In this document: in pieces, positions 1 through 33,985 of the stretch
How the letters are laid out: every line of letters begins with the position of its first letter
Position numbering within the stretch: position 1 is the first letter of the stretch
Source of the DNA: Candidatus Micrarchaeales archaeon
GTDB lineage: Archaea > Micrarchaeota > Micrarchaeia > Micrarchaeales > CABMGC01
Direction of reading: 5' to 3'
Length of the DNA: 33,985 bases
Assembly (NCBI GenBank): GCA_049520335.1
Contig: JBEKPX010000001.1
Span: forward strand, 1-33,985
Notes under the pieces: model-generated
What the model was told of the DNA's origin: nothing
The model's database searches: none
What the model saw: only the letters and a program-made list of their open reading frames with translations
Position numbers and translations under genes: made by a program

Positions 1-415
1 TGCTCCTTCCTTGCTTCCTTTTCTCGATGAAATCTTTCTCTACGAGCTCCTTGACGTGTTCGTACGTCGATTCCCCGAAGATCTTCACGAGTTCGCTCTG
101 GAGTGCATTGTTGTTCTTGCTTATGTAAGCCAGGAGCCTGAGAGCGCTCTTCCCTATCTCCGGCCCGCTGGCGTATCTGCTCACCCTTGTGGCATACGGT
201 TCTCTCAATGCGAACATGAACTTCCTGTCTATCTCTATTATCTCAAGTGCGGTGTCCTTCGTCTTGTAATCTGAAATCAGTTTTCTCACCATATCCTCGA
301 CGTGGCCGACTGAAGCTATCCCTGTAATCTCGGAGAGCTCCTGTATTCCGAGCGCGTTCGGAGACATGAAAAGCGCTGCCTCGATGAGCTTCTTGTAGTC
401 TAGCTGTTCCTCCAT
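1..415 (-). CDS. scpB: Segregation and condensation protein B (ScpB), N-terminal part; the ORF runs off the left window edge
   Basis: Absent from the ORF track because there is no stop codon in the window. Reverse-strand ATG at 415-413 gives MEEQLDYKKLIEAALFMSPNALGIQELSEITG...GKSALRLLAYISKNNNALQSELVKIFGESTYEHVKELVEKDFIEKRK, a winged-helix ScpB-like pattern. It starts 8 nt after the scpA stop. Confidence 0.8.
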   Translation of the reverse strand, partial: MEEQLDYKKLIEAALFMSPNALGIQELSEITGIASVGHVEDMVRKLISDYKTKDTALEIIEIDRKFMFALREPYATRVSRYASGPEIGKSALRLLAYISKNNNALQSELVKIFGESTYEHVKELVEKDFIEKRKQGRS

Positions 416-423
416 ATGAAAAC

Positions 424-1113
424 CTAGTTGGGTTCTATCAGTATCTCTCCAAAGAACTTGTCCTGGAGCAGCATCACCCTGTCCCTGCTTGCAAGGAAAA
501 GGAGGGGTATGAATATGTCCAAAAGCACATCATCTTTTTTAGCAATATTGCAGAGCGACGAGAAACTAATCTTCTTGTCAATTCCCAGATTCCTCTTCAC
601 GATTGAGTATACAACCTCTATGTCAGCCTCAACATCTACCCTGCTCAGAAGCAATGGGATAATTCTCACCTCATCTGCCATCTTGGCTTCCCTGTACTCC
701 TTCAGCTTCATCGCCTCCTCTAGGGCGTCTATAAGCTCGTTAAGCGTGACTTTCCTTCTCGGAGGCAGCCTGAGCCTCATTGAAAGGCTATCGACAGGAA
801 CGTAGGGCCTCGCGTTCTCGTCCAAGACGCCTGCCTGCTCCTCGCTGATCTCGTCTAGCTGAAGCATGTCGCTCTTCAGCCTGAGGAGTATGGCAGCTGC
901 GAGTATTATGTTTGCCGGCACCCTGAGGTCAAGAAGCTTCATCCCCTTTACTACTGCCAGGTACTTCCCTACTATGTCGATTATGTCTATGTCCCAGGGA
1001 TTGAGCTCATTCTTATTGACTAGAGCGAATAGTATGTCTTTCCACGTGGCTTCCTTAACTAGATTCTCGATGTCAAAACGATCCACACTGATAGTGCTAG
1101 TGCTACTCTGCAT
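424..1113 (-). CDS. scpA: Segregation and condensation protein A (ScpA kleisin)
   Basis: 229-aa ORF with NPWDIDIIDIVGKYL...LRVPANIILAAAILLRLKSDML, typical of the ScpA N-terminal domain. It lies immediately upstream of scpB on the same strand. Confidence 0.85.
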   Translation of the reverse strand: MQSSTSTISVDRFDIENLVKEATWKDILFALVNKNELNPWDIDIIDIVGKYLAVVKGMKLLDLRVPANIILAAAILLRLKSDMLQLDEISEEQAGVLDENARPYVPVDSLSMRLRLPPRRKVTLNELIDALEEAMKLKEYREAKMADEVRIIPLLLSRVDVEADIEVVYSIVKRNLGIDKKISFSSLCNIAKKDDVLLDIFIPLLFLASRDRVMLLQDKFFGEILIEPN

Positions 1114-1199
1114 CCAGGTCGCCGTGAATTAGACTAGGAATATAAGAATAAATCTTTTTCTGTCCTGAAGGTTTGAGCGGACGTTTGCTTGCTAGAACA

Positions 1200-1207
1200 T
1201 TTTAATA
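1200..1207 (+). promoter_or_regulatory. TATA-like box (TTTTAATA) upstream of the aldehyde dehydrogenase gene
   Basis: A/T-rich octamer about 34 nt upstream of the ATG at 1238, inside the divergent scpA/ALDH intergenic region. Confidence 0.3.
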
Positions 1208-1237
1208 GTTTTAACTCCCAGCTGTATCACTGATTGT

Positions 1238-2857
1238 ATGACTGCTTTTACGAATGAGTTCACCTACAGACACTATGTTGAAGAAGGAAATGGGGAGACG
1301 TTCGATAGGCTTTTTGACGAGGCCGTAGCTAAGGTGAAGAGAGATGCTCTGGGCAAGAGGTTCCCGATGTACATAGGTGGAAAGGAGATCTATGCGAATG
1401 AGGAGCTGAGTGAGATTTCTCCCATAGACGGCACGCTCATAGGCAGTTTCCAGAAGGGAACAAGAGAGCACGCAAAGCAGGCGATTGACAGCGCATATGC
1501 TGCCTTTGAGGCATGGGGAAATAGGGAGTATGGGGAGAGAATCGAGATAGTTAGGAAAGCGGCTGAGGTATTCAGGAGGAATAAATTTGAAGTGGCTGCG
1601 GTACTTAGCATAGAGAATGGAAAGACCCGCTATGAGTCAGTGGGGGAGGTTGACGAAGCTATAGATTTCCTGAACTATTATGGTATCGAATTTGAGAGGA
1701 ATAAGGGCTTCGTGAGGAAGACCAAGCTATCCGGAAGCAGCAAAGAAGTGAGCGCTGGATTCCAGGGTGCTCCGGGGAACGAGGAAAAGATAACCATTGG
1801 TATGAAGCCATATGGAGTTTTTGGAGTGATCGCGCCCTTCAATTTTCCAATATCGATATCGGCAGGAATGAGCGCTGGCGCTTTGATAACAGGAAACACT
1901 GTTGTGTTTAAACCATCTTCCACAGATAACATGACGATGCTTACAGGACTCAAGTTGTATGAAACATTCAAGGAGGCAGGAATTCCTGAAGGTGTATTCA
2001 ATTATGTGACAGGACCAGGCTCTGAAGTCGGGGATGAGTTGGTTGCGAACAGCAAGGTTAGTGGGATAGCATTCACAGGTTCCAGAACAGTGGGCATCGG
2101 AATGATGAAGAAAGCTCAGGAGCTAGGGCTGCAGAAGGTATTCATAGTAGAGATGGGAGGAAAAAATCCTGTGATAGTATCTAAGTATGCTGACATGAAT
2201 GAAGCTGTAGATGGGATAGCAAGCGCAGCATTCGGTTTCGACGGCCAGAAGTGCAGCGCATGCTCGAGAGTTTATGTGCAGGATACGGTAAAAGAGGAGT
2301 TCATAAGCAAACTGATAGACAAGGTCAGGAGCTTCAGGATAGGAGACCCGCTGAACAAGGAGATTTACATGGGGCCTTTGATAAGCGGCGGGGCGCTTGA
2401 CAAGTATAGGAAGTGCGTGCAGGAGGCGAAGAACTCTGGAAGAGTGCTTTATGGAGGGAATGAAGTGAATACCGGACTTAAGGGTGCATATGTGGAACCT
2501 ACTCTGATCGAGGTTGAGCATTCAAACAGGTTGATGCGGGATGAGCTTTTCGTTCCGATACTCGCGATAGACACATTCAAGAAGTTCGATGAGGCGATGC
2601 AGAAGGCTAACGACACTGAGTTTGGGCTTACTGCCGGACTCTACAGCAAAAGCAGGAAGGAGGTGAAAAAATTCCTCAGTGGAATACAGGCAGGTGTCAT
2701 GTATGTTAATAGGAAGACAAGCGCTACGACAGGAGCGATAGTGGGCATACATACATTCGTGGGCTGGAAGGGCAGTGGACTGACAGGAAAGGGAACGGGA
2801 AGCAGGTTCTATCTGCAGCAGTTCATGAAGGAGCAGAGTCAGGCTATCGTAAAGTAG
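1238..2857 (+). CDS. NAD-dependent aldehyde dehydrogenase, 1-pyrroline-5-carboxylate dehydrogenase-like
   Basis: 539 aa. ALDH catalytic Glu region FIVEMGGKNPVIV and catalytic Cys region FGFDGQKCSACSRVYV. The N-terminal extension (FPMYIGGKEI...SPIDGTLIG) resembles RocA/P5CDH-type enzymes. Confidence 0.8.
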   Translation: MTAFTNEFTYRHYVEEGNGETFDRLFDEAVAKVKRDALGKRFPMYIGGKEIYANEELSEISPIDGTLIGSFQKGTREHAKQAIDSAYAAFEAWGNREYGERIEIVRKAAEVFRRNKFEVAAVLSIENGKTRYESVGEVDEAIDFLNYYGIEFERNKGFVRKTKLSGSSKEVSAGFQGAPGNEEKITIGMKPYGVFGVIAPFNFPISISAGMSAGALITGNTVVFKPSSTDNMTMLTGLKLYETFKEAGIPEGVFNYVTGPGSEVGDELVANSKVSGIAFTGSRTVGIGMMKKAQELGLQKVFIVEMGGKNPVIVSKYADMNEAVDGIASAAFGFDGQKCSACSRVYVQDTVKEEFISKLIDKVRSFRIGDPLNKEIYMGPLISGGALDKYRKCVQEAKNSGRVLYGGNEVNTGLKGAYVEPTLIEVEHSNRLMRDELFVPILAIDTFKKFDEAMQKANDTEFGLTAGLYSKSRKEVKKFLSGIQAGVMYVNRKTSATTGAIVGIHTFVGWKGSGLTGKGTGSRFYLQQFMKEQSQAIVK

Positions 2858-2871
2858 ATTTTGGTGATAGG

Positions 2872-4272
2872 ATGAAAATAGAAGATGATGGCTTTACTTT
2901 CGATGATGTACTGATAGTGCCAAAAACGTCAAAAGAAGGAGGACCAAACTCCAGAAAAGAAGTGGACACATCTACATTCATAACAAGCAGCATAAAGTTG
3001 CAAACGCCCATCATAAGCGCGAATATGGACACTGTGACAGAGTCGAGGATGGCAATAACAGTTGCCAGGCTTGGCGGGGTCGGAATAATACACAGGTTCA
3101 ACAGTGTAGAAGAAGAGGCAGCGGAGATAAGGAAGGTAAAGAGGGCGCAAAGCGTTATTATAGAAAACCCTTATTATGTGGAACCTGAAACGACTATCGG
3201 AGAGTTACGGGAATTGATAGCTGAAAAGGGAATAAGGAGCTTTCCTGTTCTGAAAGGCAGAAAGTTGGTGGGCATAGTCACACGCAGAGACTACGAATTT
3301 GAAAAAAGCAAGAATAAAAAGGTAAGGGAAATAATGTCAAGAGACATCACAACTGCTAGAGAGGGCATAGCAATAGAGGAGGCTAAGAAAATACTTGCAA
3401 AGAACAAGATAGAAAAGCTCCCTCTGGTTGATTCGAAAGGCAATCTGGCAGGCATGATTACAGCCAAGGATGTAGGTATTTCGGAGAGTTACGTGAACGC
3501 ATCCAAGGACGGAAAGGGCAGGCTGCTGGTTGGTGCCTCGATTGGCATAAGCGGGGACTACAAAGAAAGGCTTGATGCGGTAGTGGAAGCTGAAGCGGAT
3601 TTTATTGTGGTAGACGTAGCTAACGGCTACCTTACAAAAACATCTGACACTATCAGATATGTCAAGAAATCGTATGATATAGACGTTATCGCGGGAAACG
3701 TTGCAACCAGAGACGGAGTGAGCGCCCTCAAGAGCGCGGGCGTTGACTGCGTTAAGGTGGGTGTTGGCCCTGGAAGTGCATGCCTGACGAGACCAGTTGC
3801 AGGTGTTGGATATCCACAACTAAGTGCAATCATAAATTGCTCCGGTTTGGAGATGCCAATAATAGCCGATGGCGGCATAAACAGGTCCGCGGACTTTGCC
3901 AAAGCGATCGCCGGAGGGGCGAGTGCGGTCATGATAGGAGGCTTGATTGCGGGCACGGACGAGAGCCCTGGAGCCATAGTAAACAGGACAGGATCAAACT
4001 ACAAGTTTTACAGAGGTATGGCTTCTATACGCTCATATTCAGATAAAGCGACAAGAATCGGGGAGGAGGTTGATGTAGGGGGCTATACTCCCGAGGGTGC
4101 GGAAACGCTTATACCCTACAAGGGAAGTGCTGTTAACATAATGAACAATTTGATCGGCGGTCTGAGATCTGCAATGACATACGTAAGTTCTTCCAACATT
4201 AAGGAGTTTCAGAAAAATGTATCTTTTGTTAAGATTAGCGAGGCAAGCAAGAGGGAGAGCAAGTATGTTTGA
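2872..4272 (+). CDS. guaB: IMP dehydrogenase with CBS-pair insertion
   Basis: FTFDDVLIVP, GGVGIIHRF, a CBS region (about residues 95-210), catalytic loop VGVGPGSACLTR, and IADGGINRSADFAKAIAGGASAVMIGG. Confidence 0.85.
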   Translation: MKIEDDGFTFDDVLIVPKTSKEGGPNSRKEVDTSTFITSSIKLQTPIISANMDTVTESRMAITVARLGGVGIIHRFNSVEEEAAEIRKVKRAQSVIIENPYYVEPETTIGELRELIAEKGIRSFPVLKGRKLVGIVTRRDYEFEKSKNKKVREIMSRDITTAREGIAIEEAKKILAKNKIEKLPLVDSKGNLAGMITAKDVGISESYVNASKDGKGRLLVGASIGISGDYKERLDAVVEAEADFIVVDVANGYLTKTSDTIRYVKKSYDIDVIAGNVATRDGVSALKSAGVDCVKVGVGPGSACLTRPVAGVGYPQLSAIINCSGLEMPIIADGGINRSADFAKAIAGGASAVMIGGLIAGTDESPGAIVNRTGSNYKFYRGMASIRSYSDKATRIGEEVDVGGYTPEGAETLIPYKGSAVNIMNNLIGGLRSAMTYVSSSNIKEFQKNVSFVKISEASKRESKYV

Positions 4273-4315
4273 TTCTTTCACCGTCAGTTGTTGAGCTAAG
4301 AATAGTATTGATATA

Positions 4316-4723
4316 ATGCTAACTAGAATGCTTTACTCTTTTCTCAGTTCAAGGCCGTACAACAGAACGGTTGTGAGATACAAGGGCAAGAGGATAAAAT
4401 CCGAAGTGGCAGATACTTTTGCAAAGCAGATGGTAGGGCTGATGTACAGGACAGGTATTGGGAAGGATGAAGGAATGCTGTTTCCGCTTAAATTCAAAGG
4501 AAGGAACACAGCGGCAGTAATCATGCTTAATATGAGGTTCGGCATCGACATCGTGTGGATGGATGATAAACACAGAATAGTCGACATCGCCAAGAACGCG
4601 AAACCATCGTCTATATTCGGCCGTTCCTATGTTCCGAAAAAAGAGGCAAATTATGTTCTCGAGCTGAAGGCAGGAACCGCGGAGAGGCTTGGAATAAGGA
4701 TGGGAGAAAGACTGAGTTTTTGA
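4316..4723 (+). CDS. DUF192 (COG1430) family protein
   Basis: 135 aa with ...FAKQMVGLMYR...GMLFPL...MLNMRFGIDIVWMD..., resembling the conserved DUF192 pattern. The true start may be an internal Met. Confidence 0.6.
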   Translation: MLTRMLYSFLSSRPYNRTVVRYKGKRIKSEVADTFAKQMVGLMYRTGIGKDEGMLFPLKFKGRNTAAVIMLNMRFGIDIVWMDDKHRIVDIAKNAKPSSIFGRSYVPKKEANYVLELKAGTAERLGIRMGERLSF

Positions 4724-4796
4724 TTTTGCGATATCTTCGCAAAGCATCGAAATACAACATATCTAGCCATATACATTTTGTGGGAGAATTTAACCT

Positions 4797-4805
4797 TTTA
4801 TAAAT
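4797..4805 (+). promoter_or_regulatory. TATA box candidate (TTTATAAAT) for the radical-SAM/PLP gene pair
   Basis: Located about 35 nt upstream of the ATG at 4836. A GGAGTG Shine-Dalgarno-like element sits at 4825-4830. Confidence 0.35.
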
Positions 4806-4835
4806 TTACTAGAAAAGTATAATTGGAGTGACCTT

Positions 4836-5771
4836 ATGGCTTCTATTGAGAATCAAAGAATACAGCCAAACGGCAAGACACTAAGCCTTATCGCGGGCAC
4901 CACAATCTGCCAAGCGAAATGCCCATTCTGCATCTCTAAAACCACACCGTTCCAAGGAATGGGTCCGAAGCTGGAGCCTATAAACAGCGAGAAGCTAGAG
5001 AAGGCCTGCCAGCTTGCAGGAAAATTCGGAATCAGAAATGCCATGATAACAGGCAAGGGAGAGCCTACATTATATCCTGAACATATAGAGAAATATCTTA
5101 GAACTGTCGGAAAATATCCTTTTGGTAGCATCGAACTGCAGACAAACTCCATCTCTTTCGGTACTCATCCAGAAAAGTATGATTCTCTCTTGAAAAAGTG
5201 GCGAGAGATGGGACTTGCACTGATCGCCATCTCCATCGTGCATTATGAATATGAAAAAAATAAGCAGATTTATACAGCCAATAAGGATTACATAGACCTT
5301 CCTACTATTATCGGAAAGTTACATGACATTGGCTACCAAGTCAGACTGAGTTGCACGCTAATCAAGGATTATATTGATAACGTGGCTCAGATGAGGAAGA
5401 TGATAGCGTTTGTCCGGGAACATGAAGTTGAACAACTGACTCTACGAAGGATGGAAGCCGTGGAGAGAAGTCAAAATTCAGATGTCTCCGCATGGACAAA
5501 GCCCAGGATAGTTAGTCAAGAAGTCATGGATGAGATGCTTGCAGATTTGGATAAGCATGGAACTAGAATGGCTGAGTTCTTCTATGGTGCAGCATTATAT
5601 AAATATGGAGAAGATAAGCAAAATGTGTGCTTAACTACAGGCATTAGCGACAATAAGGAAAAAGAGGGTGATATAAGGCAGCTTATCTTCTTCCCTTCAG
5701 GGAAGCTAATAACTGATTGGAGATACAGTAGTGAAGCTGAGAATCAGCCGGTAAACGGAGTGAAGATATAG
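4836..5771 (+). CDS. Radical SAM enzyme, single [4Fe-4S] cluster, no SPASM-type auxiliary Cys cluster, subfamily unassigned
   Basis: CQAKCPFC (CxxxCxxC) at residues 25-32, followed by ITGKGEPTLYPEHI (GGEP-like SAM-binding motif). 311 aa with only three further Cys residues. Confidence 0.85.
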   Translation: MASIENQRIQPNGKTLSLIAGTTICQAKCPFCISKTTPFQGMGPKLEPINSEKLEKACQLAGKFGIRNAMITGKGEPTLYPEHIEKYLRTVGKYPFGSIELQTNSISFGTHPEKYDSLLKKWREMGLALIAISIVHYEYEKNKQIYTANKDYIDLPTIIGKLHDIGYQVRLSCTLIKDYIDNVAQMRKMIAFVREHEVEQLTLRRMEAVERSQNSDVSAWTKPRIVSQEVMDEMLADLDKHGTRMAEFFYGAALYKYGEDKQNVCLTTGISDNKEKEGDIRQLIFFPSGKLITDWRYSSEAENQPVNGVKI

Positions 5772-5778
5772 TGAGTAT

Positions 5779-6747
5779 ATGCCAAGGCGGAAACTTGTAA
5801 CTTTGGCAGAAACAGTGCCTGGAAAAGCAATAAAGGAAACGATAGGAGTTAGAGCTTATTATATGTCAGAGGTTCAAAGGGAGATTTCACTGCTTGCGAA
5901 AGACTATCCCACGTCAACATACCTTAAGCCACTGACGCCTGACTTGGATGAATTGCACAAGCCAGTGATCGACGCTTACCTGAGAAAATTTGGTCCTCTT
6001 TTCAAGGGAATAGAAGGTTACAGATGGCAATATCCTACTGCAGGCTCAAGTGAGGCAATATTCCACATTCTTGCTGGCATCAAGTCGAAGCATCCGGATG
6101 CAGTGATATATACGCTGAAAGGGGAATATGAAGGATATAGGGAATATTCTAAGCCTCTTGGGCTCAGGACAATGGAAGTGATTAAAGTCTCTGATGCAAA
6201 GACGCCAGGATATTGGTTCATATCGAACCCATCTGCAAGGGACGGTAATCTGCTTGGGGAAGAATTGATTGGAGACATCTGCGATGCAGGACACAAGATA
6301 GTGTATGACGCCACCTATGTTGGGTGCGTCCCGCGTTTCGTGGTAGATCTGTCTAATCAGAACATAGTGGCTATTCTAGCCTCGATGAGCAAACCCTTCG
6401 GAATGTTCTACTACCGCGTGGGGTTTGCCTTCACTAGAGAGGAGATGGGCTCGCTCTTTGGGAATAAATGGTTCAAAAACATTTTCTCCTTGCTTGCCGC
6501 ACAAAGGATAATAGAGAAGTTCGGGCCTGACAAACTCGTTCCTAAGTACAAGAAACTGCAGAGAGAGGTGGTTGAGGAGCTGAAGAGAAAGACAGGACTT
6601 CCGATTGTGGCGAGCGACGTGTTCCTCATCGCTACCATAAACAAAAAAGCCGCGACCAGGGAGCAACTCGAACAAGTGCAGATGTGGAAGCGTGGAGATG
6701 AATATAGAATTTGCCTTACTCCCTACTTCATGAGCATGGAGAAATAG
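5779..6747 (+). CDS. Fold-type I PLP-dependent enzyme, class I/II aminotransferase-like (HisC/CobD-sized)
   Basis: Motifs FISNPSARDG (NPxxxxG), VYDATYVG (D-x-x-Y) and SMSKPFGMFYYRVGFAF (S-x-S-K Schiff-base Lys plus R-x-G). 322 aa; starts 7 nt after the radical SAM stop. Confidence 0.75.
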   Translation: MPRRKLVTLAETVPGKAIKETIGVRAYYMSEVQREISLLAKDYPTSTYLKPLTPDLDELHKPVIDAYLRKFGPLFKGIEGYRWQYPTAGSSEAIFHILAGIKSKHPDAVIYTLKGEYEGYREYSKPLGLRTMEVIKVSDAKTPGYWFISNPSARDGNLLGEELIGDICDAGHKIVYDATYVGCVPRFVVDLSNQNIVAILASMSKPFGMFYYRVGFAFTREEMGSLFGNKWFKNIFSLLAAQRIIEKFGPDKLVPKYKKLQREVVEELKRKTGLPIVASDVFLIATINKKAATREQLEQVQMWKRGDEYRICLTPYFMSMEK

Positions 6748-6748
6748 G

Positions 6749-6756
6749 TATAAAAG
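6749..6756 (+). promoter_or_regulatory. TATA box candidate (TATAAAAG) for the giant surface protein gene
   Basis: Centred about 26 nt upstream of the ATG at 6778. It begins 2 nt after the stop of the PLP-enzyme gene. Confidence 0.4.
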
Positions 6757-6777
6757 AGTCCATTGTTTTTTAGTATC

Positions 6778-9700
6778 ATGAATAGGCAGAAGCTAACTTT
6801 CATTGCATTTATGTTAGTCCTTTTTTTGAGTGCACTGCCAAGAACAGCTAAGGCACTAAACAAATATTGCTGCGACCAAGACTCTACTTCATGTGCAATT
6901 CCTGATACTTTTACATGTACTTCGGCGTGCGATGGATTTAAACAATGTACCCAATTGGGAACGTGCACCAGCGTATCCAGTTGTCCTCATGGCGGCACTA
7001 CCACAACAACCACTTCCACAACAACCTCAACATCAACCTCAACAACCACATCAACCTCAACAACCTCCACATCAAGCTCCACCTCCACATCAACCACAGT
7101 CACAACCAGTATCGACACAGGATGCAGCGTCGACACTCCACTCTGCTGCGGTGGCAGTAGTCTCTCATGTGACTCTACTGCAATATGTCATTCGTCGCCT
7201 TGCTCAAGCCCTGTCCCATATCACTGCGGTGGTAGCCTTTGTTCAACATCAACCTCAACAACCACATCAACCTCAACCAGCACATCAACCTCCACTTCCA
7301 CATCAACCACGGCCACAACCACAATCGGATACATCTACTGCATCGGCAATGGCGCAGTATCTCCATACAATTACGTCTACTATGCGCCAATCTCCAACAC
7401 AGGCATAGGCACATGGACCTCCACCACGAGCTATCCGGTTTGGATGTGGAATGCAGGCTGCTCGATCTACAGCAGTTACATCTATTGCGTCGGCACTAGT
7501 AACGGAAATCAAGCCTACTATGCACAGATCTCAAGCACGGGCGTAGGCACATGGACCTCCACCACGAGCTATCCCATCAACATGTGTGAGGCAGGCTGTT
7601 CGGTTTATAATGGTTACATCTACTGCGTCGGGACTAACTGTGACGCATGGTGGCTTGCCTACTACGCCCCCATCTCCAACACAGGCATAGGCACATGGAC
7701 CTCCACCACAAGCATCGCATCTGAAAGATTATACGATGCAGGCTGCTCAATCTACAACGGATACATATACTGCGTTGGTGCTTATGCTAATCCGTACTTT
7801 CACTACGTCTACTACGCGCCAATCTCCGGCACAGGCATAGGTTCATGGACCAACACCCCAAGCTACCCGATCGACATGTACTATGCAGGCTGCTCAATCT
7901 ACAACGGATACATATACTGCGTAAGCAGCGGTTCGTATCCAAACACTTATCAGGTCTACTATGCGCCAGTCTCCAGCACAGGTGTAGGCACATGGACCTC
8001 CACCACACGCTATCCCATTGCAGACATGGAGGAAGCAGGCTGCTCCATCTCCGGAGGTTATATCTACTGCGTCGGTACTAGTCAAACCACTCCATATAAC
8101 TATGTCTACTATGCGCCAGTCTCCAGCACGGGCGTAGGAACGTGGACCGCCTCCCCAAATACCTATCCAATTAGCATGTATGCTGCATACTGCGAGATAC
8201 CGGGTTCCGGAGGAGGATATTATGGCGGGGGAGGGAACCTGCCTTTTTGGACGCCATTCATATCCGCAAGCAACGCTTTGGTGGACATCGGCCAATATGA
8301 GACTTTGAAAATCTCATGGCCTGGAGGCTCCGCACCTTTCACTGTGAAATTCTACAACGAGTCAAATTCATTAACCTTCAACACGCTCGGCAGTCTCCTG
8401 CTCTCAGATTCGCCGGCGACCAACACCTTCAAGCTGGTAACCACAGGCGGAGGCATAACATGGAACGGGGTAGTGGTCGACTCATCGCCGGCGACGAAGA
8501 ACTCGATTGACTTGCATATAGGAGTAAATTCGGCCATAACAGGAACACCAGCAACTCCAACACCGACATCACCTACAATAGATAATGGACAGAGTATAAC
8601 TCTTACAGCTGGAACTGGAACTGTCTCAGGAGGCACAACTCCATACACCTATAATTGGTTCACGGGCACAGCTTGCCAAACCTTAACCGCAGGAACAGGA
8701 AGTAGTGTAACAGTATCTCCAACTTCGACAACAGGATACAGCGTGGAAGTAATGGACTCTGCCTCCACACCTGCAAATTCAGTGTGCTCGGGAGTAGACA
8801 CGGTGACTGTAACCACCCCATCACTCTCTGTGCCTACGATTGCTGCGAGCAATACAATGGTGGATGCAGGCCAGTACGAGACACTAACCATATCATGGTC
8901 AGGAGGTACCTCGACGTTCAAGGCAAAGTTCTTCAATGAGTCTGATTCTGGAGGAGTGACTTTCAACACAATTCCAGGTGCGACATCTCCAACGACCAAC
9001 ACTTTCATAGTGCTAACTCCGGGTGCTCATACAGGCTATACCTGGAACGGAATCGTAATAGACTCTGCATATTCTCCACTGACAAAGACTTCTCTTGATT
9101 TGCACATAGGCGTGAACTCCGCCCTTACGGACACACCGTCGATATCTCCTTCCGCGCCAACAATAGACAGTGGGCAGAGTGTAACATTGTCAGAGTCAGG
9201 AGTCTCAGGAGGCACTACACCTTATACCTACAACTGGTTCACTGGTTCTGGCTGTGGGACTGCAAACATAATCTCCGGGCAGGTAGGAGGCTCCATATCA
9301 GTCTCGCCAACAACGACTAACAGCTACAGTGTGAATGTGATAGACTCCGCTTCCACTCCTGCAAATTCAGTATGCTCTTCGGTAGACACAGTTAGTGTGA
9401 ATACAGCTCTCTCAGTCCCTTCCCTGACTGGAACTTCCTCACTTAATAATGGTCTTATTCAGACTCTCAGTGGAACATGGAACTATGGCACACCTCCATT
9501 CACAGTCCAGTTCTACAATGAGTCAAAGCCAGGCATTTTCAATACGTTGGGGAGTGCCACATCGCCATCAACCAACTCATTCCTAGCATACGCAGTTGGA
9601 AGCACTCAGTCATTCACTTGGAACTTCATAGTGACAGATTCATCATATCTCTCAGCAGTGACGAGGAACAGTGTTGATTTCCAGTTCAGTGTGATACCAT

Positions 9701-10077
9701 CAACATGTACATTCACAAGCCCGTCAACACTATCTTTCGGAGATATAGGACATGGATTTAGCACTATTACTACGAGTGTGCAGCTGCAGATTACTAACAC
9801 AGGAAATACAAACTCAAATATCCTAATTTATGGAGGAAATTGGATAGGTCAGAAGACTGCCACAGCAAATTTCATGGTAATGAACACAGTCTGGACTCCG
9901 ACTTCGGGTGTAGCAATTGCTAACGCAAACCAACTAACATATTCCCCTAGCTATGACACATTTGTGACCGTCCCTGCTAGTGGAGGAACAGGCTCTATAT
10001 ATTTAGGGCTATCAGTTCCACAATACCAAGCGCCACAGGACTATAACCAGATAATAACAGTATCAAGCAGCTGTTGA
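6778..10077 (+). CDS. Giant secreted modular surface protein (1,099 aa): signal peptide, two 8-Cys modules on Thr/Ser stalks, six-blade Kelch-like propeller, tandem Ig-like modules, C-terminal module shared with two downstream paralogues
   Basis: The ORF track starts at TTG 6763. ATG 6778 gives a canonical signal peptide, MNRQKLTFIAFMLVLFLSALPRTAKA|LNKY. Domain content was read directly from the translation (see repeat features). Confidence 0.85.
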   Translation: MNRQKLTFIAFMLVLFLSALPRTAKALNKYCCDQDSTSCAIPDTFTCTSACDGFKQCTQLGTCTSVSSCPHGGTTTTTTSTTTSTSTSTTTSTSTTSTSSSTSTSTTVTTSIDTGCSVDTPLCCGGSSLSCDSTAICHSSPCSSPVPYHCGGSLCSTSTSTTTSTSTSTSTSTSTSTTATTTIGYIYCIGNGAVSPYNYVYYAPISNTGIGTWTSTTSYPVWMWNAGCSIYSSYIYCVGTSNGNQAYYAQISSTGVGTWTSTTSYPINMCEAGCSVYNGYIYCVGTNCDAWWLAYYAPISNTGIGTWTSTTSIASERLYDAGCSIYNGYIYCVGAYANPYFHYVYYAPISGTGIGSWTNTPSYPIDMYYAGCSIYNGYIYCVSSGSYPNTYQVYYAPVSSTGVGTWTSTTRYPIADMEEAGCSISGGYIYCVGTSQTTPYNYVYYAPVSSTGVGTWTASPNTYPISMYAAYCEIPGSGGGYYGGGGNLPFWTPFISASNALVDIGQYETLKISWPGGSAPFTVKFYNESNSLTFNTLGSLLLSDSPATNTFKLVTTGGGITWNGVVVDSSPATKNSIDLHIGVNSAITGTPATPTPTSPTIDNGQSITLTAGTGTVSGGTTPYTYNWFTGTACQTLTAGTGSSVTVSPTSTTGYSVEVMDSASTPANSVCSGVDTVTVTTPSLSVPTIAASNTMVDAGQYETLTISWSGGTSTFKAKFFNESDSGGVTFNTIPGATSPTTNTFIVLTPGAHTGYTWNGIVIDSAYSPLTKTSLDLHIGVNSALTDTPSISPSAPTIDSGQSVTLSESGVSGGTTPYTYNWFTGSGCGTANIISGQVGGSISVSPTTTNSYSVNVIDSASTPANSVCSSVDTVSVNTALSVPSLTGTSSLNNGLIQTLSGTWNYGTPPFTVQFYNESKPGIFNTLGSATSPSTNSFLAYAVGSTQSFTWNFIVTDSSYLSAVTRNSVDFQFSVIPSTCTFTSPSTLSFGDIGHGFSTITTSVQLQITNTGNTNSNILIYGGNWIGQKTATANFMVMNTVWTPTSGVAIANANQLTYSPSYDTFVTVPASGGTGSIYLGLSVPQYQAPQDYNQIITVSSSC
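6997..7110 (+). repeat. Low-complexity ACN/TCN codon run encoding Thr/Ser stalk 1
   Basis: Encodes TTTTTTSTTTSTSTSTTTSTSTTSTSSSTSTSTTVTTS after the first 8-Cys module. It generates several spurious overlapping ORFs in other frames. Confidence 0.9.
7243..7323 (+). repeat. Low-complexity codon run encoding Thr/Ser stalk 2
   Basis: Encodes STSTSTTTSTSTSTSTSTSTSTTATTT after the second 8-Cys module. Confidence 0.9.
7324..8199 (+). repeat. Six tandem ~47-50-aa Kelch-like beta-propeller blades
   Basis: Six repeats of the pattern AGCS(I/V)Y.GYIYCVG....(Y/A)YYAP(I/V)S.TG(I/V)GTWTSTTSYP. The repeat is also visible in the DNA as a 141-150-nt periodicity. Confidence 0.75.
8239..9690 (+). repeat. Tandem ~193-aa modules (two full copies plus one half copy), each a pair of Ig-like beta-sandwich domains
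   Basis: ISASNALVDIGQYETLKISWPGG (nt 8260) matches IAASNTMVDAGQYETLTISWSGG (nt 8839), a 579-nt period. SGGTTPYTYNWFTG and DSASTPANSVCS occur in both full copies. The third copy (from about 9406) has only the first half. Confidence 0.8.
9694..10077 (+). repeat. C-terminal ~127-aa module, copy 1 of 3 (other copies at 10296-10676 and 10906-11286)
   Basis: STCTFTSPSTLSFG...ITNTGNTNSNILIYGGNWIGQKTATANFMVMNTVW...YNQIITVSSSC-stop aligns end to end with the mature parts of the two short ORFs. Confidence 0.9.
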
Positions 10078-10172
10078 AGTATTGAGGTGCAATCTAATAT
10101 GCAGTTTTGCGGTAAGAAAAGTACACATATGCAACTTGTGGTGAGGAAATAGAAAAAGAGAATACTACGACT

Positions 10173-10676
10173 ATGCCAGAATCTATTTTGGTAGTCATCA
10201 CAGCGTTGTTTGCAGTCATAGCACTGTTTACAGTTACTGAATTCCTATACGGCGCTGGAAATAGCATAACGCCAACTGGAACTGTTACTGTTGTATCACC
10301 ATCGTCATGTACATTCTCAGAAAGCACAGAGACACTGGCTTTCGGAAGTATAGCGCAGGGATTTAGCATTTCAACTACCTCAGCGCTGACAGTAACTAAT
10401 AGCGGAAATATGAATTCCAATATCCTAGTTTACGGAGGAAATTGGGTAGGTCAGAGAGATGCCACGGCAAATTTCATGGTAGGGAATACTGTCTGGTCAC
10501 CGATTTCAGGTATAGCGTGGGCTAGCGCAAACCAACTGACATACTCCCCTAGTGTTGATACGCAGATAGCTGTTACTGCTGGAGGAACAAATACAATATA
10601 CTTTGGGCTAGCGATTCCGGCATACACGCCACCGCAAAGCTATAATCAAATAATAACGGTATCAAGCAGTTGCTAA
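10173..10676 (+). CDS. Short paralogue 1 of the giant protein's C-terminal module (candidate fibre subunit); N-terminal hydrophobic segment
   Basis: 167 aa: MPESILVVITALFAVIALFTVTEFLYGAGNSITPTGTVTVVSPSSCTF...NILVYGGNWVGQRDATANFMVGNTVW...YNQIITVSSSC-stop. Confidence 0.85.
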   Translation: MPESILVVITALFAVIALFTVTEFLYGAGNSITPTGTVTVVSPSSCTFSESTETLAFGSIAQGFSISTTSALTVTNSGNMNSNILVYGGNWVGQRDATANFMVGNTVWSPISGIAWASANQLTYSPSVDTQIAVTAGGTNTIYFGLAIPAYTPPQSYNQIITVSSSC

Positions 10677-10779
10677 ATATTGAACTGAAACTCAGTATGC
10701 AGTTCCACAAATAAGAAAGTTATTAAAGATATTCATCAGATGTCTATCAGGCGAGTAATGTAGGAGCTGCGGTGATGGA

Positions 10780-11286
10780 ATGAAGAAAGAAAATACTGTA
10801 ACAATGCCAAAATTTGTTTGGGTATTCATCATAGCGTTGTATGTGATTGTTGGGTTCCTGTATGCTGCTGGAAACAGCGTAACGCCAACTGGAACTGTTA
10901 CGGTTCCGAACTCATGTACATTCGGAGGAAGCCCGTCAACACTATCTTTCGGAAGTATAAGCGCAGGTACTAACATAGGGACGACCGTGTTGCTGACGGT
11001 AACTAACAACGGAAATATAGACTCCAATATCCTCGTTTACGGAGGGAACTGGGTAGGCCAGACGACCACCACGGCAAATTTCATGGTAGGAAATACTGTC
11101 TGGAATCCTACGACAGGTTTAGCGTGGGCTAGCGCAAATAAACTAGACTACGCTCCTAGTGTTGATACGCAGATAGCTGTTACTGCTGGAGGAGGAACAG
11201 GTTCTATATACTTTGGGCTAGCAATTCCAGCATACACAACACCACAAAACTATAATCAAATAATAACGATATCAAGCAGCTGCTGA
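10780..11286 (+). CDS. Short paralogue 2 of the giant protein's C-terminal module (candidate fibre subunit)
   Basis: 168 aa: MKKENTVTMPKFVWVFIIALYVIVGFLYAAGNSVTPTGTVTVPNSCTF...NILVYGGNWVGQTTTTANFMVGNTVW...YNQIITISSSC-stop. An alternative start is ATG 10804. Confidence 0.85.
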   Translation: MKKENTVTMPKFVWVFIIALYVIVGFLYAAGNSVTPTGTVTVPNSCTFGGSPSTLSFGSISAGTNIGTTVLLTVTNNGNIDSNILVYGGNWVGQTTTTANFMVGNTVWNPTTGLAWASANKLDYAPSVDTQIAVTAGGGTGSIYFGLAIPAYTTPQNYNQIITISSSC

Positions 11287-11322
11287 ATGATGCATTATGA
11301 AAGAAAGCAGTTATGTTTATAA

Positions 11323-11991
11323 GTGCGTACTATGCGGATGAAAGGGGCAATAGGGATAACTCTAATAGCAATAATTTTAACTGCCAGTATTGTGTACGCT
11401 GGATTTGGAGAGATAGGAGGAGTATTGAATTTTGCTCTATACCCAAATTCCTCCCAAACATTGCAGTGGGGCCTAATAAATGACGGAAATCAAAGCTTGT
11501 CCTTTACAATAATGAACAAATCATCCGATTTCCGGCTCCAAGCTCAAAACAATCTATCCATTAATGCAACCCCAGATATAACTTTTTATTCTTCTTCATG
11601 GAGCATTCCTCCAGATACCACAGAGTACGTAAATGTAACTGTTTCTTCACAGGGTCTGAAAGTCGGCCAAAAATGGCATGGACTGATTCAAGCGCTTGCG
11701 ACACCGTCAGGAAATTCTTCTAGCGGAGCAAACATACAACTAGGAACGGTAAAGATGTTTAATATAAACATAGTACAAACAACAACGACCACATCTACCT
11801 CTACAACCACCATTCCCACTACCGTTTCCCCAATAGTACCGCCACAGTTGAATGTGCAATTTGAAACGCTGCTCATTATAGTGGTTGCTGCAGTTGTTGT
11901 TATCGTTATAGTCTATTACTTAATACTAAGAAAGCACACGAAAAAGACAAATGTTGAAGAGAATAGAAAAAAGACAACGAAACGAAAGTGA
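11323..11991 (+). CDS. Membrane-tethered beta-rich surface protein: N-terminal signal/anchor, Thr-rich stalk, C-terminal TM helix with basic tail
   Basis: The GTG start in the track is probably too early; ATG 11332 or 11338 (MKGAIGITLIAIILTASIVYAG...) is more likely. VQTTTTTSTSTTTIPTTVSP precedes the TM segment LLIIVVAAVVVIVIVYYLIL and the tail RKHTKKT...KRK. Confidence 0.75.
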   Translation: MRTMRMKGAIGITLIAIILTASIVYAGFGEIGGVLNFALYPNSSQTLQWGLINDGNQSLSFTIMNKSSDFRLQAQNNLSINATPDITFYSSSWSIPPDTTEYVNVTVSSQGLKVGQKWHGLIQALATPSGNSSSGANIQLGTVKMFNINIVQTTTTTSTSTTTIPTTVSPIVPPQLNVQFETLLIIVVAAVVVIVIVYYLILRKHTKKTNVEENRKKTTKRK

Positions 11992-12040
11992 GAGAGAGGA
12001 GAAAAGGATAATTGAAGCACACTGCCAAGAAGACAGCTTG

Positions 12041-13081
12041 CTATTTTCTTCCCTTTCTTGATCTGTTGCTTCTCAGACCCCTAACGCCCACAGCAGCAAC
12101 AGCAGTTGCCACTGCTATGCCTATGGCTATAAAAGATATAAGCGTGCTTGTCGTTGGACCTGATACTGAGGGCAGTATGACTATCGGAGCATCATTTCCA
12201 TAGCTATATGTTGCCACTTGACCAGCGCCTCCTGCTCCACCAGTTCCTGTTTGATTATAAGGCGAACCTACTGTCCCCCCTGCAACGTCATATGTTCCAG
12301 CAATATATCCGCCAGAGCCGTAAGATAGCATTATGACTCCTCCTCCTGAACCTGCACCGCCTGGGTCCCACGGCTCACCGCAATACTCGCTTGAATCGTT
12401 GCCATTTATGCCCACCGCATTTATCATTCCTGCTGCTATTTTATTCGCTTGTATGTAAACTCCATAAGTGCTTGCCCCAGAGTAAGGACATGGGTGAGTT
12501 CTGCCCCCGGTGCTGCTGTCTTGTCCTCCACCGCCTCCAGAAATATAATTCTGAAAACCGCTACTGTACCAATTTATTATATTATCTTTTGACATGAAAG
12601 GCACATTCGGGGTTGATCCGTTACCTCCACTTGCCGTATTAATATCAGTGTATGCTCCTCCTGCAACTAAAGTGTTCCCACCATTACCAGAATAAAAACC
12701 GCCAGCGCCGCCCCAACCAGAACCTCCACCTCCTCCAGATCCGCCAAATGAAGATGGAAAAGAAGTACCCTGCGAACCCGCATAAAGCTTAGGTCCGAGA
12801 GCATCATTTCTGTACCCGGTTGTTATTACACCGTTATTTGTTACTGTGCCGCTGCAATAGATATTGAAACCATTTGTGTTTAAAGTAACTCCCTTGTAAA
12901 TTGTAAGGTTGCCGCAAATTAAATCGCTTACTAAGGTAGTATCCGAAGAAATGACAACATTTGTATTAGCCGCCTTGTAGTAAAGTGCTGGGTTAGCTGA
13001 GACAGATCCGAGCAAAAAGACAAACACAAGACTGAAAAAGAGCCCATTCTTCAGCACATTTGATGATTTTAGCATGAACAC
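12041..13081 (-). CDS. Glycine-rich secreted protein with C-terminal TM anchor and Arg/Lys tail
   Basis: Signal peptide MFMLKSSNVLKNGLFFSLVFVFLLGSVSA. Long Gly-rich tracts (GGSGGGGGSGWGGAGGFYSGNGG, GGAGSGGG, GTGGAGGAGQ). C-terminus LISFIAIGIAVATAVAAVGV-RGLRSNRSRKGRK. Confidence 0.75.
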   Translation of the reverse strand: MFMLKSSNVLKNGLFFSLVFVFLLGSVSANPALYYKAANTNVVISSDTTLVSDLICGNLTIYKGVTLNTNGFNIYCSGTVTNNGVITTGYRNDALGPKLYAGSQGTSFPSSFGGSGGGGGSGWGGAGGFYSGNGGNTLVAGGAYTDINTASGGNGSTPNVPFMSKDNIINWYSSGFQNYISGGGGGQDSSTGGRTHPCPYSGASTYGVYIQANKIAAGMINAVGINGNDSSEYCGEPWDPGGAGSGGGVIMLSYGSGGYIAGTYDVAGGTVGSPYNQTGTGGAGGAGQVATYSYGNDAPIVILPSVSGPTTSTLISFIAIGIAVATAVAAVGVRGLRSNRSRKGRK

Positions 13082-13239
13082 CCCTATTTTATCTGATCCT
13101 AATTAGTTTATGTTTTTCCCCATATATAAAGGTTGTTATAGAAAAAGAAATGACGACAACGATTCTAAGTCTTCGAATAGCATCAAAATAGCAGATATCA
13201 TTCTGTTAGCTCCGGGAAAGAAGCATACCTTTAAGTGTA

Positions 13240-13341
13240 AGCCGCCGGCGAGGATTGAACTCGCGACCTTCTGCTTACCATGCAGACGCTCTTTAGTGCC
13301 CGAATCCCTTAGAGACTGAAGTACCACTGAGCTACAGCGGC
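13240..13341 (-). tRNA. tRNA-Thr (anticodon GGU) interrupted by a 30-nt D-loop intron
   Basis: Reverse strand: GCCGCTG-TA-GCTC-AGTGGT[30-nt intron]A-GAGC-G-TCTGC-ATGGTAA-GCAGA-AGGTC-GCGAG-TTCAATC-CTCGC-CGGCGGC-T. It has a 7-bp acceptor stem (one G-U pair). The mature length is 72 nt and no CCA is encoded. Confidence 0.8.
13293..13322 (-). other. Non-canonical tRNA intron (30 nt, position about 20/21) within a bulge-helix-bulge motif
   Basis: Outer helix GCTC:GAGC (the D-stem). Central 4-bp helix AGTG (exon):CACT (intron). The 3-nt bulges are GTA (5' side) and AAA (3' side). The inner helix is weak (C-G, U-G, U-G). Exact splice points are ambiguous by one A. Confidence 0.7.
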
Positions 13342-13367
13342 GGCCATTTGATTAAGCTTATATGAAA

Positions 13368-13377
13368 CTTATATACC
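13368..13377 (-). promoter_or_regulatory. TATA box candidate (GGTATATAAG on the minus strand) for tRNA-Thr
   Basis: Centred about 31 nt upstream of the tRNA 5' end at 13341. Confidence 0.4.
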
Positions 13378-13461
13378 TTATCTCTGGCGCATTCCTTAGA
13401 AGGACAAAGAGCAAGAAGTGAGCATAGCTCCTCTTGCGCACTGATGGACATTTTGGAGTTG

Positions 13462-13737
13462 TTATTCAGCGGGTACTTTATAGACCTTGTCGCCCTCCCT
13501 GACCTTCTGGTCAACCTTCATGCCTATAGATTCACCAGCCTTAGCGGATTTCACTTCCTTGTGCTCTATCTGCATGCTGGTTATGCTTTGGGAGAAGTTG
13601 GTCTCCTTGCCCTCTATTGAGACAGTATCGCCAACGCGAATATCCGCGCGCAGGTTTATGACAGCTACCCCTATCCTGTCATAGTAGTGCTCTATGCTTC
13701 CTATTTCCTTTCTTTCCGCCATAAAGCTCATTCTCAT
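13462..13737 (-). CDS. Small EF-Tu domain-2-like beta-barrel protein
   Basis: IGSIEHYYDRIGVAVINLRADIRVGDTVSIEGKETNFSQSITSMQIEHKEVKSAKAGESIGMKVDQKVREGDKVY matches the translation-factor domain II barrel pattern. The likely true start is MAERKE at 13722. Confidence 0.55.
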   Translation of the reverse strand: MRMSFMAERKEIGSIEHYYDRIGVAVINLRADIRVGDTVSIEGKETNFSQSITSMQIEHKEVKSAKAGESIGMKVDQKVREGDKVYKVPAE

Positions 13738-13817
13738 GTAAGATTAAGAAAGCTTTCCTTCTGACTAGCAGGAAAAAATAGATGCAGGGCTTGTGCGCCA
13801 TCAGGATTCTTTGACTA

Positions 13818-14516
13818 TTAAAATCGAAATACAGACTTGATATCCTCTGCTTCCGATTCTCCGAGGTGCCCTACATTGCTCAGTTTGCCTAGTGCTGCAG
13901 CTGTTGCTGCTTTTAAATCAGGATATATTCTTACTATGATTGATTCTAGAAGAGGTTGCTCTGGAGGCTTAATTAGTATTTCACTTTTATATATGGTTAG
14001 AGGCGCCTCACTTTTAGAATTATGTTTAATGAAACTAAAGAAGAAATTTTGTGCGGATTCTGAGTCTGGAAATTTTAAGTGGTGCTCAGCTTTGTCAGAA
14101 CATACTGACTCAATGTAATAAAGAGCAGGTAATTCTAGAGTCGAATAATCTGCTACCTCTTCTCTTGGTATGAGACGCACTTTATCTTCCCTAACCGCAA
14201 TCACTTTAGTGATATCTCTATTCTCAGGCGCTTCTATCGCCTTCTTTACTTTCTCTGTAAAGACTGAAAAAGTATGCATGTTTTGTTTTGGTTCTTTAGG
14301 AGCTACGAATACTTCTGTTGAGGCGACCCACAAGCCATCCTTTGGATTCAATGGATCATGATCTTCAGAGCGTACGTCTACCACTGTTGCCTCAGAAAAT
14401 CTATTCAGTCGTACAACTATCTCTTCTAGTTTGACAGGCGTTGCTTTTTCCAGTGCATCAGTTTTTACTGTATTTTTTAATTTGGTAGTATCTCTCATAT
14501 TATTCCCGAATAGCAT
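13818..14516 (-). CDS. Hypothetical protein (232 aa), no recognisable motif; AT-rich gene
   Basis: Long uninterrupted ORF with plausible composition. No catalytic or nucleotide-binding motif was recognised. Confidence 0.55.
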   Translation of the reverse strand: MLFGNNMRDTTKLKNTVKTDALEKATPVKLEEIVVRLNRFSEATVVDVRSEDHDPLNPKDGLWVASTEVFVAPKEPKQNMHTFSVFTEKVKKAIEAPENRDITKVIAVREDKVRLIPREEVADYSTLELPALYYIESVCSDKAEHHLKFPDSESAQNFFFSFIKHNSKSEAPLTIYKSEILIKPPEQPLLESIIVRIYPDLKAATAAALGKLSNVGHLGESEAEDIKSVFRF

Positions 14517-14582
14517 CAGTTTTGAGCATATTTAATAATATGCTTGAAAAATTACAAAGAATCTTTCTGAATAATGCGGCGC

Positions 14583-15086
14583 TTATTGTTTAGTTAGATT
14601 TAGTTCTTTTTTCAGCTCCGCCGATGCTTCGATAGAATCAGTGCTGCTCTTTTTCCTTAACAAGTCAGTTATTTCCGTTGCCGCCTCTTTCGAAAAAGTC
14701 GGATATTCTTTGACAATCTCCAGGATGTTTGAAGTATAATGCTTTACAGAATCCGCAGAAGCATCTCCCTCAGCAATTCTTCTAAAGTTTTCCTTTAAAG
14801 ACTCATTTGCGCATTTCTCAAGTATCCTTGACTTTTCTTCTTCATCCAGATTCTTCATGGAGTCTGTAATAAAATGGGTTGCTTTATCTTTAATTGTGGA
14901 ATTTTGTGTTTTAGAACGAACGCAAAGAGCTATAAATACCTTTTCTTCTAGTGCGGCCGGAAAATCAGAAGATACTAATTCCTTCCAGGCATTGGATGCA
15001 ACTCTAAGGTCTTTCGCGGCTGCGTGATCCCTCAGTTCTTCTTTTTTCTGGTCTGTAGCTTTTAGTATAATTCCAACTCCACTCAT
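14583..15086 (-). CDS. Hypothetical all-alpha-looking protein (167 aa); AT-rich gene
   Basis: Uninterrupted ORF rich in E/K/A/L. No motif was recognised. Confidence 0.55.
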   Translation of the reverse strand: MSGVGIILKATDQKKEELRDHAAAKDLRVASNAWKELVSSDFPAALEEKVFIALCVRSKTQNSTIKDKATHFITDSMKNLDEEEKSRILEKCANESLKENFRRIAEGDASADSVKHYTSNILEIVKEYPTFSKEAATEITDLLRKKSSTDSIEASAELKKELNLTKQ

Positions 15087-15249
15087 GATATTACCTTAAT
15101 AACATACGTTTTGGAGGTATTTAAGCATTCGTCGTGATTTCATTCAGCATACAAGAGAGAATTTGATTAATCTCACACTGTTCCTTGTACAGAATGGCAG
15201 GATTGAGGAGAATTGATGCTTAAGATTCACTATAGCATTAATCTGCTTA

Positions 15250-15375
15250 GATATTAGTCTCCTACTTAGGTGACTCCAAACATGCTCAGCAATAGTTTCA
15301 AGATATTGGAGGTTACTCCAAACATACTTAGAGACACTTTCACGATATTGGAGGTTACTCCAAACATACTTAGAG
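15250..15375 (+). repeat. Direct repeat array with 42-bp phasing; the best units are GATATTGGAGGTTACTCCAAACATACTTAGAG
   Basis: Identical 32-mers at 15302-15333 and 15344-15375. A diverged copy GGTGACTCCAAACATGCTCAG starts at 15269, and a shortened copy GATATTAGTCTCCTACTTAGG at 15250. The core starts (15269, 15311, 15353) are exactly 42 nt apart. Each full unit contains the dyad TTGGAG-GTTA-CTCCAA. Confidence 0.85.
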
Positions 15376-15512
15376 TTATCATTGATATCATATATCCCAT
15401 TCCTTTTCGCTCCTTTCAGGAGCTATGCTCTACGTTAGAAGCATAAGCATATAAGAGTTCTACATGTTTCTTAGCCCGAAAAGTTAGAAACAGGTGGCAT
15501 ACTTGAGCTTGG

Positions 15513-15528
15513 ATTCTACTAGTAGAAT
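15513..15528. repeat. Perfect 16-nt palindrome ATTCTACTAGTAGAAT, 5 nt downstream of the tRNA-Leu 3' end
   Basis: The sequence is its own reverse complement. No adjacent T-run, so its role (processing signal, protein site or weak terminator) is unknown. Confidence 0.6.
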
Positions 15529-15533
15529 TGTTT

Positions 15534-15637
15534 TGCAGGGGGTGAGATTTGAACTCACGTAGGCGCTGAGGCCACAGGATCTTAAGTCCTGCGCATTTTT
15601 CTGTGGCTAAGGCCAGACCAGACTCTGCCACCCCTGC
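15534..15637 (-). tRNA. tRNA-Leu (anticodon UAA), class II with long variable arm, interrupted by a 19-nt D-loop intron
   Basis: Reverse strand: GCAGGGG-TG-GCA-GAGTCTGGT[19-nt intron]AA-TGC-G-CAGGA-CTTAAGA-TCCTG-TGGCCTCAGCGCCTAC-GTGAG-TTCAAAT-CTCAC-CCCCTGC-A. The mature length is 85 nt and no CCA is encoded. Confidence 0.8.
15598..15616 (-). other. Non-canonical tRNA intron (19 nt, after G18-G19-U20) within a bulge-helix-bulge motif
   Basis: Central helix TCTG (exon):CAGA (intron). The 3-nt bulges are GTC and AAA. The inner helix is a perfect TGGC-CTTA-GCCA hairpin. The outer helix is not contiguous with the D-stem, so this is a relaxed BHB. Confidence 0.7.
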
Positions 15638-15653
15638 ATTGAGCGAAATAGGG

Positions 15654-16391
15654 TCAAGCGTATGCGGGAGGACCCGATGCCTCCTCGGCCGCCTTGTTGT
15701 AATGCTCGTGAGAGTCCTTTGCTTTCTTTATTATGTCCCTGACTCTCGATTCCACTTCCTTCGCCTCTTCTTCCAGTTCGCTGAGATCTATCTCTATGCC
15801 TGTGAGTTTCCTTAGGCTCTCTATCGCGATTTCGGCATATTTTGGATCCATTATTATTGGATTGACCTCTACAAGAATGTTCATTGTGGGTATGTGCAGA
15901 TTATTAGCTCCTGTTATTAGCAGTGCACTGACTCCTGCTATGACTCCCTCTCGTACGGGTTTTATCCCTTCTTTTGCTGCCTTCTTCACCATCTCTGTGT
16001 CGGATGATATTATGTAAGCATTGCCGCTTTGCTTCTGTGCAGGCATGCCCCCTATAGATATTATCTTGACTATGCCGCTCTTTCTTATGAAAGAAAGGAG
16101 TTCTTCTGCAAGCTGGTATATCACATTCTGCGGAATCGTGAATTCCGAGATGACAACTATCAACTTATTCTTCGTGTTTGCATAGAGCCTCACTGTATAC
16201 ATGGGCATGCCGTTGTGCACTGCTGCTATCGGTGGGAAGAGGTCGCTCTCAATGTAGCCTATATACGTCATGTTTAGTTTTTCTATCATGTAACTGGCTG
16301 CCATTGGACCCACAAGTCCAGCTCCGGGGAATCCCTCTATGAAAGTATAGCCTTTCATGCTCATTTCTTCAAAAATATGTATCTGTATCAT
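15654..16391 (-). CDS. PAC2-family proteasome assembly chaperone (PbaA/PbaB-like) with C-terminal HbYX motif
   Basis: FIEGFPGAGLVGPMAASYMIEKL is a typical PAC2/COG1938 N-terminus. An acidic helical C-terminal arm ends in ...PPAYA (Ala-Tyr-Ala = HbYX). The likely true start is MSMKGY or MKGY (16364/16358). Confidence 0.75.
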   Translation of the reverse strand: MIQIHIFEEMSMKGYTFIEGFPGAGLVGPMAASYMIEKLNMTYIGYIESDLFPPIAAVHNGMPMYTVRLYANTKNKLIVVISEFTIPQNVIYQLAEELLSFIRKSGIVKIISIGGMPAQKQSGNAYIISSDTEMVKKAAKEGIKPVREGVIAGVSALLITGANNLHIPTMNILVEVNPIIMDPKYAEIAIESLRKLTGIEIDLSELEEEAKEVESRVRDIIKKAKDSHEHYNKAAEEASGPPAYA

Positions 16392-16520
16392 TCTATCGAG
16401 TCACTTTATCATGAAAAGTATAAAAATAGAGCATTTATCGGCATTGCCCCTTGTATTCTACTGACGACATCTCGACGATAGATATAAAAAGGTGTTCAAC
16501 GCGTTATTATAGGTGAAAGT

Positions 16521-16745
16521 ATGGCTGAGAGAATAAGTGACGAGAAAGTTAACAGAGAAAACGGCTATCTTTACTTCCTAGGTAAAGACGGTTACGTATG
16601 GAGGACCCCAATGAAGAGCAACAACCGCGGAAGAAAAGCGAGAGTTGGATCTGAAAAGATCAGCAGAACAGAAGGCTACCTTTACTTCATAGACAGAGCT
16701 GGCTATGTAGCAAGGGCAAAGATGAACAGAAGGGGAAGAAGATAG
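16521..16745 (+). CDS. Small basic protein (74 aa) with an internal duplication
   Basis: NGYLYFLGKDGYVWRTPMK and EGYLYFIDRAGYVARAKMN are two copies of G-Y-L-Y-F-x-x-(K/R)-x-G-Y-V-x-R. Each is followed by a basic stretch (NNRGRKAR, NRRGRR). GGTGA lies 6 nt upstream of the ATG, and ATATATAAAAA about 30-40 nt upstream. Confidence 0.7.
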   Translation: MAERISDEKVNRENGYLYFLGKDGYVWRTPMKSNNRGRKARVGSEKISRTEGYLYFIDRAGYVARAKMNRRGRR

Positions 16746-16753
16746 ATTCGTTT

Positions 16754-16779
16754 GGGGGCGTAATGCCCCTCTTATTTTT
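16754..16779 (+). terminator. Stem-loop GGGGC-GTAAT-GCCCC followed by a T-rich run
   Basis: 5-bp G/C stem at 16755-16769, then TCTTATTTTT. It begins 9 nt after the stop codon at 16745. Confidence 0.5.
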
Positions 16780-16884
16780 AAGTTTTTGATCTCTTAGTCT
16801 GGAATTTTTCTATTTCTGCAGAATTCGCTTGAGGAATTGATTGATAGCCAGATTTGGTGCGAGATTCTTAATAATGAATGTTGA

Positions 16885-17895
16885 ATGCATAATGATGAGT
16901 TGATGCCCAAGTTTCTTGGAAGCATTCCTGATTATCTGTTTCTTACTCTTCTTATGCTAATTATTGTTGTCGGAGTTATCGGAAATCTACTCATAATCGT
17001 TCCTATAGGATTAGTGCTATATGCGATCTATGAGTTAGTCAGGATGAAAGTCGAATCTAGGTCTAATAAGCCTTTTGTGAACCTGAAATTCTGGCTAGAG
17101 CTGGGTATTGTAATTGTCATTAGCATTTTGTTGGTCCTATTCCTAAATGTATTAGAAACTTCCCAGCAGGTAGAGACATCAACGACTTCTGTATACCAGA
17201 ATTTCACTATATCGACCACAACAACGAAATCGACAACATCACAGTTCTCTACTTCGATGTATACGACATCGATTGCACTTACCATGACTACCACAATTGA
17301 GTATTCTACACTCTCCTCGACAGCAGCAACTTTAGGTTATGGATATGGTAGTTTGTTCCTACCAGCCAACTATGCGTTATACATATGCGGCGGATCCAGC
17401 ACAGGCACGACTAAAACATCATGGACTCAAGAAACATACTTTTCTGGTTATTCGTCGGTTGGGCATCAGTATAACAGTACATGCACACTATATGTGGGTG
17501 GAATTCAGAACCAGTTCAATTCGCAGGAAGCAGCGGTTGTTGGTATTGGGCTCAATGCGTCTAACTACACGCTGTACAGCAAGGAAAACGCTTCGAGTTT
17601 CTCATTCCCTGTGAATATCGAAAATTCGTTTGTTATTGGTATAATCACAGGAGTCATACACTCTCCTAGTCCATACTTCTCAGACTTCCCGAACATACAG
17701 TATCCTGTTGGTTTCGGTTCGGGATGCAGCGTTGAAAAGCAAGAGATGACAACCCCAGTCAGGGAAAATGGCAGTTCGTTTGTAACGAGCTCCGCAAGCA
17801 TTGTGGTCTGTCAGCAAGCGCAGATTGGCAATTACAGTTTCAGCCAAAAGCTCTTTGGAGGTACATTTGCGGCGTATGTATTCGCGCCAAAGTAA
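16885..17895 (+). CDS. Membrane-anchored surface protein with Thr/Ser-rich stalk and multiple N-x-S/T sequons
   Basis: N-terminal TM segments (LFLTLLMLIIVVGVIGNLLIIVPIGLVLYAI, LELGIVIVISILLVLFLNVL). Stalk TSTTSVYQNFTISTTTTKSTTSQFSTSMYTTS. A C-terminal globular part with 4 Cys. Confidence 0.65.
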   Translation: MHNDELMPKFLGSIPDYLFLTLLMLIIVVGVIGNLLIIVPIGLVLYAIYELVRMKVESRSNKPFVNLKFWLELGIVIVISILLVLFLNVLETSQQVETSTTSVYQNFTISTTTTKSTTSQFSTSMYTTSIALTMTTTIEYSTLSSTAATLGYGYGSLFLPANYALYICGGSSTGTTKTSWTQETYFSGYSSVGHQYNSTCTLYVGGIQNQFNSQEAAVVGIGLNASNYTLYSKENASSFSFPVNIENSFVIGIITGVIHSPSPYFSDFPNIQYPVGFGSGCSVEKQEMTTPVRENGSSFVTSSASIVVCQQAQIGNYSFSQKLFGGTFAAYVFAPK

Positions 17896-17935
17896 ATGGT
17901 ACAAGGGTCTTGCGCGCTCTTTTTCAGGTATTTAG

Positions 17936-18622
17936 CTACTGATAGATGATTTTCTTTATCTTCCTGATGGCTTCTTCGGGTGTTCCTTTCTTTGGTCTTG
18001 TGATCGTCCCTCCAACTATGCAAATGCTCGCCCCATAATCTAAGATTTCGGGTATGGTGTGCTCGTCCAAACCTCCCGCCACAGCAATTGGAATGTGCGA
18101 TCTCTCGTGCATCTCTCTTACTTGAGTAAAGTCCCTTGCTTTCGTTTGGATATCTATAGGGATGTGATACTCCAAAACCGCATCGCCGCCTTCTTTGATG
18201 TAGCTGCTTATCTTCTCTTCAATCGCCTCAAGTCTGCCGTCGATGTTCATTATCCCGAGAGAGTCTACAATTGCTGTCATCTTAAGGTTTTTCGCCTTCG
18301 CCAATGCCGCATCTATAGTCTCTTCTTCAGCAACGCCAGCGATTCCAACCATATCCGCGCCGGACCTATATGCAAGCTCAACTTCGAAAGCGCCAGTATC
18401 AAGCGTCTTGAGATCTGCCGAGATTTTCGTCTCTGTGCCCACTATGCCTCTTAATCTTGGGATGACTATCTTGAGGCCCTCGTTTTTAATCAATGGAGTT
18501 CCTGCCTCACACAGGTATTCCACGTCGGCTAATTCTTTTTGAAGTATTCTTGCAATCCTTTCAGCGTCGGTAAGGTGCTCGAAATCCAATGCGACCTGCA
18601 GAATCGGCTTCTGATTGAACAT
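17936..18622 (-). CDS. hps: 3-hexulose-6-phosphate synthase (OMP-decarboxylase superfamily)
   Basis: ILQVALDF, CEAGTPLIKNEG and ISADLKTLDTG are the HPS/KGPDC pattern. 228 aa. Confidence 0.7.
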   Translation of the reverse strand: MFNQKPILQVALDFEHLTDAERIARILQKELADVEYLCEAGTPLIKNEGLKIVIPRLRGIVGTETKISADLKTLDTGAFEVELAYRSGADMVGIAGVAEEETIDAALAKAKNLKMTAIVDSLGIMNIDGRLEAIEEKISSYIKEGGDAVLEYHIPIDIQTKARDFTQVREMHERSHIPIAVAGGLDEHTIPEILDYGASICIVGGTITRPKKGTPEEAIRKIKKIIYQ

Positions 18623-18698
18623 CGATGATGAATCGGCATTAAGACTTAAATACCTTTAAAATTGTACGATTGCTTCGTAGATTACATTAGGCGATAGT

Positions 18699-20114
18699 TT
18701 ACCTAATCAGACCTATAAGCCTCCAATAGGGTATGCCGATAAACATGATCAAAAGTATTGAGATTATGCTCAAAACAATCCCATAAATTACCATTTGTTT
18801 TATCGAGAAATATCCCTCCGAGTAAAATATTATATTGGGTATTGTGTTTATTGGAAGAATCAAGGCGAGTGGTGCAATGAAGGCAATGGGCAATGCCAGT
18901 AAAGAAACAGGTACACTATAGATATTGGCTATCGCAATTGCGATTGGCATTATGATTGTTGCATAAACAGTTGTGGTAGTAAAGATTATGTGTATAAAAG
19001 TGCCAAATAATAAGACAAGTAGCACTAAAGCATATGTTGGTAAATTTGTATTCTTTTGTCCTATCAGTTCCTTAACAATTGGCGTTAGTGCTTGGGTTTG
19101 CTGCACGATTTGAGCTAAGTACATGGCTGCCGCAAAAACAAACAAGGAATCCCATGGAAGCATACCAGTGATTTTGCTTATTTTGAATATGCCTATCTTT
19201 GGCAAAAATAACGAGGCGGAGAGTACCAAACTCGTTAAGCTTGCCGCGTTGAACGGAACATACTTGTCAGCTATCCATAATATCAGAGAAATTGTGAATA
19301 TTACTGCAACAATCTTTTCCTCTCGTTTTAAGGATCCGAGTTTCTTATGCATTTCATCTATATTTTTCAATGTTTTCTTATCGCACTTGAAATCTGGCTT
19401 GAACATGAATTCTAAAAGCAACCAAGAGATTATCAGAAGGATAACGGTCAGGGGAAAAGCCATTAAAAACCAGTCTGACCAACTCAGCTTCAATCCTGCG
19501 TTAGCCATATAATTAGCAGATATCGGGTTTGGAACAGTTGCTGTAAGAAAAGCTGTTGAAGAGATGTTGTTTGCGGTCATGCACATGAGTATGATGACGG
19601 CTGCGCAGAGGCTGCCTTTCTTAAGATTTAGCGCTTCGATGAAACCGATGCATATCGGCAGCATGATGAACGCCTTAGCAGTTGTGGATGGTGAAAATGA
19701 AGATATGAATAGGTTAGCTATAGCGATGGATAGCAGGAGATACCTCGGTTTTTTATTAAAAAATAAGACGACCCTTATCGCGATTCTCTTGGCAAGACCG
19801 GTCCTGTCCATTGCGGCTGCAAGAATGAATCCAGATAAGACTATGAGTATGTTGCCTGTACCATATGCTGCTAAAACGCTTTTTATTAGGCTTTCTATAC
19901 TGACTGAAGACTGTAAAAGTAAGAGAATTAGCATTATGATAATTGAAGAAGGTATAAATCTTTTAGGAAACAGACTCCATAAAATCAGAGCTAAAAGCAT
20001 AACGCCAACGATGGCCTGATTGATGTAGACAAGAAAGAGAAATGAAACTACCGTGATGACAAGTGCAAGCTGCTTTATCTTTTCATAAGTAATAGAATCA
20101 TCCGCTAAAATCAT
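18699..20114 (-). CDS. Ion-transporter superfamily anion permease (SLC13/DASS-like)
   Basis: 471 aa, highly hydrophobic with more than 10 predicted TM segments. Re-entrant-loop-like motifs FSPSTTAKAF, ATVPNPISANY and LPINTIPNIIFY. Confidence 0.65.
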   Translation of the reverse strand: MILADDSITYEKIKQLALVITVVSFLFLVYINQAIVGVMLLALILWSLFPKRFIPSSIIIMLILLLLQSSVSIESLIKSVLAAYGTGNILIVLSGFILAAAMDRTGLAKRIAIRVVLFFNKKPRYLLLSIAIANLFISSFSPSTTAKAFIMLPICIGFIEALNLKKGSLCAAVIILMCMTANNISSTAFLTATVPNPISANYMANAGLKLSWSDWFLMAFPLTVILLIISWLLLEFMFKPDFKCDKKTLKNIDEMHKKLGSLKREEKIVAVIFTISLILWIADKYVPFNAASLTSLVLSASLFLPKIGIFKISKITGMLPWDSLFVFAAAMYLAQIVQQTQALTPIVKELIGQKNTNLPTYALVLLVLLFGTFIHIIFTTTTVYATIIMPIAIAIANIYSVPVSLLALPIAFIAPLALILPINTIPNIIFYSEGYFSIKQMVIYGIVLSIISILLIMFIGIPYWRLIGLIR

Positions 20115-20221
20115 TGCAATTCATAATTTCTTCAGATGCATTAAAAATTATTTTTCATAAACATATAGAGAAAGCGAGTATTTAAATTCTCTTAATGCGT
20201 AGGTTCGTCTGGGTGAAGCTC

Positions 20222-20620
20222 ATGAAAGGTTTTGTAACTGGTATAGAGAAAAGGACGAAAAAGAATTCTGATTTCCGCCATGTGCTGTATACAGGAAGGC
20301 ACAGCCAACTTGTGCTAATGAGACTCAAGCCGAGAGAGGAGATAGGAATGGAAGTGCACAAGACGCGCGACCAATTCTTCAGGTTTGAGAAGGGAAACGG
20401 AAAAGTAATCATTGATGGAGTGGCGCACCGCATCAGGGACGGGAGCGCTGTGATTGTTCCTGCAGGTGCCAGGCACAACGTGGTAAACACATCAAGAGCT
20501 TCTGACTTGAGGATGTACACAATCTACTCACCTCCAGAGCACCAAGACAAGGTAATACGCCACACGAAAAGGGAGGCGATGGCAAGACCCGAGGAGTTTG
20601 ACGGCAGGACGACCGAATAG
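20222..20620 (+). CDS. Cupin-domain protein
   Basis: HKTRDQFFRFEKGNGKVIIDGVAHRIRDGSAVIVPAGARHNVVNTS is a two-motif cupin barrel. The start was moved from 20195 to ATG 20222 because the TATTTAAAT box at 20180-20188 is only about 11 nt from 20195. Confidence 0.7.
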   Translation: MKGFVTGIEKRTKKNSDFRHVLYTGRHSQLVLMRLKPREEIGMEVHKTRDQFFRFEKGNGKVIIDGVAHRIRDGSAVIVPAGARHNVVNTSRASDLRMYTIYSPPEHQDKVIRHTKREAMARPEEFDGRTTE

Positions 20621-20698
20621 TAGAGGGACATTTGGGTAAAAAATTAGAAGCGACAAGAATATATTGTTTGGCAGAATAGCTTTCCAGCTGGTGGTACG

Positions 20699-21439
20699 AT
20701 GGGACTTGATGTACTAGGGGATGCATATTGGATTGATGATTACGGAAAAAGACTCGTCACAGCGGTGACAGTAAAAGATATCGAAGGCGTAAAAGAGGTG
20801 CTTAAGGAAGCTACTACTGGTTTGCAATCTTTGGTGTTATTTCATAAAGATGCTGACAAGGCACTAATTTCTACTTTGGAAAGGAGTTTACAAATTCCCA
20901 TTCCTCGGAATGAACAAATTGCAGAAGTACTTGTTGAAAACTTTGAGTTTATGGATTCACTGTCTTATCAGGGCTTGGTGCGAGCAGAAGAGTATGCAAA
21001 ATCTTTGGGAAACAATGCAATAACTGGTAAGATATCTGAAATTCTGGGAGATAGGAAAGAGCGTATAGGAATTATTGGCGTGATGGCATATCTGAAGGAA
21101 ATCAGAAATAAGACAGTAACTGATGCGTCCGGAGATAAGGTAATGCTTGGGACACTAGGAGACGCCGTCGCTTTTGCGGTCGACATGTCGGATGTTAGCA
21201 ACCTGATGAAATTAGCAAGATGGGGCATGCACGATATTTTGGATGAAGAAACGCTGGGGTTCGTAAAAGAGAGAATCAAGAAGAAGGAACAAAAAACACG
21301 AGAGATGGTGGAATTTGTGGTTGAAAGCATGGTAGAAAGAAAGCTCGTTTATAACACTTTAACAGAGATTAAGCGCTCTAACTCAGATATAAATGTGAAA
21401 ATAAAAAGGACTAGAGATATGCTTGCTTCTCATTCCTGA
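20699..21439 (+). CDS. Hypothetical protein (246 aa)
   Basis: Uninterrupted ORF. No motif was recognised. Confidence 0.5.
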   Translation: MGLDVLGDAYWIDDYGKRLVTAVTVKDIEGVKEVLKEATTGLQSLVLFHKDADKALISTLERSLQIPIPRNEQIAEVLVENFEFMDSLSYQGLVRAEEYAKSLGNNAITGKISEILGDRKERIGIIGVMAYLKEIRNKTVTDASGDKVMLGTLGDAVAFAVDMSDVSNLMKLARWGMHDILDEETLGFVKERIKKKEQKTREMVEFVVESMVERKLVYNTLTEIKRSNSDINVKIKRTRDMLASHS

Positions 21440-21667
21440 AATATCTTGCTGGTGCTCAAAATCAGCTGGCACACATGGAGATTAGAGAGCACTCTTTTTG
21501 CCATTCAATTTTGCTATTATACTCATGCTACATTAGGCTAGATCTGCGAATGCTATTTTCTCTTAATCTAGTACTAAATCACTCATGACACCAGAAATTT
21601 GCTATCTGATTCTACAAACTTTTTTATTGTAGTATGCAGCAATATGACTAGTGCTTAGGTAGTTCAT

Positions 21668-22153
21668 ATGGGATTGTTTGGAATTGGGGACGGGGAGATA
21701 ACCCTAGAGGTTAAGAATGTTAATGTAGCGTCTGGTGAGACACTAGAAGGTACAGCCACGCTTAAATTAAACAAGGATGTTAAGGGTAAAGAAGTCATTG
21801 CGATTCTGTTTGCAGAAAGGATGGAAAAGACCTGGGATTCACAAGGAAAGGTGGTATCGAAAAATGTTCAGATGTATTCGAGGTCTGAAACGCTAGATAC
21901 CGAAAAAGTTTATACAAAACAGAACAGCCCTTATCAGTACAAATTCAGTTTTGTTATTCCACAGATGGGTACGGTCATTCCAGGAATACCCACGATTGAA
22001 AATATGGTCGGTGGTTCAAGATTTGCTAGCGGTCCGATACGTTGGTATGTTAAAGTAGAGTTGAAACACGATGCGATGTTGTCTTTTCCTATTGCAAAAA
22101 CACAGGAGATAAACATAGTTGTGCAACCGCAATCTGCTGGTGGACAGAAGTAA
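21668..22153 (+). CDS. Hypothetical beta-rich protein, possibly an arrestin/SpoOM-like sandwich (weak)
   Basis: 161 aa. The N-terminal GEITLEVKNVNVASGETLEGTATLKLNKDVKGKEVIAILFAE resembles the opening strands of SpoOM/arrestin-N-like proteins. The call rests on similarity judged by eye only. Confidence 0.45.
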   Translation: MGLFGIGDGEITLEVKNVNVASGETLEGTATLKLNKDVKGKEVIAILFAERMEKTWDSQGKVVSKNVQMYSRSETLDTEKVYTKQNSPYQYKFSFVIPQMGTVIPGIPTIENMVGGSRFASGPIRWYVKVELKHDAMLSFPIAKTQEINIVVQPQSAGGQK

Positions 22154-22204
22154 AATAAATCTTACCTTTTTTAAGCCCCTCTGGAGTTTTCTTCCCTGGT
22201 TAGA

Positions 22205-22279
22205 CGGGCACGGCGGGATTTGAACCCGCAACCAACAGCTCCGCAAGCTGCCGTGCTATCCAAGTTACACCACGTGCCC
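22205..22279 (-). tRNA. tRNA-Arg (anticodon GCG), intron-less
   Basis: Reverse strand: GGGCACG-TG-GTGT-AACTTGGATA-GCAC-G-GCAGC-TTGCGGA-GCTGT-TGGTT-GCGGG-TTCAAAT-CCCGC-CGTGCCC-G. 75 nt, no CCA encoded. Confidence 0.9.
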
Positions 22280-22300
22280 TAATGCCTTTTTATATATTCT

Positions 22301-22312
22301 CCTGTATAAATA
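22301..22312. promoter_or_regulatory. Shared near-symmetric TATA element (CCTGTATAAATA) between divergent tRNA-Arg and the Zn-ribbon/EF-1beta operon
   Basis: Centred about 27 nt from the tRNA-Arg 5' end (22279) on one side and about 33 nt from ATG 22340 on the other. Confidence 0.35.
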
Positions 22313-22339
22313 GAATTCTATGCTTTCTTAAGTGATAGA

Positions 22340-22507
22340 ATGAGTTCATTAGCAGGAAAAGTATGCAGTTCATGCGGCAGGCTTAGCTCGCAGTATACCG
22401 AGTTCAAGTGCCCGAATTGTGGAAAATCGAACATCATAAGATGCAAGCACTGCAGAGAAACTTACAACAAGTACAAGTGCACTGAGTGCAAGTTCGAGGG
22501 ACCTTGA
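22340..22507 (+). CDS. Zn-ribbon protein (55 aa, four CxxC pairs), COG2888-like partner of aEF-1beta
   Basis: Below the ORF-track length cutoff. My translation: MSSLAGKVCSSCGRLSSQYTEFKCPNCGKSNIIRCKHCRETYNKYKCTECKFEGP-stop. The stop TGA overlaps the EF-1beta ATG (TGATG). Confidence 0.8.
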   Translation: MSSLAGKVCSSCGRLSSQYTEFKCPNCGKSNIIRCKHCRETYNKYKCTECKFEGP

Positions 22508-22749
22508 TGGGGGATGTCGCTGTTTTGTTTAGGATCTACACCGCCGAGGGGGGCATAGACAAGGTGAAGGCCGAGGTGGTCAAGCTAAAACCAAGAGGCC
22601 TCCAGATAGAAGACGTGGCATTCGGAATAAAGACAATAAAAGTGCTATTCATACACCCTGACTCCCATGGCAGCTCTGAGATAGAGGACGAAATAAGGAA
22701 GATTCCAGGAGTGAACGAGGTGGAAGTCCTGGAGGAAACGCTCGTCTGA
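22507..22749 (+). CDS. ef1b: Translation elongation factor aEF-1beta
   Basis: MGDVAVLFRIYTAEGGIDKVKAEVVKLKPRGLQIEDVAFGIKTIKVLFIHPDSHGSSEIEDEIRKIPGVNEVEVLEETLV is the typical ~80-aa aEF-1beta. The start was moved from 22486 to ATG 22507. Confidence 0.85.
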   Translation: MGDVAVLFRIYTAEGGIDKVKAEVVKLKPRGLQIEDVAFGIKTIKVLFIHPDSHGSSEIEDEIRKIPGVNEVEVLEETLV

Positions 22750-22750
22750 C

Positions 22751-23230
22751 TTATCCCTCCTCCTTGGCAATCCTTTCTGACCTCCTTAACCTGTCTCTTA
22801 TCCTCTTCCAGTGCGTGCCATGCCAGTATGTTTTTCCGCACTTCCTGCAGCGATAGAAGAGGCGGTGGCGCTCATATGCATCTGAAGGGACTACGCCCTT
22901 AACGTTTTCTTTGTTTACCTTCTTGATTAGTGAGTTGCAGATGGGACAGATAAGTGCCTGACCCGAGTCAATTCTTGTTCTCAAAGCATTCGCTACGTAT
23001 GCAACCTGATCCTCTATGCTGCTCTCTTTGACCAGGAATGCCTTTATGCCTGCTTTCCTTGCTCTTGCGAAAAGCTCTGCGTCTGAGGTGAGCAGCGTTG
23101 CCTTGCTCCTTTTCACGAGCTGCAGCAGCTTAGAGTCTTCCTGAAGGGGTACGTCATAGACCTTGATTCCTGCAAATCTCAGCCATCTAGCTAACTTCGC
23201 AAGCATCACGTCAGCATATACCTTTCCCAC
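22751..23230 (-). CDS. Mut7-C/DUF82 PIN-like RNase domain protein with C-terminal zinc ribbon
   Basis: (GTG)GKVYADVMLAKLARWLRFAGIKVYD...LLTSDAELF...CPICNS...YRCRKCGKTYWHGTHW is the family pattern. The start was placed at GTG 23230 rather than 23467, because the upstream 79 codons are not family-like and overlap the rad50 start. Confidence 0.7.
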   Translation of the reverse strand: MGKVYADVMLAKLARWLRFAGIKVYDVPLQEDSKLLQLVKRSKATLLTSDAELFARARKAGIKAFLVKESSIEDQVAYVANALRTRIDSGQALICPICNSLIKKVNKENVKGVVPSDAYERHRLFYRCRKCGKTYWHGTHWKRIRDRLRRSERIAKEEG

Positions 23231-23302
23231 AGTTAGAGGAATGCATGAAAGAATTAAATAGCTTGGAAGAGATTGAGTAGTGTCACTGCATTCGGGGGTC
23301 TG

Positions 23303-25609
23303 ATGATCAACTCGATAGAGCTCAAGAACTGGAAGACACACAAGAGCACGAAGCTCAAGTTTGCAAAGGGCACTAACATACTGCTTGGTCAGATGGGCTC
23401 TGGAAAAAGCACAGTGATGGACGCGATCTCGTTTGCGCTTTTCGGCACCTATCCTGCTATACAACACAGGAAAGTCGCTGTTGACGAAATAATAATGAAC
23501 AGGCCCGAACAGGAGAACAAGGCCAGCGTAAAGCTAGAATTTGGGATAGATGATGTTGCTTATGTTGTCGAGAGGAGTCTTGAGCGCAGCGGTTCGACTA
23601 AAGCGACAATCTCGAAGAACGGAGCTTACATGCAGTCACAGCCACAGAGGGTGAATGAGGAGATAGAACGAATGCTCAAGGTGGATTACGACCTCTTCTC
23701 GAGAGCAATATACTCGGAGCAGAACAGACTTACATATTTTCTGGAGCTGAGGCCCGCCGAAAGGAAGAAGCAGATAGACCAGCTGCTGGGACTGGATAAA
23801 TTCGCGCTCGCGCAGGAGAACTCGACCACGCTGATAAACAAGATAAAGGACATCGTCGGGGAGAACGAGAAAACGATAGCAACTTTTGACCTCGAGAAGC
23901 TAAAGGAACAGCATAAACTCATGCTTGAAGAGATTGAGAAGCTTGCGGATGTGAAGAAGGAACTCGAGGAAGATATCAAGAAGGAGGGGAAGAACAGAGA
24001 CTGCGTGGAGAAAACGCTCAAGGAGATAAAAGATTCTTACAACAGGAAAATTCAACTCATTAAGGAGATTGCTGAATTCAAGAGCAAGATTGATGTCATC
24101 TCGAAGGAAATCGGTAAGATAGAGAAGAGGGAGATTGGTGACAGAAAGCTCTTGGAGAAAAAGATTTCTGGGGCGAAGAATAGCCTTGATGAGCTAAGGG
24201 GGATCGAGAAGGATGCTGCTGATAGTGAAAGGGGCTCGCTCAAGGAACTCGCGCATGTTGAGGAGGAGATGAAAACTGCAAAAAAAGAAAGCGAGGAGAA
24301 GGAAGAGTTGAGAAATGAGCAGGGGAAGAGGAATAGAACTGACGTTGAGGAGAGTGTGAAAAGAAGCTCGGACGGGCTGAAGGAGCTTAGCAAGGATTGC
24401 GAGGCGGATCTCGCAAGCATGAAAGAGAGCCAGAGATGGCTCGATGAGCTCAGGAAGCATTGGAGCAAGTGCCCGGTCTGCGAGAGGGAGCTCAGCGAGG
24501 AGATGCGAAACAGGATACTCGAGGAGAGGAAAGGGGAGGTCGAGAGGCTTGGCGGGCAAATCGAGAAGCAGAAGGAGAAGATAGAGAAGTTTGAGAAAGA
24601 GCTCGAAAAGAGCAAAAGCGAACTTGAGAAGATCAACAGAATAGAGGAGAAGCTAAAGGAGCTTGAAGGCACAGAGAAGAAAGTGAAAGATATCGAGGGT
24701 AAACTCAAGATTGCGAAAGAGATGAGTTCTACCCTGAAGAGGAAGAAGGAGGATGCTACTAATGCGGCTGCGAAGGCGAAGGATATGCTCACGAAGCTTG
24801 AACAGGAGAGAGAGGCGATTGAGAGGATGGAGGGGTATATCTCTGAGAAAGAGAAGTGCTCCGTGCTGCTCAAGGAAAAGGAGCAGGCTGCTGCGAAGAT
24901 AGAGACTGATGAGGACGAGATTGAGAAGACTCAGAAGGAGCTCACCTCGCTAGACGTGAGGCTCAAGGAGCTTGCAACAAAGCTTGATGCCAACTCCATG
25001 TCAGATAAGGAGAAGAATGCCTTTGAGAAGGAGAAGAAAAAAGAGATAGAAGCGGTAACCGGCATCCAGGAGAGTGTCAAGAGGAAGAAGAGAGCAGTAG
25101 AGAACATACTCAAGTTCAAGAGCGCGCTTGAGGAGACACAGATAGCCCTCAGGACAAGGCTGATAGGCTCCATAAACGGCATAATGCAGGAGATCTGGCC
25201 AGAACTTTATCCTTACGGCGATTACCAAGGCATTGAGCTTGAGCCCACATCAGAGGACTACATGCTCAAGGTGAGGACCTCAAGAGGCGGTGAGCAGGTA
25301 TGGGAGGACGTCACTGCAATAGCAAGCGGAGGTGAGAAGAGCGTCGCCTGCCTCGCAATGAGGGTAGCATTCTCACTAGTGCTCGTTCCCAACCTCAGGT
25401 GGATGATACTGGACGAGCCTACACACAACATTGACCAGCAGGGCCTGAGCAAGTTCGTAAAGGCGATAAATGAGGTACTTCCGAGGCTTGTGGATCAGGT
25501 GTTCATAATAACTCACGATGAGACGCTGAAACAGGCAGTCAATGCTAGGATTTACGTGCTTTCTAGGAACAAGGAAGAAAATGGCGGAACGGTCGTTGAG
25601 ACTTATTGA
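23303..25609 (+). CDS. rad50: Rad50-like SMC-family ATPase with zinc hook
   Basis: MINSIELKNWKTH..., Walker A GQMGSGKST, a long E/K-rich coiled coil with a central hook WSKCPVCERELS, signature ASGGEKSVA and Walker B WMILDEPTHNID. The start was placed at ATG 23303. Confidence 0.8.
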   Translation: MINSIELKNWKTHKSTKLKFAKGTNILLGQMGSGKSTVMDAISFALFGTYPAIQHRKVAVDEIIMNRPEQENKASVKLEFGIDDVAYVVERSLERSGSTKATISKNGAYMQSQPQRVNEEIERMLKVDYDLFSRAIYSEQNRLTYFLELRPAERKKQIDQLLGLDKFALAQENSTTLINKIKDIVGENEKTIATFDLEKLKEQHKLMLEEIEKLADVKKELEEDIKKEGKNRDCVEKTLKEIKDSYNRKIQLIKEIAEFKSKIDVISKEIGKIEKREIGDRKLLEKKISGAKNSLDELRGIEKDAADSERGSLKELAHVEEEMKTAKKESEEKEELRNEQGKRNRTDVEESVKRSSDGLKELSKDCEADLASMKESQRWLDELRKHWSKCPVCERELSEEMRNRILEERKGEVERLGGQIEKQKEKIEKFEKELEKSKSELEKINRIEEKLKELEGTEKKVKDIEGKLKIAKEMSSTLKRKKEDATNAAAKAKDMLTKLEQEREAIERMEGYISEKEKCSVLLKEKEQAAAKIETDEDEIEKTQKELTSLDVRLKELATKLDANSMSDKEKNAFEKEKKKEIEAVTGIQESVKRKKRAVENILKFKSALEETQIALRTRLIGSINGIMQEIWPELYPYGDYQGIELEPTSEDYMLKVRTSRGGEQVWEDVTAIASGGEKSVACLAMRVAFSLVLVPNLRWMILDEPTHNIDQQGLSKFVKAINEVLPRLVDQVFIITHDETLKQAVNARIYVLSRNKEENGGTVVETY

Positions 25610-26647
25610 TTACAGCATTCCGAGGCCGAGATTGTTCTCCTCTTCAGATGCCTTTCCTGTGACTGAAGAACCTTCGACACCTGTGAATATGCCTATTATC
25701 TCCACTTTGCCCATGTAGTCAGGGTCGAGCCTCGCACCCCAAGTTACGTTCGCGTTTGTTGCTATCCTGTCTGTCAGCTTGGTTGCTATCTCGTTCGCTT
25801 CACCCAAAGTCAGGTCAGGACCGCCTATTATGTGAAGCAGCACTCCTGATGCTTTTGAATAATCGACATCCAACAGCTTGTTCTTGAGCGTCGAGTTCAC
25901 TGAGTCACCCACCTTGTTCGAGCCCTGCCCGGTTCCGACACTTATCATCGCCAGCCCGCCAGCAGACATTATCGTCCTGACGTCGGCGAAGTCGAGGTTT
26001 ATCAGACTAGGTTGTGTTATGGTTTCGGTTATTCCTCTCACTGCCTTTGCGGTTATCTCGTCCGCGAGCATGAATGTTTTCTCTATAGGCAGGTTAGGGT
26101 AAAGGGATACAAGCTTCTGGTTGTCTATCACTACCACGGTGTCGACGTTCTGCTTGAGTTTTTCGACTCCTTTTCTTGCCGCATCTAACCTGACGCGCTC
26201 TAGGGAGAAAGGCAAAGTCACTATGCCTATGACTATGGCTCCCGCTTCCTTGGCTATCCTTGCGACAACCGGCATCGCTCCGGTTCCTGTCCCTCCGCCC
26301 ATTCCCGCCGTCATGAACACCAGATTCGTATCTTTCAGCAGGAACTCTATATCGTTCCTTGAAAGTTCTGCGCATTTCTGCCCTATCTCAGGGAATCCGC
26401 CTGCGCCGAGGCCATGGGTTATCTCCTTTCCTAGAATCAGCTTTGTTATGTTGGGGTTAAGCATATTCAGATGCTTTGCATCTGTGTTGAAAGCAAAGAG
26501 GCCTGCGCCCTTTATGTCCATCATGCTTAGCCTCTGCACCGTGTTGTTTCCGCCGCCTCCAACTCCGACGACAGCTATCTTCGGTTTGAATAGCTCAAAT
26601 TCTGGAGGAATTGTGCCTTGGGTCGCCTGTTCAGGTGAATCAAACAT
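25610..26647 (-). CDS. ftsZ: Cell division GTPase FtsZ
   Basis: IAVVGVGGGGNNTV, GLGAGGFPEIG, tubulin signature AGMGGGTGTGAMPVVA and T7 loop NLDFADVRTIM. The start was placed at Met 26647 (MFDSPEQ...) rather than 26731. Confidence 0.9.
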   Translation of the reverse strand: MFDSPEQATQGTIPPEFELFKPKIAVVGVGGGGNNTVQRLSMMDIKGAGLFAFNTDAKHLNMLNPNITKLILGKEITHGLGAGGFPEIGQKCAELSRNDIEFLLKDTNLVFMTAGMGGGTGTGAMPVVARIAKEAGAIVIGIVTLPFSLERVRLDAARKGVEKLKQNVDTVVVIDNQKLVSLYPNLPIEKTFMLADEITAKAVRGITETITQPSLINLDFADVRTIMSAGGLAMISVGTGQGSNKVGDSVNSTLKNKLLDVDYSKASGVLLHIIGGPDLTLGEANEIATKLTDRIATNANVTWGARLDPDYMGKVEIIGIFTGVEGSSVTGKASEEENNLGLGML

Positions 26648-26758
26648 TCTACCACCTATTATTCTTGGAAGCAAAACTAAAAAGACTTTCTTATGCCATC
26701 GGATGCTGGAGTTTTGGCAAACCTGCTGCAAATATGCATGCTTGCGCCGCTTGGTAAG

Positions 26759-26766
26759 TTATAAAG
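26759..26766 (+). promoter_or_regulatory. TATA box candidate (TTATAAAG) for polX
   Basis: Centred about 26 nt upstream of the GTG start at 26789, the spacing expected for a leaderless transcript. Confidence 0.35.
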
Positions 26767-26788
26767 CAGTATTTAGTAAATCCTATTT

Positions 26789-28519
26789 GTGTACAACACA
26801 AAAATCGCGGAACTGCTCAGCGAGATAGCGGACATGCTTGAGCTTGAAGGGGAGGAGAGGAAGTTTGAGGTGCTCGCCTATAGGAAAGCATCAATTACAA
26901 TCGGGTCGCTCCAGGAAGACATCGGAGAGATATACAAGAAGAAAGGTATCGAGGGCCTTATGGAGTTGCCTGGGGTGGGCAAAGGCATAGCGGGCAGAAT
27001 AAAGGAGTATGTCGAGACAGGCAAGATACTGAAATATGACGAACTCAAGAAAAAGTATCCAATAGACTTTGCGAACCTGACAAGGATACAGGGGATGGGC
27101 TCGAAGAAAGCATTCAAGCTGTACAAAACACTTAAAGTGAAGGATATCGAGACACTCAAGAAAGCGGTGGAGCAGCATAAGATAAGAGAAATTGAGGGAT
27201 TCGGGGAGAACAGCGAGGAGGAGATAAAGAGGGGGATATCGCTCCTGGAGAGCAGCGGAGGGCGCATGATACTTAGCACAGCGCTGCCGGAGGCAGAAGC
27301 AATAAGGGAGACACTACTGAAATCGGGACTTGTGGAAAAGGCGATAATCTGCGGATCTACGAGAAGGATGAGGGAAACTGTCGGAGATCTCGATATACTG
27401 CTGATATCGAGCAAAGGAGAGAAGGTGATGGACTTTATCACAGCAATGCCTCAGGTTGACAACGTAGTGGCAAAGGGGCCGACAAAGACTACCGTCTTAT
27501 TGAAGATAGGGCTTAATTGCGATTTCAGGTTAGTTGAGAGGGAGAGCTTTGGAGGGGCTGTGCAGTACTTTACAGGAAACAAGGACCACAACATCAAATT
27601 GAGGGAGATAGCGATAAAGAAGAGCTATAAGCTCAACGAGTATGGGCTATTTGACAGGAAAAACAAAAATGTTGCCGCGGGCGAAAATGAGGAGGAAGTC
27701 TACAATAGGCTAGGACTTGACTGGATGGAACCGGAGATGCGAGAGAATAGGGGCGAGATAGGGCTCGCATTGCAGCATAAATTGCCAAAACTGATAAAAC
27801 TGGAGGACATGAAAGGTGATTTGCATGTGCACACGAAACACAGCGGAGACAGCGAGAACAGGATGGAAGACATCGTTAATGAAGTGAGGAGACTTGGTAG
27901 AAAATATTTTGGCGCTACGGACCACTCAAAGAGCGAATATGTCTCGGCAGGTCTCGACGACAGGGGTTATATCAAGCTTTTTGAAGAGATAGAAAAGGTG
28001 AACAGCAAGCTAGATGAATTTAGGATACTCAAGAGTGGAGAGGTGGACATTCTGAAGGATGGAAGCCTGGATATACAGAACAAAACGATGGAGCAGATGG
28101 ATTACGTGCTCGCTGCAGTGCACTCCAATATGAAAATGAATAAAGAGGAGATGACTGGAAGGGTCGTGAAGGCACTTGAAAGCGGACATGTGAACATACT
28201 TGCGCACCCGACATGCAGACTGATAAACGAGAGGGATCCGGTGCAGCTGGACATGGACAAGATATTTGAAGTTGCGAAAGAAAATGGTGTTGTTATGGAA
28301 ATTGATGCGATTCCACCGCGCTTTGATCTCAATGATGAGAATGTAATAAAGGCAAAGGAGTACAAACTTAAGTTCAGCATCGACACCGATTCGCATCGGC
28401 TGACTCAACTGCAGTATATGCGCTACGGCATAGGCATCGCGAAAAGGGCCTGGTTAAGAAAAGAGGATGTCATCAACACTATGGACGTCCCTGCACTTCT
28501 GAAGTTCTTCAAGAAGTAA
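26789..28519 (+). CDS. polX: Family X DNA polymerase with C-terminal PHP domain (PolX)
   Basis: HhH motifs (ELPGVGKGIAGRI, IQGMGSKKAFKLY), nucleotidyltransferase motif GSTRRMRETVGDLDILLIS, and PHP motifs DLHVHTKHSGDS, AVHSNM, NILAHP and SIDTDSH. Confidence 0.85.
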   Translation: MYNTKIAELLSEIADMLELEGEERKFEVLAYRKASITIGSLQEDIGEIYKKKGIEGLMELPGVGKGIAGRIKEYVETGKILKYDELKKKYPIDFANLTRIQGMGSKKAFKLYKTLKVKDIETLKKAVEQHKIREIEGFGENSEEEIKRGISLLESSGGRMILSTALPEAEAIRETLLKSGLVEKAIICGSTRRMRETVGDLDILLISSKGEKVMDFITAMPQVDNVVAKGPTKTTVLLKIGLNCDFRLVERESFGGAVQYFTGNKDHNIKLREIAIKKSYKLNEYGLFDRKNKNVAAGENEEEVYNRLGLDWMEPEMRENRGEIGLALQHKLPKLIKLEDMKGDLHVHTKHSGDSENRMEDIVNEVRRLGRKYFGATDHSKSEYVSAGLDDRGYIKLFEEIEKVNSKLDEFRILKSGEVDILKDGSLDIQNKTMEQMDYVLAAVHSNMKMNKEEMTGRVVKALESGHVNILAHPTCRLINERDPVQLDMDKIFEVAKENGVVMEIDAIPPRFDLNDENVIKAKEYKLKFSIDTDSHRLTQLQYMRYGIGIAKRAWLRKEDVINTMDVPALLKFFKK

Positions 28520-28581
28520 CAGATTTGTAGAAGAAATCATACTATTCTGAAAAAGGTTTGAACTTGTAGAGAGCCTAACTT

Positions 28582-28992
28582 TTACATCCTCTGTTTAACA
28601 ATTTTTAGAAGAGCCTCCTTTTTTAATTTTTCTAAGATATACTCTCTCTTCTTACCTGCCTCTGCATTGGCGCTGTTAATTTCGTTTATAATTCTTGTAA
28701 GTTCAACAAAGCTCTTTTTGTCTAGGATAGCATTAACTTCATCACTGTTGTAATTCAGATTTGTGACAATGACTATTTTAGCTACAGTCCGAAGGCTTTC
28801 CTCTGGTGCCATCTTTATTGTTTCTATAGCTTGTTTGAGAGTAAGTAGTGGTTCTGGAGTTACGCCAACGCCGTGTTTCCGATTAAAATACTCTTCTGCC
28901 AGGGCTTCCCTAAGCTCTGTCATCTCTGCCGATTTGGATAGTTTTTGAAATCGTGCTCTACCTTCAAAGTTTACCATATTATCTGCAAGCAA
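28582..28992 (-). CDS. Hypothetical protein (about 131-136 aa)
   Basis: Uninterrupted ORF. The track uses a TTG start; the first ATG is at 28977 (MVNFEGRARF...). No motif was recognised. Confidence 0.5.
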   Translation of the reverse strand: MLADNMVNFEGRARFQKLSKSAEMTELREALAEEYFNRKHGVGVTPEPLLTLKQAIETIKMAPEESLRTVAKIVIVTNLNYNSDEVNAILDKKSFVELTRIINEINSANAEAGKKREYILEKLKKEALLKIVKQRM

Positions 28993-29102
28993 TATTCTTC
29001 TGGCTCTTTATAAATATTAGCTTAGGACTTGATCTATTGCATAAGTGATAACTTTGCACTTTTTCGACAAAATGAAGACTTATTCAACAACGCCATAAGT
29101 AA

Positions 29103-30368
29103 TTAGTACCAGCCTCTTGCCTTCATCGCCTTCGCTACCCTGTCTACCGCGATCGTGTACGCCGCCATTCTTGGACTTATCTTCTTGCCCTTGTCTGCGT
29201 AGCTCTTCTGATTCTGAATCACATCGGTGAAGGACTTGGTTATTATCTCATCGAGCCTCTTGTAGACTTGGTCAGCAGTCCAATAGAAGCTTTGCAGGTT
29301 CTGCACCCACTCGAAGTACGAGACTATGACCCCACCTGCGTTGACAAGAAAGTCAGGCATATCTAGTATGCCCTTTTCGAAGAGTATTGAGTCTGCCTGC
29401 GGAGTCACAGGACCGTTTGCAAGCTCAAGCACCATCTTCGCTCTGACCTTGTCAGCATTCTCTGCAGTTATCTGATTCTCTATTGCTGCGGGTATAAGTA
29501 TATCCACATTCAGCTTGAGGAGTTCTTCGTTGCTTATTTTCTGAGCACCTTCATATCCTTGTACGCTTCCTGTCTTCTCCTTTGCTGCCTTGAGCTTCTC
29601 GATATCTAACCCCTGCTCGGAGTAGACCCCTCCCTTCGAGTCGCTTATCGCTACTATGTTCGAGCCGAAGAGCCTCTTGCTAAGTTCGAACGCGAACATT
29701 CCTGCATTGCCGAACCCTTGCACCGCTATCTTCGCGGTTTTTAGGTCGATTTTTAGGAGTTTGGAAGCTTCTCTCATTGCATACATTCCTCCCATCGCAG
29801 TTGCATCAAACCTGCCTTCAGAGCCCCAAATCTCCATAGGTTTCCCGGTTATAATACTGAATGAGTTGTGGCCCACTATTTTGCTATACTCATCCATCAT
29901 CCACGCCATTATCTGTGGATTGGTGTATACGTCAGGGGCGGGTATGTCTATGTTAGGACCGATAAAACTTCCTAGAGATCTTATGTAGTTCCTTGAGAGA
30001 TTCTCCAGCTCAAAGTCGTTCATCTCCTTCGTATTGCAGATCACACCTCCCTTCGCACCGCCATAAGGTATGTTCGCGAGCGCAGTCTTCCATGTCATCC
30101 ATGCAGCGAGCGCCTTGACCGTGTCTAGGCTCTCCTCGGGATGATATCTTATTCCTCCTTTCCCAGGACCTCGCGCATCGTTGTATTGGACCCTGAATCC
30201 TGTGAAAACCTGTGTTGAGCCGTCCCGCATCCTAACAGGTATGTTGACAGAAAGCGTCCTCTCGGGCTCCCTAAGTATCGCATGAGCCTGCTTATCGAGC
30301 CCCATCAGCTCCGCTGCATCGTCAAGCTGAGCTTGTGCTATCTTGAACGAATTGAGTTCTTCTTGCAT
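29103..30368 (-). CDS. gdhA: Glutamate dehydrogenase
   Basis: [11 protein letters not shown], catalytic-Lys region [15 protein letters not shown] and Rossmann motif VQGFGNAG. 421 aa. Confidence 0.9.
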
Positions 30369-30383
30369 TGATTCACCTAAAAA

Positions 30384-30701
30384 TCATTGTGCTGTCCTGA
30401 ATGCAACAAGCCTGTCGCAGAGTTCGTCTATAGCATTGTCTATTTCATGCCTCCTGCCGCCATTGATTATGCTCTCGATGACGCTGCTGTTCAGCTTGCG
30501 TTCTGATATGTAATCTCTCATTTTTGAAATCTCCTTTGAATATCTTCGGTGAAGGTACTTGCTCACAGCTACCTGGACCACTCCCAACTTCTTTGCTATC
30601 TCCTCCTGGCTGTATCCATACTTCTTGCGCATCACTTCCGCAACAGAAGCTCTCACTGCTGGAAGTATCACTTTTATTATGTCCTTACACTCGGGCTTCA
30701 T
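30384..30701 (-). CDS. Small helix-turn-helix transcriptional regulator
   Basis: GYSQEEIAKKLGVVQVAVSKYL is a classic HTH. 105 aa; lies 15 nt upstream of gdhA on the same strand. Confidence 0.65.
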   Translation of the reverse strand: MKPECKDIIKVILPAVRASVAEVMRKKYGYSQEEIAKKLGVVQVAVSKYLHRRYSKEISKMRDYISERKLNSSVIESIINGGRRHEIDNAIDELCDRLVAFRTAQ

Positions 30702-30756
30702 GAGTAAGATTTTACCTAGAAGATATTTATAATAGCCATTCAGTAAGAGGACCAGT

Positions 30757-31359
30757 TCATATTATTCCAAGATAGTCCTTGAGTTTCCCGATTACGCCTG
30801 GTCTGCCGCCTGATTTTTCATTACTCTCCTGATATTTCTCATCTTCTGCTTCGGCCACCTTTTGATTCCTTGCCTCTTTCTCTCCTCTCTCTACCTCTCT
30901 TCTATCTGCTTCTTTTCTTTCATCTTGCACTTCCTTTTCTCTTCGTTCCTCATGCTTCTTGATGAGTTTTGGAATCTTCACGTTAAGCTTTACCGCATGC
31001 ATTATGCCCGATGCTCCGGATATCTCTTCGAGTATCTCATTCAGTTCATCCGAGTTTAGGTCTCTTATCACGAATACATTTGCTCCGTTGCTCTTTGCCA
31101 ACTGGACATCCTCAACCGAGCTGCATACAGCTGCATCGACGCCCTCCTCCTTATTCAGCGCCATTCCTATTCCTATAGGGTCTTTTGCGATAACTATGGC
31201 CCCTCCGTACTTCTCCTTCCTTATCTCTTCTCCAACAGACTGCGCCATTGCATTGGTTGTCATGTTGGCCTCTTTTGCCACTATATTGTTGCTCTGCTCA
31301 AGCGAATCTATTATCTGGTCTGTGCTCCCAGAAACATTGCTTAGTACAAGCAGTTTCAT
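30757..31359 (-). CDS. RpiB/LacAB-like domain protein with highly charged C-terminal tail
   Basis: GGAIVIAKDPIGIGMALNKEEGVDAAVCSSVEDVQLAKSNGANVFVI aligns by eye with the RpiB core (ILICGTGIGMSIAANK..GIRAALC....A.LAR.HNDANVLAL). It has K-D-P where RpiB has C-G-T. The C-terminal ~70 aa are E/K/R-rich. Confidence 0.5.
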   Translation of the reverse strand: MKLLVLSNVSGSTDQIIDSLEQSNNIVAKEANMTTNAMAQSVGEEIRKEKYGGAIVIAKDPIGIGMALNKEEGVDAAVCSSVEDVQLAKSNGANVFVIRDLNSDELNEILEEISGASGIMHAVKLNVKIPKLIKKHEERREKEVQDERKEADRREVERGEKEARNQKVAEAEDEKYQESNEKSGGRPGVIGKLKDYLGII

Positions 31360-31427
31360 GAAATCACGATGCAGTCCTAATGGGAGACGAAGGTATAATA
31401 TATTAATCCTGTGAAGAGTATTTTGAA

Positions 31428-31667
31428 TTGGTGTTAAGATTGAGAGGGAAAGAGACCAGTGTCACCTGTGACTCATGCGGAAGAAAGGTGCCTAGGAACA
31501 AGGGAGTTTCTTTTGAGAAGGTGATAAGCTTCTCTACTGACACTCATACTCCTGCAGACGTCAGATTCTTCGAGAGGAGGAAGGTCTACTACTGCATAAG
31601 CTGCGCGAAACACAGAGGAATATTCGAGAAGAAGAAGGAGATGGCTGAGAGGAGAGCAAAATACTAA
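31428..31667 (+). CDS. rps26e: Ribosomal protein eS26
   Basis: VTCDSCGRKVPRNKG...VYYCISCAKHRGIF is the eS26 zinc-binding pattern (C-x2-C ... C-x2-C). TTG/GTG start. Confidence 0.7.
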   Translation: MVLRLRGKETSVTCDSCGRKVPRNKGVSFEKVISFSTDTHTPADVRFFERRKVYYCISCAKHRGIFEKKKEMAERRAKY

Positions 31668-31679
31668 ACGGGTGTTGTC

Positions 31680-32465
31680 TTGCCAGTAAACCCTGACGAT
31701 ATACTGGTATTCAAGCTTAGAGGCATGAAGACAAAGGAGGTCAAACAACCAGAGGCACCTGCACCTACTCCTGCACCGTCGCATGTTTCTCCTGAGATTC
31801 CTGAGGCTACTGAATCGATGAAGAAGGAGAAGGCAGAACCAAGAGGCTTGTTCAGGCGGAAGCCGAAGGTCAAGGAAGCGAAGAAGGAGAAAATTGAAGA
31901 GGTTGAGGCACAGCCTTATGTCGAGGAGCACAAGATCAAGGAAGTGGAGAATCTGGAAAGGAGTGTAGAGACCGAGTATATGCCAGTAGAGAGGGGAGGG
32001 ATTGGCGTGCCGCACAAAAAGGAAAGTGGAATTCCTGCCGCAGTCACAGGCATCATCTTCATTTTCAACGCTTTAGTCTTCGCATATTTCATATATCCAG
32101 AATCCCTCTTCGTGATCAACTACGTACAGCATATAGGAATATACAGTTTCATAAACTCTGTAAACTTTCCCTATGACATCCCGATAATTAACATGACGCT
32201 CGTTGCACTCAGTTTTCTCAGCGGCCTGCTGATGATGATCAGGATTAGAGGAAGCCATATGATAGGAGGAGTTATCGGCTCATTAATGACACTCGCCGTC
32301 ACTTATGAATACCTAAACAGCAATGCAAACTATCTCTTCATCGTTAGCATTGTCTCCTTCATAAGCGTAGGATCGTTAGTTTATTCAAGGATGGCGTCAG
32401 TAAGCGAAGCGTCTAAGGAAATAGCTCGTGAAGACGTAGCCTGGCCGATGCCAGAGACGTTCTGA
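31680..32465 (+). CDS. Membrane protein with charged, low-complexity N-terminal region and about 4 TM segments
   Basis: The N-terminal ~115 aa are rich in P/E/K. These are followed by hydrophobic segments (AAVTGIIFIFNALVFAYFIY, MTLVALSFLSGLLMMI, MIGGVIGSLMTLAV, LFIVSIVSFISVGSLVY). The start is uncertain (TTG in the track). Confidence 0.55.
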   Translation: MPVNPDDILVFKLRGMKTKEVKQPEAPAPTPAPSHVSPEIPEATESMKKEKAEPRGLFRRKPKVKEAKKEKIEEVEAQPYVEEHKIKEVENLERSVETEYMPVERGGIGVPHKKESGIPAAVTGIIFIFNALVFAYFIYPESLFVINYVQHIGIYSFINSVNFPYDIPIINMTLVALSFLSGLLMMIRIRGSHMIGGVIGSLMTLAVTYEYLNSNANYLFIVSIVSFISVGSLVYSRMASVSEASKEIAREDVAWPMPETF

Positions 32466-32511
32466 TTCCGGACAACTTGGTCTCACAATAATTAGGCAGT
32501 GTTTTTCTTAC

Positions 32512-33985
32512 TCACTTGAATCTTATGGAGTCCAGGTTCATCGGCGCTCTTGACTCTATGCGGAACTTCATGCCTAGCGATCTCGCCAGGTCCTCGCATT
32601 TCTGTTCCTCCCCATGCATTGTATATATCTTCTTTGGCGAAGGCCTCAGACTCTGCGTGAAGTTCATCAGCTGTCTGCGGTCACTGTGGCCAGAGAATCC
32701 CTCTATGGTCCTGATCTGCATCCTCACATTGAGCGGGGAGAGCTTCCCGTCCTCCCCTGGAAGTGCTATCTCCTTGAAGCCGTTCTGTATCTTTCTTCCG
32801 AGAGAGTTCACGCTGTTGTAACCCACGAACACTATCGCATTCCTCTCATCTTCAGCCATGCTTTTGAAGTATTCCAGACTCATTCCTCCGTTAAGCATGC
32901 CGCTGCTTGCAAGGATTATTGAAGGCCCTCTCTCAAGTATCTCATTCTTCTCGCCCTTTGCGACCTCGAATATTTCGCTTTCGAAGGGGGAGTTGTTGCT
33001 AAGTATGCGGTGCTGTACGCCTGCTTTAAGGTATTCCGGATAAGCGGTGTGTATTGCGCTGGCCTCCAGAACCATGCCATCGAGGTATATAGGAACATCG
33101 AACTTGTACTTCGGATTGTTGGCGACATATGTCTCCATCACTAGCATCAGTTCCTGGCTTCTTCCTACTGCAAATACAGGAATCAGCACCTTGCCCTTGT
33201 TCTCTATAACGCTCTTTATCAGCTCCATCAGCTGCGTCTCTGAATCCTGCCTGTTTGGCGTAACGTCCCTGAAACCCCCGTAAGTGCTCTCTATGAATAG
33301 TGAGTCTATCCTAGGATATCTGGTGTCCGCCTGGTCAAGCAACCTTGTGAATCCGTACTTCATGTCCCCACTGTGTACCACGTTGTACAATCCTTCCCCT
33401 ATGTGAAGGTGCACTATTGAGCTGCCGAGTATGTGGCCTGCATTGTGGTAAGTGAGCTTTATCTCGTCAGTAACATTGGTCACTTCGCCATAGTCCCTGG
33501 TTATCATGTGCATTAGCATCTTCTTTATGTCCTTCTCCTCATAGAGAGGGGTACCTGCATTTCTCTGCACCAGTTTTACATAGTCGTAGAGCAGCAGAGC
33601 GCAGAGATCCCTTGTAGGTGAAGTGCAATAGACAGGCCCCTCGTATCCGTACTTGAACAAGTATGGCACGAAGCCTATGTGATCCATGTGCGCGTGTGTA
33701 AGTATCACCGCATCGAGATCGTTTATCGTTATGTTGGCATTATCAAGGTAAGGGAATACCTTGTTCTCGTCCCCGATTATTGCATCAAGCCCTCTTATCG
33801 CAGGCTCGGGGCTGATGCCGCAATCTATTATTATCTTTGAGTGATTCGTCTCTAGCAGCAGGCTGCTTCTTCCTACTTCCCTGAAGCCTCCTAAGGCTGT
33901 CGCCTTTATCCACTCGTTCTTCATTATCGGCTGGTTAATCTTCTTGCCTATGGATATCAGGAACTTCTTCCTGAAGTCGCTCTCC
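32512..33985 (-). CDS. aCPSF1-type beta-CASP metallo-beta-lactamase RNase; the ORF continues past the right window edge into the expected KH-domain region
   Basis: THAHMDHIG (HxHxDH), and beta-CASP motifs in ...IESTYGG..., ...SGMLNGG... and ...HGE.... The frame stays open upstream of Met 33924 (…ESDFRKKFLISIGKKINQPI-MKNEW…), so the gene is truncated by the window. Confidence 0.85.
   Translation of the reverse strand, partial: ESDFRKKFLISIGKKINQPIMKNEWIKATALGGFREVGRSSLLLETNHSKIIIDCGISPEPAIRGLDAIIGDENKVFPYLDNANITINDLDAVILTHAHMDHIGFVPYLFKYGYEGPVYCTSPTRDLCALLLYDYVKLVQRNAGTPLYEEKDIKKMLMHMITRDYGEVTNVTDEIKLTYHNAGHILGSSIVHLHIGEGLYNVVHSGDMKYGFTRLLDQADTRYPRIDSLFIESTYGGFRDVTPNRQDSETQLMELIKSVIENKGKVLIPVFAVGRSQELMLVMETYVANNPKYKFDVPIYLDGMVLEASAIHTAYPEYLKAGVQHRILSNNSPFESEIFEVAKGEKNEILERGPSIILASSGMLNGGMSLEYFKSMAEDERNAIVFVGYNSVNSLGRKIQNGFKEIALPGEDGKLSPLNVRMQIRTIEGFSGHSDRRQLMNFTQSLRPSPKKIYTMHGEEQKCEDLARSLGMKFRIESRAPMNLDSIRFK

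Follow-up and report, generated by a model that had tools for sequence, protein, structure and literature searches.

A candidate strand-complemented surface system with exchangeable adhesin-like proteins in Micrarchaeota

Chaperone-usher pili (type 1, P and Csu) are built from small Sec-exported subunits, each with an alternating strand at the N-terminus and an Ig-like body. The donor extension is carried by the subunits and is absent from the C-terminal pilin-like domain of the two-part tip adhesin, and their partner is a soluble, two-domain chaperone of the PapD-like fold superfamily. The subunits of the chaperone-free donor-strand fibres (B. subtilis TasA, the AbpA bundling pili, the Sulfolobus threads, the Pyrodictium cannulae and the haloarchaeal Tat-fimbriae) are exported by Sec or Tat and carry the N-terminal strand right after the cleavage site; no ATPase takes part. 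To our knowledge, none of these fibres has a family of giant proteins that carry the subunit domain at the C-terminus, or an obligate PapD-like TM partner. The WxL clusters of the Lactobacillales and Bacillales bring together a WxL protein of small size, a large protein that ends in the WxL domain and a TM-anchored Ig protein (WxLIP, which is DUF916-DUF3324-TM), and a WxLIP strand is predicted by AF2 to complete the WxL sandwich (PMC10599100).

The locus described here shares features with all three. It lies in a stretch of 33,985 nucleotides from a Candidatus Micrarchaeales MAG, called the window below. We suggest that it encodes a surface-protein system that has not been described before, whose products probably form a strand-swapped, cell-attached stalk or fibre and could serve in host attachment. 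Our ORF calls confirmed the coordinates of the four ORFs that a preliminary description had placed here. The features, counted from the first letter of the window, are:

6763-10077, + strand: gene of the giant secreted 'cargo' protein (ORF call; 1104 aa from TTG 6763 or 1099 aa from ATG 6778)
7327-8230, + strand: Kelch-like six-bladed beta-propeller, part of the giant protein (PDB phmmer matches; six DNA repeats)
8260-9681, + strand: five Ig-like units of the giant, A1-B1-A2-B2-A3 (internal repeats D7 and D11; translation; BLAST matches to these units in other proteins with the module)
9706-10074, + strand: module at the C-terminal end of the giant, from its first to its terminal Cys (alignment; HMM match; strand logo)
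10078-10122, + strand: 3' flank of the giant gene, repeated after short1 at 10677-10721 (32/47 identical, z=5.6 versus shuffles)
10173-10676, + strand: short subunit 1 (short1), 167 aa, ABSD68_00045 (ORF; alignment; AF2 model)
10173-10253, + strand: signal-like N-terminus of short1
10260-10295, + strand: strand of short1, NSITPTGTVTVV
10308-10673, + strand: module of short1, Cys to Cys
10780-11286, + strand: short subunit 2 (short2), 168 aa, ABSD68_00050 (ORF; alignment)
10873-10905, + strand: strand of short2
10915-11283, + strand: module of short2
11323-11991, + strand: TM-anchored partner (TMP), 222 aa from GTG (NCBI ABSD68_00055, 217 aa from ATG 11338)
11401-11772, + strand: ectodomain of the TMP, PapD-like/ASH-type Ig (profile matches to CFAP65, HYDIN, OCRL-ASH and WxLIP_PGBD), after a signal peptide that extends up to 11400
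11869-11928, + strand: TM helix of the TMP, which follows the Thr stalk
11929-11988, + strand: basic tail of the TMP
12041-13081, - strand: convergent Gly-rich surface protein, 346 aa, with a C-terminal TM anchor (BLAST; place kept in locus L001)

The last ~125 aa of the giant recur as the body of both short proteins at 58-60% identity, and the alignment contains every shared string quoted in the preliminary description; short2 and short1 are 76% identical over the mature part. The likeness of the modules is also plain in the DNA (77% mean column identity; direct-repeat families D2, D8, D9 and D10). It had been said to run on for ~45 nt into the 3' flanks, which is true of the giant and short1 but fails for the flank of short2, where z<=1.4 against either of the others. 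We read the flank shared by the giant and short1 as a trace of local duplication. Both short proteins have, as noted before, a hydrophobic N-terminus followed by AGNS(I/V)TPTGTVTV (repeat D9, 77% DNA identity), which nothing in the giant matches. Cleavage of the signal peptide in the short proteins is predicted from AxA-like sites found by eye, and the strand follows right after the predicted cleavage site, as in the chaperone-free fibres. A class III (type IV pilin) signal was rejected by inspection, as the hydrophobic segment precedes the AxA-like sites and the strand. Neither short protein belongs to a Pfam or NCBIfam family.

About 250 representative clusters (E<=1e-3) contain the module and form a family without annotation; all named matches, together with all 45 reference-genome loci, come from Micrarchaeota-type MAGs. 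The ~125 aa of the module are found in three settings: on their own behind a Sec-type signal, as a tandem double, and at the very C-terminal end of long, diverse proteins, which make up 50 of the 152 representatives and of which 14 are encoded apart from any short gene. Eight long members scanned against Pfam gave InlB-B-repeat-like domains in two and nothing else. The module always forms the C-terminal end, with a terminal Cys in 146/152 representatives and in 69/70 module proteins of the fetched loci. Its two cysteines are kept or lost together (both in 177 copies, neither in 22, truly discordant in 1), and the strongest covariation pair, columns 20 and 133, adjoins them; this MI-APC analysis supports contact of the C-terminal strand with the region after the first Cys. 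Tandem proteins have lost the Cys pair in module 1 only, which fits an intramodule disulfide and led us to reject an inter-subunit one. We describe the module as a beta-sandwich stapled by a predicted disulfide that runs from its start region to the C-terminal Cys. A cleavable C-terminal sorting domain of the T9SS kind is unlikely, given that domain-only and tandem proteins exist and that there is no outer membrane.

Searches of Pfam, NCBIfam and PDB profiles found no sequence link between the module and the pilin, TasA or WxL families. Run against the PDB as a sequence profile, from 4 and then from 61 sequences, the module gave nothing meaningful, and a lenient Pfam scan of the 61 members returned scattered sub-threshold matches to beta-sandwich domains only (GH123_N_2, DUF4402, NEW3 and SCPU). 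The family differs from the fimbrial/SCPU families, with which it shares no sequence homology (SCPU in 2/61 members, best E 0.23), as well as in its archaeal lineage and in the disulfide predicted to join the module start to the very last residue. It differs from the WxL domain in having no WxL motif and no Pfam WxL match even at E<=10 in the 61 members, and from TasA and AbpA in having no Peptidase_M73/TasA match in Pfam or NCBIfam and no SipW gene nearby.

The distribution of the N-terminal strand is the central observation. Its presence in the short proteins and absence from the long ones, first noticed at this locus, holds family-wide, and the strand is also found ahead of internal tandem modules. 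The motif N-V-x-A-x-V-N-V-P/Q-x-x-C is kept in the modules of 86 short proteins and in 33 internal modules of tandem proteins (V at position -4 in 81-88% of these) and is missing from 51 long proteins, the giant among them, in which the module body is conserved equally. The motif is confined to places where a second module could accept the strand, namely the mature N-termini of short proteins and the junctions of tandem modules; in P0041, which ends in two modules, it stands between them only. The tandem linkers (5-12 aa) are like those of engineered self-complemented pilins (dsc constructs). The strand of the present locus, T-P-T-G-T-V-T-V, differs from the family consensus at -8 and -10. The giant has no conserved N-terminal strand of its own: the family HMM matches aa 974-1104 (E~1e-39) from HMM position 10, and the stretch ahead of the first Cys (TRNSVDFQFSV) forms the final strand of Ig-like unit A3, with counterparts in units A1 (TKNSIDLHIGV) and A2 (TKTSLDLHIGV). 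A candidate donor extension on the subunits that is absent from the C-terminal pilin-like domain of the long proteins recalls the two-part tip adhesins of chaperone-usher pili, as do the small size, the Sec-type export and the Ig-like body of the short proteins. A covariation partner for the strand columns, which would indicate pairing and orientation, was not found by MI-APC (z<=3.8).

The AF2 monomer of short1 from 36 sequences (pLDDT 79.2, pTM 0.72) leaves residues 1-21 unpaired; an earlier model from a 4-sequence alignment had a pLDDT of 46 and was not used. The donor strand of TLP-1 is likewise left disordered by AF2 in the monomer (PMC11494351). A structure search with the module had been proposed, and in Foldseek its best matches are mostly donor-strand-exchange pilins and TasA (~30 of the best 50), with every score weak (best E 4.4e-3, none <=1e-3; TM 0.44-0.52). 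The TasA fibre comes first (4.4e-3, TMq 0.44), and the other leaders, all of them weak, are Csu (CsuA/B), CfaB, FimA, FimG, PapA, Caf1, TLP-1 and the pilin domain of PapG; the same list also holds PapD-like and glycosidase beta-sandwich domains. Unlike TasA, the Sulfolobus threads are not among the best 50 matches. The conserved N-terminal Asp, YYY motif and inter-subunit isopeptide bond described for threads (PMC9715654) mark a further difference: the Asp/YYY motif is missing from the predicted mature N-termini of the short proteins, which have no thread-type isopeptide motif.

Conservation of the gene neighbourhood, raised earlier as a check, places the TMP beside the short proteins as an obligate neighbour, since a homologue lies directly downstream of every evaluable run of short or tandem genes (32/32). 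Short, long and TMP genes cluster in the window and at some 12 further loci, and the short/tandem-TMP pairing is invariant. Tandem doubles occur, as do one to three short paralogues. The TMP was correctly described as a beta-rich ectodomain on a Thr stalk with a C-terminal TM helix, to which we add the signal peptide and a very basic cytoplasmic tail. Its profile matches are to CFAP65 (1.7e-7), HYDIN (1.3e-6) and the OCRL ASH domain (7.7e-3). Among 18 TMP members, 12 match Cep192_D6, 11 match OCRL ASH, three match WxLIP_PGBD (up to 7e-5, as a single domain with no DUF3324 match) and one matches PapD_N (0.024, PapD_C not being found). On this basis we regard the TMP as a type-I membrane protein with an ectodomain of the PapD-like/ASH-type Ig superfamily. 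The partner shares its fold superfamily with the chaperone of chaperone-usher pili, whereas its single Ig domain, TM tether and polybasic tail set it apart from that soluble, two-domain protein. Its conserved N-terminus, QLGExAGQP, is not strand-like, residues G3, G7, W92 and K118 are invariant, and hhalign found no relation between the ectodomain and the module (probability 0.4%). TM-anchored, envelope-like proteins of the P700 family are also encoded nearby; the P700 N-terminal domain is unrelated to the module in hhalign (probability 0.2%).

The apparent lack of pilus machinery noted earlier was borne out by Pfam and NCBIfam scans of the larger ORFs of the window, which gave no PibD- or PilB-type gene and no usher domain; the latter is also missing from the Pfam lists for loci L001-L008, and the window showed no gene for a signal peptidase. 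The absence of an usher and of an outer membrane separates the locus from chaperone-usher systems, and that of an ATPase is shared with the chaperone-free fibres, for which archaeal precedents exist.

The giant has no Pfam or NCBIfam match. The Cys-rich, stalk, propeller and Ig-like make-up assigned to it is nevertheless supported by translation, PDB phmmer and DNA repeats, and its parts follow the order signal peptide, two Cys-rich knots with Thr/Ser stalks, Kelch-like propeller, five Ig-like units and C-terminal module. ATG 6778 (1099 aa) is the likelier start because of a TATA-like box at 6749. Residues 235-439 match the Kelch domains of IVNS1ABP (2.5e-4), and the propeller DNA consists of six repeats spaced by 138-150 nt (families D4-D6); in the Ig-like units, repeats D7 and D11 are separated by 579-588 nt (about 580-590).

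We propose that the locus encodes a Micrarchaeota-specific, three-part surface system, like chaperone-usher pili but without the usher, in which a strand-complemented chain or fibre would carry interchangeable adhesins at its distal end, polymerisation being putative; we put the probability of this reading at roughly 0.45. In our model, the module is a pilin-like sandwich short of one strand. Once a short subunit has been exported by Sec and has lost its signal, its N-terminal strand would fill the groove of the preceding module (donor-strand complementation), and repetition of this step would give a head-to-tail chain or thin fibre. Long proteins would accept a strand and donate none, and so would come to lie at the distal end as interchangeable adhesins, at the present locus the Kelch-propeller and Ig-stalk protein. 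The TMP would tether the proximal end to the membrane, in the role of cap, chaperone or anchor, and assembly would need no ATPase, usher or sortase. For a host-dependent symbiont, such a structure would probably serve to attach to host cells or to a biofilm matrix. It is possible, if doubtful, that the system is in full an archaeal counterpart of chaperone-usher pili, in which subunits polymerise by donor-strand exchange, with no usher, on a tethered, single-domain PapD-like chaperone or anchor, each of the many module-ending giants of a genome could serve as an exchangeable host-binding tip and the whole is an attachment organelle of obligate symbionts.

The preliminary description had already arrived at a fibre, a tip adhesin and an anchor, with simple envelope attachment as its alternative. 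The strand rule, the unpaired strand in the AF2 model, the pilin- and TasA-like matches and the neighbouring TMP speak for the fibre; against it, the module is a common C-terminal domain on unrelated large proteins. As one and the same head domain is moreover found on either the module or a plain TM anchor, the envelope-attachment alternative stays, and by analogy its best-documented form would be the WxL-cluster architecture of Firmicutes (PMC10599100). The module would then be a C-terminal attachment domain in a docking platform of fixed, small stoichiometry: the TMP would bind one or two modules, possibly lending a strand or loop, the small protein would stabilise and the large one would display binding domains. 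We consider this main rival unlikely, but it accounts for a good deal. The genes follow the same logic (a small protein made up of the domain alone, a large one that ends in it, a TM-anchored Ig partner), the strand completion predicted for WxLIP offers a model of binding, and WxLIP appears both in the WxLIP_PGBD matches of TMP members and as EfmWxLIP1 among the PDB profile and Foldseek matches. In addition, many long proteins are encoded alone, and the head domain of the 346-aa protein is joined by BLAST to the module in other genomes instead of to a TM anchor, so that the module behaves as an anchor equivalent. However, the module has neither WxL signature nor Pfam WxL match, the TMP has one Ig domain rather than DUF916 and DUF3324, and these archaea have no peptidoglycan to bind. 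Nor does a platform explain why the strand is limited to mature N-termini and the junctions of tandem modules, or why there are tandem doubles and one to three short paralogues; tandem modules and the strand rule have no described WxL counterpart.

The same strand can be read in a second way. The three-residue P/Q-x-x turn ahead of the first Cys means that it could form a hairpin in cis, and this turn, together with a similar strand-Cys start in the unrelated P700 family (presumably in cis there), means that it could be an ordinary A strand. The module would then be a self-contained beta-sandwich that binds a ligand, for instance a glycan, of the envelope or of the host; in long proteins the last strand of the preceding domain would substitute, the short proteins would be lectin-like and soluble or loosely bound, and the TMP would be co-regulated and mechanistically independent. 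The beta-like segment that long proteins often have ahead of the first Cys would agree with this, as would the C-terminal hairpin (IYFGL.VP.G..AG.Y.Q.I.I), which resembles complete CARDB, NEW3 and GH123_N sandwiches (weak Pfam matches in 8/61 and 4/61 members; GH123 and GH3 domains in the Foldseek list). We nevertheless judge it improbable: AF2 with 36 sequences leaves the strand unpaired in cis, its hydrophobic positions are not kept in long proteins although the surface to be covered is, the strict adjacency of the TMP in all 32 runs points to a physical partnership, and the need for a free C-terminal end is left unexplained. More improbable still is a two-dimensional envelope layer or stalk of the SlaA/SlaB kind, formed by the short or tandem proteins with the TMP and decorated by the long proteins. 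The stalk, TM helix and very basic cytoplasmic tail of the TMP and the nearby P700 proteins would suit such a layer, and the S-layer protein of Ca. Micrarchaeum harzensis has no evident anchor, a second, TM-bearing stalk protein having been proposed (bioRxiv 10.1101/2021.04.28.441871). Yet Pfam and NCBIfam scans found no S-layer family signature, the subunits are small and structurally closest to components of linear fibres rather than of lattices, and the long proteins are many, diverse and adhesin-like.

DPANN archaea such as Micrarchaeota need physical contact with host cells, and for the molecules behind it the locus provides a concrete, lineage-wide candidate. Its conserved core consists of a pilin-like subunit paired with a PapD-like partner in the membrane, into which a variable set of giant, adhesin-like proteins would plug through a common C-terminal domain. 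If strand exchange is true, the logic of chaperone-usher assembly reaches a single-membrane archaeon without an usher, and host-recognition proteins can be sought among all those with the module at their end. A WxL-like platform, if that is true instead, would be the first archaeal analogue of that architecture. On either reading, a role that can be tested is offered for several hundred 'hypothetical' proteins.

As context for the fibre reading, Micrarchaeota cells are reported to have thin filaments on or at them (PMC11329633; PMC8975820), and thin filaments are also seen by cryo-tomography. The convergent 346-aa Gly-rich protein next to the TMP has no Pfam or NCBIfam family, and its head matches P0030 (6e-27), P0144 (4e-23), L002_804, P0122 and P0132 by BLAST.

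ORF calling on the window, a contig of a Candidatus Micrarchaeales MAG, places the four genes of the preliminary description in one orientation and at the coordinates it claimed:

6763-10077, forward strand: the giant protein
10173-10676, forward strand: the short protein short1 (ABSD68_00045)
10780-11286, forward strand: the short protein short2 (ABSD68_00050)
11323-11991, forward strand: TMP, the TM-anchored partner (ABSD68_00055)

By alignment, the last ~125 aa of the giant do recur as the bodies of short1 and short2 (58-60% identity), and we call this shared C-terminal domain the module. Every string quoted as common to the three proteins is present in the alignment, and the resemblance extends to the DNA as proposed (77% mean column identity; direct-repeat families D2 and D8-D10). 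Its supposed continuation into the 3' flanks holds between the giant and short1 only (32/47 identical, z=5.6); the short2 flank is dissimilar. The part of the giant ahead of its module (signal peptide, Cys-rich knots with Thr/Ser stalks, a Kelch-like six-blade propeller and five Ig-like units) and TMP (signal peptide, beta-rich ectodomain, Thr stalk, TM helix and basic tail) are organised as described, signal-peptide cleavage being assigned by eye. TATA-like boxes at 6749 and 11316 lie ~25-30 nt upstream of ATG 6778 (giant) and ATG 11338 (TMP), and another at 10709 precedes short2; these suggest leaderless transcripts, separate promoters and starts other than those of the longest ORFs.

Exhaustive searching with a profile yielded 250 representative clusters of the module at E<=1e-3, 120 of them at 1e-10, in three architectures: short proteins (signal peptide, strand, module), ~320-aa proteins with two tandem modules, and long proteins of 400-2300 aa in which the module is always at the extreme C-terminus. 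The final residue is Cys in 146/152 representatives and in 69/70 module ORFs of the fetched loci. No family member is annotated, searches of Pfam, NCBIfam and PDB sequences related the module to no entry, and our literature search found no paper describing the Micrarchaeota system. Micrarchaeota-type MAGs are the source of every named match and of all 45 loci from GTDB representative genomes, a few bins being labelled otherwise. Module and TMP genes also occur on contigs of bins labelled Marsarchaeota (L013, L015, L029) and Gammaproteobacteria (L040); since these contigs are short and their gene order is typical, they are probably binning errors rather than horizontal transfers.

We surveyed the neighbourhood by calling ORFs in 50 non-redundant loci and searching them with module and TMP HMMs. 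A TMP homolog, directly downstream on the same strand, ends all 32 evaluable runs of short or tandem genes. Long module genes lie just upstream of this core in ~12 loci and are encoded alone in 14; three loci (L001, L002 and L007) repeat the window layout with one to three short genes. After the signal peptide, the mature TMP homologs start with the nearly invariant QLGExAGQP. Their Ig-like ectodomain is ~120 aa long (W92, G109, A110, G115 and K118 are invariant) and is followed by a stalk, a TM helix and a cytoplasmic tail. Across ~30 loci the tails have a median of 60 aa (up to 109) and are 45% Lys+Arg with ~1% Asp+Glu; that in the window (11929-11988) is short, at 20 aa. In the PDB the TMP profile hits Ig domains of PapD-like/ASH type (CFAP65, 1.7e-7; HYDIN, 1.3e-6; OCRL ASH, 7.7e-3), and in Pfam its members hit Cep192_D6 (12/18), OCRL ASH (11/18), WxLIP_PGBD (3/18), Motile_Sperm (2/18) and PapD_N (1/18). 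Comparison of TMP with the module found no relation.

A swap of anchors bears on what the module does. The protein concerned is convergent to the locus and keeps its position in L001:

12041-13081, reverse strand: Gly-rich surface protein of 346 aa with a C-terminal TM anchor

It has no Pfam match, and in other Micrarchaeota its Gly-rich head is joined to the module instead of a TM helix (P0030, 6e-27; P0144, 4e-23; L002_804 and others). As one head is carried on either a TM anchor or the module, the same cargo can be attached by either, and judged from sequence the job of the module is attachment to something cell-bound. The general conclusion is well supported in our view, with a probability of about 0.8: a lineage-specific surface display system whose core, small module proteins together with a membrane-anchored PapD-like partner, holds diverse large proteins by way of the module.

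The attachment mechanism is best approached through the N-terminal strand. The preliminary description noted that in short1 and short2 alike a hydrophobic N-terminus leads into AGNS(I/V)TPTGTVTV, and the giant indeed has no equivalent: its TRNSVDFQFSV, before the first Cys, is the last strand of the third A-type Ig-like unit and matches TKNSIDLHIGV of unit A1 and TKTSLDLHIGV of unit A2, so the module there lacks a strand of its own. In the family the strand is the 12-residue motif N-V/I-x-A-x-V/A-N-V-P/Q-x-x-C ahead of the first Cys, its position -4 being V in 81-88% of cases; the window version, T-P-T-G-T-V-T-V, differs at two positions. The motif occurs in 86 short proteins and ahead of the second module in 33 tandem proteins. 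In 51 long proteins each of these positions holds ~1 bit and none has a conserved hydrophobic residue, even though conservation of the module body is just as high; P0041 (1431 aa, two C-terminal modules) has the motif between its modules only. The strand thus occurs in just those places where a second module, of the same or a different chain, could receive it. Tandem linkers run 5-12 residues from the terminal Cys of module 1 to the next strand, a geometry we take to be that of engineered self-complemented pilins.

Exactly two Cys are conserved in the module, which opens with one and ends on the other. Of 205 non-redundant copies, 177 retain the pair, 22 lack it entirely, and one is truly discordant; loss of both is seen only in the first module of a single tandem-protein group, and the second module there keeps the pair. 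Such restricted, paired loss agrees with a disulfide inside the module and cannot be reconciled with one between subunits. The top covariation pair (columns 20 and 133, z=8.1) adjoins the two Cys; the columns of the N-terminal strand gave no pairing signal (z<=3.8).

An AF2 model of mature short1 (36 sequences; pLDDT 79.2, pTM 0.72) has seven strands and leaves residues 1-21, strand motif included, unpaired; the donor strand of TLP-1 is likewise predicted to be disordered in the monomer (PMC11494351). In a Foldseek search of the PDB no match reached E<=1e-3. About 30 of the best 50 matches, individually weak, are donor-strand-exchange fibre subunits (TasA fibre, Csu, CfaB, FimA, FimG, PapA, Caf1, TLP-1a/b and the PapG pilin domain), the remainder being PapD-like/MSP domains and glycosidase beta-sandwiches; the excess is suggestive.

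Donor-strand complementation, the mechanism we favour and put at slightly under even odds, would link module proteins into a chain or fibre with the long proteins at its distal end and TMP at its base. It would account jointly for the strand rule, the tandem fusions, the unpaired strand of the model, the pilin-rich structural matches, the free C-terminal end and the PapD-like partner. Its main competitor, rather unlikely in our estimation, is a docking platform that does not polymerise, on the model of the WxL clusters of Firmicutes; those clusters have the same three-gene logic, and their TM-anchored WxLIP is predicted to insert a strand into WxL (PMC10599100), but the module system has no WxL motifs. 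Similarly, it differs from chaperone-usher pili in having neither usher nor two-domain chaperone, and from TasA systems in lacking SipW; with chaperone-usher pili and WxL clusters the likeness is in logic only. By every sequence criterion tested, the system falls outside the WxL, type IV pilin, thread, TasA and chaperone-usher families. A self-contained ligand-binding sandwich with its strand in cis appears improbable, as an ordinary core strand should keep its hydrophobic face in the long proteins too, and an S-layer or stalk role still more so. Thin filaments of unassigned composition have been seen by cryo-ET on or at Micrarchaeota cells (PMC11329633; PMC8975820); they lend the donor-strand fibre no direct support and make it testable.

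A fourth recurrent neighbour of the short/tandem-TMP core pair, P700 (650-720 aa), is encoded outside the window:

L002:3867-5891, L003:6873-9026, L016:2026-3990, L019:3128-5209, L047:9228-11297 and 13 further loci: P700 genes

P700 combines a signal peptide and a CARDB-like region with a C-terminal TM helix and basic tail. When mature it begins with xLNATVxVxCPF, which looks like the strand-Cys motif of the module; profile comparison of P700 with the module gave no relation (probability 0.2%). Possible roles are those of an envelope or S-layer-type protein and of a further strand donor or anchor. In L003 and L007 its gene is separated from the module genes by one for a ParA/MinD-like ATPase.

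Pfam and NCBIfam scans of the larger ORFs found no pilus machinery in the window, whose other genes are housekeeping (ScpA, aldehyde dehydrogenase, IMPDH, radical SAM protein, aminotransferase, PAC2, OMP decarboxylase, Rad50, FtsZ, PolX and GDH). The radical SAM and class I/II aminotransferase-like genes (4836-6747, forward strand) are the immediate upstream neighbours of the giant on its own strand, separated by short gaps; L001 begins within its giant gene, so this region falls outside it. A 102-nt tRNA match at 13240-13341 on the reverse strand (Rfam, 57.8 bits), absent from ARAGORN output, is presumably an intron-containing archaeal tRNA, consistent with an archaeal origin. In L003 (4507-12952) the cluster P700-ParA-tandem-TMP is situated between Rad50 and FtsZ, whereas in the window these two genes are directly adjacent (23273-26731) and the module locus lies elsewhere; the locus thus moves relative to housekeeping genes.

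Follow-up and report, generated by a model that had tools for sequence, protein, structure and literature searches.

A short D-loop intron, probably protein-spliced, in the tRNA-Leu(UAA) gene of a Micrarchaeota archaeon

Introduction

The archaeon ARMAN-2 (Candidatus Micrarchaeum acidiphilum; Fujishima et al. 2011, PMC3239211; Hirata et al. 2012, PMC3488258) belongs to the same phylum as the organism studied here and has the same three-unit splicing endonuclease. Of its tRNA genes, 56% are interrupted (PMC3239211). Relaxed motifs at non-canonical positions, T-loop introns at 59/60 and the presence of a tRNA-Ile(UAU) are common to ARMAN-2 and to the genome described below. The ARMAN-2 substrates that have been shown to be cut carry introns at 37/38 and 59/60 (PMC3239211, PMC3488258), whereas the intron described here is located in the D-loop. 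We found no published cleavage of a D-loop substrate by an epsilon2 endonuclease in the literature. Nor did we find, in the main texts of the two ARMAN-2 papers (PMC3239211, PMC3488258), a description of an order-wide conserved D-loop intron in tRNA-Leu(UAA).

In Archaea generally the known non-canonical insertion sites include 20/21, 30/31, 45/46 and 59/60 (PMC4090602). The Crenarchaeota, especially the Thermoproteales (Marck and Grosjean 2003; Sugahara et al. 2008, 2009; reviewed in PMC4090602), share with the present genome the insertion sites, bulge-helix-bulge (BHB) as well as HBh' motifs, the occurrence of multiple introns per gene and a broad-specificity endonuclease alongside; their enzyme is of the heterotetrameric (alpha-beta)2 type, whereas the one found here is of the epsilon2 type. 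For Aeropyrum pernix there is experimental support that its broad-specificity endonuclease removes introns, non-canonical ones included, from the precursors of tRNA-Thr isoacceptors (PMC3241643), although phylum and enzyme type differ from those of the Micrarchaeota considered here.

We analysed a stretch of 33,985 nt from a Candidatus Micrarchaeales archaeon (GCA_049520335.1, contig JBEKPX010000001.1; hereafter, the window), which is contig 1 of a 734 kb assembly (G000) of 70 contigs with an estimated completeness of about 72%. Of the three tRNA genes in the window, two have D-loop introns. Here we describe the interrupted tRNA-Leu(UAA) gene.

Results

The tRNA-Leu(UAA) gene

The gene is situated at 15534..15637 on the minus strand and comprises 104 nt including the D-loop intron. 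The sequence reads as a Leu-type acceptor stem, an anticodon loop CUUAAGA, a long variable arm and a normal T-arm, and a cloverleaf is obtained after in-silico splicing. In unspliced form the gene was missed in the window both by ARAGORN, with and without the intron option, and by the Rfam tRNA model at gathering score. ARAGORN called only the third tRNA gene of the window, the intronless tRNA-Arg(GCG) at 22205..22279 (minus strand), and Rfam at gathering score found this gene and the interrupted tRNA-Thr. A permissive scan yielded over 15535–15637 a tRNA-Sec match of 26.7 bits and a partial tRNA match, but nothing more.

The initial annotation had stated that removal of 19 nt restores a tRNA-Leu of 85 nt, and such an 85 nt sequence is indeed called tRNA-Leu(UAA) by ARAGORN. 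The 87 nt sequence obtained by removing 17 nt (15599–15615) is likewise called, whereas the precursor is not. After splicing, our own solver gave a cloverleaf score of 27.0, the same as for intronless tRNAs, and the conserved tRNA nucleotides were restored. No second Leu(UAA) gene was found in the assembly. We hold it to be highly probable (about 88%) that this region is a genuine, functional Micrarchaeota tRNA-Leu(UAA) gene, the D-loop of which is split by a short protein-spliced intron of the relaxed HBh' type. With a size of 17–19 nt the insertion is far too short for a group I or group II intron or an insertion sequence.

Fold of the precursor

The minimum free energy fold of the 104 nt precursor (–43.2 kcal/mol; z = –3.0 against shuffled sequences) is a cloverleaf in which the D-arm is extended by the helix UCUG:CAGA, the 3 nt bulge GUC and the hairpin UGGC-CUUA-GCCA. 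The D-loop nucleotides C17, U17a and G18 (15619..15621, minus strand) form the exon strand of the central helix and pair in this fold with the intron sequence CAG (15601–15603). The hairpin, that is the inner helix h', occupies 15604..15615 on the minus strand and is supported by the fold as well as by its conservation in orthologues. Helix, 3 nt bulge GUC and hairpin had been described in the initial annotation and recur in the computed fold, but the second 3 nt bulge proposed there is a 3×4 internal loop that separates the D-stem from the central helix, with G13, A14 and G15 opposite four A. There is thus no outer helix stacked on the central one. Since the 3' splice site falls within this internal loop and not within a true 3 nt bulge, the motif is of the relaxed HBh' type and not a strict hBHBh' motif. 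Depending on whether 19 or 17 nt are removed, the central helix has 4/4 or 3/4 pairs; the 5' bulge comprises 3 nt and the inner hairpin 3–4 bp.

We infer both the splicing and the position of the cuts, and the following order of events would fit the fold. In the precursor C17-U17a-G18 would pair with the intron CAG, and this helix would be extended either by a U16:A pair or by a juxtaposition of G19 and A. The remaining intron would then form the small hairpin, which would place the 5' splice site in the 3 nt bulge between the two helices and the 3' site in the A-rich internal loop beside the D-stem. An epsilon2 endonuclease tolerant of relaxed non-canonical motifs would cut both sites and RtcB would ligate the exons.

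Splicing enzymes

Both enzymes are encoded in the assembly. A 386 aa open reading frame on contig C53 aligns with residues 3–386 to residues 5–387 of the ARMAN-2 EndA (PDB 4FZ2, 395 aa; E = 7.6e-151), and Pfam finds the N-terminal and the catalytic domain. The homologue is colinear with the three-unit (alphaN, alpha, betaC) ARMAN-2 enzyme on a single polypeptide, as is characteristic of the epsilon2 type. The catalytic triad Tyr236/His251/Lys282 and the lysine K161 of the specificity loop (numbering of the epsilon2 residues according to PMC3488258) are all identical in the alignment, the loop reading GSYKASER versus GTYKVSEH. As judged from this alignment, the assembly encodes a full-length epsilon2 splicing endonuclease. 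The ligase RtcB is present on contig C6 (12950–14254; E = 3.9e-171). Its gene is situated about 260 nt from the tRNA-Leu(CAA) gene (12593–12691 on the same contig), which is interrupted in the T-loop.

Conservation of the intron

Sixty relatives from the same order were searched with BLAST, and the intron-bearing Leu(UAA) gene was found in 54 of these genomes, full-length in 52 and cut by a contig end in two; two further genomes (G042 and G037) have an intronless gene, and no gene was detected in the other four. One unpublished genome (G050) is counted among the 54 and also among the cases of the Gln intron described below; no conclusion hangs on it. In a phylum-wide sample of 150 genomes matches were obtained in 24 of 25 and in 45 of 45 genomes of two families of this order, nearly all of them full-length, and other families gave partial matches only, which cover the 3' part of the gene. 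In other orders of the phylum the D-loop is uninterrupted; the intron is absent from the four outgroup Leu(UAA) genes that were fully readable among six regions fetched. A search pattern derived from the intron with its flanking sequence matches at least 119 public genomes, among them the complete genome of ARM-1, and nearly all of these are labelled Micrarchaeota, Micrarchaeales or Micrarchaeaceae. Part of the above reading, held with the same high probability, is that the common ancestor of the two families, or an earlier one, acquired the Leu(UAA) intron, which has been kept since.

Among 46 distinct orthologues the mean column identity is 85%. When these are placed on the proposed structure, 98% of the cells pair, compared with 41–57% when the partners are slid; none of 500 shuffles reaches 98%. 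The middle pair of the central helix varies between U:A, U:G and C:G, and the stem of the hairpin hardly varies, with a single change from C:G to U:A. The hairpin loop is variable (3–13 nt), so that the structure is kept while the loop drifts, as is expected of a BHB intron.

Several further features were observed in the alignment. Positions G24, G25, C33, A34 and C35 are identical in all 46 orthologues, the intron core being as invariant as the exons. The third D-stem pair (alignment columns 12 and 52) is an A/C mismatch (A12, C23) in 14 of the 46 and G:C in four. There is a resemblance between the intron hairpin and this tRNA's own variable arm, and the intron sequence GCCACAG is the exact reverse complement of CUGUGGC in the exon (gene nt 61–67); this could be due to chance or could be a trace of the origin of the intron. 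In another Micrarchaeota family the Leu(UAA) gene L260 (G074:C1:122430–122596), the 5' half of which was not found, seems to carry a longer insertion directly behind the anticodon loop in place of a D-loop intron.

Census of tRNA introns in the assembly

The tRNA genes of the whole assembly were compiled from cmsearch and ARAGORN matches and with our own splice-aware cloverleaf/BHB solver. The census comprises 36 tRNA genes, 17 of which are interrupted by a total of 19 introns: ten at 37/38 and nine at non-canonical positions. Three of the latter lie in the D-loop, namely those of tRNA-Thr(GGU) (20/21, 30 nt), tRNA-Leu(UAA) (17 nt as favoured here, or 19 nt) and tRNA-Gln(CUG) (20a/20b, 15 nt). 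Position 30/31 is occupied in tRNA-Phe(GAA) (26 nt; C7:12203–12302), tRNA-Ser(CGA) (11 nt; C5:5283–5379) and tRNA-Thr(CGU) (16 nt; C15:13997–14098), the last of which also has an intron at 37/38. The remaining ones are found in tRNA-Asp(GUC) at 45/46 (33 nt) and in the T-loops of tRNA-Leu(CAA) at 58/59 (13 nt) and tRNA-Ala(GGC) at 59/60 (44 nt). In the complete genome of ARM-1 the D-loop is interrupted in Leu(UAA) and Ser(GCU), and there are at least five introns in T-loops. For the complete same-genus genome G003, the D-loop intron of Leu(UAA) and the T-loop intron of Leu(CAA) are the only ones among the resolvable non-canonical introns.

The three introns at 30/31, in the anticodon stem, all end with G(G/C)CGAA. 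The longest intron of the assembly by far, 112 nt at 37/38, interrupts an initiator-type tRNA-Met with an A1:U72 pair (C4:18038–18224). In five of the 36 tRNA genes (C20:1558–1628, C40:1608–1678, C30:1039–1109, C10:8504–8589 and C24:10831–10902) the T-loop starts with U54-C55-C56, as in UCCGAUU, and thus lacks the near-universal U55; several relatives show this feature in their tRNA-Thr(GGU).

The second interrupted gene of the window, tRNA-Thr(GGU), is located at 13240..13341 on the minus strand with a 30 nt intron (13293–13322) at 20/21. Rfam matches it with a 31 nt insertion, and our solver assigns a strict hBHBh' motif (H 4/4, h' 3, h 4). Intronless orthologues read AGUGGUAGAGC. A 30–31 nt intron was found only here and in the closest relative, G012; four other genera have a 15 nt intron at the same site, and 24 other genomes are intronless. 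The third D-loop intron lies outside the window in tRNA-Gln(CUG) (C14:10945–11032, minus strand). It comprises 15 nt, GGUC↓ACGGAAACGCCACAA↓AAGGAC (arrows, splice sites), and has a perfect 4 bp central helix. Four same-genus genomes lack it, and introns of 16–28 nt are present in another family and three further genera. The exons of intronless relatives are identical for Gln and near-identical for Thr. This patchy distribution fits repeated gain or loss at the D-loop site, and the Thr(GGU) and Gln(CUG) introns may be younger than that of Leu(UAA).

Work by Fujishima from 2010 is said to have found many Thermoproteales introns to be similar in sequence across different tRNAs, which suggested transposition. 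The introns of the present assembly do not form a family of this type: all-against-all and intron-against-genome searches with blastn-short revealed no significant similarity among the 19 introns, with matches of only 6–7 nt (E = 0.16–1), and no extra copies elsewhere in the assembly; intron transposition was rejected on these grounds. The Leu and Thr introns share no significant sequence, in line with what had been noted from the window itself, and the D-loop introns share only the few nucleotides required to pair with the GG of the D-loop.

Why the D-loop?

It had been proposed that position 20/21 is either favoured by the endonuclease or by intron gain in this lineage, or that the D-loop is protected as a target site of integrating elements. 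Compared with a uniform model, the insertion positions of the 19 introns are clustered (P about 0.003), but 20/21 is not favoured over 30/31: the D-loop and 30/31 harbour three introns each and the T-loop two. What remains of the first proposal is that the D-loop 3' of G18-G19 is recurrently used (Thr GGU, Leu UAA and Gln CUG here, Ser GCU in ARM-1), in a patchy manner for Thr and Gln; a special preference for 20/21 is not seen. The lineage reuses the D-loop site as one of several generic sites allowed by broad-specificity endonucleases.

This clustering rather probably reflects general structural limits on the formation and cutting of BHB motifs, which would favour loops beside helices in all Archaea with broad-specificity endonucleases; it would then point neither to a lineage-specific favouring of 20/21 nor to the D-loop being defended. 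The about equal use of D-loop, 30/31 and T-loop in the census points in this direction, and so do the listing of these sites in Crenarchaeota and Nanoarchaeota as well (PMC4090602) and the overlap, stated in PMC3239211, between the intron sites of ARMAN-2 and the major ones in other archaea. The look-alike intron ends GCCACA and CACUAA are likewise the parts forced to pair with the conserved GG of the D-loop. Such limits leave unexplained that throughout an order the core of the Leu(UAA) intron varies no more than the exons do and that D-loop introns occur only in certain tRNAs.

Protection against integrating elements is an existing hypothesis (PMC4033280, citing Randau and Soll 2008; PMC3488258), and no evidence for such a role was found in this analysis. 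An integrated element beside the tRNA gene can be rejected, as the three open reading frames in the 2.2 kb spacer between tRNA-Leu and tRNA-Thr contain no integrase or other mobile-element domain and there is no duplicated tRNA 3' end beside the tRNA-Leu gene. The spacer (13342–15533) harbours, besides these reading frames of 91, 232 and 167 aa, three 42 bp tandem repeats at 15268–15393. In many relatives tRNA-Leu(UAA) lies next to tRNA-Thr(GGU) in the same orientation, with a spacer ranging from about 70 nt (G029) to the 2.2 kb seen here.

Position of the splice junctions

Two registers one nucleotide apart at the 5' junction were considered. We regard it as likely that the intron comprises 17 nt (UGGCCUUAGCCACAGAA; 15599..15615, minus strand) inserted between C20a and A20b, that is GGUC↓...CAGAA↓AAAUGC. 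Exon 1 would then extend over 15616..15637 (gene nt 1–22) and end with GGUC, and exon 2 over 15534..15598 (gene nt 40–104) and start with AAAUGC, both on the minus strand. In the initial annotation the 5' cut had been placed after U20, with a 19 nt intron, an 85 nt tRNA and an insertion point identical to that of tRNA-Thr. On this reading the intron (CUGGCCUUAGCCACAGAAA) would occupy 15598–15616 on the minus strand between U20 and A21, with exon 1 ending at 15617, strict 3-4-3 geometry and a 9 nt D-loop in the mature tRNA.

By its motif the 19 nt register is the better one. With the central helix UCUG:CAGA (H 4/4, h' 4 bp) and the bulges GU↓C and AA↓A, it has the better geometry and the top motif score and is the predicted fold; its 85 nt product is accepted by ARAGORN, and the central helix has 4/4 pairs in 37 of the 46 orthologues. 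In nine of the 46 the outermost pair, 16:A, is a C/A mismatch. Against removal of 17 nt speaks that the best fold and the best 3-4-3 geometry fall in the 19 nt register and that its own central helix, CUGG:ACAG with the bulges UC↓U and AA↓A, needs a G/A mismatch (H 3/4). On their own, scores of our solver cannot separate registers that are one nucleotide apart; the Gln intron scored equally in two registers, and there it was the orthologues that decided.

Comparative evidence points to the 17 nt form. The D-loops of outgroup Leu(UAA) genes read GGUCAAAUGG, GGCCAACUGC and GGAAAAAGC, those of the intronless in-group genes GGUCAAAUGC (G042) and GGAAAACGC (G037), and the other four Leu genes of the assembly have 11 nt D-loops all ending with CAA. 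The common pattern of outgroups, the two intronless genes and the four paralogues is GG(U/C)CAA or GGAAAA. Removal of 17 nt produces GGUC+AAAUGC here and GGAA+AAUGC in the same-genus type, both of which correspond exactly to intronless patterns. Removal of 19 nt yields a D-loop that is 2 nt shorter than in every intronless orthologue, outgroup and paralogue compared, and in orthologues of the GGAA type it would leave no nucleotide between G19 and A21. Moreover, tRNA-Gln(CUG), whose spliced form equals same-genus intronless genes with identical exons, shows a perfect 4/4 motif in the register of the 17 nt type (GUGG:CCAC, bulges UC↓A and AA↓A), so that this verified intron does not use the register of the 19 nt form. 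As the 17 nt form alone matches the D-loops of intronless orthologues, outgroups and paralogues, the 5' junction would be after C20a and not after U20, and we consider the 19 nt intron rather unlikely.

The product of the 17 nt junctions is most likely an 87 nt tRNA with the usual 11 nt D-loop of tRNA-Leu. The Leu gene would then probably share its insertion site with tRNA-Gln(CUG) and be one nucleotide off the site in tRNA-Thr. It remains true that two of the three tRNAs of the window have D-loop introns, but their insertion points, taken to be one and the same in the initial annotation, are probably 1 nt apart. Instead of a precise loss of the intron, G042 could have undergone gene conversion, the donor being a Leu paralogue whose 5' half is the same.

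Discussion

Conservation of the Leu(UAA) intron throughout an order can be read further. The core of this old intron could be under selection beyond the requirement of pairing, with the neighbouring D-loop site acting as a hot spot at which introns arise de novo time and again in several tRNA families (Thr GGU, Gln CUG, Ser GCU). We think this combination rather unlikely; possible reasons for selection on the core would be a precursor-dependent modification, a role in folding or an origin of the intron as a copy of the variable arm. If it were true, the Micrarchaeales would be a natural system for watching protein-spliced introns arise.

That the insertion is retained as an extra D-loop hairpin of the mature tRNA, or that the gene is a decaying pseudogene, is highly improbable even though standard tRNA finders reject the unspliced sequence, since retention would lock G18 and G19, which are needed for the contact of D-loop and T-loop, in a helix, since this is the only Leu(UAA) gene found in the assembly and its conservation, compensatory changes included, extends to more than 100 genomes, and since splice geometry and both splicing enzymes are conserved.

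The tRNA-Leu(UAA) gene with its short D-loop intron reveals no new mechanism; introns of this kind and the endonuclease that cuts them were already known in the Micrarchaeota lineage. New are the order-wide conservation of the D-loop intron of Leu(UAA) and the probable correction of the splice site by one nucleotide. At this gene the cut sites suggested by the best-looking motif are one nucleotide off those suggested by the evolutionary evidence, and the case may help to define what the epsilon2 endonuclease accepts. One deeply conserved and two patchy D-loop introns near the same site form a comparative dataset that could help to time intron gain and loss.

For the annotation of these genomes the finding is of practical value. 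Standard tRNA finders miss the only tRNA-Leu(UAA) gene found in the assembly, and the orthologues in more than 100 Micrarchaeota genomes are probably missed too; as a consequence, the decoder of UUA would seem to be absent from these organisms.
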